Of a DNA stretch of 64,000 nucleotides, positions 1 through 64,000 are shown piece by piece. Both the position numbers and the translations under genes were made by a program. The notes below the pieces were generated by a model. The model saw only the letters and a list, made by a program, of their open reading frames with translations. It ran no database searches and was not told where the DNA came from. The stretch is from sequence record NC_017969.1. One strand, written 5' to 3'. This stretch comes from Escherichia phage vB_EcoS_AKFV33. The first letter of the stretch is position 1, and the number at the start of each line of letters is the position of its first letter.

Positions 1-828
1 AGGATGGTGTTTGTAACCACGAACAGTAAAATCATCCTTACTTACCCAGGTCAATACATCCTCCAGAGTTCGGATATTTGGATTGATTTCTAGAGTAGGA
101 TGTGCAAAAGGTTCACGATCGAATTGCTTATGCTCCATCAAAACATTATACTGATCCTCATAGATATGAAGATTGATAATCTTCTGGCGTGCAATTCCTG
201 GTTTAAGGCCTGTAATCTGTGCCATTAATGCTAGAAGCGTATAGCACTGAACCATGTTAAATACTTGGCCTAACAGGAAGTCATTAGATCTCTGAAAAGA
301 GTTCAGGTATAATGTATCTCCCAAAATAGAGAACTGATGAGTGTGCATACATGGACGTAAGCAACCTTTCGAGAACTCTCCAGGATTCCAGAAGGTTAGA
401 ATTTCCCCACGATCATCAATGCCCTTCTTCAGGTTATGATAAATCTTGGCTAGTTGGTCAAACATAAGACCATCGGAATTAGTCCACTGACGTCCTTGAA
501 CACCATAGACTCGTCCCATATCATCCTCACCTTTGCGATATGGATTGTCTAGCCAAGCTAAGTTTTCATTTGCATTAGCATTCCATGTGTTAACACCAAT
601 AGCGCGGAATTGTGCTGCTGAATCATACCCACGCAGATACCCAATCATTTCCATTATTGCTTGTTTTGCAAACGCCTTACGAGTAGTAATAAGGGGGAAT
701 TCCCCTGCACCTACGTTAAAAGTAAAGTCTGCGTCAATAATGGTGAGGCAACGAACCCCCGTTCTAGGATTCGTTACCCACTGACCCTCTGATAGAATAT
801 GTTTTCCAACTTCGATATACTGATCCAT
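1..828 (-). CDS. thyA: thymidylate synthase (3' end cut by window edge)
   Basis: Minus-strand translation starts [11 protein letters not shown] at 826-828 and contains FPLITTRK and [10 protein letters not shown] blocks typical of ThyA; the reading frame runs off position 1; start overlaps the upstream stop (TAATG). Confidence 0.85.
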
Positions 829-1361
829 TAATAGGTAACCAATTCCTGTACAAATCGCAGGCTGTTATCACTGTTTGCGCCAGTTGCGTAAACTAAACGA
901 GTAGATTCATAGTTGTAATCTAGAATCGTATTATCCAGATGTACATCTGCCTCTAGTTTTTGATCACTAAAGATTGTGGATACGAAAGCACTTTCAATAT
1001 GACCATGAATATACATTTCGTACAGTAATGTTGCGCCACCTAAAACCACTGTCTGTTGATCTTTTAAGAATGTAGGCAATGTATCCCCAATCTTAGAAAT
1101 TGGAATGTAAATATCATGCGTAATATCGTCTGGCAGTGGACGATCAGCACGAATAAATAGATCAGAAGCCCCAATCATACGTTCCCTAACGGCGTATGGA
1201 AGAGCTAAATAAGTACCAGCACCAATGATGATGTTATCTGGATTCAACACGTCCAGTTGAGAATAGAAAGCATCTAGTTCTTCTTTGAAGGAACCCCATG
1301 GAAGTTTACCGTGGAGGCCGAACTCCCCATTCGGCCCAACTGCATACATTGCTGTAATCAT
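828..1361 (-). CDS. dihydrofolate reductase
   Basis: 177 aa; N-terminal GxxGxLPW-type motif ([11 protein letters not shown]); sits between thyA and nrdB as in T4/T5-type nucleotide metabolism clusters. Confidence 0.8.
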
Positions 1362-2503
1362 AAGAAATCTCCAAATTCATTACCCAGATCTTTCAGAGTA
1401 TCAGTAGAGGTTTCGGTGACTTGACCTACACGATATGCTGCACCAATCTGGATTTCTTGTGGAGCAGGCTGTAAAGAAGTGGTATCCAACCAGTTCATGA
1501 TCCACGGAATAGGGTTTTTGGTGATTACTGGTAAATGACTAGGCCATTCTACACCGATGTGCATAAATGCATTACGTCCCACAAAATACAGATATTCTTC
1601 TAGAAGTTCTGCATTTAAACCAATCAGACTACGACCTTTGAAAATGAAATGACCCCATTCAATTTCAGTTTTCAGAGTTTTCAGAAGCTGTGCGGGTGCT
1701 TTAGCCAATGCTTCATCCACCAGATCTTTGTCAAACTGCTGGAACATAATCTGGATGATTGCTTTAGACATCTGAGTGTGTAGAGCTTCATCTTTAGCGA
1801 TTAGTTGTAGGTTTTTAGCAATACCTTGCAGAATATCGTTCTCTGCTAATGCAAAGGTACATGCAAAGGATGCGTAAAACTGCATTGCTTCCAGACCGTA
1901 GATTGCAAAGTAAGCGTCTAATAGCTTAGCCTGAGTTTCACGTTTAACTTCAGGGAACTCAGTTTCTGGATACGTATTGTCGCCACGATGATCGCGTACT
2001 GCGATGAAATACTGACCTAACTGATATAGCTCATCAAATAGCTCAACAGAATCAGCGATGCGTGCGAATGCTTCCTGGTTTTTGGTTACAGAATCAATAA
2101 ATTCTGCTGGATCAGTCAGCACATTACGAATAATATTGCTATAAGCACGACTATGCAGATCTTCAAAATAGCTCCACTGCTTGAGCATACCTTCCAATTC
2201 TGGGCGACTTACAAGTGGCATAATAGCTGCTTCAGGGGCACGACTGATAAAGGAGTCAGTTTGAGTTTGCCATGCTAAGTTCAGGAGTGTAATTTCCTGA
2301 ATTTCACGCGGGAGATTACCCCACTGCTTTTTATCAGCTTCAAGACTAATTTCAGTTTCAGTCCAGAACTGGGAACGCTGCAACAGAGCTAATCGCTCTA
2401 GTTCGGGGTGTGCCACACGCACATAATCTGCGATACCCAAAGAATCACCTAGGAAAAGATCAGCGTTAGTATGGTCCCATTCTAAGTTAAGTAAAGTAGT
2501 CAT
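1358..2503 (-). CDS. nrdB: ribonucleotide reductase class Ia small subunit
   Basis: 381 aa; diiron-site-like KDEALH block; stop overlaps the DHFR start (ATGA). Confidence 0.88.
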   Translation of the reverse strand: MTTLLNLEWDHTNADLFLGDSLGIADYVRVAHPELERLALLQRSQFWTETEISLEADKKQWGNLPREIQEITLLNLAWQTQTDSFISRAPEAAIMPLVSRPELEGMLKQWSYFEDLHSRAYSNIIRNVLTDPAEFIDSVTKNQEAFARIADSVELFDELYQLGQYFIAVRDHRGDNTYPETEFPEVKRETQAKLLDAYFAIYGLEAMQFYASFACTFALAENDILQGIAKNLQLIAKDEALHTQMSKAIIQIMFQQFDKDLVDEALAKAPAQLLKTLKTEIEWGHFIFKGRSLIGLNAELLEEYLYFVGRNAFMHIGVEWPSHLPVITKNPIPWIMNWLDTTSLQPAPQEIQIGAAYRVGQVTETSTDTLKDLGNEFGDFL

Positions 2504-2997
2504 TTAGCTTCTCCGTTGTTTGCAAAGTCCCCATGAAGTTCTAGTAGTTTGATGTCTCTCCATTCTATAGCTTCTTCTAGGGTTTTAAAAGTTTTTGTGT
2601 AAGATTTGCCGTCTTTGCCTATCCTAACCTGAAATGAAGTGCCTTTTACACGAATATTTTTCATTCCAAGCTGGTTATCCGCTCTTGCACACGAGTTCAT
2701 AGAATTTTGAGAACTCGTGGCTTCACGGAGATTATCCCAGGCACAGTTGGACGGATTAGTATCTTTATGGTCGATTTTTCCTTCTGGTATTTCTCCAGTC
2801 ATATACAAGAAGGCTAGGCGATGAGCTAAATATTGAACTCCTTCAACTTTTATACGAAGATACCCTAATTTATCGTAGGTTCCTGCTTTAGCGTTCCATA
2901 AATGCTTTGCTAAAGTTTTTCTTGGGAGCCAGGTAAATTCGCCAGTTTCAGGGTCATAGGAGATTAGCTCTTTTAATCTACTCTGTGTTAATTTCAT
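2500..2997 (-). CDS. HNH homing endonuclease (free-standing)
   Basis: 165 aa; HKDTNPSNCAWDNLREAT block fits the HNH_3 motif; inserted between nrdB and nrdA; AGA/AGG/ATA-rich codon usage unlike its neighbours. Confidence 0.75.
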   Translation of the reverse strand: MKLTQSRLKELISYDPETGEFTWLPRKTLAKHLWNAKAGTYDKLGYLRIKVEGVQYLAHRLAFLYMTGEIPEGKIDHKDTNPSNCAWDNLREATSSQNSMNSCARADNQLGMKNIRVKGTSFQVRIGKDGKSYTKTFKTLEEAIEWRDIKLLELHGDFANNGEAK

Positions 2998-3078
2998 ATA
3001 GATATTATAGCAAATCTGGTAGCGATTAGCAAGTAAAATTTCAAAGAAAAAGGAGACCCGAAGATCTCCTTGTTTTTA

Positions 3079-5409
3079 TTAAATAGTACAACCACCGGAT
3101 GCACAACCGGCTGCTTCTTCTCCAGCACCTCCACCATTTGCGGTATTGAAGTTAGCGTAATACCAAGTTTTCCACCCATACTTAACAGCAGTCATGAAAT
3201 CACGAACTACTACTGGGCCAGGAATGATTTCATTCTCAAACTTGGTGTAGTCATAGTACATATTCGTACTGATAGACTGACTGAAGAATTTCTGCATAGT
3301 TGCTACCCATTTGATCCACTCGATACGATCTACATCATAAGCCAGTTTATAGCTCATTAACGTTTCCCAATCGGTTGCACCTGGAGCAATTGCAATTACT
3401 TTATTTACTGCACTACCTTTAATAGATACAATCTTACGAGGCGGTTCGATAGAGTTAGTAACTCCTAGCAGAACAGAAGAACTTTCTCCTGGCATCTGAG
3501 CAGTCAGAACAGAGTTACGCATACCATATTTCAGAATATCTGCACGCAGAGACTCCCAATCCATTTCTAGACCTACGGATACCAGTTCATCAACAGTTTT
3601 CTTGTACGTGTCGATTACCAGAATTCCTTTAGATGGTTTAGTGCGATCAAACCACTCGCATGCACCCTGTTCTTTAGCTAGGCGTACAGAGGCTTTATGC
3701 AGGAAGTAAGACAGTTTTTCAGCCTCACGGTGAATCCAGTTACGGGCTTCAATACCTTCATAAGCCAGACCTTCTGCTGCCATTGCACCTGCTGCGTTCA
3801 TTAGTCCAATACCAACATTACGACGTTTCTTAGCCGTATATTCCATAGTTGGGAACGGATAATCCTGAATTTCAATAATTGTATCAACGAATTTCAGAAG
3901 GATGTAGCAAGTTTTTTCCCACTCAGCCAGAGATTCCATGCGCCCAAGTACAACACCACCTAAGTTACACAGAGATACTTCACCAATATCCTCCGGCTTC
4001 ATTTGATCAAGCTGCTCTTTTGTCTTATACAGCTCTGTGATATGATGGAACGGGCGTGTAGGCTGAGTAATTTCAACACAAAGGTTTGTCATACGGATCG
4101 GATCAAGGAAGTTACCGTGACGATTAGATTCCCCGATGTGATGAGCATACATACGTCCTGTTTCCATTCGGATACGTAGCCAAGTATCTAGGATTTCTTT
4201 TGCAGAGACTTTAGGAGCTGCAGGAACTGTTTTTCCTTCGTGGTCGATCTTTGTAAGAGATGCCACACGTTTCTCCGCTGCCACGTAGATTTCTTCAAAT
4301 TTAGCCTCGTCATCACTATAAAACGCTTCATGAACTTCTGGAGCATAGAAGTATGACATTAGCGTAATATCTTCGTTTTTAAGATAACGTTTTAACAAAA
4401 GATTGTTAAAGCTCAGAGAATAATCCATCTTATCGATTTTATTCTCATCTGTAGCACGTTGTTGCTTAACCTGCATCAATTGAATGATTTCAGGGTCGAA
4501 GTATGGATAAGACACTGTAGCAGAACCACCACGAGTTTGCTGAGTATTGGCCTTTACTGAGCGGTCAATGTGTCGATAATATGGTAGTTTTCCGGAATGC
4601 GGGAATGCCCCATTTCGCACCGGATCAGCAATTGATCGGCTTTCAAGATGATACCCGATTCCCGCTCTGGCTGCGACCATTTTGAAGACGATGTGCTCGG
4701 CGGTGTCGATTGAATCCAACGTGTCAGTGGAATCCACGAGGCAGCAACTAGCAAATCCACGGTCACTAGAGCGCAGACCAACCAGTGGCGGCGTAGGAAC
4801 GTTGATTTTGTGGAGTGACATTGCGTTGTAGAGGTCGATTGCATCTAGAATTGTCCAGTTAGGTTGAGATAACATCGCCATTGCCATACCCATGTAGGCA
4901 AACTGCGGAGTTTCATAAATTTCACCAGTGGCTATGTTACGACGGGAATACTTATCAAAGAACTGCTTCAGTCCACCACTAGTAAAAAGACGGTCACGAT
5001 CATGGTCGATAACCTGATTCAGAGCTTCAAATTGCTCATCGGTAATCCATGCACTCATGTCTTCCCATGCACCTACGCTAACCATGTGGTCATGGAAGAA
5101 GCGCAGAGAAGGCGGTTCGAAGGAATCATAAAGGCGTTTACGCATTTGCGCAAGACGTAATTCCTTTGCTGGCACATCATATGCTGGATTATCTTTAATA
5201 AGACTTTCAGCAGCTTTAATTAATGCATCCATCAGAGTGTCGGAATCTACAACCCCTTTAGGCAGAGTTTTTTGAGCAGCCATAGTAATGGCTGACCAAC
5301 TTACATCAACTGTTTTGCAACCATACTCTGCCCAACCATTTAGTTTTTCAGGAGCAAAGTCTTCTACAGTACCGTCACGTTTAATTACTTTTTCAATGCG
5401 ATGGCTCAT
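3079..5409 (-). CDS. nrdA: ribonucleotide reductase class Ia large subunit
   Basis: N-terminal ATP-cone-like segment (VIKRDGTVEDF), active-site NLCVEI block, C-terminal Cys pair (CASGGCTI). Start placed at ATG 5407-5409, which has an AAGGAAA Shine-Dalgarno; the track ORF extends upstream to 5514 without one. Confidence 0.9.
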   Translation of the reverse strand: MSHRIEKVIKRDGTVEDFAPEKLNGWAEYGCKTVDVSWSAITMAAQKTLPKGVVDSDTLMDALIKAAESLIKDNPAYDVPAKELRLAQMRKRLYDSFEPPSLRFFHDHMVSVGAWEDMSAWITDEQFEALNQVIDHDRDRLFTSGGLKQFFDKYSRRNIATGEIYETPQFAYMGMAMAMLSQPNWTILDAIDLYNAMSLHKINVPTPPLVGLRSSDRGFASCCLVDSTDTLDSIDTAEHIVFKMVAARAGIGYHLESRSIADPVRNGAFPHSGKLPYYRHIDRSVKANTQQTRGGSATVSYPYFDPEIIQLMQVKQQRATDENKIDKMDYSLSFNNLLLKRYLKNEDITLMSYFYAPEVHEAFYSDDEAKFEEIYVAAEKRVASLTKIDHEGKTVPAAPKVSAKEILDTWLRIRMETGRMYAHHIGESNRHGNFLDPIRMTNLCVEITQPTRPFHHITELYKTKEQLDQMKPEDIGEVSLCNLGGVVLGRMESLAEWEKTCYILLKFVDTIIEIQDYPFPTMEYTAKKRRNVGIGLMNAAGAMAAEGLAYEGIEARNWIHREAEKLSYFLHKASVRLAKEQGACEWFDRTKPSKGILVIDTYKKTVDELVSVGLEMDWESLRADILKYGMRNSVLTAQMPGESSSVLLGVTNSIEPPRKIVSIKGSAVNKVIAIAPGATDWETLMSYKLAYDVDRIEWIKWVATMQKFFSQSISTNMYYDYTKFENEIIPGPVVVRDFMTAVKYGWKTWYYANFNTANGGGAGEEAAGCASGGCTI

Positions 5410-5551
5410 TTGGCTTTCCTTTTTATAGTTATCAGGATTTAAGGAATATTCTACTTTATTATCGGTCATTAGGCAAATAAAATTTTCTGATAGAAAAGGC
5501 CCGAGTATTTTCATACCCAGGCCCTGTATATTACCAGTCTAGCTTTTTAGC

Positions 5552-5773
5552 TTATTCAATTACTTTAGCTCTAGCTACTTCTTTTAATAGAATATCTATG
5601 GAGGTGCTCAGCTCGTTATAATTGAATGGTTTATTTGGATTTGAGGTTACAATTTTCCACGCTAGGGTTGTCTTAGGACTTTCTTCCCCTTCCTTACGTG
5701 TAATCATATTAGCAGCACTCAGTGAAGTACGATGTATTTTAGTTTTACGGCTCAGATGAACGACGTTTCCCAT
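5552..5773 (-). CDS. hypothetical small basic protein
   Basis: 73 aa from the internal Met (MGNVVHLSRK) that follows the phoH stop in a TAATATG arrangement; no recognisable motif. Confidence 0.35.
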   Translation of the reverse strand: MGNVVHLSRKTKIHRTSLSAANMITRKEGEESPKTTLAWKIVTSNPNKPFNYNELSTSIDILLKEVARAKVIE

Positions 5774-5774
5774 A

Positions 5775-6536
5775 TTACACCTTCCCCATGTCTTTAAAGA
5801 TGTCATAGAATGCTTTAGACTCAACAGAACGAACGTTATCAATCAATTCGATCATTGAGAATGGGGCATTTTCGTATTTCTCATAGACTTCCATAAGGAG
5901 TGCTAGACCTGAGTCACCTTTAATGTCTTTCTGAGCTATATCTCCGCAGATAATTAAACGGCAGTCTTGTCCTACACGAGTTAGAAGACAAATCATTGCC
6001 TCAACGGAAATATTCTGAGCTTCATCGACAATTACATAGGAGTTGTTGAAAGTTCTGCCACGAGCATGTTCGACAGCCAAAAATTTAATTTTCTGACGTT
6101 CGACATATCCCTTATAGGCATGATCGCCGATGGCCCATTTCATACCATCAGCTATTGGCTCCAACCAAGGCTCTAGCTTTTCTGCTAGATCACCAGGAAG
6201 CATACCAAGAGACTTACCTAGAGGTTCATTAGGACGTACGAGGATAACTTGCTCAATATCTGAGTGAATGTCTACGAGTTCCTGAGCTGCAAGAACGGAC
6301 GGAATAAAGGTTTTACCAGTACCTGGCTCACCGATACCCACAGTCACTGTGTTGTTCTTGATCATATTGATATATGATTTTTGCTCGCGGTTTTTACCTA
6401 CTAGGGATTTAGCAACTGGGTTAGCGTAATCATTAGAAAAATCAGCCTGAATTACGTTATTCTCATACTTGTTGCCACGCTTTCTTGAACCATTGCGGTT
6501 CTCTCTTTTTTGACGTGCTTTTCCCATAAATAACAC
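5775..6536 (-). CDS. phoH: PhoH-like ATPase
   Basis: 253 aa; Walker A GEPGTGKTF and Walker B-like VIVDEAQN; GGAG Shine-Dalgarno before the start. Confidence 0.85.
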   Translation of the reverse strand: MLFMGKARQKRENRNGSRKRGNKYENNVIQADFSNDYANPVAKSLVGKNREQKSYINMIKNNTVTVGIGEPGTGKTFIPSVLAAQELVDIHSDIEQVILVRPNEPLGKSLGMLPGDLAEKLEPWLEPIADGMKWAIGDHAYKGYVERQKIKFLAVEHARGRTFNNSYVIVDEAQNISVEAMICLLTRVGQDCRLIICGDIAQKDIKGDSGLALLMEVYEKYENAPFSMIELIDNVRSVESKAFYDIFKDMGKV

Positions 6537-6600
6537 TCCTATAGTGTACTTCGCTAACAGAGGATCAACAAAAAGATCTTGTTTATCAACTTACAAATAT

Positions 6601-6629
6601 ATTATACCAATATATACAGTAAAAAGCAA
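6601..6629 (-). promoter_or_regulatory. sigma70-type promoter for the minus-strand phoH/nrdA unit
   Basis: Reverse complement gives TTGCTT, 17 nt spacer, TATAAT, about 60 nt upstream of phoH. Confidence 0.6.
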
Positions 6630-6829
6630 CTACAATTTTAAATAAGCCTATGATATTGCATTTAAATAAAAAATTTGCTTGCTTTTAACGTGAGATGTGT
6701 GATACTAGATAATCATTTTATATCGCGTACACGAGTGCGTGATTATACAATCTTTAATAGAAATTGGCAAATAAAATTTTTTCAAAAATTGATTAAAGTC
6801 AAGTTATTTAAGAATGCTAAAAAATTTTA

Positions 6830-6858
6830 TTGACATAGTGGTATTTTTATATTATACT
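6830..6858 (+). promoter_or_regulatory. sigma70 promoter (TTGACA-17-TATACT)
   Basis: Consensus -35 and near-consensus -10 with 17 nt spacing, followed by an AGGAG Shine-Dalgarno and the ATG at 6882. Confidence 0.75.
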
Positions 6859-6881
6859 ATGTACTAAATAGGAGAAATAAA

Positions 6882-7550
6882 ATGCCAAAGAAATTGAGTA
6901 CGGAAGAAGTCAATAATAGACTTTTAGATAGAGGAATTGTCTTAGTTGGGGAGTATATAAATGCTAATACTAAGGCTAGTTTTAGATGTTCAGTGGGGCA
7001 TGTATGGGAAACAAAACCATCAGTGTTACTTAACATGGGATTTGGATGTCCATATTGCAGTGGGAAAGCTAAACTAACTCCTGAAGTAATAAACCAGGAA
7101 TTAAGTAATAAAGGAATACAAATAGTAGGCAAATATGTAAATAATAGAACTCCGACCCTTTTTAGGTGTGAAAATGGCCATGAGTGGAATACTACTATTA
7201 ATGCAGTGAAAAATTTAGACAGTAATTGCCCGATATGTAAAAAAGAAGGCAGGTCTAAAACAAAACTATATGTTATGTATAGTGAATCTTTAGGTACTAA
7301 GATTGGTATCTCTAATAAACCGGGAACTAGATTAGGAAAAATTAGCAGAAATGCTAATATACCAGATCTTAAATTATTTAAAGTATTTGATATCTTAGAT
7401 TATACTAAGTGCCGTAAAATTGAGAAAGCAGCACATGAGCATTTTAAAGAATGGAACTGCTATTATAAGGATTTTGATGGTGCTACAGAGTTTTTTGATA
7501 TTGAACCAGATACAGCAGTAAAATTTATTGAGGAAAATATTAATGACTGA
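6882..7550 (+). CDS. T5orf172-domain protein (GIY-YIG-like endonuclease candidate) with two N-terminal zinc-ribbon-like modules
   Basis: 222 aa; two tandem modules of the form GEYxN..TK..F.C..GH.W...CP.C, then a C-terminal TK(I/V)GIS...TEFF region resembling the T5orf172 domain; AT-rich rare-codon usage; paralog of 58536..59210. Confidence 0.7.
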   Translation: MPKKLSTEEVNNRLLDRGIVLVGEYINANTKASFRCSVGHVWETKPSVLLNMGFGCPYCSGKAKLTPEVINQELSNKGIQIVGKYVNNRTPTLFRCENGHEWNTTINAVKNLDSNCPICKKEGRSKTKLYVMYSESLGTKIGISNKPGTRLGKISRNANIPDLKLFKVFDILDYTKCRKIEKAAHEHFKEWNCYYKDFDGATEFFDIEPDTAVKFIEENIND

Positions 7551-9390
7551 AGCTGAATTATTCGATAATATCTATGGTATTACAGATGGCTTTGCAGACT
7601 CTACCCTAAAGCATAATAATGCTAATAAACCCTCTGAGCGTTTTCCTACTCAGCGGGATATGATTGCAGGTGAACTAAGTAAATTTTTAACCTTGCAAGA
7701 AATGCCCGTACAGATCAGGACAGCACACTCAATCGGAGATATTCATTTCCATGACTTGGATTATTCCCTTTTGGGCATGACTAACTGTTGTCTAGTAGCT
7801 CTGGAAGATATGCTAAAAAATGGTATGAAGGTTGGTAATGCTGAAATTAGCACTCCAAACTCTATCACTACTGCGGCGGCTATTACTGCTCAGATTATCA
7901 CTCAGGTTAGCTCCCATCAGTATGGTGGTACTTCTGTAGATCGCCTTGATGAAGTATTAGCCCCTTATGTTCGTAAATCCTATGACAAAAATCATGCGTT
8001 TGCAAAACGTTGGACTAAGGATGAAGCCAAAGCATCAGTAATGGCTACGGAGATGACTGAAAAAGAAGTCTATGACGCTTGTCAGGGTTTAGAATATGAA
8101 ATCAATACCATGTTCAACTCTAATGGTCAGAGTCCATTTATTACCTTTGGTTTTGGTCTAGGAACTTCCTGGGAAGCACGTCTAGTACAGAAAGCAGTAC
8201 TGAAAGTACGCATGGATGGTTTAGGTATCAATAAACGTACAGCTATCTTCCCGAAACTGGTATTTGTACTTCGCGATGGCGTAAATATGAAACCAGGAGA
8301 TGTTAATTATGACATCAAGAAGTTAGCTATGAAATGTACTGCTGAACGTATGTATCCAGATTATATCAGCTATGACAAGGTTGTAGAAGTTACTGGAGAC
8401 TATAAAGTTTCTATGGGCTGCCGTTCATTCCTAGCTGCTGCAGAAGATGGTGAAACTGCTGGCCGTAATAACTTAGGTGTTGTTTCTGTAAACTTGCCTA
8501 GAATTGCTATCGAAGCTGAAGGAAATATTGATCTATTCTTTGATTTGCTTGAGCTACGTGTGGATACAGCGTTAAAAGCATTGGAGTGGAGAGTTGATCG
8601 CTTAAAATACATCCAAGCTAAAGCTGCACCCATCCTCTATATGTCAGGAGCCTTTGGGTTACGCTTGGAGCCTGATGAATATGTATTCGATCATTTCTAT
8701 AACCGTGCTTCTGTATCTCTAGGGTATATTGGTTGCCATGAAATGCTACAGTTCATGTTCGGCAAAGATGTAGACACAATGTCAGAGACCTGCATCAAGT
8801 TTGTTCAGCGTGTATTGCAGTACATGCGAGATAGAGTCGATCAGAAGAAGGAAGAGACTAAGTTAGGTTATAGCCTGTATGCTACACCGTCAGAGTCCCT
8901 ATGTGATAGGTTTTGCCGTTTAGACCGTGAATATTTCCCAGAGCATGAAGATATTCTGTCTAAAGGATACTACACTAACTCGCACCACCTTGATGTAGAG
9001 CGTAAAGTTGCTCCTAACGTGAAATTTGATTATGAATCTAACTTTACGCCTATTGCTTCTGGTGGGTGCATTTCCTATGTAGAACTACCGGATATGAAAC
9101 GATTCCCAGATGCACTGGAATGGGTTATTAATTATGCTGCTAGTAAGGTTCATTACTTCGGTATTAATACCCCAGTGGATTCTTGTGGTAAATGTGGATT
9201 CTTAGGTGAAACAATAGCATCCGAAGATGGATTCAAGTGCCCTATCTGTGGTAATCATGACCCCGAAACTCTTGAAGTAACTCGTCGAGTTTGTGGGTAT
9301 CTTGGAAATCCAGGTGCTCGTCCGTTTAACCCAGGAAAACAACATGAGGTTATGGGCAGGGTGAAACATCAGGATATTCGAGCTAAGTAA
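7543..9390 (+). CDS. nrdD: anaerobic ribonucleoside-triphosphate reductase
   Basis: C-terminal glycyl-radical motif RVCGYLG preceded by a Cys zinc ribbon (CGKCGF...CPICG); start placed at ATG 7543 with a GAGGA Shine-Dalgarno (the track begins at TTG 7528). Confidence 0.9.
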   Translation: MTEAELFDNIYGITDGFADSTLKHNNANKPSERFPTQRDMIAGELSKFLTLQEMPVQIRTAHSIGDIHFHDLDYSLLGMTNCCLVALEDMLKNGMKVGNAEISTPNSITTAAAITAQIITQVSSHQYGGTSVDRLDEVLAPYVRKSYDKNHAFAKRWTKDEAKASVMATEMTEKEVYDACQGLEYEINTMFNSNGQSPFITFGFGLGTSWEARLVQKAVLKVRMDGLGINKRTAIFPKLVFVLRDGVNMKPGDVNYDIKKLAMKCTAERMYPDYISYDKVVEVTGDYKVSMGCRSFLAAAEDGETAGRNNLGVVSVNLPRIAIEAEGNIDLFFDLLELRVDTALKALEWRVDRLKYIQAKAAPILYMSGAFGLRLEPDEYVFDHFYNRASVSLGYIGCHEMLQFMFGKDVDTMSETCIKFVQRVLQYMRDRVDQKKEETKLGYSLYATPSESLCDRFCRLDREYFPEHEDILSKGYYTNSHHLDVERKVAPNVKFDYESNFTPIASGGCISYVELPDMKRFPDALEWVINYAASKVHYFGINTPVDSCGKCGFLGETIASEDGFKCPICGNHDPETLEVTRRVCGYLGNPGARPFNPGKQHEVMGRVKHQDIRAK

Positions 9391-9397
9391 GCTAATC

Positions 9398-9430
9398 AGC
9401 CGGGTTGCTAGTCGACCTGGCTTTTATTTT
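9398..9430 (+). terminator. rho-independent terminator after nrdD
   Basis: AGCCGGGT / ACCTGGCT stem (one G-U pair) followed by a T-rich run. Confidence 0.55.
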
Positions 9431-9432
9431 AT

Positions 9433-9461
9433 TTGCTTTCAGCCAAAAATTTATATATAAT
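9433..9461 (+). promoter_or_regulatory. T5-type early promoter (TTGCTT-17-TATAAT)
   Basis: Exact -10 consensus with 17 nt spacing, then the conserved leader AGATTTATAAATTTGAGGAGG shared by the other promoters of this family. Confidence 0.8.
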
Positions 9462-9490
9462 AGATTTATAAATTTGAGGAGGTAGGAATT

Positions 9491-9871
9491 ATGACTTTAA
9501 AACCGTATATAGTGGAGTCTACGTGTGGCAGTTTCCACCTGGGTGTGGATGATATTGCTGAGGCTGTCTTTGCTGCCACAGGTGATTACTCTCATATAGG
9601 GGGTGCTGGGTACCCCACCGTTATTGGCGATTGGGTGGAAACAAATCTAGATGTGTCGCCTTATAACCCGTATTGCTTGTTTGATGAAGACAGAGATGAG
9701 GTAAAGTGTAATCTTGAATTTGTGTATAATAGAGTATTAAAAGTATACCAACGTAGTCCCGAGGGGTACGAAGATATTACTTGTAGTATTAAACAGTATC
9801 TTAAAGATGTATACTCTAGTTTTTCTGACGAAGGCCTAGAAACAGTTGCAGTGGAGTTTAATAATGACTAA
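9491..9871 (+). CDS. hypothetical protein
   Basis: 126 aa; first gene after the promoter; no CxxxCxxC radical-SAM motif, so not an NrdG activase. Confidence 0.5.
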   Translation: MTLKPYIVESTCGSFHLGVDDIAEAVFAATGDYSHIGGAGYPTVIGDWVETNLDVSPYNPYCLFDEDRDEVKCNLEFVYNRVLKVYQRSPEGYEDITCSIKQYLKDVYSSFSDEGLETVAVEFNND

Positions 9872-10070
9872 GAATGTGAAACACCTTAAATATCGCTTAA
9901 TCTATAACGGACGTATGGAAACAGAAGATCTGGCCCAATTAGCTATTAATTCTAATGAGGTTATGGTGCGTGCGCTAGCAATTGAAAAGTTGCGTGCTTC
10001 TTATGAAAATCATGTTATGGAACTAGAGGAGAAACTGTATGGACTTCTTGAATCAGAGTCTAAAAAGTAA
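9864..10070 (+). CDS. hypothetical protein
   Basis: 68 aa from ATG 9864 with a GGAG Shine-Dalgarno; overlaps the upstream stop. Confidence 0.45.
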   Translation: MTKNVKHLKYRLIYNGRMETEDLAQLAINSNEVMVRALAIEKLRASYENHVMELEEKLYGLLESESKK

Positions 10071-10233
10071 TCCAGAAAACATGCTTATTGAGCAATGGAA
10101 CTTTGGTTATAATGCCGGTATAGCTACTTGTATTGCTAGATTGGATATGCTTATTAAGCAAGAAAAGGTACGCCCGGAGGAAGCAATTTTACTCCGAAAT
10201 ATTATCGAAGGATTTAAGCAAGGAATCGTATAG
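10039..10233 (+). CDS. hypothetical protein
   Basis: 64 aa; GAGGAG Shine-Dalgarno 7 nt upstream. Confidence 0.45.
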   Translation: MDFLNQSLKSNPENMLIEQWNFGYNAGIATCIARLDMLIKQEKVRPEEAILLRNIIEGFKQGIV

Positions 10234-11051
10234 TGCGTAGATTAATTATTATTAGCGGTGCAGGTTTGAGTGTTGAAAGTGGTGTACGAGCTTTTCGTAC
10301 TGATACTGCTAGTGGTAAAGCACTGTGGGATGATTATGATCTAGAAGAAGTATGTAATATTCATGCCTTTCGTGGTAATTTTTATCATAAAACCCATATG
10401 TTTTACAACAAGCGTCGTGAAGAGCTAAAAACTGTTGAACCCAATCTTGCACACTTGCGTATTGGTGAATGGTATAAACAATATCCAGGTCAAGTAGTAA
10501 ACTTGACTACCAACGTTGATGACCTTATTGAGCGTGCTGGCGTTCCACATAGTGACATTCTGCACATTCACGGATATTTAAAAGAGGTTGTTGTAGCTGA
10601 TAGCTACAATAGTAGCAATAAACGGATTATTGATGTAGGGTATAATTCTATTGATCCAGATGATTATAAATGGGTTAAACCTAATGTTATCTTCTTTGGT
10701 GAGGTTGCTCCTGCCTATAAAACAATGTATGAGGTTTTTGATGGTATCACCAGTCATGATATGATCATCATTGTTGGGTGCTCTAACCAAGTAATTAACT
10801 TCTACTGGGAGCTATTTCCTATTCTGAATCTTACTGCTGCAAAACTTATGGTAGTTAACTATTACGATAGTGCAGTAGCTATGGAACCAGGCTATCAGGG
10901 CATGACTCGTAGTGAAATGTATCAGTTAGAAGAACGTGGTATTCCTTACTGGAGTAAAGGTGCTGTGGATGCCTTTAGTGATCCCGATTTTATTGCTCGT
11001 GTGGAAGCTCATCTAGAAGGTAAACCCTATGTCCAACAAAAGCATGTGTGA
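10233..11051 (+). CDS. sirtuin-like (Sir2 family) protein lacking the zinc-ribbon module
   Basis: 272 aa; GTG start overlapping the upstream stop; sirtuin blocks in order: GAGLSVESGVRAFR, TTNVDDLIERAG, HIHGYL (catalytic His), PNVIFFGE, IIIVGCS; no Cys cluster where canonical sirtuins bind zinc. Confidence 0.7.
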   Translation: MRRLIIISGAGLSVESGVRAFRTDTASGKALWDDYDLEEVCNIHAFRGNFYHKTHMFYNKRREELKTVEPNLAHLRIGEWYKQYPGQVVNLTTNVDDLIERAGVPHSDILHIHGYLKEVVVADSYNSSNKRIIDVGYNSIDPDDYKWVKPNVIFFGEVAPAYKTMYEVFDGITSHDMIIIVGCSNQVINFYWELFPILNLTAAKLMVVNYYDSAVAMEPGYQGMTRSEMYQLEERGIPYWSKGAVDAFSDPDFIARVEAHLEGKPYVQQKHV

Positions 11052-11211
11052 TCTTTTAGTGTGGCCGGACGGTAGTTGGTGCTACCGTTTCGAATTTGCT
11101 ACCGATGATTTCTCATGGAAGAGTGATGATTTCTGTGTTATCTATGAAGATACAGCAGAATGGAAAGAGTTCCTTATTAAGGAGGGAGAATATGGTGAAG
11201 AAGATTTTTAA
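11029..11211 (+). CDS. hypothetical small acidic protein
   Basis: 60 aa, Asp/Glu-rich C-terminus; overlaps the Sir2-like stop. Confidence 0.4.
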   Translation: MSNKSMCDLLVWPDGSWCYRFEFATDDFSWKSDDFCVIYEDTAEWKEFLIKEGEYGEEDF

Positions 11212-11377
11212 GGGTATCTGGAAAGGTCTAGTATGGTTTGTCAACCTAATCGGTATGATTACCATTTATTCTCTGTTCCTATCTGTTATGTGGGGTAAAG
11301 GTGAATTGAAGGTTCCAGTTCCTTTTACTGATGAAGTTAAAGTCTGGACGTGGGATGCTACTGGTGGAAATAAGTAA
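11192..11377 (+). CDS. small membrane protein
   Basis: 61 aa from ATG 11192 with an AAGGAGGG Shine-Dalgarno; one hydrophobic helix (WFVNLIGMITIYSLFLSVMW). Confidence 0.5.
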   Translation: MVKKIFKGIWKGLVWFVNLIGMITIYSLFLSVMWGKGELKVPVPFTDEVKVWTWDATGGNK

Positions 11378-11870
11378 TACTCCTGTGATTTTCCTGGATA
11401 TTGATGGGGTGCTCAATTCGAGCATCTCCCACCATCATGCACCTGATGATGAAAAGATTTTCTTTGGGAGTGACTGGGTTTTCAAACCGCTTCTCAAGGC
11501 TTTTCAAGATTTTATTCGTCCTTCCTCGATAATGATTGTTGGGGTATCCTCATGGTTCTCTGTCAGGAATGAGATGGAGAACGTTCAGATTATGACCGGA
11601 TTAGGTCTTATCGATCGTTTTCTTGGTACAACGGATTTTACTGGTGGTGGATTATCTAGGGGTAATTCTGTTCTTCGCTTCGTTGAAAAGCATAAGCTCA
11701 AACATTGGTGTGTACTGGATGACGCTGGTGCTATGATGTATCAGTATCCAACGGTTATAGTCAATGGTAGAACTGGAATAAATCTTCAAGATTTAAAAGC
11801 TGTTAGCTATATGCTAGAATTTAGCCCAGATCTTGAAATGTGTAAATCCTTACAACAATTTAAGGTGTAA
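11331..11870 (+). CDS. HAD-superfamily-like hydrolase (phosphatase candidate)
   Basis: FLDIDGVLN near the N-terminus fits HAD motif I (DxDG); true start uncertain (ATG 11331, ATG 11355 or a later GTG). Confidence 0.45.
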   Translation: MKLKSGRGMLLVEISNTPVIFLDIDGVLNSSISHHHAPDDEKIFFGSDWVFKPLLKAFQDFIRPSSIMIVGVSSWFSVRNEMENVQIMTGLGLIDRFLGTTDFTGGGLSRGNSVLRFVEKHKLKHWCVLDDAGAMMYQYPTVIVNGRTGINLQDLKAVSYMLEFSPDLEMCKSLQQFKV

Positions 11871-11872
11871 AT

Positions 11873-12301
11873 ATGTTCAATAATGTATTCTCTAAAGAAG
11901 CTAACCCAATTTTGGTTAACTTTTGGCGTACTCTCCCAGCTAGCCTGTATAATGAGGCTATTAACTCTTTGAAAATATGGTGTGAGAATAACGAAATCTC
12001 CTTTGCTTTTAAAGATGATATTGATGAGGCTCCCTGTATTGGTTTAATTGTGCAGGTAGAGGAGGGTCTTGAAGAGATTGTGGGCTGGAAAGAGTTAGAC
12101 GAAATGGGCTTAGTTTTTGCGTTAAATTATAAACTGTTTATGCCTGCTAAGCATCGCCTTGTTGTTAACTATAAAACTAGTGAATCTCCTGGTTTTCAGG
12201 TTAATGAACGTTATGGTTGGTCTTACTCACCGGAAGAAGTAAATGAGGGGATTCAGAAACTTCGACGTTTCGGGTATATGATCCCGGGTTTAACTGCTTA
12301 A
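11873..12301 (+). CDS. hypothetical protein (tandem paralog A)
   Basis: 142 aa; shares PCIG, W.E...L..ALN..LF.P and Y.PGL blocks with the next ORF. Confidence 0.5.
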   Translation: MFNNVFSKEANPILVNFWRTLPASLYNEAINSLKIWCENNEISFAFKDDIDEAPCIGLIVQVEEGLEEIVGWKELDEMGLVFALNYKLFMPAKHRLVVNYKTSESPGFQVNERYGWSYSPEEVNEGIQKLRRFGYMIPGLTA

Positions 12302-12310
12302 GGAGGCAGG

Positions 12311-12703
12311 ATGGAACAAGTATATTGGCGTCAGATTGACCCTAGTTTGGTGAAACGTGCGGAGAAGCTGCTACAACGTTGGTTGGGGGTAAGGCAAGCC
12401 TCCTTCTCTTTTCCGGAGCAGCAAACGGATGATCCATGCATTGGCGTTTTCCTGTCTGGATATGCCGGGGAATGGGAGATGGATTGGAATGAATTGTCCG
12501 CTATGAGTTTAATTGTTGCCCTAAATTTCTCTTTGTTCCATCCACGTGGTTTGGCCATATGTCGTGTGCCTGATGACGGTTGTTCGCCCCATCTTTTACA
12601 GGTGGAAGATGATATTTGGGAGTACACTCCAGATATTCTCAAAGAAGCTAAAGAACAATTAAACCGTGTTGGGATTTATGTTCCAGGCCTAAATGATGAA
12701 TGA
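12311..12703 (+). CDS. hypothetical protein (tandem paralog B)
   Basis: 130 aa; paralog of 11873..12301; AGGAGG Shine-Dalgarno. Confidence 0.5.
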   Translation: MEQVYWRQIDPSLVKRAEKLLQRWLGVRQASFSFPEQQTDDPCIGVFLSGYAGEWEMDWNELSAMSLIVALNFSLFHPRGLAICRVPDDGCSPHLLQVEDDIWEYTPDILKEAKEQLNRVGIYVPGLNDE

Positions 12704-12794
12704 TTTTTATTAGCTGAAATTTGTAATCCGGGCTATTAGTGCTCGGATTATTACATAATCTTTCCAGTCGATTGACAGTCAAAATAAATTGTCG

Positions 12795-12825
12795 TTGACA
12801 ATTTGGATGGATTATGTAATAATAT
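12795..12825 (+). promoter_or_regulatory. sigma70 promoter for the HNH gene
   Basis: TTGACA at 12795-12800, about 17 nt spacer, TAATAT-type -10; flanked by TTGAC-containing inverted repeats. Confidence 0.55.
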
Positions 12826-12842
12826 ATGTATTGGAGGTGAGG

Positions 12843-13295
12843 ATGTCATTCACACAGCAAGAACTTTTAGATAACTTCCGATATGAAGATGGTAAGTTAT
12901 TTAGAACTACAGGAAGAAATGCAGGGAAAGAATGTTGTGTTTCTACGGGTAACGGATATTATCGTATATCTCTAGGGAATAGGACTATGCTTCGGCATAG
13001 AGCAATATTTTTAATGCATCATGGATACTTACCTGATTTAGTAGATCATGTGAATACTATAAAAGGTGATGATCGTATTGAAAATCTTAGAGAGCAGACA
13101 GTGTCCGGTAATCTAAGAAATATCAAATATAAGAAAGGAATGCATGTTTACCCTTCTGGTAGTAAGAACTGGCAAGTAGTATTTACTATTAACCGTAAAC
13201 GTATAGTTAAAGGAACATATGACAACTATGAGGTTGCATGTTCTATGGCCAAGATGTTTAGAGGTCAATTATACGGTAGGGAATCAATCCAGTAA
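12843..13295 (+). CDS. HNH homing endonuclease (free-standing)
   Basis: HHGYLPDLVDHVNTIKGDDRIENLREQT fits the HNH_3 motif; start placed at ATG 12843 with a GGAGGTGAGG Shine-Dalgarno; AGA/AGG/ATA-rich codons. Confidence 0.75.
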   Translation: MSFTQQELLDNFRYEDGKLFRTTGRNAGKECCVSTGNGYYRISLGNRTMLRHRAIFLMHHGYLPDLVDHVNTIKGDDRIENLREQTVSGNLRNIKYKKGMHVYPSGSKNWQVVFTINRKRIVKGTYDNYEVACSMAKMFRGQLYGRESIQ

Positions 13296-13303
13296 AATTT
13301 CAT

Positions 13304-13333
13304 TTGCAAGGGAGTATTATTTTATAGTATAAT
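13304..13333 (+). promoter_or_regulatory. T5-type early promoter (TTGCAA-18-TATAAT)
   Basis: Near-consensus elements followed by the ATAAATGAGAGA leader; it fires into a roughly 490 nt region with no convincing ORF. Confidence 0.6.
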
Positions 13334-13828
13334 ATTCCCATAAATGAGAGACATTAGTAAAAATTGATTTTGCTAATTTTTCTTGTTTACAATCCGCGAT
13401 ACGGAACAGTTAGGCTGCCCCATTAAGGGTTGTTTTAACTATTACTAGTGTTTATATTGCATTAGTTAATCTTCAATTAAGTGATCTGTGTACCCTGAAT
13501 TCGGAAAGGTAAATCCAAACCGTGCATATTTAGCTCGTTATATAGGCAGAGCTTTATATGGGGGTGCGAACGAAAAGAGCAGCGAATGGCGGCACGTACA
13601 GTAGTCACCTACCAATAGGATAGTGAGGACAAATAGAATCGGCTTAGCGGCCAATGACCTAGGTTCTATTCTGTATATGAGCGAAGAGAGCACAGCACTG
13701 AGATATGATAACTTATTCATATTGTTTGATGATAATTGATGTTTACGTAAATAGTAGTAATAGTTGTTCTATTCTTTCTGAATAGTCCTAAAGAAAAGAT
13801 TTCTATTAATCAACACAGGAGTATTGTT

Positions 13829-16618
13829 GTGTTTTCTATCCTCCAAGGTCACGCCGGGTTTTCTCGTGATTTAGCAACAGGTATTTGGCGAGAAATCAAA
13901 GCGGAAGATTATACCTTTGCCAAACGATTCTCGAAAGAGCATCCAGAAGGTAAACCAGCTTCTATGCCCTTCAAATTTGATGTAATAGAAGAGCACGACC
14001 CACAAAGCCTTGCCGAAATGTTACCACTTATGAGACGTTTAACGTCTGACCCTCATATCGTTGCGGTACGAGGTCGATGTCTTGCACCTAAAAATAATGT
14101 GCGACGTAAGAAAGGTAACTTTAATGTATCCAACCCTAGCAATATTATTGCTATGGACGTGGATGGTATCCTAGATACCGGTGGGTATGACAAGTTTAAT
14201 CTTGTAGGTATGGCTCGACATATTATTAGGATGTTAAATAGTATTAGTGAGGATATGTTTCCTCTTGATGCAGGGTTTATCGCTCATGCATCGTCTTCGG
14301 CTGGGCTAAAACCAGGTATCCGAATGCACTTAATACTAGAATCTAATGTTAAGGTAACTCAGGGTCAAATCAAATTCTTATTTACATCTATCAACGAAAG
14401 TAGTAGACAAAAGTATGGCTTTGATATTGCCGACTTAGCTTATTACTCTTCCGTACAGCTCCATTATTTTGCAGATCCGTTATTTACCGATGGTATAGTA
14501 GATCCGTTTAAAGCGGAGAGTAAGCCACGTCTGGTATATGTTAAAGGTTCGAAGGTAAATTTGCCCAATAATCTGGTTGACTATGAAACAACTAGAGGGG
14601 AATTTAAGGAAGAGTTTTATTCTTTACTTGATCAAATTAAAGGCAAAAAGATTGCTTCTGATAAAGTAGAAGAAACCATCAGCGAATTGGAAGAAGCCGA
14701 GGATGGGGTGTACTTGCGTATTATCCCCAAACTCTACCATAGAGCATTAGAGGATGGTGTTGATTTCGCATGGCTAGAACGTGAGATTAAACCCGCTTTA
14801 TCTGAATATATTGCAACTAAAGATAACAGTCGTAATATTCAAGATTACTTTAATAACGGTCGTAAGCAGGCTCTCAAAGCGTTTGTTAATAATTCTAAAC
14901 GTGAGATCCCATTAAATCTGAAGGGTGTTCCACTCAAGAAATTAGAAGTGGATTCTCCACCAGAAGTTCCGTACCTGAAGATTAACATTGTGCCTCCAAA
15001 AGGCCATATAACATTTGTTAAGGCAAGTCTTGGTACTGGTAAGACTACGGCAGTAACTAAATGGCTGGACGCAGGTGTTCTTCCTGGCAACTTTTTAGCA
15101 GTTACAAATACTAGAGCACTGGTATCTTCAAACGCTAAGAAATTTAGCGCAGGACAATATGATAAGTCTGTAGATATGCTCAACTTTAAACGTGGAGCTA
15201 TTGATCGTATGTCTACAACTATCCACTCTTTGCATAAGTTCAAAAGTTTTATTGGTCAAATAGATACCATTTTTATTGATGAATGTGATGCTGTAATGAA
15301 TGATCTATTATTCGCACCTGTTGTTAAGCAACGTCGCGAATGTATTCAAGTTCTACGTGACATCCTCATGACAGCTAAAACTGTAATTCTATCTGATGGG
15401 GATATTAGTGCAGAAACAATTGAAGCATATGGTTCTCTAATTGATTTTGATAAACCAGTAGCATTTTATAATCATCACCGTAAGATGCTGTCAAAAGCTC
15501 ATGCTTATGAGTTCCCGGATGAATCCAGTATTTGGGTTGCACTTCAGACCTCTCTAGAGATGGGTGAGAAATCTATCCTAGTATCTGATTGTGGGCCGGA
15601 TGAACTGAATGAGAAGGGCATGGCGTTGCGTCGTAATACGGGTGCGTTAGTTAAGGAAATCCACTCAAACTCTACGTCTGATGTAGATATTCGACGTATT
15701 CTGGATTACACAACTAATGAGCTAATTGACCAACAAATTGATTGCTTATTATGTAGTCCATCCGTAACTAGTGGTGTTGACTTCAACTATTTTGATAACG
15801 TATTCGTTATTACTAGAACCAGCAACCAAGCGCCAAACATGCGTTTCCAAGCAATCAGGCGCGACCGTGGTGCTCAGAACATTTATTATTTTATTGATAA
15901 ATCTACGAGTGGATTCTCCGCAGGTTCTGAACAATATAATATTGATGAGGGTTGGCTGGAGTTAGCACAGCAATTATACGCACGTCGTAGGGAGCTGGAA
16001 TCTAGGAATTATACTAGTACCTTACGTTATTACTTGCTTGATCAGGGTGCAACTATTGATATTTTCAGTGAAAGCTGGGGAACTATCGAAGGTGCAGGCA
16101 AAGAGTATACAGAAGAGCGAATCAAAGCCATTTTGTATTCAACTCCTGATTATTGCGCTCCACGTCATGCGGATGCGTATGAAGCTAAACTACTTCTTGT
16201 TCGCTACTATCATCTTGAGTCTATTAAAGATGTAACAGTTGAGCATGTTGAACAATATATCAAGGATAAACCTAATGATCGGGCTGCATTCTTCCATAAA
16301 ATGCACGAGATGTTCTGGGAAGATATTAAGAAGTGTTCAAATGTCACTATCAAACCATTCATAGAAGCTCTGAAAGGTAAGAAGAAAGATTTCTTCCTTA
16401 AAACAGGTCAGAGTGCTAACCCAAAATATGCCAGAATGTATCTTGGTATGATGGGTATTGGTAAAGATATGAACACGGAGAATATTGTAGACTGGTACAG
16501 AACTTATTGTAAAATCGAGTGTATGCCAATCCCATATAAGTTTATGACTGATGAGGAGAAACATATGCATGATGAAGCAATGGCAGAGCTAGGTGCTAGA
16601 AATGACAGTGAAGAATAA
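13829..16618 (+). CDS. helicase-like P-loop NTPase (putative replication origin-binding protein)
   Basis: 929 aa; GTG start with an AGGAG Shine-Dalgarno; Walker A SLGTGKTT and Walker B FIDECD; the product name comes from my recollection of T5-like annotations. Confidence 0.6.
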   Translation: MFSILQGHAGFSRDLATGIWREIKAEDYTFAKRFSKEHPEGKPASMPFKFDVIEEHDPQSLAEMLPLMRRLTSDPHIVAVRGRCLAPKNNVRRKKGNFNVSNPSNIIAMDVDGILDTGGYDKFNLVGMARHIIRMLNSISEDMFPLDAGFIAHASSSAGLKPGIRMHLILESNVKVTQGQIKFLFTSINESSRQKYGFDIADLAYYSSVQLHYFADPLFTDGIVDPFKAESKPRLVYVKGSKVNLPNNLVDYETTRGEFKEEFYSLLDQIKGKKIASDKVEETISELEEAEDGVYLRIIPKLYHRALEDGVDFAWLEREIKPALSEYIATKDNSRNIQDYFNNGRKQALKAFVNNSKREIPLNLKGVPLKKLEVDSPPEVPYLKINIVPPKGHITFVKASLGTGKTTAVTKWLDAGVLPGNFLAVTNTRALVSSNAKKFSAGQYDKSVDMLNFKRGAIDRMSTTIHSLHKFKSFIGQIDTIFIDECDAVMNDLLFAPVVKQRRECIQVLRDILMTAKTVILSDGDISAETIEAYGSLIDFDKPVAFYNHHRKMLSKAHAYEFPDESSIWVALQTSLEMGEKSILVSDCGPDELNEKGMALRRNTGALVKEIHSNSTSDVDIRRILDYTTNELIDQQIDCLLCSPSVTSGVDFNYFDNVFVITRTSNQAPNMRFQAIRRDRGAQNIYYFIDKSTSGFSAGSEQYNIDEGWLELAQQLYARRRELESRNYTSTLRYYLLDQGATIDIFSESWGTIEGAGKEYTEERIKAILYSTPDYCAPRHADAYEAKLLLVRYYHLESIKDVTVEHVEQYIKDKPNDRAAFFHKMHEMFWEDIKKCSNVTIKPFIEALKGKKKDFFLKTGQSANPKYARMYLGMMGIGKDMNTENIVDWYRTYCKIECMPIPYKFMTDEEKHMHDEAMAELGARNDSEE

Positions 16619-16835
16619 AAAATGGGAAACAAGGAAGTTCCCAGTAAAAGAACGTAAAGTTCCTGTTTACGACACTTCGGAAAAGCTATGTAGGGTGGTA
16701 CCGCCCAGATTAGCTGGCATCCCTAACATATCCGAATGGTTACTTAAACAACGGAAAACCAACGTGTCTCTTCGCATCGGCTTTGAGTTAGATAAAGTCT
16801 ATGCTGAACTTGCTTCTTTGCTCAAGGAATCGTAA
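16602..16835 (+). CDS. hypothetical protein
   Basis: About 77 aa; overlaps the end of the 929 aa gene; weak ribosome-binding site. Confidence 0.3.
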   Translation: MTVKNKKWETRKFPVKERKVPVYDTSEKLCRVVPPRLAGIPNISEWLLKQRKTNVSLRIGFELDKVYAELASLLKES

Positions 16836-16843
16836 AAATTTAT

Positions 16844-16872
16844 TTGCTTTCAGGAAAATTTTTCTGTATAAT
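16844..16872 (+). promoter_or_regulatory. T5 early promoter, PN25-like
   Basis: TTGCTT, 17 nt, TATAAT, then AGATTCATAAATTTGAGAGAGGAGTTTAAATATG; from memory this matches the classical T5 PN25 promoter and its leader nearly base for base. Confidence 0.85.
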
Positions 16873-16903
16873 AGATTCATAAATTTGAGAGAGGAGTTTA
16901 AAT

Positions 16904-17608
16904 ATGGCCGGTTCTCGCAGAAAGAAACATATCCATGAAATCCCGGATGAAGTCTTCAAAAAAGTTATAGAGCATCTAGAGAACGGTGGTACTAAGAAAG
17001 CAGCATGTGAAATGCTTGGCGTATCATCCAATCCAACTATGGAAAGGATGATTGAAGAATGGCAAGACCGCCAGATTCAAGTTGCCGAAATGAAGAAAAA
17101 GAAACGTGGCACACTCATTGAAGGCATTGAGTTAGCTAACGTTATTGAGCAGTATTTATCTGGTGATTCTTTTGAAGAGATTGCCGATCGTAATTATCGA
17201 TCTGTAGCAATGGTTAAATCTGTTCTGGAACGCTATGGTGCTTTGCTTCGTTTGAACGATATTGTAGACCCATTGAATCCTCCAATTATTCCTGATGATG
17301 CTGTAGCAGAAGAATTTGCAGTTGGTGAGCTTGTTTGGGTTCCTGGATACCAGTGTATCGGTGAAATCAAAAAAGCAATGGATAATCCTGTTGGTTGTTA
17401 CCGTGTATGGCTTCTATCAGAAGGCAAACAACAGAACGTTCATTATATGAATTACGAGCTGGCTTCTGTTAAACATCTGGAAAAGCTAGGGGTTGATGTA
17501 AAATCTCTGGGATACAAGTGGACTCGTGAAGAAGTAATTTCGTTGATTAACGAAGCTGTTAAGGCTGCCCTGAAACTTGATAAAGAAAAAGGAAAACGCC
17601 GTGAGTAA
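16904..17608 (+). CDS. putative DNA-binding protein with N-terminal helix-turn-helix
   Basis: 234 aa; the gene downstream of the PN25-like promoter; HTH-like KKAACEMLGVSSNPTMERM. Confidence 0.5.
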   Translation: MAGSRRKKHIHEIPDEVFKKVIEHLENGGTKKAACEMLGVSSNPTMERMIEEWQDRQIQVAEMKKKKRGTLIEGIELANVIEQYLSGDSFEEIADRNYRSVAMVKSVLERYGALLRLNDIVDPLNPPIIPDDAVAEEFAVGELVWVPGYQCIGEIKKAMDNPVGCYRVWLLSEGKQQNVHYMNYELASVKHLEKLGVDVKSLGYKWTREEVISLINEAVKAALKLDKEKGKRRE

Positions 17609-17852
17609 ACTAACAGATTTGCTTAAAGATGGGGAAGTAAAAACTCTGTATCGTAGAAGCTGGGATAATGACAATAATGGCTTAGTGTTACTAACTTTAG
17701 ACGCTGACTCAGATGTAGTTACCCAACATACCTGGGTAGCTGGTAGTTATCCCTATAGTGAGGTTGTTACGTTAACAGTATGCGAAGCTATTGCTGACGA
17801 TTGGGAGATTGCCAGCATTGATGATATGCTTGCTGTTGGCCTGGTGGAGTAA
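17601..17852 (+). CDS. hypothetical protein
   Basis: 83 aa from GTG 17601 with an AAGGA Shine-Dalgarno; overlaps the upstream stop. Confidence 0.4.
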   Translation: MSKLTDLLKDGEVKTLYRRSWDNDNNGLVLLTLDADSDVVTQHTWVAGSYPYSEVVTLTVCEAIADDWEIASIDDMLAVGLVE

Positions 17853-17868
17853 CTACAGAAAAATTTCA

Positions 17869-17898
17869 GTTGCTTAATCCTATAATTCTTGATATAAT
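17869..17898 (+). promoter_or_regulatory. T5-type early promoter (TTGCTT-18-TATAAT)
   Basis: Consensus hexamers upstream of the codon-optimised ORF at 17956. Confidence 0.65.
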
Positions 17899-17955
17899 AT
17901 TCTCATAGTTTGAAAGAACTATTCTGTTTAATTCTTAATTAAGGAAATATAAAAT

Positions 17956-18366
17956 ATGACTACTCCAACTCAGTGGACTGATGAACTGTTCGAAAAAATG
18001 TCTTCCGAATACGTTGCTCGTATGGAGCAATTCCCAGAGGATGAACGTCCGGGTGTTAGCATGGAAATTGTTAGCGAAATTGCCCAGGAAAATGGTGTAA
18101 CTCCGAACGGTTTTCGTATGAAGCTGACTAAAGCAGGTTTGTATATCAAGAAAGCTGCTGGCTCTGCTTCTAAATCTAGCGCATCTACTGGAGAAAAAGC
18201 TTCCGGTGGTTCTCGTACCTCCAAAGCCCAAGCTCACGCCGATCTTCGCTCAGCATTCTCTGATGCTGGCCTAGCACCAGATTTTCTGGATGATGCAATT
18301 ATCGACAAACTGACCGGTAAAGCGGCTGCTCATCTGGCAGAAGCAATCCGAGCTATCACTAAGTAA
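17956..18366 (+). CDS. hypothetical abundant early protein
   Basis: 136 aa; codon usage strongly biased to E. coli high-expression codons (CTG, CGT, GGT, AAA); own promoter. Confidence 0.55.
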   Translation: MTTPTQWTDELFEKMSSEYVARMEQFPEDERPGVSMEIVSEIAQENGVTPNGFRMKLTKAGLYIKKAAGSASKSSASTGEKASGGSRTSKAQAHADLRSAFSDAGLAPDFLDDAIIDKLTGKAAAHLAEAIRAITK

Positions 18367-18402
18367 TTTTTAGATAAATCCACCAACAAAAGGAACACAG
18401 TT

Positions 18403-18699
18403 ATGACCAAAGCTGAAATTATCGCACAATGTGAAAAATTTGGTGAGTTTTATCTTCATTACGAGAAACTTCGTCAGAAAGGAACCACGTACCTTCAGGG
18501 TACGATGGAATTTGATCCAGCCCAAGATAAATATCTAGCTGAGCGTATTAAACGTGAACGTATTCGTAAAGCGAAAGATGATGAGATCCTTGTCTTCTCT
18601 CGTACTAATGATAGCTTCCGTTTTATTCCTGTCGAGAAAGTCCGTCGTGTGACCAGCCTCCAATCAGAGTTAGATCGTGCTTCTCCAGTAGGCCGATAA
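18403..18699 (+). CDS. hypothetical protein
   Basis: 98 aa; AAAGGAACA ribosome-binding site; followed by a terminator. Confidence 0.5.
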   Translation: MTKAEIIAQCEKFGEFYLHYEKLRQKGTTYLQGTMEFDPAQDKYLAERIKRERIRKAKDDEILVFSRTNDSFRFIPVEKVRRVTSLQSELDRASPVGR

Positions 18700-18709
18700 G
18701 AAACCAATT

Positions 18710-18730
18710 AGCCCCTATATGGGGCTTTTT
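18710..18730 (+). terminator. rho-independent terminator
   Basis: GCCCC-TATAT-GGGGC hairpin followed by TTTTT. Confidence 0.75.
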
Positions 18731-18749
18731 GTGTATTTGGGATATGTAA

Positions 18750-19058
18750 ATGAGCGAACAGGTAAATCAAAACTATGAAGGACACGTTGATGACCAGTCC
18801 ATCATACTTTGGGAGAAGGAGGGGGAACAAGTAAGATTAACAGTATCTGAATTTCGTGGGAATCTATACATGGGTATTCGTTACTGGCTTCTTGATATTA
18901 ATGATGAATGGTTTCCAACGAAATCTGGCTTCTCTTTTCCTTACACCCTAGAAACAACATCACAGCTTTTCTATGCGTTTACACAGATTCTTAGCGAATC
19001 TGAGGTTTTACATGAAGTACAGAAACGAGCTGAAGAACTCAAAGCCAAGAATGCCTAG
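18750..19058 (+). CDS. hypothetical protein
   Basis: 102 aa. Confidence 0.45.
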   Translation: MSEQVNQNYEGHVDDQSIILWEKEGEQVRLTVSEFRGNLYMGIRYWLLDINDEWFPTKSGFSFPYTLETTSQLFYAFTQILSESEVLHEVQKRAEELKAKNA

Positions 19059-19072
19059 TTCTTGGCTTTTTC
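19044..19072 (+). terminator. rho-independent terminator overlapping the stop codon
   Basis: GCCAAGA / TCTTGGC stem followed by TTTTTC. Confidence 0.65.
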
Positions 19073-19085
19073 TTTATAAATGTAC

Positions 19086-19114
19086 TTGCTTTCAACTCAG
19101 TTTTGTTATATAAT
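19086..19114 (+). promoter_or_regulatory. T5-type early promoter (TTGCTT-17-TATAAT)
   Basis: Consensus elements upstream of ligA. Confidence 0.75.
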
Positions 19115-19145
19115 ATTTATATAAATTAACGAGAGATATAAATAA

Positions 19146-20117
19146 ATGACTAATGTAAAAGAATTTATTAAACGCTGTCAAGAAGCATATTATCAAGGTA
19201 TGTCTTTAATCTCTGATGAGGAGTATGATTGCCTGGTAAAACGCTTCCCATTAGAAGAAGAGATCGGACCTAAGGGTGATATTCCACATCTATATCGTAT
19301 GTATTCTTTACAGAAAGTTTATTATAATCGTGGAGATAAACCCCCATTTAACCCATTAGGTCAGGTAGAAACTGATAAGTTAGATGGTTGTGCGATTTCT
19401 CTGTTATATATTAATGGCGAATTTGTTCAAGCACTAACTCGTGGTAATGGTATTCTAGGGAATGATGTCACAAGCAACGTAAGATTGCTGAACATCCCTC
19501 AAAAGATTTCCCAAAAAGTACCTACTCAAATCACTGGTGAAGTTCTAATTACAAAAGAAGTAGAAAATAAACGTAACTTTGCCTCTGGTGCTATTAACCT
19601 CAAAGATAGCGATGATTTCGTACAACGTATCGGGGAAGGTGGTTTAATCTTCGTTGCATACGGTATCCAGTGTTCTGCTGAATCTGTAGGTATTACAGAA
19701 ACGTATTTAAAAGATATGCTTTGGCTAGAGAATGAGAACTTCTTAACAGTTGTTAATGTGCGTTCCTTCTTTAAATGGATTCCGACGGACGGTAAAGTTG
19801 TTCGTATTAATGATAACAACAAATTCTTCCGTGAAGGCTGGACTAATAAATTCCCTCGTGGAGCATTCGCTATTAAAGAGGATGAAGAAGGCGAGATTAC
19901 AACTCTTACTAAAGTTGAATGGCAGGTAGGAGCTTCTGGTAAAGTAACTCCAGTTGGTTATTTCGAACCGGTAATTATTGATGATGCTACAATTGTTAAA
20001 GCGACTCTTAATAACGTTGATTATATTAACTCTCTTGATCTAGAGATCGGTTGCCAGATTCGAGTGATTCGTGCTGGTGGTGTAATCCCGTGCATAGTAG
20101 AGCGAGTATATGATTAA
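19146..20117 (+). CDS. ligA: NAD-dependent DNA ligase, N-terminal part (Ia, adenylation and OB domains)
   Basis: 323 aa; N-terminal ISDEEYD-type Ia motif, KLDG adenylation lysine motif, OB-fold-like C-terminus; ends exactly at the domain boundary before the zinc finger. Confidence 0.85.
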   Translation: MTNVKEFIKRCQEAYYQGMSLISDEEYDCLVKRFPLEEEIGPKGDIPHLYRMYSLQKVYYNRGDKPPFNPLGQVETDKLDGCAISLLYINGEFVQALTRGNGILGNDVTSNVRLLNIPQKISQKVPTQITGEVLITKEVENKRNFASGAINLKDSDDFVQRIGEGGLIFVAYGIQCSAESVGITETYLKDMLWLENENFLTVVNVRSFFKWIPTDGKVVRINDNNKFFREGWTNKFPRGAFAIKEDEEGEITTLTKVEWQVGASGKVTPVGYFEPVIIDDATIVKATLNNVDYINSLDLEIGCQIRVIRAGGVIPCIVERVYD

Positions 20118-20167
20118 TACATAACCCTTTGCTACCCATCTACCATATAGGAATTATAAAGTGGTTA

Positions 20168-20196
20168 TTGACATTTTCGCCGCTTAGGTATATACT
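20168..20196 (+). promoter_or_regulatory. sigma70 promoter (TTGACA-17-TATACT) inside the ligase split
   Basis: Consensus -35 with 17 nt spacing in the 199 bp spacer between the ligase parts. Confidence 0.65.
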
Positions 20197-20260
20197 ATTA
20201 TCATTCAGTTGAGGGATAGAAAGTTATGGCGAGGGTAAGCAAAGTTAGTTAAAATTGTAG

Positions 20261-20289
20261 TTGCTAAATGCTTAAATACTTGCTATAAT
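20261..20289 (+). promoter_or_regulatory. T5-type early promoter (TTGCTA-17-TATAAT)
   Basis: Second promoter in the spacer, directly upstream of the second ligase ORF. Confidence 0.65.
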
Positions 20290-20316
20290 ATTTATATAAA
20301 TTGATAAGGAAGAAAT

Positions 20317-21090
20317 TTGATGAAAATCGAAATTCCAACACAATGTCCCTCTTGTGGTTCTAAGCTAGATCTTGTCAACGGACAATTATTCTGTCGGAAT
20401 AAGTCCAACTGTCCAGCGCAATCAAGTAAGTTAATTGAGAACTTCTGTACAAAAATGAAGTTAAAGGGCTTTGGTCCAAAAACTATTGAGAAGCTGGAGC
20501 TGACGAAGATTTCAGAACTATTTTACCTAACCGAAGAAGATTTGGTTAGAGCCGTGGGTAGCAAGGTTGCCGCTAAGTTAATTAGCGAATTAAATACTAA
20601 AGTTCGCGGAGACATTGACTTTGGTTCAGTTCTCGGTTCTTTAGGAATCCCTCTAATTGGAGAGGTTGCAGCAAAGAAATTATCCCAAAATTGCACTAGC
20701 TTCCACGATGTGAAGGCTGACGGCAAGGCTGGAGAAAATTATAAAGCCTGGCTAAATTCCCCACAGGGCAAGGATGTTATCGAATTACCGTGGAAATTCT
20801 CAACTGGTGCTAAAACTAAAACCGTCGTTACTGATGATTTAGTTGCCCAGCCAAATGGAATCGCGGTATGTATTACCGGATCTTTGCAAGATTTTGCAAA
20901 TCGAACGGATGCAACAAACTATTTAGAAGGTCTAGGATACACGGTTAAGAAATCCGTTACCAAAGACGTAAAATACCTGATCTGTGAGGATGAATCAAAA
21001 CGTTCTTCCTCATCTTATAAGAAAGCCGAAACGAATGGGATAGAAATCCTGTCGATTAAAGAACTATTGGAGAAAAATAATAATGTCTAA
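20317..21090 (+). CDS. ligB: NAD-dependent DNA ligase, C-terminal part (zinc finger, HhH, BRCT)
   Basis: 257 aa; Cys4 zinc finger (CPSCGS...CRNKSNC), helix-hairpin-helix LKGFGPKTIEKL, BRCT-like C-terminus. Confidence 0.8.
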   Translation: MMKIEIPTQCPSCGSKLDLVNGQLFCRNKSNCPAQSSKLIENFCTKMKLKGFGPKTIEKLELTKISELFYLTEEDLVRAVGSKVAAKLISELNTKVRGDIDFGSVLGSLGIPLIGEVAAKKLSQNCTSFHDVKADGKAGENYKAWLNSPQGKDVIELPWKFSTGAKTKTVVTDDLVAQPNGIAVCITGSLQDFANRTDATNYLEGLGYTVKKSVTKDVKYLICEDESKRSSSSYKKAETNGIEILSIKELLEKNNNV

Positions 21091-21850
21091 ACTGAACTGG
21101 AACGTAGAAGGTGTAACCGAGTCTCTGAAAGCAAAAGCCACTGCTCTGGGTGTTTCTGTAATCTCTCAAGAACAAGTAGCCGCTATCGCTGCTGAACTGG
21201 CTGCTGAAACTGGCAAAGATGTTACCGCTCGCTCTGTTGGCTCTAAACTGCGTAAAGAAGGTTTTGAAGTACAGAAAGCTAACGAAGTACAGAAATCCCC
21301 GTGGACTCCTGAGCAGGAAGCTGAACTGGTTGATTTCCTGAACGCTCATGCTGGTCAGTATACCTATGCTGAAATCGCTGCTGCTGTAGCTGGTGGTCAG
21401 TTCGGTGCTAAGCAGGTACAGGGTAAGATTCTGAGCCTGGAAATGACCGCTTCTGTTAAGCCAACCGAAAAAGCTGCTGCTGTTCGTTCCTTCACTCCGG
21501 ATGAAGAAACTGATTTTGTTAATCAGGTTGTTGCTGGCGCTACTATTGAAGCTATCGCTGCTCACTTCGGTCGTAATATCAAGCAGATCCGTGGTAAAGC
21601 TCTGAGTTTGCTTCGTGAAGGTCGTATCGCTGCTATGCCGGTACAGGAAACTTCAAGTGCTAAAACTCGTGAAGATCTGTTAGAAGGTCTGGATCTGGTT
21701 AACATGACTGTTGCTGAGATCGCTGAGAAAACTGGTAAGTCTGAGCGCGGTGTTAAATCTATGCTGTCTCGTCGTGGTCTGGTTGCTAAGGACTATGATG
21801 GTGCCGCTAAGCGTGCTAAACTGGATGCAAAAGCTGCGGCTGCTGAATAA
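21083..21850 (+). CDS. Ala-rich protein with four tandem HTH-like repeats (abundant early DNA-binding protein candidate)
   Basis: 255 aa; four repeats of the form xTxAEIAxxxGxxxxxVxGKxLSxxxxG; codon usage strongly biased to high-expression codons. Confidence 0.55.
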   Translation: MSKLNWNVEGVTESLKAKATALGVSVISQEQVAAIAAELAAETGKDVTARSVGSKLRKEGFEVQKANEVQKSPWTPEQEAELVDFLNAHAGQYTYAEIAAAVAGGQFGAKQVQGKILSLEMTASVKPTEKAAAVRSFTPDEETDFVNQVVAGATIEAIAAHFGRNIKQIRGKALSLLREGRIAAMPVQETSSAKTREDLLEGLDLVNMTVAEIAEKTGKSERGVKSMLSRRGLVAKDYDGAAKRAKLDAKAAAAE

Positions 21851-21867
21851 TCTGGTAAATTAAACCT

Positions 21868-21899
21868 AAGGGGAGGGGGCTATGCTCCTTCCCCTTTTT
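21868..21899 (+). terminator. rho-independent terminator
   Basis: AAGGGGA...TCCCCTT stem followed by TTTTT. Confidence 0.7.
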
Positions 21900-21932
21900 G
21901 CATTTAGAAGGCACGAAAGCGTGCAAAGGAGA

Positions 21933-23405
21933 ATGACCTTGTTTAACGTGCAAGCTGTAGTGTTGAAGATGCTTCTAGCTTCCGAACAGAAGCAAATAGC
22001 ATTGGAAACATTCTCAAAACTGCATAAAGATCATTTTAATGACGCTTTCTCCTCAATTTACCAAGCCGTCCAGAATTATTATAAAAAATATAACACAATG
22101 CCGTCCATTGACGCACTTATGCTTGAAGCTAATAGGAACGCCCGCCTTTCTCAAGCTCTAGTCGTCTTAGCTAACACTCAAATTCCAGAAGTGAGCATGG
22201 AACAGGCACTTGAAGTCCTAGAGGCTGAATATACACAGGATTTATTCCTGAAGCTTCTAGAAACAGACGTGCTTCAAGATTTAACAATGCTGGATCAGGG
22301 AGAAATTCTCAACCGAGTTGCCTCCCTTCACTTAAAATTAGAAGAGAAAGTAACGAATACTGGAAAAGTATTCAACGCAGATAACATGCGTATTTTCCAG
22401 AGAGAAGAAGATACCAAACTGAACTTAATCGCTCTTGGTATTTGTAATGAGTTCGACGCTCAAATTGGTTTAGCTCGCACAGAAACGTTACTGCTTGGTG
22501 GTTGGCGTGGTACTGGTAAATCCATTATCTGTTCAAACATACAGGTTCAGCAATATTTGAATGGAGATATTGCTCCATACTTCTCAATTGAGATGAAAGA
22601 ACATGAAGTATTTAGACGTAATCTAGCCATGTTAGCCGGGGTATCAGCACTAGCAATGCGTAATAATACTCTAGAAGGTGCAGCTCTATTGAGATTAGCC
22701 AGAACTAGAGCTAGAATGTTTAATGGGGGTGAAGAGCTTTTTGATAACTTCGTTAAACAGTACACAATGGCTAAGATGAGTGATTTCTACGATATGGAGA
22801 GTAAGCTAATAGAGGGATATGAACTACATACTCCTATGATTATCGTTTATGACCCTGAACTGTCCATTACAACAGTTGACGTAGAATTAAATAAATTAGT
22901 TGCTAGATATGGTGATAAAGTTACAGTAGCTTTACTGGACTATATTAACCAAACCCGACTTCCAGATTCTAAAACCATTGATATGTATGACTGGAAAGAA
23001 CAGATGGTTGTTAGCTCGTCTTTCAAATCTATCTGCCAGAAACATAACGTGGCTGGTGTAGCTCCTTACCAGATCGATCAAGATGGTAGAACACGTATGT
23101 CAAAGGGTATTCTTGATTCCGCAGACATGGCTGCTAATCTTAATGCTGCAAAAGCTGATAATGGTCAAGGTGCTATTATGTTTGACTTCGTTAAGACTCG
23201 TTCTTCTGATAGCGTGAAGTTTATGCCTAAAATGAACTGGGAAACCTTGCGGATGGATAACACTACCAACCTAGCGATGGAAGATATATCTCAAATGGAA
23301 GCTGAGTTCGTTATCCCTATTGAGAAGGATAAGCCGGCTCAACCTAAACGTGCTAAGAAAGACAAAACCGAAAATTCAACAGGTGAACAGGCCAGCGATA
23401 TATGA
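21933..23405 (+). CDS. replicative DNA helicase (DnaB-like)
   Basis: Walker A GGWRGTGKS in the C-terminal half; directly upstream of the primase with overlapping stop and start; start uncertain (track begins at 21882 inside the terminator). Confidence 0.6.
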   Translation: MTLFNVQAVVLKMLLASEQKQIALETFSKLHKDHFNDAFSSIYQAVQNYYKKYNTMPSIDALMLEANRNARLSQALVVLANTQIPEVSMEQALEVLEAEYTQDLFLKLLETDVLQDLTMLDQGEILNRVASLHLKLEEKVTNTGKVFNADNMRIFQREEDTKLNLIALGICNEFDAQIGLARTETLLLGGWRGTGKSIICSNIQVQQYLNGDIAPYFSIEMKEHEVFRRNLAMLAGVSALAMRNNTLEGAALLRLARTRARMFNGGEELFDNFVKQYTMAKMSDFYDMESKLIEGYELHTPMIIVYDPELSITTVDVELNKLVARYGDKVTVALLDYINQTRLPDSKTIDMYDWKEQMVVSSSFKSICQKHNVAGVAPYQIDQDGRTRMSKGILDSADMAANLNAAKADNGQGAIMFDFVKTRSSDSVKFMPKMNWETLRMDNTTNLAMEDISQMEAEFVIPIEKDKPAQPKRAKKDKTENSTGEQASDI

Positions 23406-24292
23406 GTAGAATAACAGAACTACTTGATCTGAAAGGCATTGAATATAAAGACACAGGTGGGGACATCCTCATCTGTTGTCTCAATCCAGATCATGACGAT
23501 AAACACCCAAGTTTGCGTATTGATCCTGAAACAGGTATTATGCACTGCTTGAGTTGTGGCTTCGGTAAAGGTATACCGAGCATTTACCATTATTTTAATG
23601 AGACTCAGTACCGACAGTCTCCAAGACTATCGCAGGTACGTAAAAAGATTTCAGAGATTAGGAATGGATCTACAAATCTTGCAATTCCTGAATCTGCTTA
23701 CCTTTTCGAAGGTGATTTCCGAGGTATAAGTTCTAAGACCTTGAAGAAATATTTTGCTTTCCAACACCAAGCAGACTGGGAAGGCAGAATTGTATTCCCA
23801 ATCACAGATGCTGTTGGACGCAATATCCTATTTTTGGGTCGTTCTATAAACAGTTCTGCCCCTCCTAAATACTTAGTAAAACCAAAACAAGTTTCACCAC
23901 CGATTTTCCCTGTACGATATAATACTCCAGTTCTTATTCTAGTTGAAGGTATCTTTGATATGCTGAACCTAGAGGATAATGGTATAGACTATGCTTCTTG
24001 CTGCTTTGGTACACATCAGTTTACTTCAGATAACATTGCAGATAAGTTTAGCCCTTATATTATTGCTGGTGTTAAAGTTGTTGTTATCTTACTAGATAAT
24101 GATGCTTCTGGTAATAAAGCTGCACAAGCACTGGCTAAGCTAATTCGTACAAAAACGCGTTTAACACCTGTAGTTGCTAACTTTCTTCTACCTGAAGGTA
24201 AAGACCCAGGTGACTTAAATAAAGAAGAAATTGATATGTTAGCAAAACGTATTGAAATTTTAGTTGCTGAATCGCTTAAAGATTTGGTATAA
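23402..24292 (+). CDS. DNA primase (zinc finger and TOPRIM)
   Basis: 296 aa; N-terminal zinc-binding CxH...CxxC segment, TOPRIM-like EGIFD and LLDNDASG blocks. Confidence 0.8.
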   Translation: MSRITELLDLKGIEYKDTGGDILICCLNPDHDDKHPSLRIDPETGIMHCLSCGFGKGIPSIYHYFNETQYRQSPRLSQVRKKISEIRNGSTNLAIPESAYLFEGDFRGISSKTLKKYFAFQHQADWEGRIVFPITDAVGRNILFLGRSINSSAPPKYLVKPKQVSPPIFPVRYNTPVLILVEGIFDMLNLEDNGIDYASCCFGTHQFTSDNIADKFSPYIIAGVKVVVILLDNDASGNKAAQALAKLIRTKTRLTPVVANFLLPEGKDPGDLNKEEIDMLAKRIEILVAESLKDLV

Positions 24293-24354
24293 TATATTGG
24301 TAAGTTAGAGAAGAAACACTGAAGTTATACTTACTTACCAAGAGGAGATTAAAT

Positions 24355-26922
24355 TTGAAAATCGCAGTAGTTGATAAAGCCCTAAACAACACTCGTTACG
24401 ATAAACATTTCCAGCTATACGGCGAGGAAGTTGATGTATTTCATATGTGTAACGAGAAGTTATCTGGTCGTTTGCTTAAAAAGCACATTACTATTGGAAC
24501 ACCAGAAAACCCATTTGATCCGAATGATTATGATTTTGTTATACTAGTAGGTGCCGAACCTTTCCTGTATTTCGCAGGTAAGAAAGGCATTGGTGACTAT
24601 ACTGGTAAACGTGTAGAATATAATGGATACGCTAACTGGATTGCGAGTATTAGCCCAGCCCAGTTACACTTTAAACCTGAAATGAAACCAGTTTTCGATG
24701 CAACAGTAGAGAATATCCACGATATTATCAATGGTCGTGAGAAGATTGCAAAAGCTGGTGATTACCGTCCTATTACTGACCCTGATGAGGCAGAAGAATA
24801 TATCAAGATGGTGTATAATATGGTTATCGGACCTGTCGCATTCGACTCCGAAACCTCAGCACTATACTGTCGAGATGGTTATCTGCTTGGTGTTTCTATG
24901 TCTCACCAAGAGTATCAGGGTGTATATATCGATTCTGATTGTCTCACAGAGGTTGCAGTATATTATCTCCAGAAAATTCTGGATAGTGAAAACCATACTA
25001 TTGTTTTTCACAACTTGAAGTTTGATATGCACTTTTATAAGTACCATCTGGGACTTACTTTTGATAAAGCGCATAAAGAACGCAGGCTTCATGATACCAT
25101 GTTGCAACACTATGTTCTAGATGAACGTCGTGGTACTCATGGCTTGAAATCTCTAGCAATGAAGTATACCGATATGGGTGACTATGACTTTGAACTAGAT
25201 AAGTTCAAGGAGGATTACTGCAAAGCACATAAAATCAAGAAAGAAGATTTCACCTATGATTTAATTCCGTTTGATATTATGTGGCCTTACGCTGCGAAAG
25301 ATACTGATGCCACCCTACGTTTGCACAACTTCTTCTTACCAAAAATTGAGAAGAATGAAAAACTTTGTAGTCTGTATTATGATGTCCTAATGCCTGGTTG
25401 TGTATTTCTCCAGCGTGTTGAGGATCGTGGTGTACCTATTTCTATTGATCGTTTAAAAGAAGCTCAGTACCAGTTAACCCATAATCTGAATAAAGCTCGT
25501 GAAAAACTGTATACTTATCCAGAAGTCGTTCAGCTAGAGAAAGATCAGAACGAAGCGTTTAACCCAAACTCTGTTAAACAACTCCGTGTTCTTCTGTTTG
25601 ATTATGTTGGCTTAACTCCAACAGGTAAATTGACGGATACTGGAGCAGATTCTACGGATGCAGAAGCTCTGAACGAACTGGCTACGCAGCATCCAATTGC
25701 TAAGACTCTACTAGAGATTCGTAAGCTGACTAAGCTGATCTCTACTTATGTTGAGAAGATTCTTCTGAGTATTGATGCAGATGGTTGCATTCGTACTGGT
25801 TTCCACGAACATATGACTACTTCTGGTCGTCTGAGTTCTTCTGGTAAACTGAACTTGCAACAGCTACCTCGTGATGAATCTATTATCAAGGGTTGTGTAG
25901 TAGCTCCTCCTGGGTATCGTGTAATCGCATGGGACTTAACAACTGCGGAAGTTTATTATGCTGCTGTTCTATCTGGTGATAGAAATATGCAACAGGTATT
26001 TATCAACATGAGAAATGAACCTGATAAATACCCGGACTTCCACTCTAACATCGCACACATGGTATTTAAGCTCCAATGCGAACCCCGTGATGTTAAAAAG
26101 CTGTTCCCAGCTTTGCGTCAAGCAGCTAAAGCAATCACCTTTGGTATTCTGTATGGTTCTGGCCCAGCTAAAGTAGCTCATTCTGTTAACGAAGCTCTTC
26201 TGGAACAGGCTGCTAAGACAGGAGAACCGTTTGTTGAATGTACTGTTGCGGATGCGAAGGACTATATTGAAACTTACTTCGGTCAGTTCCCGCAGCTTAA
26301 GCGTTGGATTGATAAGTGCCACGATCAGATCAAGAATCATGGATTTATCTATAGTCACTTTGGTCGTAAACGTCGTCTGCATAATATCCATTCCGAAGAC
26401 CGTGGTGTTCAGGGTGAAGAAATTCGTTCTGGATTTAACGCAATCATTCAGTCTGCTTCTTCTGATAGTCTCCTTTTAGGTGCTGTAGATGCAGATAATG
26501 AGATCATTTCTCTTGGCCTAGAACAAGAGATGAAGATTGTTATGCTGGTTCATGACTCCGTAGTTGCTATTGTTCGTGAGGATTTGATCGACCAATACAA
26601 TGAAATCCTGATTCGTAATATTCAGAAAGACCGTGGTATCAGTATTCCTGGCTGTCCGATTGGTATTGATTCAGATTCTGAAGCTGGAGGTTCTCGTGAC
26701 TATTCTTGTGGTAAGATGAAGAAACAGCATCCATCAATCGCTTGTATTGATGATGATGAATATACTCGTTATGTCAAGAGTGTATTACTTGATGCAGAGT
26801 TCGAGTATAAGAAACTAGCTGCAATGGATAAAGAGCATCCAGATCATAGCAAATACAAGGATGATAAGTTTATTGCTGTATGTAAAGATTTGGATAACGT
26901 GAGAAGGATTCTCGGTGCTTGA
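24355..26922 (+). CDS. DNA polymerase, family A, with 3'-5' exonuclease
   Basis: 855 aa (the length I recall for T5 DNA polymerase); exo I motif FDSET, polymerase motif B RQAAKAITFGILYG; TTG start with a GAGGAG Shine-Dalgarno. Confidence 0.9.
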   Translation: MKIAVVDKALNNTRYDKHFQLYGEEVDVFHMCNEKLSGRLLKKHITIGTPENPFDPNDYDFVILVGAEPFLYFAGKKGIGDYTGKRVEYNGYANWIASISPAQLHFKPEMKPVFDATVENIHDIINGREKIAKAGDYRPITDPDEAEEYIKMVYNMVIGPVAFDSETSALYCRDGYLLGVSMSHQEYQGVYIDSDCLTEVAVYYLQKILDSENHTIVFHNLKFDMHFYKYHLGLTFDKAHKERRLHDTMLQHYVLDERRGTHGLKSLAMKYTDMGDYDFELDKFKEDYCKAHKIKKEDFTYDLIPFDIMWPYAAKDTDATLRLHNFFLPKIEKNEKLCSLYYDVLMPGCVFLQRVEDRGVPISIDRLKEAQYQLTHNLNKAREKLYTYPEVVQLEKDQNEAFNPNSVKQLRVLLFDYVGLTPTGKLTDTGADSTDAEALNELATQHPIAKTLLEIRKLTKLISTYVEKILLSIDADGCIRTGFHEHMTTSGRLSSSGKLNLQQLPRDESIIKGCVVAPPGYRVIAWDLTTAEVYYAAVLSGDRNMQQVFINMRNEPDKYPDFHSNIAHMVFKLQCEPRDVKKLFPALRQAAKAITFGILYGSGPAKVAHSVNEALLEQAAKTGEPFVECTVADAKDYIETYFGQFPQLKRWIDKCHDQIKNHGFIYSHFGRKRRLHNIHSEDRGVQGEEIRSGFNAIIQSASSDSLLLGAVDADNEIISLGLEQEMKIVMLVHDSVVAIVREDLIDQYNEILIRNIQKDRGISIPGCPIGIDSDSEAGGSRDYSCGKMKKQHPSIACIDDDEYTRYVKSVLLDAEFEYKKLAAMDKEHPDHSKYKDDKFIAVCKDLDNVRRILGA

Positions 26923-27412
26923 TTTCAAATTGCCCGTATATGCTTTACGGGCTTTTGTATCAATTGAGCAAGAAGGTGATTATTCCGTAATTACAACAAG
27001 ATATAATAAATATGTGCTAGATAACAGGAAGTTGCCTGGCACTTTTTCTCAACGTAGGCTTATTCTATTTGAGAAACGGAAAGAATTACCATATAAGCTC
27101 TATCCTATTAGGGGTAGAATATCAATGTTGTCTCAATTAGTTGGGTCAAAGCGTAGCCAATTTATAGATTCTGATGGAAATCTTATTAACTGGAAGAAAA
27201 CTACATTTTATGATGTTGTCACCTCTAAAGTTTTGCATTCAGCTAGAATTTATAACGGAAAATACCAATGCTATGTAGCTAAAGTTCCATATCCATTTGT
27301 ATTATCCTATGTTCCAGCTTATATAAGCTATATTCTGGTAAATAATAGCCCTGTTATTTACCAAGTCCATCAAGAGGAGCCTGAAATTCCTAGACTTAGA
27401 ATAAAATTATGA
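26915..27412 (+). CDS. hypothetical protein, atypical codon usage (possible mobile insertion)
   Basis: 165 aa; GTG start overlapping the polymerase stop; rich in AGG/AGA/ATA codons unlike the flanking replication genes; no recognisable motif. Confidence 0.45.
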   Translation: MLDFKLPVYALRAFVSIEQEGDYSVITTRYNKYVLDNRKLPGTFSQRRLILFEKRKELPYKLYPIRGRISMLSQLVGSKRSQFIDSDGNLINWKKTTFYDVVTSKVLHSARIYNGKYQCYVAKVPYPFVLSYVPAYISYILVNNSPVIYQVHQEEPEIPRLRIKL

Positions 27413-28761
27413 AGGTTGTTATATCTAATAAAGCCTATTTCAAGCCCGATGATGAACTTTGGGATTATTGTAGTAAGCAAACCACTTATCACATTGAGAC
27501 AATGACTAGTAAATACCCTATTATGTATAAGAATAGTGGTGTTGTTGCTAAAGAGATTAAGTGGATTCCTATCACGCGTCTGGATTTACTAGATGCTAAA
27601 GGAGTAAAATACGAATTAGTCGATAAACGCACATTAGCTCCGGTAGATATACCAAAACCTAAGTTCAAGCTGCGCGAAGAAGATCAGCTTCCAATATACG
27701 AAGAATGCGATGATACCTGTATTATTAATGGTAAGCCTGGATTTGGTAAAACTATCCTAGCCCTTGCACTTGCGTATAAATTTGGCCAGAAAACTTTGGT
27801 AATTTGTACCAACACATCTATTCGTGAAATGTGGGCGGCAGAAGTTCGTAAATGGTTTGGGTTTGAACCAGGTATCATAGGTTCTGGGAAATACAATATT
27901 GATCCACCAATTGTGGTCAGTAATATTCAAACAGTGAATAAACATGCGAATAATCTTTCTAAAGTATTCGGTACTGTTATAGTTGATGAAGTTCACCATT
28001 GTGTGGCTACAACTTTCACTAACTTCCTAGAAATATCATGTGCTCGCTATAAGATCGGACTATCTGGAACATTAAAACGGAAAGATGGTCTACAAGTCAT
28101 GTTCAAAGATTTCTTTGGATATAAGATCTTTAGCCCACCGGTTAATAATACTATTGCTCCTACAATCCATAGGTACTCCGTGCCTGTTGAGCTATCAGGA
28201 AACCAAAACGTACCGTGGGCATTACGTGCTAATGATGTGTATAATCATCCTGAATATAGGGAGACTATTATAAATCTAGCACATTTATATGTGAATATGG
28301 GGCATAAAGTACTCATTGTAAGTGACAGAACAGAGTTAATCCAAACAGTACTAGAAGCTCTTGCACAGCGTGGTGTTACAACATATGAAATTATAGGGGC
28401 AACTCACTTAGATGACCGATTAAAAATTCAGGAAGATATAGCAAAAGGTGGACCTTGTGTACTTGCAGCCGCTCAAAGTATCTTCTCTGAGGGTATTTCC
28501 CTTAATGAATTATCTTGCTTAATAATGGGCAGTCTCATTAATAATGAGTCTCTCATTGAACAGCTCGCAGGCCGTGTTCAACGTATTGTCGATGGTAAAC
28601 TAGACCCTATTGTTGTGGATCTAATTATGAAAGGCGGCACTGGACTAAGACAGGCTTCTGGACGTATGGCAGTATATCGTAACAACGGGTGGAAAACTAT
28701 TACCATGACTCCTGAGAAAGCAGTTCAATTAGCTAAAATTGCATTTGGCAACAGCTCATAA
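27409..28761 (+). CDS. SF2 DNA helicase (T5 D10-like)
   Basis: 450 aa; Walker A GKPGFGKT and DEVH box (VDEVHH). Confidence 0.8.
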   Translation: MKVVISNKAYFKPDDELWDYCSKQTTYHIETMTSKYPIMYKNSGVVAKEIKWIPITRLDLLDAKGVKYELVDKRTLAPVDIPKPKFKLREEDQLPIYEECDDTCIINGKPGFGKTILALALAYKFGQKTLVICTNTSIREMWAAEVRKWFGFEPGIIGSGKYNIDPPIVVSNIQTVNKHANNLSKVFGTVIVDEVHHCVATTFTNFLEISCARYKIGLSGTLKRKDGLQVMFKDFFGYKIFSPPVNNTIAPTIHRYSVPVELSGNQNVPWALRANDVYNHPEYRETIINLAHLYVNMGHKVLIVSDRTELIQTVLEALAQRGVTTYEIIGATHLDDRLKIQEDIAKGGPCVLAAAQSIFSEGISLNELSCLIMGSLINNESLIEQLAGRVQRIVDGKLDPIVVDLIMKGGTGLRQASGRMAVYRNNGWKTITMTPEKAVQLAKIAFGNSS

Positions 28762-28773
28762 ATGATGTATAAT
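28745..28773 (+). promoter_or_regulatory. T5-type early promoter (TTGGCA-17-TATAAT)
   Basis: Overlaps the helicase 3' end; followed by the ACATAAATTTGAGAGAG leader. Confidence 0.55.
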
Positions 28774-28844
28774 ATATACATAAATTTGAGAGAGAAAGTT
28801 TCGGATTGATAAGAAAGTCCGAAGCAGAAAAATAAAAATTTTAG

Positions 28845-28874
28845 TTGCTAAATTCTCTCGAAATCTAGTATAAT
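28845..28874 (+). promoter_or_regulatory. T5-type early promoter (TTGCTA-18-TATAAT)
   Basis: Second copy 100 bp downstream with the same ACATAAATTCGAGGAG leader. Confidence 0.6.
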
Positions 28875-28981
28875 ATATACATAAATTCGAGGAGAAAATA
28901 AAAATTAAATTCTTCGATTATGAAAAGCTATACTTACTAGCTAGAGGAAATTCCGACCTAATTATTAAGCTATTCAAAAGA

Positions 28982-29266
28982 ATGCTTACAGAGCCTGATG
29001 CTCACCAATTATTGGTCGGTTCCTCATTCATTTTGAATGAATCAACAATAGTTGATAATCCAAATAAATTGTCTAACAGACAACTGGCAGAATATCTAGG
29101 AATTTTAAGTCTACGAAATTATGCCGAATACAAGTTTACAAACGATCCTAGTTTGGACATACAATATGTTCCAGTATGGATACCACGTTTAGTAATCGAC
29201 ACTAACCCACTAATCGCAATTAACAAATCAAAATTAATCTTTAAAGAGGAAATAAAATATGGCTAA
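28982..29266 (+). CDS. hypothetical protein
   Basis: 94 aa; no in-frame ATG upstream back to the preceding stop. Confidence 0.4.
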   Translation: MLTEPDAHQLLVGSSFILNESTIVDNPNKLSNRQLAEYLGILSLRNYAEYKFTNDPSLDIQYVPVWIPRLVIDTNPLIAINKSKLIFKEEIKYG

Positions 29267-30032
29267 GTCTTGGGGCGAAACTACTGGCGGTTCTAACGAT
29301 AAAATCGAATTCCTGAAGTTCAACAACGGTATCACTCGTGTTCGTATCGTTTCTGGTGTTCTTCCACGTTATGTCTATTGGCTGACTAATAAAGAGGGTA
29401 ACGTAGCTCCTTTCGAATGTCTCCGTTTTAACCGTGACAAAGAGAGCTTTGTTCGTGGTAAAGCTGACCCGGTTCATGAGATGGGCTTCTTTGAGAAAGA
29501 GCTGGATAAAGATGGTAATCGTGTTCCCCTGAAACCGAAGAAAAACTATATCGCTTTTGTTATCGACCGTTCTGATAACAAACTGAAAGTAATGGAAGTC
29601 AAGGCTACTATTCTGAAGGGCATCCAGTCTATCATGAAGCAGCTGAGCCTGGCAACTCCGTTTGATATTGATATTTCTATCGAGAAAAAAGGTAAAGGTT
29701 TCGATACTGAGTATGATGTACAGCAGATTGCTGCTATGCAGTTCCAGATTAAGCTGCAAGATCCTAACAGTGCAGAATCTAAGCAATATGCTGCGGATGT
29801 CGATCTGATCGGTGAAGCTATGTGTGATAAAGATGGCGACATCATTAAGTTCGAAAAAGTTCCTTCTCTGGAACAAACCTATCCGGTTCCTACCTATGAA
29901 GAGCAGAAAGAAGCAATTCTAGCCTTCATGGAGGGTCGCGAGAATAAAGATGATGATGCCAAATCTGGTAATAGCAATGCAGGTTCCCAGAAAGGTATTG
30001 ACTCAGAAGCTGCAAGCGATCTGGACGACTAA
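29259..30032 (+). CDS. hypothetical abundant protein with acidic C-terminal tail (ssDNA-binding protein candidate)
   Basis: 257 aa; high-expression codon bias; Asp/Glu-rich C-terminus ending ASDLDD, as seen in phage SSBs; the function is inferred only. Confidence 0.4.
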   Translation: MAKSWGETTGGSNDKIEFLKFNNGITRVRIVSGVLPRYVYWLTNKEGNVAPFECLRFNRDKESFVRGKADPVHEMGFFEKELDKDGNRVPLKPKKNYIAFVIDRSDNKLKVMEVKATILKGIQSIMKQLSLATPFDIDISIEKKGKGFDTEYDVQQIAAMQFQIKLQDPNSAESKQYAADVDLIGEAMCDKDGDIIKFEKVPSLEQTYPVPTYEEQKEAILAFMEGRENKDDDAKSGNSNAGSQKGIDSEAASDLDD

Positions 30033-30038
30033 TAAATA

Positions 30039-30064
30039 GAGGGGCTTCGGCCCCTTTCTTTTTA
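30039..30064 (+). terminator. rho-independent terminator
   Basis: GGGGC-TTCG-GCCCC hairpin followed by TTTCTTTTT. Confidence 0.8.
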
Positions 30065-30068
30065 ACCA

Positions 30069-31046
30069 ATGAGAATATTATTTAGTGCTGATCATCATAT
30101 CAAACTAGGACAAGATAAAATTCCAAAGGAATGGCAGAAGCGTCGCTTCCTGATGCTAGGAGAACGGTTAAATGATATATTCCATAATCATAACTGTGAT
30201 CTTCATATTGCTGGTGGTGATATACTTGATGTTGCCGACCCGTCGTCAGAAGAAATAGAACTGCTTGAACAGTTCATGTCAAGACTTGACCATCCAGGCA
30301 AAATCTTTACTGGAAATCATGAAATGTTAACGAAAACCATTTCATGCCTATATCATTATGCAGGAGTTATTAATAAAGTAACGAGTGGGAAGTGGGAGGT
30401 AGTTACCAAACCATATCGTTCCCCTGAATTTGATATTGTTCCGTATGATGAAATCCATAAGTCTAAGTGGAAACCATCTGAATCAAAACTATGTTTCACG
30501 CATGTTCGTGGTGAAATCCCTCCACATGTAAAACCAGAAATTGATCTAACTAAGTACAACTGTTATGATACTGTAATTGCTGGCGATTTACACTCTTATA
30601 CTAATAGCCAGACTATCGGATCTACCAGACTCCTCTACCCAGGGTCTCCATTAACTACATCGTTCCATAGAGAACGCACAAAAGGTACAAATGGTTGCTT
30701 TATCGTTGATACCGACACATTAAAAGTAGAATGGATTGAACTAGGTGATTTACCACAACTGATTCGTAAAACAATCGGAGTTGGTGAAGAGATGGAACCT
30801 AGTGATTATGATCGTGTAGTCTATGAAGTTACTGGTGACGTTGTTCAATTAAAGTCTATCAAAGACTCTGATTTATTAGATAAGAAGATTAACCATCGAG
30901 TTACTAAAGACGCTAAGTTAAATCTTGTTGATCTTGATATGTTAGGTGAACTTGAACTTTACTTCCGTGAAGTTGAGAAGCTATCTCAAGGCGACATTGA
31001 TAGAATCTTGGCTAGAGCTGCGAAATATGTCAAAGATTACAATTAA
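30069..31046 (+). CDS. SbcD/Mre11-like nuclease
   Basis: 325 aa; calcineurin-like phosphoesterase motifs SADHH, GGDILD, GNHE. Confidence 0.85.
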   Translation: MRILFSADHHIKLGQDKIPKEWQKRRFLMLGERLNDIFHNHNCDLHIAGGDILDVADPSSEEIELLEQFMSRLDHPGKIFTGNHEMLTKTISCLYHYAGVINKVTSGKWEVVTKPYRSPEFDIVPYDEIHKSKWKPSESKLCFTHVRGEIPPHVKPEIDLTKYNCYDTVIAGDLHSYTNSQTIGSTRLLYPGSPLTTSFHRERTKGTNGCFIVDTDTLKVEWIELGDLPQLIRKTIGVGEEMEPSDYDRVVYEVTGDVVQLKSIKDSDLLDKKINHRVTKDAKLNLVDLDMLGELELYFREVEKLSQGDIDRILARAAKYVKDYN

Positions 31047-32865
31047 GACACTAAAATTTAGTAACGTTATGTCTTACGGTAAGGACATCGTAATCCATTT
31101 CGATAAGAATCCAGTTACTCAACTAATTGGGGGCAATGGGCTAGGGAAATCCACCATTGCTACTGTTATTGAAGAACTCTTTTATAATAAGAACTCACGC
31201 GGTATTAAGAAAGATGCTCTGTTCTCTTGGTCTTCCCCGAAAAAAGAGTATGATATGCACGCTTACTTCTCGAAAGATGAAGATGAGTACGAACTGCATA
31301 AAGTAGTTAAATCAACTGCTAAAGTAACTCTTATTAAGAATGGAGAAGATATTAGTGGACACACGGCAACTCAAACATACAAGATGATTGAAGAGATTAT
31401 GGGTGGTGACTTCCAAACATTCACCAAACTGATTTATCAATCAGTGGGTTCCAATCTAGACTTTCTAAAAGCAACAGATGCAACACGTAAGGCTTTTCTT
31501 GTTAACTTGTTCAATCAAGAACAGTATAAAGAAATGTCAGAAACTATTAAGGCTGACCGTAAAGAAATAGCAAATACCTTAAATAATTTGCAGGGCCAAA
31601 TGGCTGTAATTACGAAAATCCTTAATGGAAAGAATAATCTGGGAACTTTGCAGGAACCTGTAGAAGTACCAGAGTTTGATGAAGAGCCATTAGCACAAGA
31701 ACTTACTGAATCGAAAATTAAGGCGGCATTAGCCAAGTCTCAAGAGGCTAATATTACTAAATTGCGTAATTTGGACAAAGCTGTACAAGTTGCCGAACAA
31801 TCTTTCGAGCCTTTCAAAAATTTACCCGCGCCCACTGACCAAAATGAAGAGATCTCGAGTGTTACGCGTGACCTAACGATTGTGACCTCACGTGCGAGCG
31901 AAGTTAAGAAACGTTATCAGAAGTTCAAGCAAGAGGCTTCAAATACTGAATGTCCTACCTGTGGTACTCATCTGGATACAACTGCTGCGCAAAAAGCAAT
32001 GGATATGGCTAGAACAGAATATGATCCTCTGTTCAAAGAGAAGCAATCTCTTGAAGCTAAGCTAGAACAGTTGAAGAAAGAACAACTTGAGTACGTTGCA
32101 TATACTAGAGCAAAGGATGCTTTGGATAAGGCAGTAGCAGCTAGAGACGAGTTCAAAAATTCAATGAGTGATGCTTCTTTTGAAGAACTCAATGTGCAAA
32201 TCCTACAGGTGCAAATCCGACAATTAGAACAGGAAATAGCTGATGGACGTTCTAAGGTTGCAATTGCTAAAGAACATAATGCAAATGTTGAGTTAGCCAA
32301 TGCAAAATATAAGGCGAAACTAGAACAGATTGAGAAAGCTGAGGCAGAAATGTCTGAGATTACTTCCAAACTGGATGGAGTATCAGAAGCTGTTGCTGAT
32401 CTCGATATTCTGATTGCTGCATTAAAGAATCTAGTAGGATATAAGCTAGAGCATAGTGTGAAAGTATTTGAAGAACTAATTAATAAATACCTTTCCATTA
32501 TGACTGGTGGTAAGTTCGCACTTGGATTTGAGCTTGATGAAACAAAATTACAAGTAGTAATCTTCAATGATGGAAATCGTACCAGTATGGAGAACTGCTC
32601 TACTGGTCAACAGAGTAGAATTAACCTAGCAACCCTGTTAGCTATTCGGATGCTGTTAACATCTATTAGTAAAGTTAATATTAATCTTCTATTCCTTGAT
32701 GAAGTAATTAGCTTTATTGATACAAAAGGACTTGATACTCTTGTTGAATTATTAAATGAGGAAGAAAGTCTAAATTCTATCATTGTTTCTCATGGGCATA
32801 CGCATCCACTAGCTCATAAGATTACTGTCAAAAAAGATGCAGAAGGATTTTCCTACTTAGAATAA
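31027..32865 (+). CDS. SbcC/Rad50-like ATPase
   Basis: N-terminal Walker A GGNGLGKST, long central coiled coil, C-terminal Walker B LLFLDEV; start placed at ATG 31027 (track begins at 30946, overlapping sbcD). Confidence 0.85.
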   Translation: MSKITIKTLKFSNVMSYGKDIVIHFDKNPVTQLIGGNGLGKSTIATVIEELFYNKNSRGIKKDALFSWSSPKKEYDMHAYFSKDEDEYELHKVVKSTAKVTLIKNGEDISGHTATQTYKMIEEIMGGDFQTFTKLIYQSVGSNLDFLKATDATRKAFLVNLFNQEQYKEMSETIKADRKEIANTLNNLQGQMAVITKILNGKNNLGTLQEPVEVPEFDEEPLAQELTESKIKAALAKSQEANITKLRNLDKAVQVAEQSFEPFKNLPAPTDQNEEISSVTRDLTIVTSRASEVKKRYQKFKQEASNTECPTCGTHLDTTAAQKAMDMARTEYDPLFKEKQSLEAKLEQLKKEQLEYVAYTRAKDALDKAVAARDEFKNSMSDASFEELNVQILQVQIRQLEQEIADGRSKVAIAKEHNANVELANAKYKAKLEQIEKAEAEMSEITSKLDGVSEAVADLDILIAALKNLVGYKLEHSVKVFEELINKYLSIMTGGKFALGFELDETKLQVVIFNDGNRTSMENCSTGQQSRINLATLLAIRMLLTSISKVNINLLFLDEVISFIDTKGLDTLVELLNEEESLNSIIVSHGHTHPLAHKITVKKDAEGFSYLE

Positions 32866-32868
32866 AAC

Positions 32869-33351
32869 ATGGCTGTAGATAGTAGAGAGAAAGGTAAACG
32901 CGGTGAATATCAGGTAAGAGATATTCTACGTGAGCGTACAGGTCTTGAGTGGGAACGTGTTCCTGGCTCTGGTGCTTTTGGCCAGAGCCATGGACTGAAG
33001 GGTGACATCTACCTTCCACCACAAAGTGGACACATTAGTAAATACTGCTTCGAAGTTAAGTGGTATAAAGATGATAATATATCAAGTAATTTATTTAATG
33101 TTGGTGAATCCACTCTAGAGAAGTGGTGGCAGCAGTGCTCACGTGAAGGTGAGCAGATGAACTCAAAACCTGCATTAATATTCAAGAAAGACAGAGGACA
33201 GTGGTTAATAGCTTTGGATAGCTCAGACCCGATGGTTGACAACTTAATGAGTCGTACCCATATGGTGTTAAATAAGAAAGACATGGAAATCGTAATTGGT
33301 TTATTTGAGCCGTGGCTACATCATGCATCTGTTGAGGACTTAATTAAATAA
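32869..33351 (+). CDS. putative nuclease (possible PD-(D/E)xK fold)
   Basis: 160 aa; GDIYL ... FEVK spacing suggests a restriction-endonuclease-like motif; sits between sbcC and the flap endonuclease. Confidence 0.35.
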   Translation: MAVDSREKGKRGEYQVRDILRERTGLEWERVPGSGAFGQSHGLKGDIYLPPQSGHISKYCFEVKWYKDDNISSNLFNVGESTLEKWWQQCSREGEQMNSKPALIFKKDRGQWLIALDSSDPMVDNLMSRTHMVLNKKDMEIVIGLFEPWLHHASVEDLIK

Positions 33352-34226
33352 TGAGTAAATCCTGGGGAAAATTTATTGAAGAAGAGGAAGCTGAAATGGC
33401 TTCCCGTCGTAACCTAATGATTGTCGATGGAACTAACTTAGGCTTTCGCTTCAAACATAACAATAGTAAAAAACCATTTGCCTCAAGTTATGTTTCCACT
33501 ATTCAGTCTCTAGCAAAATCTTATTCTGCTAGAACTACAATAGTTTTAGGGGATAAAGGGAAGTCTGCATTCCGCTTAGAGCATCTACCAGAGTATAAAG
33601 GGAATCGAGATGAGAAATACTCTCAGCGTACGGAAGAGGAGAAAGCGTTAGATGAGCAGTTCTTCGAGTATTTGAAAGATGCTTTCGAACTATGTGAAAC
33701 TACATTCCCAACTTTCACTATTCGTGGTGTAGAAGCAGATGATATGGCAGCTTATATTGTTAAGCTGATCGGGCATCTATATGATCACGTTTGGCTGATT
33801 TCTACTGACGGTGACTGGGATACTTTATTAACTGATAAAGTATCTCGCTTCTCTTTCACAACACGTCGTGAATACCATCTTCGTGATATGTATGAGCATC
33901 ATAATGTTGACGATGTAGAGCAGTTTATCTCTCTGAAAGCAATTATGGGTGATTTAGGAGATAATATCCGTGGTGTTGAAGGTATTGGGGCAAAACGCGG
34001 ATATAATATTATTCGTGAATTTGGTAACGTTCTGGATATTATTGATCAGCTTCCACTGCCTGGAAAACAGAAATATATACAGAATTTAAATGCTTCGGAA
34101 GAATTGCTTTATCGAAACCTAATTCTGGTTGATTTACCTACCTACTGTGTGGATGCTATTGCTGCTGTAGGTCAAGATGTATTAGATAAGTTTACAAAAG
34201 ATATTTTGGAGATTGCAAAACAATGA
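33351..34226 (+). CDS. flap endonuclease / 5'-3' exonuclease (T5 D15-like)
   Basis: 291 aa; the N-terminus MSKSWGKFIEEEEAEMASRRNLMIVDGTNLGFRF matches my recollection of T5 D15 almost residue for residue. Confidence 0.93.
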   Translation: MSKSWGKFIEEEEAEMASRRNLMIVDGTNLGFRFKHNNSKKPFASSYVSTIQSLAKSYSARTTIVLGDKGKSAFRLEHLPEYKGNRDEKYSQRTEEEKALDEQFFEYLKDAFELCETTFPTFTIRGVEADDMAAYIVKLIGHLYDHVWLISTDGDWDTLLTDKVSRFSFTTRREYHLRDMYEHHNVDDVEQFISLKAIMGDLGDNIRGVEGIGAKRGYNIIREFGNVLDIIDQLPLPGKQKYIQNLNASEELLYRNLILVDLPTYCVDAIAAVGQDVLDKFTKDILEIAKQ

Positions 34227-34669
34227 TTAAAATTAAACTAACTCATCCAGATTGTATGCCTAAGATTGGTTCCGAAGATGCCGCAGGTATGGATCTGCGA
34301 GCATTCTTTGGTACTAACCCTGCTGCAGATTTACGTGCTATTGCACCAGGCAAATCCTTAATGATTGACACCGGTGTCGCGGTAGAAATTCCGCGAGGTT
34401 GGTTCGGTTTGGTAGTTCCACGTAGTTCTTTAGGTAAACGCCATCTGATGATTGCAAATACAGCAGGGGTGATCGACTCAGACTATCGTGGAACTATTAA
34501 GATGAACCTGTTCAACTACGGTTCTGAAATTCAAACTCTGGAGAATTTTGAAAGACTTTGTCAGCTAGTAGTAGTACCACACTACTCAACTCATAATTTT
34601 GAAATCGTTGACGAACTAGGAGAGACTAATCGTGGGGAAGGTGGATTTGGAAGTTCAGGAAGCAAATAA
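34223..34669 (+). CDS. dut: dUTPase
   Basis: 148 aa; dUTPase motifs AAGMDLRA, IANTAGVIDSDYRG, RGEGGFGSSG. Confidence 0.9.
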   Translation: MIKIKLTHPDCMPKIGSEDAAGMDLRAFFGTNPAADLRAIAPGKSLMIDTGVAVEIPRGWFGLVVPRSSLGKRHLMIANTAGVIDSDYRGTIKMNLFNYGSEIQTLENFERLCQLVVVPHYSTHNFEIVDELGETNRGEGGFGSSGSK

Positions 34670-34895
34670 TTTTACTGATCCTAATATGATAGGTATTGAT
34701 ACTAATATGTCAACTTATCAGATTAAAACTGCTGAACCAGAAACGGTTGTACTAAAAACAGATAAAGAAGGTAATGTTATTTTCTGGGATCCTGAAGGTT
34801 TTGTGAATCTTTGTACTAATACAGATAATGAGCATTTAAAAATACTATTAGCTATTTATAATCTTGGTATTATAGAAGGTTGTAGAAGAGAATAA
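34632..34895 (+). CDS. hypothetical protein
   Basis: 87 aa; GTG start with an AGGAG Shine-Dalgarno inside the dut 3' end; last plus-strand early ORF. Confidence 0.4.
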   Translation: MGKVDLEVQEANNFTDPNMIGIDTNMSTYQIKTAEPETVVLKTDKEGNVIFWDPEGFVNLCTNTDNEHLKILLAIYNLGIIEGCRRE

Positions 34896-34896
34896 T

Positions 34897-34936
34897 AGAA
34901 AAAACCCCAGCGGATTTTGTCCGCTGGGGTTTCTTA
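34897..34936. terminator. bidirectional rho-independent terminator at the early/late convergence point
   Basis: CCCCAGCGG-ATTTTGT-CCGCTGGGG hairpin flanked by an A-run upstream and a T-run downstream. Confidence 0.85.
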
Positions 34937-35270
34937 TTATGATATTAGCTAATATTTTTAGTTTGCCCCTATTTGAGTGGGTTATTTAGATGTTTTTAGT
35001 GCCACTATCCCTGCCACCAAATCCTACGTTTGTCTACTTAGATACTAGACAAATCCTAGTAGACTACAAGGGTTGGGGCTACTCTAGGCCTATCTCTACC
35101 ATGCCAGGATCATGAATGCCTTTTAAGCTCCGTTGTTATATTTGGTATATTAAAATACTATACCCTCTCGTTGGCGATAACACCGAAGTTGGCCATACAT
35201 ATTACGGCCAACATCAGAATAGGATAGAAAATTCTACATCTACAGAATTTTTATAGGAATCCAGGTAACG

Positions 35271-36944
35271 TTACTTCTGTACCATTAGGTTGACCAGCTC
35301 TCTGAGTTCAGCTAATTCAGCTTTCACCTCAGCCAACTCCCTATCCTGCTCCTGTACTACTGCCACGATATCTGCTAGTATCGCACGATCGTTCAGGTTG
35401 AGCATTCCAGACATGCTACCGGAAAACGCGTAAATCTCATCCGCTTCTTTAGCTTCCTGAGCAATAAATCCTCGATCTTTACGCCCATCTGATAGCCATT
35501 CAAACTCACGCGCAATAAGGTGGTTAATACGGTCGCGGGGGGTGTTACCTTCCGTATTGGTGATGTCTGTGATCTTGTCTTTTAGGCGACGATCTGAACC
35601 GCCAGGTTGGATAAGGCCTAAATTAGTGTCGATACATGAATTTTCCCATTTAAACGCCCAATATTTATTACCGCCTACGGCTCTAGTAATATTTAGTTGT
35701 ACGGCTCTAAATTGTGTACTACCTTCACGTATGCCACCAAATTCCCATCTATCATCATACCAATGACCACGAATAATATTTACGTAGGTATTACCTTCGC
35801 TACTAGGAGTAACATTGAAAAACTCGATGGCGTTGGGCTCTCCAGTATTACCTACATAGAAACCACCTAGCCCTGGAACCGTTACCGCACCACCTGAGCT
35901 AACAGACATTACCTCCCTAGACGTACCTTCTTGTCCTTTCACTTCAAGCGCAGAATAAAAATCTGTCCCAAAACGGATCTTGGTACGCAATTGTGAGACG
36001 TATGCTTCCGCACCTGCAATATTGTACACAGATCGCACAGCGCCGCCATATGCCGTTACGCCGCTTGCGGGTTCGGTTGCATCGCCATTAATGACACTCC
36101 ATGATGTATTTGCTGCAATAAATCCACCGGACGCACGGATTACCCACACACCGACAAAGTTGCGCGTAAGGATTTCATCAGTGGATGCGCCATAAATCGG
36201 ACTTGAAATTGAAGCATTGAAGTCACAGGTGTTATAACGTCCAGAAAGAGCTGTACTTCCTGGTGGGATTCCGTCACCTCTTCCGTCAGGGAAAGCATTA
36301 TTGCTTGCATTAAAACAACCACCTGTTTGACCTAATACTTGGCCGTAGGTTTGAGAGGCATAAGTGGTGAAAAAACCTGTAATATTAGGCGCAGCGGATT
36401 CGAACAGTTGCCCATTTGCACCACTATTCCCACCATCTCCACGGCCATAAAGAGCACGTATTGATCCCTCCTGCACCCCATTCTTATCTGGAACACGAAA
36501 GGTTGTTGTCCCATCCCCAGATGAGTACTTACCACGCTGAAATTTATCCGCTAACCATACGGAATCCTCTATAACACCAACCATTTGAGCGTATGCCCAA
36601 AGCTCCGGCCAGTCAGCCCTGTTAAGAAGCTGCCCATCAGAAACTACTTCATAAGGTTGAATATACGCACGGCTATCGCGAAGGTGGAAATCACCAACAC
36701 CGTAATTCATAACACCATTCATAGTGGGACCGACTGTACCGGTGTTAATCTTATTCTCTACCCAACGTTTAGTTGCGGCATCATAGTCCCCAACAGGATC
36801 TCCCGCAAGAGGGGTGGACCCAATAGGACGCACATTTAACCATGCTGCTGCACGGTCTGCAAGATCGGATAAATTGTTGTTTTTATCCATCTTTTCGTCT
36901 TTAAGTTTTGTAATATCCTGGGGGATATTAGTATAAGTAGTCAT
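35271..36944 (-). CDS. tail fiber protein with C-terminal intramolecular chaperone (peptidase S74-like) domain
   Basis: 557 aa; C-terminal GGSDRRLKDKITDI ... coiled-coil tail typical of auto-cleaving fiber chaperone domains; Gly-rich beta-rich body. Confidence 0.7.
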   Translation of the reverse strand: MTTYTNIPQDITKLKDEKMDKNNNLSDLADRAAAWLNVRPIGSTPLAGDPVGDYDAATKRWVENKINTGTVGPTMNGVMNYGVGDFHLRDSRAYIQPYEVVSDGQLLNRADWPELWAYAQMVGVIEDSVWLADKFQRGKYSSGDGTTTFRVPDKNGVQEGSIRALYGRGDGGNSGANGQLFESAAPNITGFFTTYASQTYGQVLGQTGGCFNASNNAFPDGRGDGIPPGSTALSGRYNTCDFNASISSPIYGASTDEILTRNFVGVWVIRASGGFIAANTSWSVINGDATEPASGVTAYGGAVRSVYNIAGAEAYVSQLRTKIRFGTDFYSALEVKGQEGTSREVMSVSSGGAVTVPGLGGFYVGNTGEPNAIEFFNVTPSSEGNTYVNIIRGHWYDDRWEFGGIREGSTQFRAVQLNITRAVGGNKYWAFKWENSCIDTNLGLIQPGGSDRRLKDKITDITNTEGNTPRDRINHLIAREFEWLSDGRKDRGFIAQEAKEADEIYAFSGSMSGMLNLNDRAILADIVAVVQEQDRELAEVKAELAELRELVNLMVQK

Positions 36945-36954
36945 TAATCACCTC

Positions 36955-37221
36955 TTATGCCCATTTGCGTACACCGGGATTCTCAATAATGAATTGTTCG
37001 ATGTCTGACAAGTCTATATTATCTCCTACTATCCTTATATTTATGTAATAACCTTCTTTACCAATAATAGCAGGGGTTTTACTTTTAGGGTCGTCTACCA
37101 TGGGGATAAAACCAATTTCATCTATAAACACGTTACCGTAGTTTGTCTTAAGCCACCCACTATCAACGACAACATCCCGATAATGTTTTTCATCCTTGAA
37201 TTGTAAATTAATATCTTTCAC
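36955..37221 (-). CDS. hypothetical protein between the two fiber genes
   Basis: 88 aa. Confidence 0.4.
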   Translation of the reverse strand: MKDINLQFKDEKHYRDVVVDSGWLKTNYGNVFIDEIGFIPMVDDPKSKTPAIIGKEGYYINIRIVGDNIDLSDIEQFIIENPGVRKWA

Positions 37222-39576
37222 TTAAACTTTCTCCCGCATTTGACTATCTGTTAATACTCTATTCCATATTCTAAGGTTACGAATATGACCATACAATTTA
37301 GTTGAATCTGAAGGTCTACCGCCTATTTCTACTAACGAGTCCGAGTCCGTTCCTTTCCAGGTAGAACCGTGTGAGGTACCACCCTTATTCCCATTAACAA
37401 ACGAGGTGACATCTCCATTACCACTAAAAATAAAACCAAATACATGAGGAGAAAATTGTTTTTCAAATGCATAACCTCTGGATAATATAGTTGATCCACC
37501 CTCATTTACCACATACGCGTAAGGTGTAGCGGAGGTACTGTCAAATTCCGCAACAAATGCTTTTCCTTCTACGTAGTATGGCTTATTATCAATTATCATT
37601 GGGTATGTATTATTTAGTTGAAAGCTATCCCAGTTAATACTTACCTCAGCAAGTAATGAAATATTAGTTCCTGAGAAATTATTTCTTGCAGGTATAGTAA
37701 TATAATCTACAGCCCTTGTTGCAGGTGTACTCCCCGTAATAATGAAGGAGGATGCACAAAACCCTTTTTCAAATTGCGGGGTACAAAATGATATTGTATC
37801 TCCAACCTGTACAGGTTGATCATTCTCCCTACAATAATTTACAGATCCAATAGAGTTACCACCACGTTCTACAAATTTACATGTAGCTTCAACTTTCAAC
37901 CATCCGTTGTCTTCTCTATATATTCTATGTGTTATAGTACCTCTCCCTTCTACTACAGAAGAAACTTCACCGGTTTCGCAACTTATGAAAGATCTAGCGC
38001 CGAGAATAAGACCTCCGTCCTCACCTACTAAATAAAATTGCGGTGTGATATAGATACCCAAGTTTGCTTTTACTCGTATAGATAAAGAAACGTATTCATT
38101 TTGCTGACAGTTGATTGCATTTACTGTTTCACAATAAAATAATGAAGGATACTCACCTTGTGCTTTTTCGTTTACTGTCGCCGTTGCATATGCAAAACCA
38201 TACTTATCAATATTATAAGTAACATCACTACGGTATTTATCCGTATTTAATGAAGCGGGGTCATTACTATAAGTGATATAGTTTGTCCGCTGGCCTTCAA
38301 TTAAGAGTCCTTGCTTTTCAAATCTAGGCTCATCGATATTGGCAATACAAAACTCACCGTGTTTGTTTATATATGTTGCATTTGATGCGCGGGAGAAACT
38401 GACAACCTTATCCGAGGGCATTGTAATAACATCTTCACCAACTGTTATTTTCTTGTATCCTGGCGAGTAACCTGCAAGCATATCAAGCGAGTCATTAAAG
38501 GGAATCCATACGTCAGGGAATGGTTGAAGATCCGGACCCCTGTTAGCTGCAACTTCCGCACGGTCTGCTTCTGCTTTTGCACGGTCTGCTTCTGCCTTAG
38601 AGCTGTTTGCACTACCAGCAGCATTGCTAGCTTGTTGCCCGGCCTCAATAGCACTATTACCAGCTTGTGTAGCAGAAGCAGCAGCTTGGTTTTTTAAAGC
38701 TGTTGTATCAGATACCGCGCTATCCTTAATACCTTGTGTATCCGTTTTTAATTGCTCAACATCTGCTTTTAAAGTTGTTATCTCGGATACCGCGCTATTT
38801 TTAATGGCCTGGGTATCAGATTTTAACTGTTCTACATCCGCTTTTAAAGCTGTTGTCTCTGTTACAGCACTATTTTTAATGGCCTGGGTATCAGATTTTA
38901 ACTGTTCGACATCTGATTTAAGTCCTTGAATAGCAGCTACAGATTGGCTGGCAGAAGTTGCAGATCCAGCAGCATTAGTTTCACTAGTCTTCGCATTAGT
39001 TTCGCTAGTCTTCGAGTTGGTTTCAGAGATTTTTGCCGCAGATGCCGATGCAGCAGCTTGCCCAGAAAATATTTCCGCCTCATTCCTAAAACCGCTAGAA
39101 TCAGCCGCTGATTGAGCTGCATTAGTCTCACTTGCCTTTGCATTAGTCTCACTAATTTTTGCAGCAGCAGCTGATGCGTCTTCACTAGTCTTCGCATTAG
39201 TTTCGCTAGTCTTCGAGTTGGTTTCAGAGGTTTTTGCAGCTGCAGCTGATTCTGCAGATTTAGTAGCAGAAGCGGCAGACTGAGTAGCAGAAGTAGCTGA
39301 TTGAGTAGCAGAAGCTTCTGAAGCTCCAGCGGAAATAGCAGCATCATTTTCAGATTCTTTAGCATTAAGTTCTGAGGTTTTAGCAGCTATTTCAGAATCT
39401 TTTGCAGCCGCAGCAGATTTAGCGGCGGCCTCTATAGAAGATACTAACTCATTAGCAGTAATAGAGCTAATAGAATTTCCAAGAGTTACTGTGTATCTAG
39501 GAAATTTACTAGCAGTAGCTTTAGTATCATCAATATTTAATATTTGTTGTACAATAATCTTAGTAGTTATTGCCAT
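37222..39576 (-). CDS. L-shaped tail fiber protein (pb1 N-terminal-like) with C-terminal LamG-like domain
   Basis: 784 aa; N-terminus [17 protein letters not shown]...SKFPRYTVTLGNSISSITA and the SETNAKTSE repeats resemble T5 pb1 as I recall it; C-terminal GHIRNLRIWNRVLTDSQ is typical of a LamG jelly-roll. Confidence 0.75.
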   Translation of the reverse strand: MAITTKIIVQQILNIDDTKATASKFPRYTVTLGNSISSITANELVSSIEAAAKSAAAAKDSEIAAKTSELNAKESENDAAISAGASEASATQSATSATQSAASATKSAESAAAAKTSETNSKTSETNAKTSEDASAAAAKISETNAKASETNAAQSAADSSGFRNEAEIFSGQAAASASAAKISETNSKTSETNAKTSETNAAGSATSASQSVAAIQGLKSDVEQLKSDTQAIKNSAVTETTALKADVEQLKSDTQAIKNSAVSEITTLKADVEQLKTDTQGIKDSAVSDTTALKNQAAASATQAGNSAIEAGQQASNAAGSANSSKAEADRAKAEADRAEVAANRGPDLQPFPDVWIPFNDSLDMLAGYSPGYKKITVGEDVITMPSDKVVSFSRASNATYINKHGEFCIANIDEPRFEKQGLLIEGQRTNYITYSNDPASLNTDKYRSDVTYNIDKYGFAYATATVNEKAQGEYPSLFYCETVNAINCQQNEYVSLSIRVKANLGIYITPQFYLVGEDGGLILGARSFISCETGEVSSVVEGRGTITHRIYREDNGWLKVEATCKFVERGGNSIGSVNYCRENDQPVQVGDTISFCTPQFEKGFCASSFIITGSTPATRAVDYITIPARNNFSGTNISLLAEVSINWDSFQLNNTYPMIIDNKPYYVEGKAFVAEFDSTSATPYAYVVNEGGSTILSRGYAFEKQFSPHVFGFIFSGNGDVTSFVNGNKGGTSHGSTWKGTDSDSLVEIGGRPSDSTKLYGHIRNLRIWNRVLTDSQMREKV
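38693..38917 (-). repeat. 3 x 75 bp in-frame tandem repeat inside the fiber gene
   Basis: Three near-identical 75 bp units encoding the 25 aa repeat DVEQLKSDTQAIKNSAV(T/S)E(T/I)T(A/T)LKA; further degenerate Ala/Ser/Thr-rich repeats lie at 38970-39300. Confidence 0.8.
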
Positions 39577-39998
39577 TATCTAGTTACCCCATCACTGATA
39601 AATACTTTACCCTCCATTATACGAAAAGAGCTAATAGCTGATCCTATGACATCTCGTGTCATAATTATATCATAGTATCCTGCAAAACGTTGGCGAGGGT
39701 TATACTTATCTCTCTCTTTGGTAGCTTTTTCACCGATATTATCTATAGCCTCTACAGGTAAACTTATAGCTATAGCACCTTGAGCAGCATCAATAATTTT
39801 AGTAGTAAAAGATGCCAAAGTTTCCGCGTTCTCATCAAGCCCGGCCTTTATAGTACCCCTTAGGGAATACCCTGTTAAGTTAACAGGGGTATTTGTAGGT
39901 GGATAAGTACTATCATCAACATCTAAGAATTGCATCATTAGACCATAAGGTACTTTCTCATCTATCACTAAGTCTATAACTCTATTTTCAGTACTCAT
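39576..39998 (-). CDS. tail tip collar protein (p132-like, by synteny)
   Basis: 140 aa; position between pb4-like and the fiber gene as in T5. Confidence 0.45.
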
Positions 39999-40004
39999 TA
40001 TTTA

Positions 40005-42077
40005 TTACCTTATATGGATATACCCACTATTTAGGTCTATCTTCATCTTGTAGTATGCCTCAGGATTTCCTGATAACGCAGCGTTCCTATCATAAATGAT
40101 GTTAACACCGATCTGAGATAAGAAAGCATTTCCTGCTACAATTTTATCTGCCGTCACCGTCCCGTTAACAATCATGTTTCCGTGGAGAACCATTGCAGGG
40201 TTAACCCAACCAGACCCGTTCCATTGCCTTGTAAATGCTGATTGTGGGGCATTACTGTTAAATTCAGTTAATACATCATATTTAACTGGGGGAGAACCGA
40301 AGTTACTTTGAAAGAAGGAATTAGCTTGTCCATCATCCCAACCACCTAAACCTGCTATACCTACAGAGTACATCCCAGGACCACGTTGTCCATCATGCCC
40401 TATAGTACCTTCAGTACCACTCCACTGAACCACATCTGACCAGCTAGTACCCTCTAATAACCTATTAGTAACTGGATCAAGCGTACCTGTAGTGGTATAG
40501 ATATTTTGTGTCATATCTGTACGGTTAGGTGGAGTTTTTGACCAACTAGGAGGCGGATAATCTTGTTCTAGTGGTTTAGCGGGTAGAGATGTTGCTAACT
40601 TATAAACAAATACTGTTTGCTTACCTTGCATACCAGTACCCAGATCTACATCGCCATTAGGAGTTCCAATAACTACTCCACTAGAAATACGTAGCACATC
40701 ACCATCATAACGTATCCATTGTGTGGCGTTACCAATGTCTAGTTTAGCTTTGGCAGAAGTATTATCCATACCCATCCAAATACCGGAGTTATTATCACCC
40801 CAAGATTTACCTTGAGTGTAAATTGCTGGATTATCCTTACCAGATAAGTTAGTCATGATAAAGTTCGCAGCATTAATATCTCTAGTAATTACTTTACCAT
40901 CAACGTTAACAACACGGTTTATAGGATCAAAAGAAATAGGTGCTTTTCCTTCTTCATCTAGCAGACCAATGTTAATAGCACCAGTAGCTGCGTCGATTAA
41001 GAATGTCTGTCTCCAGATTTCTCCATCTTTCATGCTGCCCTTAATAAAGGCATAATTAACATCAATACCCGTCTCATTGACAAAGCTGTTGTCTAGAGGA
41101 GTATCTTCATTCAATATAAATGTTACAGGAGCTGATTCTGTTATATCTTGCTTATTTGGTCCCCAGGCAATTGATGATACCTTAAAAGTATGCTCAACTT
41201 TCCATGGGAATGATATAATTGTTGCAGCTCTAGCAGCCCCAACGTTTATCTTTTGAGCTTTAGCCCAACCAGTCTTAGCGTATTCTTCAGAGTTTATATA
41301 AGTAACCAGAAATTCACGGACATTAGCACCAGCACCACGTTCCCAGTCCCATTCTATTCTAACATCATATCGTTCCTTACCGTCTGCGATTCGTGCAGCT
41401 TTAAAGGCAATGTTAGTAGGTGCAGTAGGTGGTACGAAATTATAAGCTACAGTGAAAACGCTAGGATATTCATAATAACCAGATGAGTCAACTGTAACAC
41501 CATCTGGCATCGTAACTTGACCAGATATTCTGATCTTATAGTCACCAACAGGAACACCACCAAATTTGATAGTAGGTCCCAGTGCGCCTATATAATATTT
41601 AACCCATTCACTATCTTCTGACGCAGTACTTTTTAATTCAATAGTGCAGTAACTAGCTTCACCAGCAGTCTCTACAACAACTATTGGAGCACCAACACCA
41701 ACGTCAACGGGTTCTGATTCAGATCTTGCTGCAGTAATTATTGGCTTTTCCTTTGTTCTAAAGTTAGTTTCATTAGAGAGGTTGATACCAATCTTAGCTT
41801 CCAGTAACTCTGAGTCAATAATTGAGTCATAGAAAGCCCCCTGAATCTCATAGGAAGTAGAGGGGGTTAGATTATTAATCATTACGAAGAAAGTATCTAT
41901 ACCGGTGTAATCACGTCTATCTATACTTTCTCCTCTTTTTAACCAAAAAGATCTACCAATAACATCATAATCAGTATAAATGGAGTGCTGGACATAAGCC
42001 AAAGTATATCCAGTCATTATACTATTTAAGACCATTTTGGCTGGTGCATTATTTGAAATCATTAAATGGATGCCCAC
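40005..42077 (-). CDS. tail tip protein pb4-like
   Basis: 690 aa (pb4 is about this size in T5 as I recall); follows the pb3-like gene with overlap. Confidence 0.55.
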   Translation of the reverse strand: MGIHLMISNNAPAKMVLNSIMTGYTLAYVQHSIYTDYDVIGRSFWLKRGESIDRRDYTGIDTFFVMINNLTPSTSYEIQGAFYDSIIDSELLEAKIGINLSNETNFRTKEKPIITAARSESEPVDVGVGAPIVVVETAGEASYCTIELKSTASEDSEWVKYYIGALGPTIKFGGVPVGDYKIRISGQVTMPDGVTVDSSGYYEYPSVFTVAYNFVPPTAPTNIAFKAARIADGKERYDVRIEWDWERGAGANVREFLVTYINSEEYAKTGWAKAQKINVGAARAATIISFPWKVEHTFKVSSIAWGPNKQDITESAPVTFILNEDTPLDNSFVNETGIDVNYAFIKGSMKDGEIWRQTFLIDAATGAINIGLLDEEGKAPISFDPINRVVNVDGKVITRDINAANFIMTNLSGKDNPAIYTQGKSWGDNNSGIWMGMDNTSAKAKLDIGNATQWIRYDGDVLRISSGVVIGTPNGDVDLGTGMQGKQTVFVYKLATSLPAKPLEQDYPPPSWSKTPPNRTDMTQNIYTTTGTLDPVTNRLLEGTSWSDVVQWSGTEGTIGHDGQRGPGMYSVGIAGLGGWDDGQANSFFQSNFGSPPVKYDVLTEFNSNAPQSAFTRQWNGSGWVNPAMVLHGNMIVNGTVTADKIVAGNAFLSQIGVNIIYDRNAALSGNPEAYYKMKIDLNSGYIHIR

Positions 42078-44911
42078 TCCACAGACTGTTCTCCATCATC
42101 CCCTTCAGCTCTAATACGAAAATACAATTTTCTATTTATACCTAGAGCACCACTGTTCTGGAGAGCAAAATCTGCCTTATTATATGTTAATAAATAGTCA
42201 TAAGTATACTGATTTTCAATACGTACACTTCTTAACATCCTATTTTGCGAATCGTGTATTTCAAGGGTATAAAATATACTCTCTATTATATCTTCTTCAG
42301 GTATTCTATCCCAGGCTAGTTTCACATCTGGGCCAACAAACTCAGTTACATCTCCAGAAGCAGTATTAATTACCCTAAAATTAGATACTACACTAAGGTT
42401 TTTAGCAGAGTTAAGTTCTATAGACAGAGTCACCGGGGAACTTCTTCTACCATTAATATCTACTGCCCTTATCTCAAATATAGCCAGACCTGCTGGTTCT
42501 CCAATTATTTCTTGGATCATACGTTCGTTAGGGTTGGTCTCTAACTGTTGTACTATGTAAGGTTCGGCATGGCCTGAGTGCACAATAGAGTAATAGACTA
42601 CATTATTGGTTAGACTCGGAAGCCAGGATAACTCACCATTTTTACCTATAGAACCTACTAAACCGCCAGGAGTAGGGGTATACTTAAAGTCTCTAGGAGG
42701 AAGCACATTGTTACTAATATCTGGTATATCATTACCACTATTATCTACTTGATCAGAGTTGATAAATACATCCTCTCCATACTCTTGTAGGGTAACATTT
42801 ATCTTTCCTTCCCTAGAGTTTTCCACTTCGTCTACTAGGAAGTACTTCTTATCCCATCCGTAACGGTCGTATGTAAATGCAATAGCATCATTAGGCTCAA
42901 TACCGATGAATTGATATGGCAATGAGAAAGAAAGTGTTCTTGAGTATCTAGATTTCTTAAGTTCCCTATCAGCAAAACTTCTTGCAGTATAATAATTAGT
43001 AATATTAGCAAAAGATAGTTGTAGTTTTTTATCCAGGTTCTTGTCTTGTTCCTTATACTTGGAGTTATAGAATGTAATGGAATTAGTTTTCCAGCTAAGG
43101 GCTGGGTCTACGATAGATGCTTGAACTGAGTTGAATTTATTTCTACCAGTAGTATCTGATAGCTCCAAATCACCATAAGTATCTAGAAAATTAATCTCTA
43201 ATGGAGTATTAGAGTATTTTTCTACAGTAACCCTGTACTGGCCAGATAAGTTGTTAATAGCCCCACCGTAGGACTCTAATAAACCTTGCACATTTTTAAA
43301 TACTGATTCAGATGTATCCAGAATAGTATTCATTTGTACTATTTGTCTATTTTCTGCTAGTGGATCAGTCCACCCAACGTATCTCCAATATGGCTGCCAA
43401 GATACCTGATAGGATTCATCTATAATATCTAAAATAGCTGCTTCCTGTATTAATTGCTGAAGGGGGAACTGATCAATGGTAATATTAGCACCGTATCTAT
43501 CAGAGGTTAAGTAATCAAGTGTTTGCCAAATACCATTTAAACTAGTACTATTAGCAGTTACTCTACCATCAGAATGATAGACTTTTACTTTTTTACCTTG
43601 AATTTCAGCACTAACTTCAGGAATCTCAGTCCTATTTTCATTAATAGTGAAGCGCACCACTGCGTATGCAGTATCTAATAGTTTATACCTAGCATCCCAG
43701 TACTCCGGTCCATTGCCATTCATATTCTGAAGGTAGAACCCACGTTCTTTAGCTATATCTACTAGTACTTCAGAAGCCGTTTGATCAGATTTTCCATGAT
43801 ACGTCCAAATTCTTATGTCACCATTACCATCATTATACTTATACTCCTGCCCATGCACGGAAGGACTACTAGAAGGTGTTCCTGACGCTATTCTTTGCAT
43901 GGTGTCCCCAGCCACTTTTTTAGTACCAAAGCAGGTTCTAGCGGAGCTATCATTAGCATCTACGCAGATCATAGGGTTATCACCAAAAGAGAAATCAAGA
44001 AAACCATCAATCTCCCCCTCAGCAAAGGCGTATACGACATAAACTATGTTGGGATTGTGTAGTTCTGTATCAGCAAAAATTGGTATTCCTGGTATTTTCT
44101 GTACTCCATAAACTACTGGGATATATTTAGCAGCAAGGTTAAAATCTATATCTACTTCCTTAGTGACAGTTTCATAGTATTTTTTAAGGCTGTAGCTTCT
44201 AGATAAGCCAAATAGTTTTTTCTTTGATTTTAGCTTATACCTTTCTTCCTGTACTTGGTACTTTGCTAGTATAGATATACTCTTATTAGAATGAAAGAAC
44301 CCATAGTCTTCTTGGTACTCAGGTCTTTTAGCACCATTAGATGGTACTAACTGTCCAGCTACAACTTCAAGTCCCCTATGGGAGGCGTCATCAGTATATC
44401 TACCATTAACTCTATCAAAATCATAGAATTGGTTAGAACAATTCCAGGTAATTGTAGAGGTTCCTACTCCAGAGGTACTAATGTTATCTTTAATGCCCCC
44501 TCCAGTAATCCTCCCCCTAAAGTATAGTAGAGGACCATTTGTATCTGGGTCTACTGGTAGAATAGAACCATCTTCGGTAATAATTGCTTGATGAATTGAT
44601 ACGGTTCTATCTAAGAAGGATACACCATTTTGCACTAGTTTTAGTACTTCATCCTGTGCTGTACCAGTAATAGTAAAAGATAGACTACCAATAGATAAAT
44701 CTCTATTTTGTTTGTGTGTGCTAATAGACTTAACTTTACCCGCCTGGTATAGGATGCCATTATATAGTACATCCCTAAAATAATCAGTTAAATAAATAAA
44801 AGCAGTACTAGTACCAGTAGAGCCAGGTAACTCTAGAGAAATTAGACTAGCAGTTTTTATTCTGCTATTATTTTTTAAGTAGTTTCTAGCACTATCTAGT
44901 ATTTTTTTCAT
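42062..44911 (-). CDS. baseplate hub protein pb3-like
   Basis: 949 aa, the length I recall for T5 pb3; position between Dit and pb4. Confidence 0.6.
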   Translation of the reverse strand: MKKILDSARNYLKNNSRIKTASLISLELPGSTGTSTAFIYLTDYFRDVLYNGILYQAGKVKSISTHKQNRDLSIGSLSFTITGTAQDEVLKLVQNGVSFLDRTVSIHQAIITEDGSILPVDPDTNGPLLYFRGRITGGGIKDNISTSGVGTSTITWNCSNQFYDFDRVNGRYTDDASHRGLEVVAGQLVPSNGAKRPEYQEDYGFFHSNKSISILAKYQVQEERYKLKSKKKLFGLSRSYSLKKYYETVTKEVDIDFNLAAKYIPVVYGVQKIPGIPIFADTELHNPNIVYVVYAFAEGEIDGFLDFSFGDNPMICVDANDSSARTCFGTKKVAGDTMQRIASGTPSSSPSVHGQEYKYNDGNGDIRIWTYHGKSDQTASEVLVDIAKERGFYLQNMNGNGPEYWDARYKLLDTAYAVVRFTINENRTEIPEVSAEIQGKKVKVYHSDGRVTANSTSLNGIWQTLDYLTSDRYGANITIDQFPLQQLIQEAAILDIIDESYQVSWQPYWRYVGWTDPLAENRQIVQMNTILDTSESVFKNVQGLLESYGGAINNLSGQYRVTVEKYSNTPLEINFLDTYGDLELSDTTGRNKFNSVQASIVDPALSWKTNSITFYNSKYKEQDKNLDKKLQLSFANITNYYTARSFADRELKKSRYSRTLSFSLPYQFIGIEPNDAIAFTYDRYGWDKKYFLVDEVENSREGKINVTLQEYGEDVFINSDQVDNSGNDIPDISNNVLPPRDFKYTPTPGGLVGSIGKNGELSWLPSLTNNVVYYSIVHSGHAEPYIVQQLETNPNERMIQEIIGEPAGLAIFEIRAVDINGRRSSPVTLSIELNSAKNLSVVSNFRVINTASGDVTEFVGPDVKLAWDRIPEEDIIESIFYTLEIHDSQNRMLRSVRIENQYTYDYLLTYNKADFALQNSGALGINRKLYFRIRAEGDDGEQSVEWASI

Positions 44912-45522
44912 AAACTTTCCCGTAAATTTAATGAGATGCCGGAATATGTTCCGTTATTATTTAATGTAGATCCGAAAGCATCACCATTCATGAGTTTTGT
45001 TCTAAATAGTATCCCATTAAATACTGGTTTTTCAGCTCCAGTAGTAGTTACAAATAAATCAGGATATACGTTAATAGACCATGAATTACCAGATCTATTA
45101 AATGATGTTATTTTATAAACTTTTGGGTGATTGGATAACTTAAATAAATCACCTGGTTTAGGAATACCGGTAAGAACACCTTTTGTATCCATAGTAATAT
45201 TGGAACCTTTCTGTCCAGCAGGTATATTTACTAAGTTAGTATTACCCCTAACCCTAAAAGCCTCATACTGAGGTAGTATAACATCAATGTAGCCTCCTGT
45301 CCTCTTATACTCTAGAATAAAGGAATCTAGAACACTGAATTCATCAGGAAACAATTCTGGGTAAGAAATGTTTATACCCCAGTACTGAGCGGATACCTTA
45401 ACTTCGTTAACTTTACCATTAGGTAACTCATCACGAATTACTGGGTCATTATCAATCAGGTTAACATTTTCGAATCCTAAGCCTGAAAGTTCTGGATTCG
45501 TGTATGGGTCTGGTAATCTCAT
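44908..45522 (-). CDS. distal tail protein (Dit, pb9-like)
   Basis: 204 aa; directly downstream of the tape measure gene; strong AAAGAGGAG ribosome-binding site. Confidence 0.6.
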   Translation of the reverse strand: MRLPDPYTNPELSGLGFENVNLIDNDPVIRDELPNGKVNEVKVSAQYWGINISYPELFPDEFSVLDSFILEYKRTGGYIDVILPQYEAFRVRGNTNLVNIPAGQKGSNITMDTKGVLTGIPKPGDLFKLSNHPKVYKITSFNRSGNSWSINVYPDLFVTTTGAEKPVFNGILFRTKLMNGDAFGSTLNNNGTYSGISLNLRESL

Positions 45523-45549
45523 AGTTAATTTCTCCTCTTTAATAACAAT

Positions 45550-45578
45550 ATTATAATAGTATTAGAAAATTTTATCAA
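45550..45578 (-). promoter_or_regulatory. sigma70-consensus promoter inside the tail gene cluster
   Basis: Minus strand reads TTGATA, 17 nt, TATAAT, followed by the leader ATTGTTATTAAAGAGGAGAAATTAACTATG. Confidence 0.55.
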
Positions 45579-45595
45579 GAAATTTTTATTTTTCC

Positions 45596-45625
45596 ATAAA
45601 GAAAAGGAGGACTCAAAGTCCTCCT
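45596..45625 (-). terminator. rho-independent terminator after the tape measure gene
   Basis: Minus strand: AGGAGGAC-TTTGA-GTCCTCCT hairpin followed by TTTTCTTT. Confidence 0.7.
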
Positions 45626-45631
45626 CCAGTT

Positions 45632-48600
45632 TTAAGAATTTCCTAATGTTTTCAGACTAGCACCGTTCTCATTCAGAGCTAATTCTACTGCGTCTCTCAG
45701 AGCACCACTATTACTAGAGGCAAACTCTCTAAAACTTGCAGCATCCATAGCACTAATATTCAGGATGATAGGTCTTCCTGAAGTTGAGTTAGACGAGGTT
45801 TTTAGCTCATCATTAGGTGTAGCTTTCATAGGAACCATAGGGGTAACTACTTCTGTACCATGCTCACCCATTTGATAGCTAACCCCTGGATACATATTAC
45901 CCCCCTCAGCACGAGGAACGAAAGAGTTGGCACTACCTATACCTTGATCGCCACGAATATAAGATAGTTCACCTGCATTAGCAGACATGGACACATCTAT
46001 ATTCTTCTGACGCTCTCCTAAGGTTAAGTAACTAGTTGTATCCGCCCCAGAATCCGCAATACTTGACATACTAGATGCAGAGGATGCCTGAGCAAGAGCT
46101 AATGCACCTGCCAAACCTGCCGCTACCATCAGAGGGATAGAGAACGGGTATGGTACAGCTGTTGCTGCCTGCATAACTGCTACTGCAGTTTGGATGATAA
46201 TCTGCTTCTTAGCTGCATCTTGTTGAATCTTCAGCTTTTCAGCTTCCAACTTCTTCAACTTAGCTTTAGATGCTTCTGATTTACCATCTCGTTTCTGCTC
46301 TGCTGCAATAGCCTGATCAATCGCACTAACCTGTTGACTAGTACTATATTGAATCATAGAGGCTACAGTCTGCATACCTGCTGCGATCGTGGAAGTAGTG
46401 TCTAAAGACCCCATAGAGAACTGAATCATAGCATTGGTTAAATTACCCATGCTTTGAGCTACAGCAGTTGCTTCGGAATTTAACTCAGATAGTTTAGAAA
46501 TTGCCTGATCATAAGAAGCCATTCTATTTCCCATATCAGCAAAATCTTTATCTTCTCCAGATAGTCCAGTTGTAGGAGTATACACAGCACCTAAAGAAGA
46601 TCCAACAGAAGCTTGCATCTCCGCATTTCTCTGTGCCCTTAAACCTGCTAGTTGTGCCCTAGTTTCAGCTATCTTTTTATTATACTCCGCTTGTGCCGCA
46701 GCATTACCTAATGTTTTCTGCTTTAAGTCTTCATATAATTTTAGCTGTTCCTGTAAGCGCTCCGCATTTCCCATTAGTGGTTTAGCAGTAAATTGTCTTT
46801 GCTGTTCTTCCTCTCTACCAGCAGCCATTGAAGCAATCTGATCTTGGCGGAATTTCCAGATTTCACGTTCAATTTGGGCTTGAGCACGTCTAGACTGTTC
46901 AGCCTCTTTCTGTTTATCAGCTTGTTTTGTATACCATTCGTACTTCTCCTTTTCAATGGTCAATTCAAGATTTAACTGTGCTAGACGATACTGAGTATCT
47001 GTCATAGTACGGTTATTTAAGAGAGCTATCTCACGATCTACACCCAGGATTTTATCTGTATAATCCTTAACCTTCTTCTGAGCCTCCATACCCTGATTAG
47101 TAAGTTTAAGTTTCTCCAGCTGAATTTTTTCAATTTCTTTCTCAACAGCTTTATTTCCCTGATTAGTTTGAAGTACACGGCGTAAAGCAGCTTCTTGCTC
47201 TTCTAACTGTTGGAGTTCTAAACGCCTACCAGCTTCCTGTGCTTTTTCTTTATCTTTAGTTTGGTTGTATACATCAGCTATCTTCTGTTGAACTGCTAAC
47301 TGGTTCTTAGTCTCATTACCAGTTAGTTTAACGTACTCAGATAAGGCCTGAGACGCAGTTTTCATTTCAGACAGAGTATTATAGCCTAGGTTAAGATTTT
47401 TAACGTATTCATCAGCACTCTTACCAGTACCTAGAGATAGAGATTCTATGTTTTTTATAGCATCTGCTAAAGTAGCACTAGTTTTAGCAGCAGTATCTGT
47501 ATTCTGAGCAACGTTCTGTATATCATTAGCTAAGTCACTAGCAGTTTTCTTAGTCTGATTGTATGCTTTCTGCTGCTCAGTTAGTCCTTTTAATACAGTA
47601 GAGTTAAAATCATATACAGCACCAGGATCAGTAGTATCTCTCTGTAGATTAATTTGCTTCTGAAACTCTGGACTAGCCTTTGCAGCAGCAGCCCCGGCAG
47701 CTTGATACGCTGATTTCCAAGCATTGAGGTTCTCTGTAGAATCCTCTACTTCTTTACCAAGTCTAGTTACTTGTAAACCCATAGCTGCAGTTTCTGCTAC
47801 AAATTGCTTATTGGCCTCCGAAGCACCTGCTGCTGCAAGACCAACAGGAATACCTTCACCAACTTGACGTATAGCTAGTTTTGTATAGAAATCTGCTTGT
47901 TCCATTCGTTTATCGAACTCAGATTTTAGCTTATTACGCTTATCAAGAGATTCCTTATACATATCTAGAGCTTTATTATAGCCTTCTTCAGAAGCAGCTA
48001 AACTTAAAGCAACAGCACCAACGTTGGTAGGGTCTATCTGTCTATTAGTTTTTTCTTGGGCCCTAGCTGCCTCAGCAGATATAGAAGCCTGAGATGTATA
48101 AAATACTGTGTTGATAGCATCAATTACTGGCCCTAAATACTTAGCAGCAGCTTGTTGTATTTTTCTTAGTGCAGCATCTGCATTAGCAGCAAATTGCTCC
48201 CATGGAGTTGCACGTAGTACTTCATCTAGGTAGCCAAACCGCTTAGTAGATTCAGCAATTACCGCGTTAGCGTATGCTTGTTGTTTCTGGAAAGTGGTAA
48301 GACTATTAACATTATATGTTATACCTGTGTTTGCAGCATTTAACTGTTTAACATAATCAGCGTATGCGTCATTAAGACGGATGGTGACACCAAGTTCATC
48401 CAGAAGTTCGATTTCTTGTTTAGATACGCCCTTAATTACACGGTTAAGTGCATCAGTCATATCAACGCCAAGAACAGCAGCCGCACGACGAGCTACTAAA
48501 CCAAATTTATTAAGTTGTTCAGCATCAAATCCATAAGCAGATGCTGAAGATGCCTGTCTCATTGCTTCCTCAAAAGAAATAGCATATCCAGCAGCTTCTT

Positions 48601-49312
48601 GTAGTGATCTAGCAAGGGTCTGAACAGGAGTACCTGTCTGAGTACCTACTATAACACCAAATTTTTCTAGACGATTCAGCTGATCACCTAGTTTAAGTTG
48701 TTCGAATGCAGATTGCAAAACGAAGATGTTGGAAGCAAGAGCTGCGTACATAATAGGTAAACTACCACCGATCTTAGCCATTGCCGCAAAATCACGAGTT
48801 GCACCACGTGCTGAACCAGAAGTATTACCAATAGCTCTAGAAGCTCTACCAGCGGCACCAGCAGTGTCATTAAAACCTCTAGCTGTACCACCTAATGCTC
48901 TATTAGTATCATATAGTCTATCCTGTACTTTTTCTGTTGCAGCTGCAACATCATTACCCATTGTTTTAACAGATCTAGAAACTCCATCGAATCCAATTTC
49001 TAGTTTATCTGTTACTTCAATAAGCTGGATAGCCAGGTAGTCTAGCTTATCACCAATACCATCAATGGATTTAGTGATACCAGCCATACCCCTACTAGCT
49101 TGCATTTTAGTAAGACTTTTCGCTGCTCTGTCTGCTGCCCTCTCAATGGAATAAAGAGTTCTGGGCATTTTACCTAACTGCTCATTTGTCAGTTCGGAAG
49201 CAGCAGCAGCATTTTCCAACGCATCAGATACGTTTTCAATAGACTTTGCAGTACGAGTTGCCCCCTTCTGTTTAACGTCTATTAGTAATTCTCGTATTAG
49301 CTTATCAGTCAT
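45632..49312 (-). CDS. tail tape measure protein (pb2-like)
   Basis: 1226 aa; long Ala/Gln/Lys-rich coiled-coil centre; position upstream of Dit. Confidence 0.85.
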   Translation of the reverse strand: MTDKLIRELLIDVKQKGATRTAKSIENVSDALENAAAASELTNEQLGKMPRTLYSIERAADRAAKSLTKMQASRGMAGITKSIDGIGDKLDYLAIQLIEVTDKLEIGFDGVSRSVKTMGNDVAAATEKVQDRLYDTNRALGGTARGFNDTAGAAGRASRAIGNTSGSARGATRDFAAMAKIGGSLPIMYAALASNIFVLQSAFEQLKLGDQLNRLEKFGVIVGTQTGTPVQTLARSLQEAAGYAISFEEAMRQASSASAYGFDAEQLNKFGLVARRAAAVLGVDMTDALNRVIKGVSKQEIELLDELGVTIRLNDAYADYVKQLNAANTGITYNVNSLTTFQKQQAYANAVIAESTKRFGYLDEVLRATPWEQFAANADAALRKIQQAAAKYLGPVIDAINTVFYTSQASISAEAARAQEKTNRQIDPTNVGAVALSLAASEEGYNKALDMYKESLDKRNKLKSEFDKRMEQADFYTKLAIRQVGEGIPVGLAAAGASEANKQFVAETAAMGLQVTRLGKEVEDSTENLNAWKSAYQAAGAAAAKASPEFQKQINLQRDTTDPGAVYDFNSTVLKGLTEQQKAYNQTKKTASDLANDIQNVAQNTDTAAKTSATLADAIKNIESLSLGTGKSADEYVKNLNLGYNTLSEMKTASQALSEYVKLTGNETKNQLAVQQKIADVYNQTKDKEKAQEAGRRLELQQLEEQEAALRRVLQTNQGNKAVEKEIEKIQLEKLKLTNQGMEAQKKVKDYTDKILGVDREIALLNNRTMTDTQYRLAQLNLELTIEKEKYEWYTKQADKQKEAEQSRRAQAQIEREIWKFRQDQIASMAAGREEEQQRQFTAKPLMGNAERLQEQLKLYEDLKQKTLGNAAAQAEYNKKIAETRAQLAGLRAQRNAEMQASVGSSLGAVYTPTTGLSGEDKDFADMGNRMASYDQAISKLSELNSEATAVAQSMGNLTNAMIQFSMGSLDTTSTIAAGMQTVASMIQYSTSQQVSAIDQAIAAEQKRDGKSEASKAKLKKLEAEKLKIQQDAAKKQIIIQTAVAVMQAATAVPYPFSIPLMVAAGLAGALALAQASSASSMSSIADSGADTTSYLTLGERQKNIDVSMSANAGELSYIRGDQGIGSANSFVPRAEGGNMYPGVSYQMGEHGTEVVTPMVPMKATPNDELKTSSNSTSGRPIILNISAMDAASFREFASSNSGALRDAVELALNENGASLKTLGNS

Positions 49313-49325
49313 GTTTTATTTTTCC

Positions 49326-49360
49326 CAATAAAAAAGGCTCTGGGCAAATCACCCAGAGCC
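49326..49360 (-). terminator. rho-independent terminator immediately upstream of the tape measure start
   Basis: Minus strand: GGCTCTGGG / CCCAGAGCC stem followed by TTTTTTATTGGGAAAAATAAAAC and then the ATG. Confidence 0.7.
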
Positions 49361-49395
49361 AAGCCTCATCGTGGAACGCCCATTGGAGGAAACTT

Positions 49396-49764
49396 TTATC
49401 GTGCACGAGATCTAGCATGTGGCTTAACGTTAGGAATTCTTCCGTTTTGCGGTTTATGCTTCTCAGCACGTTTACGTGCAGCATCTACAGCTTTAGCATC
49501 AAATATATTGATAATGTGTAGAACAAATTCTTTCTCTATAGGATCAGTAATCCCATAAATATCGAATAAAACACCTAGAGCAGCTTTGTCTTTGCCTATA
49601 AATATAGGAAAGTCACCCGGTATGAAACAGTCAACTAGACTGTTATAGATATTCATACTAATAGCTACAATAGGTGGAAAGTCTTCAAGTTCAACAGGCA
49701 TAGCCTTAGGGTCGGGTTCTATACCCATTGACTCACAAAGTATTAAATATTGTTGTTTAGTCAT
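49396..49764 (-). CDS. tail assembly chaperone candidate (T-like segment)
   Basis: 122 aa; immediately upstream of the tape measure gene; weak Shine-Dalgarno; its frame stays open 29 codons upstream of the ATG. Confidence 0.4.
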   Translation of the reverse strand: MTKQQYLILCESMGIEPDPKAMPVELEDFPPIVAISMNIYNSLVDCFIPGDFPIFIGKDKAALGVLFDIYGITDPIEKEFVLHIINIFDAKAVDAARKRAEKHKPQNGRIPNVKPHARSRAR

Positions 49765-49825
49765 TTTAGATGCTGAGCTTTTAATACACTTATCTGCAAA
49801 ATCAGCAACAGCATCTAGTAGTTCT

Positions 49826-50230
49826 TTACGCTTTTGGGCTACGAAAAGTATCTAAGTGGAACACTGTCTGGTTGATCCAAGAATCAAACGCAGCAGAGTT
49901 CTGCATAAGCATTACAGCATTATCACGACTAAAGGGAACTTCAGTAGCGGGATCAGCGTCTGTTTCAATCAGCATCAGTTTTTCAACATCACCAACAGTT
50001 AAGCCAGTCCAGCCTTTAATAGCTGCGTCAATAAATGCTTCAATGAACTTATCATCATCCTGTACCTGAACCAAAGTACCATTAACCCATTCATCGCGTT
50101 TAGCAGAAGAAATAACACGTTTAGAGGTAGCACGAGACATATAGTTAAGTTCTAGTTTAAAATTCGGCATACCTGGGTAGGAAAGAGTAATAGTACGAGT
50201 ATCAAGAGTAATATCTTTTAAATTAATCAT
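49826..50230 (-). CDS. tail assembly chaperone candidate (G-like segment)
   Basis: 134 aa; position between the tail tube region and the tape measure gene. Confidence 0.4.
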   Translation of the reverse strand: MINLKDITLDTRTITLSYPGMPNFKLELNYMSRATSKRVISSAKRDEWVNGTLVQVQDDDKFIEAFIDAAIKGWTGLTVGDVEKLMLIETDADPATEVPFSRDNAVMLMQNSAAFDSWINQTVFHLDTFRSPKA

Positions 50231-51126
50231 TTTTTAATTTCTCCAAAGAAATCTATTCTCACTGGGTCTGAAGAAGCAGTAGGTATAATATCCCACTCAA
50301 CTCTATACACATCTGAGAACTCTAGGCGTTTTGTAATACGTGCTGAAGGAAAATCTATAGAAATATTATTATTTCTTATATTTAAAGGTACATCTGTCTC
50401 CGGTTCGATATTGTAAACCATATCTCCTGCAAAACGTTTTAGGTAATATAGAGAAATGGTTGCCGAAGCATTCATTTCATTTACATAAGCTCTTTTATTA
50501 TTATAAATTTTATTTATATCAAAAACACTCTTATCCTCTCTCCAGGAGCACTGCTGTTGGAAAGACAAAGAGGCAGAAATAAGACCGGGTAAGATGCTGC
50601 CATTAGTAGAAGCTATTACTGGGCTGTAAGACATTACTTCACCCTGTATAATAGAAGAAGCTTCTCTATAGGTAGATACTTCTGAGAATTTCCCAGACTC
50701 AATACCAACATTAAGAATTGGTATATTCTTATCTAAAGAAAAATCTACTGTAGATACATAGCAGTTTTCAAAATATACACAGTTATTATCTTTGTTTACT
50801 ATATAGATATTGAACATAATAGGTTCAATATTACTACTATATAGTGGGAGTAAGAAAGTATTACCTTTTCTATCAAAACCTAACCATTCAAAGAAGTTAG
50901 CTTCAGTAAGAGTATTACTAAAATTTACTGCTAGAGAGATAGAAGAGGGGGTTTGAGCATTTATAATAGAGTCTGCATAGTTAGTTCTACGATGAACAGT
51001 CCTACGAAGAGTCTTGAATTCCTCGTAGGAAGTCTGTATATCATAGTTTGATAGGGCATCAAAATGAAATGCCCTACCATCATACTCAACTATAACTTTT
51101 GACTCTCTCATTAGAGAGTAGTACAT
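50227..51126 (-). CDS. tail protein (collar/p140-like, by synteny)
   Basis: 299 aa; directly downstream of the tail tube gene. Confidence 0.4.
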   Translation of the reverse strand: MYYSLMRESKVIVEYDGRAFHFDALSNYDIQTSYEEFKTLRRTVHRRTNYADSIINAQTPSSISLAVNFSNTLTEANFFEWLGFDRKGNTFLLPLYSSNIEPIMFNIYIVNKDNNCVYFENCYVSTVDFSLDKNIPILNVGIESGKFSEVSTYREASSIIQGEVMSYSPVIASTNGSILPGLISASLSFQQQCSWREDKSVFDINKIYNNKRAYVNEMNASATISLYYLKRFAGDMVYNIEPETDVPLNIRNNNISIDFPSARITKRLEFSDVYRVEWDIIPTASSDPVRIDFFGEIKK

Positions 51127-51130
51127 TTAA

Positions 51131-52528
51131 TTAGCCACCTGCTGTTACAGTAATCTGTTTAGTACCTTTAACTCCAGAACCATCTTTAGCAGTAGCTTCT
51201 ACAGTTACTTCACCAGTTTTAGTGGTGTCCGCAGTTAATAGGCCAGATTCTGGATCAATTGTGGCTGCATCACCGGCGGTGATAGCCCAAGTAACCTCCT
51301 TATTCTTTGCAGAAGAAGGAGTAACTTCAACACTCATTTGAAGAGTAGCCGAGTTGTTTACTGTAGTAGTATCACCAGCAGATTTAACAGTAATTGCGGT
51401 TACAGCATTAGTAGCACCATCACCATTAACAATCAAGTTATTAATAGTTGTTTTGGTATATTTACTAGAGAAGCCTAAGTAACCTTCATCACCAGCATCC
51501 AGATCAGATGGAATAGCTTTAAATTCTACTGAAGTACCAAGTACATCATCAGTTTCAATAGTAGGAATATTAACGTGTGCTTGTTTAGCTACTAGAATAG
51601 CCGCAGGACGTTCTTCATCGTATTCACCACCAAGTACTAGAGCAATTTCGAAGCGGTTAACTACCTTCAGAGTTTTGATAAGATCTTTATACAGCTCCAT
51701 AGAACCAAGAGATTTATCATTCAGATAAGCAGTTAATGAACCAGTTAGTTCAAATGCGCCAGTAAATGAACCGATCGGAATATTCACACGGGACATAATA
51801 TTCGGGGTTAGGTACGTGATGTTGTTATTAATAGTGAAAGTACCACCAGTAATAGGAATATCATATGCTTTACCAGAATCCATATCCTTAATTTTCAGGA
51901 TAGTAAGTTTGTTCTTAATATAAGAACTCTGGATAGTCATATAAGTTTCATCATCAATACCTAATTCATCTGGGTCAAATGGTTGCGCATCCAGAGGAAT
52001 AAGCTGATTACCATTACCAGACCAAGTTACACGACCAATATCCTCAATATCAACGTTAACTTCTGCCTGATTAATCTGACATGAATCGATATAACTCCAT
52101 GCTTTATCAGTCAGAATATAAATATGTAACATTGCTAACTCGTGATAAGAGTTATCTTTGAAGTTAACCATAAAGTTAGCTTCGTTATTGTGTGCCCCTG
52201 TATTACCTTCTAAGTTAATAGCTTTACCACTAGAAAGTGCATGCCATAACATATAGTCAGGAACGATTTGCTTCTGATCCTCTTTATTGATATAGGGCAG
52301 GATGTAAGTAGAGAAACTCCACTCAGCTGCGTTTAAAGAGTCATTAAAACGTTTAGAACCACGAGTTGGACGCGGACCAGCTTCATTAACAGTAATATCT
52401 GTTGAGTTACTGTCCTGACCCCAAGAAATATCATCCTGAACTAGAATCTCTTGCGTGTTGGTCTTATTATGACCAGTCTTAACCGTAGACACGAAGATTC
52501 GAGTATTACGTAATAGTTGTAAAGACAT
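51131..52528 (-). CDS. major tail tube protein (pb6-like) with C-terminal Ig-like domain
   Basis: 465 aa; C-terminal Big_2-like segment (TAITVKSAGDTTTVNNSATLQMSVEVTPS...KEVTWAI); high-expression codon usage. Confidence 0.7.
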   Translation of the reverse strand: MSLQLLRNTRIFVSTVKTGHNKTNTQEILVQDDISWGQDSNSTDITVNEAGPRPTRGSKRFNDSLNAAEWSFSTYILPYINKEDQKQIVPDYMLWHALSSGKAINLEGNTGAHNNEANFMVNFKDNSYHELAMLHIYILTDKAWSYIDSCQINQAEVNVDIEDIGRVTWSGNGNQLIPLDAQPFDPDELGIDDETYMTIQSSYIKNKLTILKIKDMDSGKAYDIPITGGTFTINNNITYLTPNIMSRVNIPIGSFTGAFELTGSLTAYLNDKSLGSMELYKDLIKTLKVVNRFEIALVLGGEYDEERPAAILVAKQAHVNIPTIETDDVLGTSVEFKAIPSDLDAGDEGYLGFSSKYTKTTINNLIVNGDGATNAVTAITVKSAGDTTTVNNSATLQMSVEVTPSSAKNKEVTWAITAGDAATIDPESGLLTADTTKTGEVTVEATAKDGSGVKGTKQITVTAGG

Positions 52529-52554
52529 TTAATTATTTTCTCCTAATCTGTAAC

Positions 52555-53040
52555 TTATCTGCGAAGTGACCTACGTGGAGGCTGATACCTCACTGTTACA
52601 TTTATTTCTGCTAAACCATATGGGGCCAGTAGACCCTCATCTGTACTAACTGATGTAATGATCATATCAGTTGCCTCACATGGGAAGGTCGATCCATTAG
52701 GTTTACTAACAGTATATTCTAAATTTCCACCTGTGTCAATAACGGTTTTTATATCCGCTACGAGTTTTTCAAGTTGCTCTTGAATGTCTGTTTTCTCTTT
52801 ATCATACACCAGGATAGGAAGTTCTAAAAACATCCACTGTTGACCTGAGGGAAGATACTGCCCAGTTTCAGTTCCGATATGAACTGCCACATAAGGAAAC
52901 TCTCGTATTTCCTCAAATTTATAAGTTTGACGAGAAACGTTTCCATATAGGTTATTAAAATATTCGTCAGGTTGAGAACCGTCCAACTGTTTAGATATAC
53001 GGTCAACCAGAGCTTGTGCAATACTTGTTCTATGATCCAT
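52555..53040 (-). CDS. tail terminator / tail completion protein candidate
   Basis: 161 aa; position between head-completion genes and the tail tube. Confidence 0.35.
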   Translation of the reverse strand: MDHRTSIAQALVDRISKQLDGSQPDEYFNNLYGNVSRQTYKFEEIREFPYVAVHIGTETGQYLPSGQQWMFLELPILVYDKEKTDIQEQLEKLVADIKTVIDTGGNLEYTVSKPNGSTFPCEATDMIITSVSTDEGLLAPYGLAEINVTVRYQPPRRSLRR

Positions 53041-53043
53041 TTA

Positions 53044-53811
53044 TTAGGTTCCTTGATTAACCTTGATTTTATATCTAGAGTGAATCAGGTCTCTTGCAGC
53101 TTTTGCTATAGCCTCACCAATAAGTTTTTGTGGGTTTCTAGCACCTGGGTAGGGTCGTAAAGATAATCTTCTATATGTAGATACTGCTGGATTAAATACA
53201 GAATATGGACGTACCATATAATTATACGTCACGTTTAGTTCGGGGGCACCTTTACTAGTCTCTGCATCCCTAAGCATAACATCTTTAATTTTTAGAGAAT
53301 TTGCAAATCTACCAGTTCTAAACTTTAATGGCGCTCCTGCCTTTTTCATATCTTTTATCAAATATTCCTTAGCAACTATTTCAAGAATAGTACGCATATT
53401 ACTATTTGATACAAAACGACCGGAAGCACCTGTTACTGCACCAGAATAACCATCTTCCACATCTCTAGGATCACCGAAGTTTACCTGTACTCTACCTGTA
53501 GAACGTTTTTTACCTACAGCAGATTTTTTACCAGCGGTTGCTTGTATTAAGTTCTCTAGAGCACCTAAATCTCCCGAAAGATCTAAACTAGAGGATACCG
53601 CTTTTAGTATAGAGGCTGTTCTAACATCAAGAAGATCTTGTGATACGGGTTTTGAAAACTTAAAAGATACTTGAGCAACAGTACCATCTCTGGTAGGATC
53701 TTTCAGTCCTGTTTCAACAGAATATACAACAGTATTCTTATTGTTCTCGGAACGCCCAACATTATCTAGCTGCTCCTTAATAATTTGTGTAGCTAAATCA
53801 GAAAGAGACAT
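53044..53811 (-). CDS. head-tail joining protein candidate
   Basis: 255 aa; synteny only. Confidence 0.3.
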   Translation of the reverse strand: MSLSDLATQIIKEQLDNVGRSENNKNTVVYSVETGLKDPTRDGTVAQVSFKFSKPVSQDLLDVRTASILKAVSSSLDLSGDLGALENLIQATAGKKSAVGKKRSTGRVQVNFGDPRDVEDGYSGAVTGASGRFVSNSNMRTILEIVAKEYLIKDMKKAGAPLKFRTGRFANSLKIKDVMLRDAETSKGAPELNVTYNYMVRPYSVFNPAVSTYRRLSLRPYPGARNPQKLIGEAIAKAARDLIHSRYKIKVNQGT

Positions 53812-54323
53812 TATACTCTCCTGTAAACTTCAATAATAGTACGAATATGCTCTGGAATACCAGACTTAGTATTATTAAAAGTAACTGTTTCTCCGCCAAT
53901 TGTTTTAGCTTGACGGTAATCCTGTTTATGCCAATGATCTACTAGCATACATGCTGCAAGTTTGAGATCCTCAGGTATTGGATTAAATCCACCTTGTGTG
54001 TATTCTACATCCATATAACCTTCTGGAGGATTAAATTTGAGAAGGATAATACCGTCAGAGTATAGCTTATACTGCTCTGGGTCAATCTCATTATCGTTAA
54101 TCGTCACTTTAGTTACGGAGGTAGCAGATGGTGAACTAAGAAAATATTTCCTACGTGTAGGTTTTGTATTGATTAACTGATCTACCGCATCAGCATCATC
54201 CATGCCTAGAAGGCTCGTAATCAGCGCATTGGCAGCAGTAATCATCATTTCTACACCAGACTCTAATTCAGGTCGTTTTAAACTACCGTATAATCTATAA
54301 TCTTCGGCTGTGATGATTTGCAT
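53811..54323 (-). CDS. head completion / adaptor protein candidate
   Basis: 170 aa; begins 10 nt after a terminator that follows the capsid gene. Confidence 0.3.
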   Translation of the reverse strand: MQIITAEDYRLYGSLKRPELESGVEMMITAANALITSLLGMDDADAVDQLINTKPTRRKYFLSSPSATSVTKVTINDNEIDPEQYKLYSDGIILLKFNPPEGYMDVEYTQGGFNPIPEDLKLAACMLVDHWHKQDYRQAKTIGGETVTFNNTKSGIPEHIRTIIEVYRRV

Positions 54324-54333
54324 TTATTTTTCC

Positions 54334-54362
54334 CAATAAAAAAGGAGAGCCGAAGCTCTCCT
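54334..54362 (-). terminator. rho-independent terminator after the major capsid gene
   Basis: Minus strand: AGGAGAGC-TTCG-GCTCTCCT followed by TTTTTTATTGGGAAAAATAA and then ATG. Confidence 0.8.
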
Positions 54363-54382
54363 TATCGGCTGAAAAGCCTGTA

Positions 54383-55759
54383 TTAAGATGCAGCGTAAGC
54401 ACCAGATACAACGCCATTACTAAAGTAACGTTGCAGGTTAACACGCTGAGTAACGTAGTACGCATCACGCTGTTTACCAGCTTGACGCTCACGTTCAACA
54501 GTAACAGCACGCTGACGAGGCATTACAAAGTTATCTTTGTAAACAATAACTGCGAACTCTTTATCTGCTGCTTTAGCTGGGAAATACTCAGAAACTACAA
54601 CCGGAAGACCGTAAATACGACCAACCTGACCTTGCAGTTTAACAGCATCATTACCAACCTGTGCAACATCCTGCCATTCTTCATCTTCCAGCAGATCGTA
54701 GTAAGCATCCATAGATACGATCAGTACCAGTTTGCTCAGTTTCAGACCATGACGGCCCAGTTTACGACGCAGTTTAGAAATGGTTTTAGCAGTTACTAGT
54801 ACAGAACCATCAGCTTTAGCTTCGGTGGTAACTTTAGCACTATCTTCACTAGCCAGAGTCAACAGACCTTTCGGCTGACCAGTACCATTACCAGTCATAA
54901 ACGCTTCTTCGATAGAAACGGCATGTGCTTCGATCAGACGCTTACGCAGCAGAGGCAGCAGGGAGAAGATTGCATCTTCTTCAGTTTCATCAGTGATGAA
55001 GGACTTAGCAGCCAGCTTGTAAGTTTTGAAACTAATCTCAGTCAGAGTACCTTTAACTTCGTCACCAACAGTTTCGTCAGTACCGAATTTGGAAGCATCT
55101 ACCCAAGTAGCTTTTCCAGCTTCTGGTTCAACGAGCATAGTAAGAATTTTGCTGGACATTGGCAGCTCATCGAACAGTGCACCAACTACTAATTCTTTCT
55201 GCAGATCACGGATAATACGGGTGGAAAAGATGGTTTCGTATGCTTCGCTAGACATAGAAACAGAAGAAGAACCATTAACAGCCTTAACGTGGGCTTTACC
55301 ATGCTCAGTTTCGAATACATCCTTCTCCATCATATAGGACAGAAGAACTAGTTTTTCAACTTCGTCTTCGAAAGCTTCCTGAGTACCATACAGTGCTTTA
55401 GCTACGCTATCACCAACGAAGGAACGACCTTCACGAGCTGCTAGCAGAGATTTGATTTCGTCCTGAAGACCAACAATAGTTTCCTGCTGTTTTTCTACAG
55501 TCTGTGCAAACAGTTCTGCGCTCTTCTTGGATTTTTCATCCAGGGATTTAACCAGTTCCAGAGCTTCTTCTAGCTTCTGACGATCTTCGCCAACTGCTTT
55601 AGAAACCAGATCATTCATACGAGCCAGTTCTTTTTCTTCCTGCTCTTTACGCATACGTTCAGCTTCAGCAGCTTTCTGAGCAGCAGTAAGACCTTCCAGA
55701 GATTTAGCCAGATCACCCAGACCAAGTTCTTCTTTCAGCTTATTAATATCAATAGTCAT
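54383..55759 (-). CDS. major capsid protein precursor (pb8-like) with N-terminal scaffold-like delta domain
   Basis: 458 aa; N-terminal ~120 aa strongly coiled-coil and charged, consistent with a fused scaffold domain; high-expression codon usage. Confidence 0.8.
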   Translation of the reverse strand: MTIDINKLKEELGLGDLAKSLEGLTAAQKAAEAERMRKEQEEKELARMNDLVSKAVGEDRQKLEEALELVKSLDEKSKKSAELFAQTVEKQQETIVGLQDEIKSLLAAREGRSFVGDSVAKALYGTQEAFEDEVEKLVLLSYMMEKDVFETEHGKAHVKAVNGSSSVSMSSEAYETIFSTRIIRDLQKELVVGALFDELPMSSKILTMLVEPEAGKATWVDASKFGTDETVGDEVKGTLTEISFKTYKLAAKSFITDETEEDAIFSLLPLLRKRLIEAHAVSIEEAFMTGNGTGQPKGLLTLASEDSAKVTTEAKADGSVLVTAKTISKLRRKLGRHGLKLSKLVLIVSMDAYYDLLEDEEWQDVAQVGNDAVKLQGQVGRIYGLPVVVSEYFPAKAADKEFAVIVYKDNFVMPRQRAVTVERERQAGKQRDAYYVTQRVNLQRYFSNGVVSGAYAAS

Positions 55760-55776
55760 TTTTAAATAATTCTCCG

Positions 55777-56409
55777 TTATTCTTTAACGTAGCCTAAAGC
55801 TATCGCAAGTTTTTCTAGTTCAGAAAGATTACGTTCTTGAGCTGGGACAGCTTTAGAACTTATTGCAGTAAAAGATTTACGCCATTCAGTATAATCATGA
55901 CCATTCATGCTCTTAGCGAGATTGAATGTTGAGTCCTGATTACAAGGTACAGAAACTACCGAAACTTCGTATAGTTCTAAATCTTTAATAATAAATATAT
56001 CAGTAGCTTCATCCCATTCTGCATCTAGGCAGCGGAATCCGATACTAAAAGTTTTCAGTACACCGTTTTTAATTAGTGAAAAGATGGCCGGGTCAGAACT
56101 CTCATAGATCTCGCATTCGATTTCGAGACCCATTTCAGTAGGATTAAGATCAATACACTTGCCGATTGGACGACGATGGTCGTGTCCAAAAAGAATAATC
56201 GGGTTTTTCATGTAGTTAGCAAGTGCATTAGATGTTTTCCACGCAGAAGCAGGAATTACATCACCAGCGCGATCTTTACTAATTGTATTAGCGAATCCAC
56301 GGATTTTTACAACACCCTCTTTGGATTCGCTATCAATAGATTTAATATAAGCATCTAAATGAACGGGTGCTGATTTTAACTTGTTATAGTCAATAGCAGC
56401 TTGTGTCAT
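55777..56409 (-). CDS. prohead maturation protease candidate (pb11-like)
   Basis: 210 aa; located between the decoration/portal genes and the capsid gene. Confidence 0.55.
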   Translation of the reverse strand: MTQAAIDYNKLKSAPVHLDAYIKSIDSESKEGVVKIRGFANTISKDRAGDVIPASAWKTSNALANYMKNPIILFGHDHRRPIGKCIDLNPTEMGLEIECEIYESSDPAIFSLIKNGVLKTFSIGFRCLDAEWDEATDIFIIKDLELYEVSVVSVPCNQDSTFNLAKSMNGHDYTEWRKSFTAISSKAVPAQERNLSELEKLAIALGYVKE

Positions 56410-56412
56410 TTA

Positions 56413-56895
56413 TTAGCCTCCAACCCCAGGGTTAACTGTCACAGTACACGCAGTAGAATCCTTACTTACTCGCTTACTATCTGTTACAGTTACTTTATAA
56501 GAGCCGGCATCCTCAGCTGCTGCTGTAGGCTTAGTATAGGTAGCTCCTGAAGCATCCGGAATAGGAGAACCATCTTTAGTCCATGCATAAGTATATGGAC
56601 CAGTACCACCAGTTGCAGTAACAGAAAGTGTTAATGCTGCTCCCTCTTCAACGGACATGCTAGCAATTAAATCTTTAGAAAGAGTTAATGGTGGAGCAGG
56701 AGGAACTGCTTTACCATATGCCTCTACAAATTTCTTCCATACTTTGCGGTTAGTATGCGCAGATGAAAGTCCTAATTCTCTACGCAGAAAAGCATAGCTA
56801 GGAACATATTTATGCGCAGCAACCGTAGCAAAGAAGATATGAGATTCTGGTAGTTTTTCACCAAAAATGGTCTTTAGACCACTATAATCAATCAT
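56413..56895 (-). CDS. capsid decoration protein with Ig-like domain (pb10-like)
   Basis: 160 aa; C-terminal Ig-like segment TLSVTATGGTGPYTYAWTKDGSPI. Confidence 0.6.
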   Translation of the reverse strand: MIDYSGLKTIFGEKLPESHIFFATVAAHKYVPSYAFLRRELGLSSAHTNRKVWKKFVEAYGKAVPPAPPLTLSKDLIASMSVEEGAALTLSVTATGGTGPYTYAWTKDGSPIPDASGATYTKPTAAAEDAGSYKVTVTDSKRVSKDSTACTVTVNPGVGG

Positions 56896-58109
56896 TCTTT
56901 ATCTCCCTCGGTGGAACCTTGAGGTCTACCACCTTCTTGACCGGATACGCCTGTTGCAGAACCAGCGACGTTAGCAGGAATACGAATCTTACTCATCTGC
57001 TCATCATCTAAAGGCTCAAGGTTCAGCTCTAAACGAGCTTCGTTACCAGTTATAATACCATTATTAACCAATGAGGTTAAATGTTTAGCCTCAGATTCTT
57101 TATCTGGTGTTAATGCAGCTACTTCCTTAGTATTAGGAGTAATCTTATAACCAAAAAAGAAAGTAAGAGAACTAGTCAGTTTGTTCAGCATAGGAATGAT
57201 AGTCATATAATAGAACAATTCGATGTTTGGTCGAATATTCGCATTATTACCACCATCAAGCAGTACTTGCGGAACTCCAAAGGCTAGACAAATAGATTTA
57301 TTAAATCCTTCGATGTCTTCCTTAAAGTCTAGATCTTTAAAAGAGGATATTTGGGAGTACGGTTTAGCTTTCATACCACCATCTAGAATCAGGACAGAAG
57401 ACTGACCAGTACTAGGATTATAATCGAGTTGTAATTCTTCTTGTTTACGCTCACGCAATTTCTTGTTCAGGATTTCATCCGTCTCAAGAATAAGACCAAT
57501 CACGGTTCCGTTATCTAGGAATTTCTCTTTAAAGTTAAGCATCTTAGAACGCTTTTCAAGAGAATCAATAACAGTAGCAACACGAGATTGTCCAGAAATT
57601 TGAGAATTTGTGCCACACACGTAACTGTTATCCTTTATAAAGATAATCTCATCTACGCGATAGTCTATCTGATTATTAAATATAAACTTTTTGATAAACT
57701 TATTGGCATCTGCCTCGACCTGCATAAGAGCAGCCGGGACATGGTAAAGCGATGTGCCATCCCAATAGATGTATGCACAACCTTCAAAAAGTAGGTCAGT
57801 GACTACAAGTCTACGGAATGTGCTTATATCCATGAATGGATTAGGTCGTACATTTAAGAGAGTGTCTAGAGTCTTTGTTTTGACGCCATTAGCGTACGTA
57901 ACAATATTATATTTATCTCCGACAGTATAAGAACACTCCGCCGCACTATCTATAACCATATTAGCAGTTCTATTGAGAATCTCAATTTTACTGTAGGCTT
58001 GTCCAGTGGTAAAAGGCTTACGGTTAGTGCGATGACTAACTGGTTCCATGTCTCTTATAATACGTTGACCCGGATTTAACTTTTCAGTAATCCAGCTTTT
58101 TAAACCCAT
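56892..58109 (-). CDS. portal protein (pb7-like)
   Basis: 405 aa; upstream of the decoration, protease and capsid genes. Confidence 0.65.
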   Translation of the reverse strand: MGLKSWITEKLNPGQRIIRDMEPVSHRTNRKPFTTGQAYSKIEILNRTANMVIDSAAECSYTVGDKYNIVTYANGVKTKTLDTLLNVRPNPFMDISTFRRLVVTDLLFEGCAYIYWDGTSLYHVPAALMQVEADANKFIKKFIFNNQIDYRVDEIIFIKDNSYVCGTNSQISGQSRVATVIDSLEKRSKMLNFKEKFLDNGTVIGLILETDEILNKKLRERKQEELQLDYNPSTGQSSVLILDGGMKAKPYSQISSFKDLDFKEDIEGFNKSICLAFGVPQVLLDGGNNANIRPNIELFYYMTIIPMLNKLTSSLTFFFGYKITPNTKEVAALTPDKESEAKHLTSLVNNGIITGNEARLELNLEPLDDEQMSKIRIPANVAGSATGVSGQEGGRPQGSTEGDKE

Positions 58110-58561
58110 TATAAGAACCTTGCGAATCCTGATTTTGTTTCAGTCTTGACTTGTGTCTTTTCTTGAGGATTCTGTAATTTGTCTTTCTGCTTTTGAACCC
58201 ACGCTTTTTGCTTATTAGCAGAAAATAAAGGAGGTTCTTTTGTGTAAACCTTATGTAATAATTGGTGATGGTGCTGGCACAATGTTACCACATCCCTAAC
58301 TAACTCATGCTCATATTTCTTGTAGAATGCTTCCCTATTTGAAAGGACGATATTCTCATCAGTGAAATCCAGCTGGAGTTCTTTAGCAAATTTTTTTATT
58401 AGCTGAGATATAGTATGATAATGGTGAAGTTCTAGGTCTTCACTACTACCACATATAGCACAGCAACCATCCTTACTATACCTAGATTTTATACCATCCC
58501 TCATTATGGAAATGGCATCACGTTTGTACTTAGTATTAGTGGCCATAATCCTCCAATCCAA
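58109..58561 (-). CDS. HNH endonuclease
   Basis: 150 aa; Cys/His-rich HNH-like blocks (CAICGSSEDLELHHYH ... CQHHHQLLH); overlaps the portal start. Confidence 0.6.
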   Translation of the reverse strand: MDWRIMATNTKYKRDAISIMRDGIKSRYSKDGCCAICGSSEDLELHHYHTISQLIKKFAKELQLDFTDENIVLSNREAFYKKYEHELVRDVVTLCQHHHQLLHKVYTKEPPLFSANKQKAWVQKQKDKLQNPQEKTQVKTETKSGFARFL

Positions 58562-59210
58562 AGCTACTTAGAAAGATTACTATATCCTCAGGAGCAACAT
58601 TAAAAAATTCCGTGCTTCCTGTAAAATTAGAAAACCCACAGTTTTTATTATAATATTCTCTGTGAACTTCCTTTTCTAAATCTAAAGCAGTCTCTCTATC
58701 TGGCAGATGATACATGGTGAACAAGTATAGGTCAGAAAATCCAGATTCTCTTTTAACTTCATTCAGCCGTTTCTCAGGGTATAAGCTTATGCCTACTTTA
58801 GTACCACTAGAGGAGGACATGATATAGAGGAATCCGCCATTCTCCCACTTAAGAGAACAATAAGGACATCTCTTACCTTGAGTCAATCCATCTAAGGTAA
58901 TTAAACAGTCATGCCCCTTATTGCAGCGTAGATGTAGTTTTGTTTTAGCATTAGTATAGCTGCTTAACAGAGTATACCCTATATTAGATATTCTGTTATT
59001 AACTTCATCTAACGATATTGTATTATTGGAGCAGTGTGGACAACCTCTCCCCATATGGAGTATAGAATGTGGTGTTGCTTCCCAAACGTGTGCTCTCTGG
59101 CATTTAAATACTGTTTTTGTACGTTGGTTTACATATTCACCGACAATTTGGATTCCACGATCAGCTAATCTAATATTTATATCTTTTATTGTTAGCTTTT
59201 GTCGACTCAT
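58536..59210 (-). CDS. T5orf172-domain protein (second paralog)
   Basis: 224 aa; same two-zinc-ribbon plus T5orf172-like architecture as 6882..7550 (shared GEYVN.RTK..F.C...H.WE, CP.CS, TK.GIS, STEFF blocks). Confidence 0.7.
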   Translation of the reverse strand: MSRQKLTIKDINIRLADRGIQIVGEYVNQRTKTVFKCQRAHVWEATPHSILHMGRGCPHCSNNTISLDEVNNRISNIGYTLLSSYTNAKTKLHLRCNKGHDCLITLDGLTQGKRCPYCSLKWENGGFLYIMSSSSGTKVGISLYPEKRLNEVKRESGFSDLYLFTMYHLPDRETALDLEKEVHREYYNKNCGFSNFTGSTEFFNVAPEDIVIFLSSFGLEDYGH

Positions 59211-59381
59211 AGAATCTCCTACACCCCATGTAGAGCATTAATTTTTCTTGTTTACGTTCTATTATGGGAGAAGTTCTCCCGATCAATGAATATAGTATAC
59301 ATAATCGTATCGAATTTGTAAAGGGGATTTTAAAATGCAGGAATGGGATACCAACTGAGTAGTATCCCATCCTATACTTAT

Positions 59382-60698
59382 TTATTTACCACGGGAAATA
59401 GAGTAAATTCCATAGCGCAGAGCATCACAGAGGTGAGAGTTAGCATCATGACGTGGTTTTTCACGTGATAATTTTTCTTCACCTTCTTGGAAATCCCACT
59501 TGTAATTCTGCAATGCGTGAATTAATGAGGAACATGAAGCATCCACAATAATCTTGCCCTGCTGGAATAGCGCTTGCAAGCATGCTAGACCATCTAGGAC
59601 AGATTTTTTAGCTGGAGCCGATGCAATTTCATGCTCATACGCTAAGTCCTGACGGAACTGAGCTGCGGCAGAGTCAACAAAAACACGATCAACTTTATAA
59701 CGATCTATACAGTGTTGAATATACGCAGCATGCTGAGCTGTGGTTTTCTCCGCCTGCTGGTACTCTTCTAATACATAGTAAGTATCCGTATCGTAATGAT
59801 ATTTAATAGTAAGAACTGCTGTAGGATCACGATAACCAACGTCAATGCCAAGTAAGGTTTCGAATGCTTCGTCATCTTTAAAGAAGTGACGCATACCTTT
59901 GAGGTCTTTAACATGATCGATAGCGTTAAAGGTATCAAAGATCTGACCTTCGAATACAGAGAAATCAGCCTCATATTCCTGACGGAAGTAGTTTTTACTA
60001 ACTGTGCGACGTGCTTCTTCTATGTCATTCAGGTCAGCACGTGGGTTATCACGATACGTACCATGAATAGATACCCAGTTAGGCAATGTATCATCAAATC
60101 CATAGGCGTAAAACTCTTTAAACCAGTTACCACCACGAGGAGTAGAGATAAATAGAGCCTTAGAGTTTGGTTTATCTAGGGTAGGGCGCAACTGAACTCT
60201 AAAGGCATCGCCACCAACATCGGAAATTGCCGCCTCATCGAAGATGATAAAGTCATATGAACGTCCAACTGCGGAGTCAGCCTGCGCCGCAGAAGCTAGT
60301 TTAAACAGAGAACCATTAGCTAACTCAATCTCTTTATCTTTAGCGTTCTCACGTTCAGTTTGTAGGCCATACTTCTTAATAAGACCACGAATCTGAGACC
60401 ATCCGATATTGGCCAGTGAGTAGTTAGGGGCAACTACTAGCACCTTCACATTAGGTTCCAGCAATTTTAGGAACCCAAGAGTATACGCTATAAAAGACTT
60501 GCCCACACGGCGTGATACACACGCCGTTACAAAACGATGTCTAGGGTCTTCTAGAGCATTGATGATCGCTATTTGAGGACCATTAGGTGTAATACCTTCT
60601 TGTGCTAGTATTCCGGAAACAGGTAGACGAAAGAAACGTTTGTCTATTCCGAAATCAATAACATCTACTGTATTAACGTAGGGTCTTGATACTTCCAT
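59382..60698 (-). CDS. terminase large subunit
   Basis: 438 aa; Walker A-like SRRVGKS near the N-terminus; nuclease-like C-terminal half. Confidence 0.8.
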   Translation of the reverse strand: MEVSRPYVNTVDVIDFGIDKRFFRLPVSGILAQEGITPNGPQIAIINALEDPRHRFVTACVSRRVGKSFIAYTLGFLKLLEPNVKVLVVAPNYSLANIGWSQIRGLIKKYGLQTERENAKDKEIELANGSLFKLASAAQADSAVGRSYDFIIFDEAAISDVGGDAFRVQLRPTLDKPNSKALFISTPRGGNWFKEFYAYGFDDTLPNWVSIHGTYRDNPRADLNDIEEARRTVSKNYFRQEYEADFSVFEGQIFDTFNAIDHVKDLKGMRHFFKDDEAFETLLGIDVGYRDPTAVLTIKYHYDTDTYYVLEEYQQAEKTTAQHAAYIQHCIDRYKVDRVFVDSAAAQFRQDLAYEHEIASAPAKKSVLDGLACLQALFQQGKIIVDASCSSLIHALQNYKWDFQEGEEKLSREKPRHDANSHLCDALRYGIYSISRGK

Positions 60699-61180
60699 TA
60701 CTTCTTACCTCCAGTAGCCAGGGAAGTAATTAAGTCCATATAGTTTTGATCCCCAGCTCCAGCAATAATGTTATTCTGGATATTGGTCTGGTTAGCAGGA
60801 GTACGGGCTGCTGCCTTCACTTTCTCCAATTCTACCATCATTTTCATTTCTTCCATCTTCATCTTGTGTGCCTTCCAGAGAATGTCCATAATATCCTGGT
60901 CAGAACCCATGCCGGTTTCTTCTAGTTCCTCTAGTTTACGCTTAATAACTTCATCTAGAACACCAAACAAACGATCTCTGTTACGGAATCCACTTTCCAT
61001 AAAAATATCGTTTAAGTAGTTCTTAACTTCGCTACGATTCATAATATCTCGGAAAGCAATTTCGGACATTCCAAGACTACGTGCGGCAGAAGGCACATCG
61101 CTACCACACTGTAAATAAGCTTCAATTACATCCATCCCTTCAGGGGACATAAGATCTGGTACTAATACATCATTTGCCAT
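60698..61180 (-). CDS. terminase small subunit candidate
   Basis: 160 aa; HTH-like N-terminus; directly upstream of and overlapping the large subunit. Confidence 0.55.
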
Positions 61181-61190
61181 ATTTCCTCCT

Positions 61191-62948
61191 TTAGGTAAGG
61201 CGTTGAACTGTTACTCTTAATCTAGGTAGGAAAACTGCACTACCTAAACTTACGTGCATAACTACCCCTAATTCTACATTTCCATTTCCTAGATTTTTAA
61301 CTGTATATATGAAACTATTTCTACTTAGTGCATTATTAGGTGTGTATCTAAATGCAGATGTAGTATGAAAGGGTACTAAGTAACCTACAGGTAATGTTAA
61401 AATCTGGTGGAATATTGCATCTCCATTACTATAGCTATAAGCCCTTCTTCCCTGCACCTGAAATACACCGTTATTCCATGTATTAGCTGGAACACCAGCA
61501 CAATTAAGATTACCAGATATAACTTCAGTAGTAAGAATAACGGTAGCATTACCTCCTGGAATTCCTAGTCCAATAGTAGATAAAGCCACATATCTATCTC
61601 CAGTTCCTGGATAGTAAGGAGTAATATCATCCCCCATGTAAGAACTACCAACATTTCCACTAAAAAGTCTCAGAGGAACTGAAGAGGGCCCCCAAACAAC
61701 ACCATGTTCGTTACCAATAGTATTATTACTTGAGTTTACGTACCATTGCTTACCAGCTCCGAATTTGTAAATACTAATTTGAGACTTAGCCCCTCCGTGA
61801 TCTACAGGAGACCATAAACTCCCGTTACTAGAACCTACAAGTTCACACCTTGCAGTGGTATCTCCGAAGGCTCCAGTGTACGCTGCGTTATTTCCAATGA
61901 ATTCCATATCTGGCCTATAGCCTAAGTTACCAAAAGCATTTTGGTTGATAAACTTATACCCAGTATTCGGTAAACTAACCCCTTTTATAGTAAAATTAGA
62001 GGGAGAAATAAGAATATCTGAACCAGTAAAAGGATTACCAGAAATACCCATATTACCATTAGAATACCTCAGATTAAGTACATACCAAATAACCTTAGTA
62101 GGAGTTATGTTATACCAATCCTGTAATATTGTAGCATTACCAGATTGATTAGCTAAATTAGTTGTAGAACCTCTACAAACAAATCTATTACCCCCATCAT
62201 GATACATAGTATTTACATTACCAGGAAGACCTTGTCTTACCCCACCATACCCACGTATATTAGAGCTACAAACATAAAACCAATCGTGTCCTCTGTATGC
62301 TGATCCTAAAGGAGACATCCATCCTGGGTCCCAGTAATATTGGTTATTACCATCTATAGGTACTGTACTACTATTAGTAGGAAAACCCAGCTGTGCAAAA
62401 GCTTCTGCAACAGTAATACCTACTGGAGCTCCTGCACCTGGCCTAACTATACCATGATAAGTACTATGTAGGGTGGTTCCACCAGTACCATTTCTAGAGA
62501 TAGATTCTTCATGCCCTATAGATGGGTTATAGTTATATGTTCCAGATGCCAGGCTATTACCAAATGCAAATCCACTAGTTTGGGAAACGCTAGCAAAAGA
62601 TCTAAAGGGGTCTGCTTGAGTAGCAACTATAGTTTGACCTACCTTACTCTGAGTACCATTAAGAAAAGCCCTATGAGTACCATTAATCTCAATAGCAGTT
62701 AGTATAACTCTACCTGGGTCATTAGATTTAATATTTATTATGTCAGAGGGCATCTGACATACAAAAAACCCATTTCCAGCATCACCTAACCCAGCCTCAT
62801 AAGTACCATCAACTAGGACAAATGGCATATCACTATGAAAAATACTATTATTATTTGGACTATAGTGACTATTAATGTCACCACCAGATTCAGTATTTAA
62901 AGATAGTACGGTCTTACCATCGCTATATTTTCCAGCGAAAAAACCCAT
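61191..62948 (-). CDS. receptor-binding tail protein (pb5-like)
   Basis: 585 aa, Gly/Asn/Ser-rich; transcribed divergently from an llp-like lipoprotein gene, the arrangement I recall for T5 oad/llp. Confidence 0.55.
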
Positions 62949-62973
62949 ATAATCTCCTATTATAAAAATGTAT

Positions 62974-63002
62974 TTGCTTTCATCCCTCTATTTTGCTATA
63001 AT
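62974..63002 (+). promoter_or_regulatory. T5-type early promoter (TTGCTT-17-TATAAT) for llp
   Basis: Consensus elements followed by the AGATTCATAAATTAGAAATGGAGAG leader and the llp ATG at 63034. Confidence 0.8.
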
Positions 63003-63033
63003 AGATTCATAAATTAGAAATGGAGAGATAAAT

Positions 63034-63300
63034 ATGAAAAAGTTTGTGATTGCACTAGTTGCCGCAGTTATGTTATCTGGTTGTGCACCTGCTCCTAAAC
63101 CATTTTGTACGGGATTTGTAAAATCTTTTGGCGGTGCGGGAGAAGAACATTACGGTCTCAAGGTTCAAAAAGTTCGTATTAAGGGAGATCGCTTTCCAGT
63201 AGTACAGCTCCGTACTAAGTTTGGGTGGTGGGATCTCAGTCAGTTTGACCTTAAATATGGTGATTGTAAATTTAAACTAGAGCAATCTAACTACCTGTAA
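63034..63300 (+). CDS. llp: receptor-blocking lipoprotein (Llp-like, superinfection exclusion)
   Basis: 88 aa; signal peptide with lipobox (VMLSGC); small, divergent from the receptor-binding protein gene. Confidence 0.7.
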   Translation: MKKFVIALVAAVMLSGCAPAPKPFCTGFVKSFGGAGEEHYGLKVQKVRIKGDRFPVVQLRTKFGWWDLSQFDLKYGDCKFKLEQSNYL

Positions 63301-63477
63301 TTAGTATAAAGCAAAAAGACATCTAAGTAAACTAAATTTTTTATTTCTTGGATGGTATATTGGCAGAAAACACTATGCAAGAAAGTGAAAAGTCCTTCTA
63401 GGAAGTCACGAGCATGGTTGGTTATGCACAAACTATAAAATATTTTAAAATAGCATATTTACAGGAGTATGAAAGAT

Positions 63478-63606
63478 ATGTCAAATAAAAGAAAGAACAG
63501 ACGCGGAGAAGTGTACGAAGCGTGGATTAATATTTATGGATTTGGTTTTGTATTATTCCTAATCTTCGTAGGCTTTTGGTTAGCAGCTATGGCGGGGTGG
63601 ATATAA
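63478..63606 (+). CDS. small membrane protein
   Basis: 42 aa, below the track cutoff; AGGAG Shine-Dalgarno 8 nt upstream; basic N-terminus then one transmembrane helix. Confidence 0.45.
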   Translation: MSNKRKNRRGEVYEAWINIYGFGFVLFLIFVGFWLAAMAGWI

Positions 63607-63710
63607 TGGGAGTAATAATTATTGTTTTATTAGTTGTGGTAATTCTAGGGCAGTGTGTCTTGGATAACCACTTAGCTCGTATTGAACGTAAGCTACGGGA
63701 ATATAAATAA
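63606..63710 (+). CDS. small membrane protein
   Basis: 34 aa; start overlaps the previous stop (TAATG); hydrophobic N-terminal helix and basic C-terminus. Confidence 0.4.
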   Translation: MGVIIIVLLVVVILGQCVLDNHLARIERKLREYK

Positions 63711-63955
63711 TGTTTAGTATTATAATTGCTTTTATTATCGGGATACTCGCGGGAGTTTTCGGGACGACTGCGGCAATCAATAAGCATCGGGAATATATTG
63801 CGGGGGTGACGCGGGAGATTGCGGAAAGGGAGCGGAAGTTTGACGAGAAACGTGCGGAGTTTGAGAGAGAATGGTCGGATGGATCTCGGGCGTCGCGGAA
63901 GAGATTTCGTGAGTTTAAACCTGAACATCGTTTTGATGACCCTTCTATGCGCTAA
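63710..63955 (+). CDS. small membrane protein
   Basis: 81 aa; start overlaps the previous stop (TAATG); N-terminal transmembrane helix and Arg/Glu-rich C-terminus. Confidence 0.45.
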   Translation: MFSIIIAFIIGILAGVFGTTAAINKHREYIAGVTREIAERERKFDEKRAEFEREWSDGSRASRKRFREFKPEHRFDDPSMR

Positions 63956-64000
63956 TTTGACTTTTTGCCAAATTTCATAAGATTACACATGGAGGTGTGT

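Follow-up and report, generated by a model that had tools for sequence, protein, structure and literature searches.

Several phages encode, among their exclusion or moron-type genes, small superinfection-exclusion proteins of the inner membrane that are dispensable for growth, and Imm and Sp of T4, SieA of P22 and gp15 of HK97 are examples. The locus described here lies at the end of a 64,000-nucleotide stretch of DNA from Escherichia phage vB_EcoS_AKFV33 (NC_017969.1; this whole stretch is referred to as the window) and consists of three small open reading frames (ORFs), orf1, orf2 and orf3, downstream of the lipoprotein gene llp. Like Imm, Sp, SieA and gp15, their products are small, dispensable phage membrane proteins, and the cassette adjoins an exclusion gene, llp itself. 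They differ in showing no sequence similarity to those proteins, in being much smaller, with one helix each, and in being encoded by a coupled string of three to five genes.

Two other groups of small membrane proteins invite comparison. The single-helix microproteins AcrZ, MgtS and CydX, by which bacteria regulate larger membrane proteins, and the LapA domain (PF06305) resemble the trio in size and in the layout of a lone transmembrane helix that leads into a short charged stretch, but the match of orf3 to LapA falls below the Pfam gathering score and the trio is without bacterial homologues. In T4, RI and RIII act on the holin T, the main antiholin RI doing so in the periplasm. T5-like phages share a T-type holin and the trio is likewise small and non-essential; however, there is no homology to RI or RIII, the genomic neighbourhood is a different one, and the exposed parts of the trio are predicted to be cytoplasmic rather than periplasmic.

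Direct counterparts of the three genes are found in T5. The T5 llp record of 1994 (GenBank X75922) already has the small genes entered as orf1 to orf4, and the T5 genome record (AY543070) gives, at the same place, T5.159 (42 aa), T5.160 (35 aa), T5.161 (64 aa) and T5.162 (81 aa), each noted as 'contains single transmembrane domain'. In order, strand, overlaps and position between llp and the right terminal repeat, T5 orf1, orf2 and orf4 are like the window trio, with lengths of 42, 35 and 81 aa against 42, 34 and 81 aa; the window phage differs in lacking T5.161, the third gene of the T5 series. The feature is therefore not new: X75922, the T5 annotation and the PHROGs already contain it, as hypothetical membrane proteins of T5-like phages. 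A literature search found no papers on T5.159 to T5.162. The coverage of the HIDEN-SEQ study includes no T5-like phage. The toxicity screen of fHy-Eco03 concerns a phage labelled as a myovirus (vB_EcoM prefix).

Layout of the locus and orthology to T5 genes

The features of the locus, in window coordinates, are as follows.

61191 to 62948, minus strand: gene for a receptor-binding tail protein of 585 aa, divergent from llp; taken from the ORF list, in L6jm, Lindwurm and SPC35 the orthologue carries the annotation receptor-binding protein
63034 to 63300, plus strand: llp, encoding a receptor-blocking (lytic conversion) lipoprotein of 88 aa; first gene of the plus-strand block
63301 to 63477, plus strand: spacer between llp and orf1, holding a possible extended -10 promoter and the Shine-Dalgarno sequence AGGAG
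63478 to 63606, plus strand: orf1, 42 aa (TAA at 63604-63606); orthologue of T5 orf1 (T5.159); PHROG 8596
63606 to 63710, plus strand: orf2, 34 aa (TAA at 63708-63710); orthologue of T5 orf2 (T5.160), 34-aa allele; PHROG 6369
63710 to 63955, plus strand: orf3, 81 aa (TAA at 63953-63955); orthologue of T5 orf4 (T5.162); PHROG 6447 'membrane protein'
63956 to 63996: non-coding; runs from the orf3 stop to the right terminal repeat

Both the orf1/orf2 and the orf2/orf3 junctions read TAATG, giving a one-base overlap of stop and start in each case. The description given in the earlier note on this DNA, of three coupled small membrane ORFs of 42, 34 and 81 aa downstream of llp, agrees with the coordinates, the junctions and the hydropathy found here, and its suggestion that the region lies near a terminal-repeat boundary was borne out by homology. 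The annotations of T5 and SPC35 put the start of the right repeat 42 nt past the stop of the orf3 orthologue, which corresponds to about 63997-63998 in the window; the window ends 3-4 nt inside the right terminal repeat. Within the block between the orf3 stop and the repeat, AAATTTCATAAGATTACACATGRAGGTGT was conserved in five of six aligned loci.

The window DNA is 93-99% identical to that of Tequintavirus phages such as L6jm, KPP2018, Lindwurm and SPC35. The order llp, small ORFs, terminal repeat recurs in T5, L6jm, Bas26, Bas33, SPC35 and phiR2-01, and the annotation of L6jm contains exactly the three ORFs of the window. The llp product matched PHROG 1119, 'Cor superinfection exclusion protein' (E 1.8e-26), and the Pfam lipoprotein attachment site LPAM_1 (23.9 bits; cut-off 20). 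It is 100% identical to Llp of L6jm and Lindwurm, and its receptor type is not that of T5 Llp.

Each of the three small ORFs aligned with its PHROG over essentially the whole profile: orf1 with PHROG 8596 (E 6e-31, positions 1-42 of 42), orf2 with PHROG 6369 (E 6e-18, positions 1-34 of 35) and orf3 with PHROG 6447 (E 1.9e-47, positions 1-81 of 81). The same PHROGs are assigned to T5.159, T5.160 and T5.162 in the CRISPRi-ART study of T5 (PMC11879866, supplementary file 8). Identity to the T5 counterparts was 79% for orf1, 72% for orf2 and 85% for orf3. We regard the gene identities, and the orthology to T5 orf1, orf2 and orf4 (T5.159, T5.160 and T5.162), as practically certain.

Evidence that the ORFs are genes

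Conservation of the reading frames in relatives was the test that the earlier note had set for its proposal. In a comparison set of 28 fetched T5-like loci, the three frames and their overlaps were kept in every one (28/28), with pooled pN/pS between 0.17 and 0.29, so that this part of the proposal was upheld. For orf1, pooled pN/pS was 0.17 and the variable columns at codon positions 1, 2 and 3 numbered 12, 10 and 28; for orf2 the values were 0.29 and 21, 10 and 26; and for codons 1-67 of orf3, 0.28 and 26, 19 and 44. The third codon position thus accounted for 28 of 50 variable columns in orf1, 26 of 57 in orf2 and 44 of 89 in orf3.

That the ORFs are chance open frames, or that the true feature lies on the opposite strand, is an idea to which some observations lend colour: most loci have two open antisense frames across orf3, and orf1 and orf2 are unannotated in several genome records. 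The open antisense frames can be put down to the purine-rich codon usage of orf3. When all frames of the orf3 region were compared, the sense frame was the best of the six, the other five giving pN/pS of 0.97-1.39 save for the mirror frame that shares its wobble positions (0.39). The most prominent antisense candidate considered, a 113-aa ORF on the minus strand (63587-63928), was rejected, as its frame had a pN/pS of 0.97 against 0.28 for the sense frame and contained stop codons in four loci. The starts, Shine-Dalgarno sequences and overlaps of the sense ORFs are, in addition, conserved. The conservation analysis already refutes the chance or antisense explanation, to which we attach a negligible probability, and on the same comparisons the three ORFs are genuine genes under purifying selection. 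The purifying values also argue against mere neutral persistence of the cassette in these genomes. Evidence of translation, as peptides or ribosome profiling, was not found in the literature; the text of the phiR2-01 proteome paper, as far as it is available, makes no mention of these genes.

Start sites, coupling and transcription

All three genes have a ribosome-binding site. The good Shine-Dalgarno sequence that had been ascribed to the first ORF is AGGAG at 63463-63467, 10 nt upstream of the orf1 ATG at 63478, and its GG.G core was invariant in ten of ten aligned loci. Predicted duplex energies with the anti-Shine-Dalgarno sequence were -6.9 kcal/mol for orf1, -6.8 for orf2 and -4.3 for orf3, compared with a mean of -1.8 over all 1085 ATGs of the window, of which just 7% reached -6 or lower. 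An alternative start for orf1 at ATG 63469, which would give a product of 45 aa, was rejected; it lies 1 nt from AGGAG and many relatives are without that ATG, so the start of the 42-aa product is the conserved one.

Scanning of the spacers of the window, of T5 and of one further locus (L005) revealed no terminator-like site between llp and orf1. The spacer likewise gave no Rfam hit and a fold z-score of -1.5, and so no indication of a structured RNA. It does contain a possible extended -10 promoter, TGGTATATT, at 63353-63361, which is conserved in part of the relatives only: the motif is altered in four loci (L004, L015, L022 and L026), and T5 has another sequence in place of the entire stretch.

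Expression data are available for a relative, Bas33 (HildyBeyeler), as RNA-seq from a single time point that is not strand-specific. At 20 min, llp stood at 219/127 TPM, a 51-aa paralogue of orf2 at 162/137 TPM and the T5.161 orthologue at 462/408 TPM, with the orf3 orthologue at 22/13 TPM, approximately 10-fold below its neighbours (PMC13250531, Dataset S01). When second-step DNA transfer was blocked, the values for llp and the whole cassette were zero (PMC13250531, Dataset S01), indicating that the cassette is transcribed, at roughly the level of llp, and is not pre-early. The orthologues of orf1 and orf2 gave approximately 1 TPM (PMC13250531, Dataset S01), which is probably a counting artefact affecting genes under 130 nt, since cydX behaves likewise.

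We propose that transcription of these genes follows second-step DNA transfer. Since llp and orf1 have no terminator between them, the simplest source would be the llp transcript, of which the trio would form the distal part; the possible internal promoter in some phages may count against a single llp transcript. Ribosomes would then pass from gene to gene via the TAATG overlaps, and the three proteins would consequently be made together.

Predicted membrane topology

The strongest 19-residue hydrophobic stretch had a mean Kyte-Doolittle value of 2.35 in orf1, 3.08 in orf2 and 2.43 in orf3, and one helix was found in each. In the orf1 product a basic N-terminus (MSNKRKNRRGEVYEAW) leads into a transmembrane helix at the C-terminus, the hydrophobic stretch covering residues 24-42 with five K/R residues in its N-terminal flank, and the protein ends in a near-invariant WLAAMAGWI, with a few loci ending in WL. 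In orf2 the order is reversed, an N-terminal transmembrane helix preceding a basic tail (LARIERKLREYK). The orf3 product also begins with a transmembrane helix, which carries an invariant G11xxxG15xxG18, and continues as a long E/R/K-rich helix with a variable tail of 14 residues; in the AlphaFold2 model (pLDDT 76), residues 2-68 form a single unbroken helix and the tail is disordered.

In each protein the K/R residues are clustered on one side of the helix only. By hydropathy and charge bias, the three products are predicted to be bitopic inner-membrane proteins, and the positive-inside rule would make orf1 an N-in, tail-anchored protein and give orf2 and orf3 an N-out/C-in orientation. With these orientations, all of the charged segments would face the cytoplasm. 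The invariant small-residue motifs, GxxxGxxG in orf3 and AxxxG in orf1, suggest that the helices may pack together or against a host inner-membrane protein.

Distribution and variation of the cassette

Searches with tblastn gave 437 phage records for orf1 and 442 for orf3, figures close to the 440 phage records that contain the small terminase of the window at a level of at least 80% identity. Neither orf1 nor orf3 was matched in approximately 460 more distant Demerecviridae (phages of Vibrio, Klebsiella, Proteus and Aeromonas) found via the small terminase. Just the same T5-like family came out of an exhaustive profile search that covered 1.84 billion representative proteins, and word-indexed searches of 5.8 billion proteins with orf3 and orf1 as queries gave T5-like sequences only; no bacterial homologue of the trio appeared in either kind of search. 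By these searches the cassette is near-universal in the Markadamsvirinae (T5-like phages) and restricted to that subfamily. At the same position, one Sugarlandvirus has two unrelated ORFs of the 'N-terminal helix plus coiled coil' type.

Comparison with protein family collections gave few leads. For none of the three proteins was there a PADLOC defence-system family at E up to 1, a similarity in the NCBIfam models or by PDB sequence search, a Pfam match above threshold, or a match at E up to 1 to the holin, antiholin, RI, RIII or spanin families of PHROG or Pfam. No sequence relation to characterised exclusion proteins was found for the three ORFs, only the neighbouring llp matching an exclusion family (PHROG 1119). 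The nearest approach was that of orf3 to the LapA domain (PF06305), at 20.2 bits and E 5.6e-4, below the Pfam gathering threshold of 28 bits; the match covers mostly the hydrophobic helix and was found in eight of 11 members of the orf3 family, sub-threshold in all (best E 1.6e-4).

Across relatives the cassette is a string of three to five single-helix genes, and the trio of the window is a local variant, most relatives having four or five. The order is orf1, an optional 51-aa paralogue of orf2, orf2, an optional gene of the T5.161 type, and orf3. The paralogue was present in L015, L016 and Bas33 (BLASTP E 5e-7), and the T5.161-type gene in 311 of about 440 records (about 70%), its presence or absence amounting to a clean, gene-sized indel between two ATGs. 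More generally, the small genes are gained or lost whole, cleanly between start codons, and the coupling is retained. Natural truncation of orf3 was seen in one locus (L021) and an internal deletion in another (L028).

All loci have orf2, in one of two allele classes of 34 and 35 aa. The possibility that the 34-aa allele arose by a deletion fusing T5.160 to the end of T5.161 was considered and rejected, as in one locus (L026) a T5.161-like gene that is intact comes after the 34-aa allele. Over the 28 loci, the allele classes of orf1 and orf2 did not co-vary with each other or with the llp/receptor type; they assort freely, and so neither within the trio nor between it and the receptor module was there any sign of co-evolution. 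The orf3 product is conserved up to residue 67, and its last ~14 residues switch among four versions depending on the downstream neighbour, which is the repeat boundary, an ORF of 67-71 aa or one of several HNH homing endonuclease genes.

Discussion

Knock-down results for the T5 orthologues bear directly on the role of the cassette. In the CRISPRi-ART screen of T5, T5.159, T5.160, T5.161 and T5.162 were all scored 'Not Fit' (PMC11879866, supplementary file 16), and in the same study A1, A2 and the holin were Fit and the terminase subunits Fit or Semi-Fit (PMC11879866). Knock-down of T5.159 to T5.162 thus has no gross fitness cost and the genes are dispensable in the laboratory. The natural truncation and deletion of orf3, and the clean coming and going of the small genes, also speak for an accessory nature.

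The three genes are the orthologues of T5 orf1, orf2 and orf4 and are translationally coupled. We propose that they form an inner-membrane module used in competition; taken as a whole, orthology and coupling included, this reading has in our estimate a probability of roughly 45%. Within it, the accessory inner-membrane module is the better supported element and, on balance, probable; such a module would stand outside lysis, replication and virion assembly. The most speculative step is the one that assigns to it a conditional, competition-type accessory function in the inner membrane of the infected cell. Llp is described as an early-expressed superinfection-exclusion lipoprotein (PMC9586334, citing Decker 1994), and the module might form a second layer to its outer-membrane 'lytic conversion', for example by hindering DNA entry by superinfecting phages or by blunting interference that acts on the envelope. 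Drawn as it is from position and analogy, this specific exclusion or competition role is tentative and somewhat doubtful, and we found no experiment on exclusion activity of these proteins in the searchable literature. In a more particular and unlikely version, helices of the different proteins, produced along with Llp, would assemble into a hetero-oligomeric bundle and seal the cytoplasmic membrane against entering DNA, or against attack on the membrane by rival phages or by abortive-infection effectors of the host; the gain and loss of genes (three to five members), the duplication of a paralogue and the shuffling of alleles would then reflect an arms race.

Other functions for the trio can be envisaged. 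Its proteins might modulate host physiology or counter host defence by binding a host inner-membrane protein and inhibiting or re-tuning it, the candidates being a transporter, a protease such as FtsH with LapB, part of the respiratory machinery or an abortive-infection effector bound to the membrane. Larger membrane proteins are the targets of many microproteins in bacteria, and single-helix microproteins with invariant small-residue packing motifs are what the cassette encodes; being dispensable on laboratory K-12 yet near-universal and under purifying selection is, moreover, typical of conditional host-interaction genes. The LapA resemblance of most orf3 family members would fit with this, but it stays at 20.2 against 28 bits and covers mostly the hydrophobic helix, and neither similarities in PADLOC, NCBIfam and PDB nor bacterial homologues were found. 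We consider this host-directed role rather unlikely. The earlier note had raised, beside host takeover and exclusion, the possibility of lysis-timing factors, and the trio could be pictured as antiholin-like partners of the T4-T-type holin, in the way that RI and RIII serve T4. T5 does have a regulated holin of the T4 style, its holin C1 (T5.041) and spanins sharing PHROGs with T4 t and pseT.2/pseT.3, and small, non-essential membrane proteins would suit timing regulators. However, the T5 lysis genes (endolysin T5.040, T4-T-type holin T5.041 and spanins T5.044/045) lie at 19.9-23.2 kb, about 90 kb from the cassette, which is at 110.8-111.5 kb beside llp; no holin, antiholin, RI, RIII or spanin PHROG was matched at E up to 1; and the soluble parts are predicted to be cytoplasmic, with a very short periplasmic side. 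T5 is not known to show lysis inhibition. With the T5 endolysin, holin and spanins encoded elsewhere and no lysis-family match in the trio, a core lysis role is unlikely; control of lysis timing by antiholin-like partners appears quite improbable.

A role nearer to the neighbouring genes, in which the trio helps the receptor module (Llp or the biogenesis of the receptor-binding protein) or tethers or marks DNA at the terminal-repeat junction, would account for the finding that every locus has the cassette at one set place, with llp on one side and the repeat boundary on the other, and for the strongly basic segments of orf1 and orf3 that are predicted to be cytoplasmic. Against it, cloned llp alone is reported to block the receptor (PMC9586334), the alleles of the small ORFs do not track the llp/receptor type, as in T5 compared with the BtuB-type loci, and knock-down is costless, whereas packaging and injection genes score Fit. 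Help of this kind is very unlikely. Compared with these alternatives, the accessory inner-membrane module next to llp is the reading that we prefer.

The finding mainly confirms existing annotation, the T5 genes having been on record since 1994. It also draws attention to the state of that annotation, as many genome records of T5-like phages leave out the two smallest genes, or label the cassette wrongly, despite strong coding evidence. A cassette that is near-universal in one subfamily, confined to it and under purifying selection, yet dispensable on laboratory E. coli, has the pattern typical of genes whose value shows only in competition or on wild hosts. Biocontrol makes wide use of T5-like phages and, if the proposal is true, a hidden exclusion or host-interaction module beside llp would affect interference between phages in cocktails.

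The 3′ end of orf3 and the genome terminus

Comparison across the related loci showed that conservation of the orf3 family, the third of the small membrane protein genes downstream of llp, extends through residue 67. Beyond this point the family carries four alternative C-terminal tails (EFKPEHRFDDPSMR, MSESGDKPVDRRSS, AKVSGEE and FKINGKS), and the type of tail matches the 3′ neighbour, which can be the repeat boundary, a 67–71-aa ORF or an HNH homing endonuclease gene, of which there are several different ones. By this pattern, mobile endonuclease genes appear to have a hotspot of insertion at the 3′ end of orf3. In the window, orf3 is followed by a non-coding block and then by the right terminal repeat, of which just the first 3–4 nt lie inside the window, its start being placed by homology.

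Features at the 3′ end of orf3
63908–63955, + strand: variable orf3 tail, codons 67–81
~2700 in related-phage loci L012, L016–L018, L020, L021, L023, L025, L027 and L028, and 3881–4708 in L031 (Bas33): tail/neighbour switch region
63956–64000 region: 42-nt non-coding block between the orf3 stop and the repeat start (~63997–63998 by homology)

The 42-nt block contains AAATTTCATAAGATTACACATGRAGGTGT, which is kept in five of the six aligned phages, and the block with this element could be part of a signal that defines the genome end.

Because the sense frame uses purine-rich codons (GAR/CGR/AAR), two frames on the minus strand (window 63587–63928) stay open over the greater part of orf3 in almost every relative. 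An antisense gene was rejected, as the frame that holds the 113-aa antisense ORF (63587–63928, − strand) gave a pN/pS of 0.97.

Additional ORFs within and upstream of the cassette

In some Tequintaviruses, orf1 and orf2 are separated by an additional gene of 51 aa. Its product and that of orf2 have in common an MEWVII start and a RIETLL..RK end (BLASTP E 5e-7), with a coiled segment inserted in the 51-aa protein; the gene is a paralogue of orf2. The llp–orf1 spacer is longer in Epseptimavirus loci, where an additional 104-aa ORF overlapping the orf1 start is annotated; part of the extra spacer sequence is also found in T5.

Additional features in related loci
2055–2210 in L015 and L016, and 4999–5154 in L031 (bas33_0190): 51-aa orf2 paralogue
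1576–1890 in L029 (Bas26; bas26_0207): 104-aa ORF; longer spacer at 1931–2266 in L022 and 1746–2079 in L026
2566–2790 and 2794–3255, + strand, in L033 (Klebsiella phage vB_Kpn_3, Sugarlandvirus): ORFs of 74 and 153 aa

In vB_Kpn_3, from a distant Demerecviridae genus, the latter two ORFs occupy the genomic position of the cassette and adjoin a divergently transcribed receptor-binding gene. Each encodes a hydrophobic N-terminal helix followed by a coiled-coil-like segment; no sequence similarity of either to the T5-type cassette was detectable, and no llp-like lipoprotein was present among the annotations of this locus.

Annotation of the cassette and the lysis genes

The database match tables and the loci of Lindwurm (L001, 2780–3012), SPC35 and phiR2-01 revealed that the cassette is annotated inconsistently across genome records. 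In several, orf1 and orf2 are unannotated despite 100% sequence identity to the window, and elsewhere cassette ORFs are named ‘tail fiber protein’, ‘tail assembly protein’, ‘receptor blocking protein’ or ‘H-N-H endonuclease’. Database matches also placed T5-like cassette sequences under Listeria phage, Campylobacter phage, Bilophila wadsworthia and Negativicutes MAG labels; these records are mostly short contigs, and the hosts they name are probably not the true ones but the result of contamination or mislabelling.

The T5 holin belongs to phrog_860, as does T4 t, and the T5 spanins to phrog_812/739, as do T4 pseT.2/pseT.3 (PMC11879866, supplementary file 8). The lysis set of T5-like phages is therefore of the T4 type, and is interrupted by dnk and a protease-like gene.
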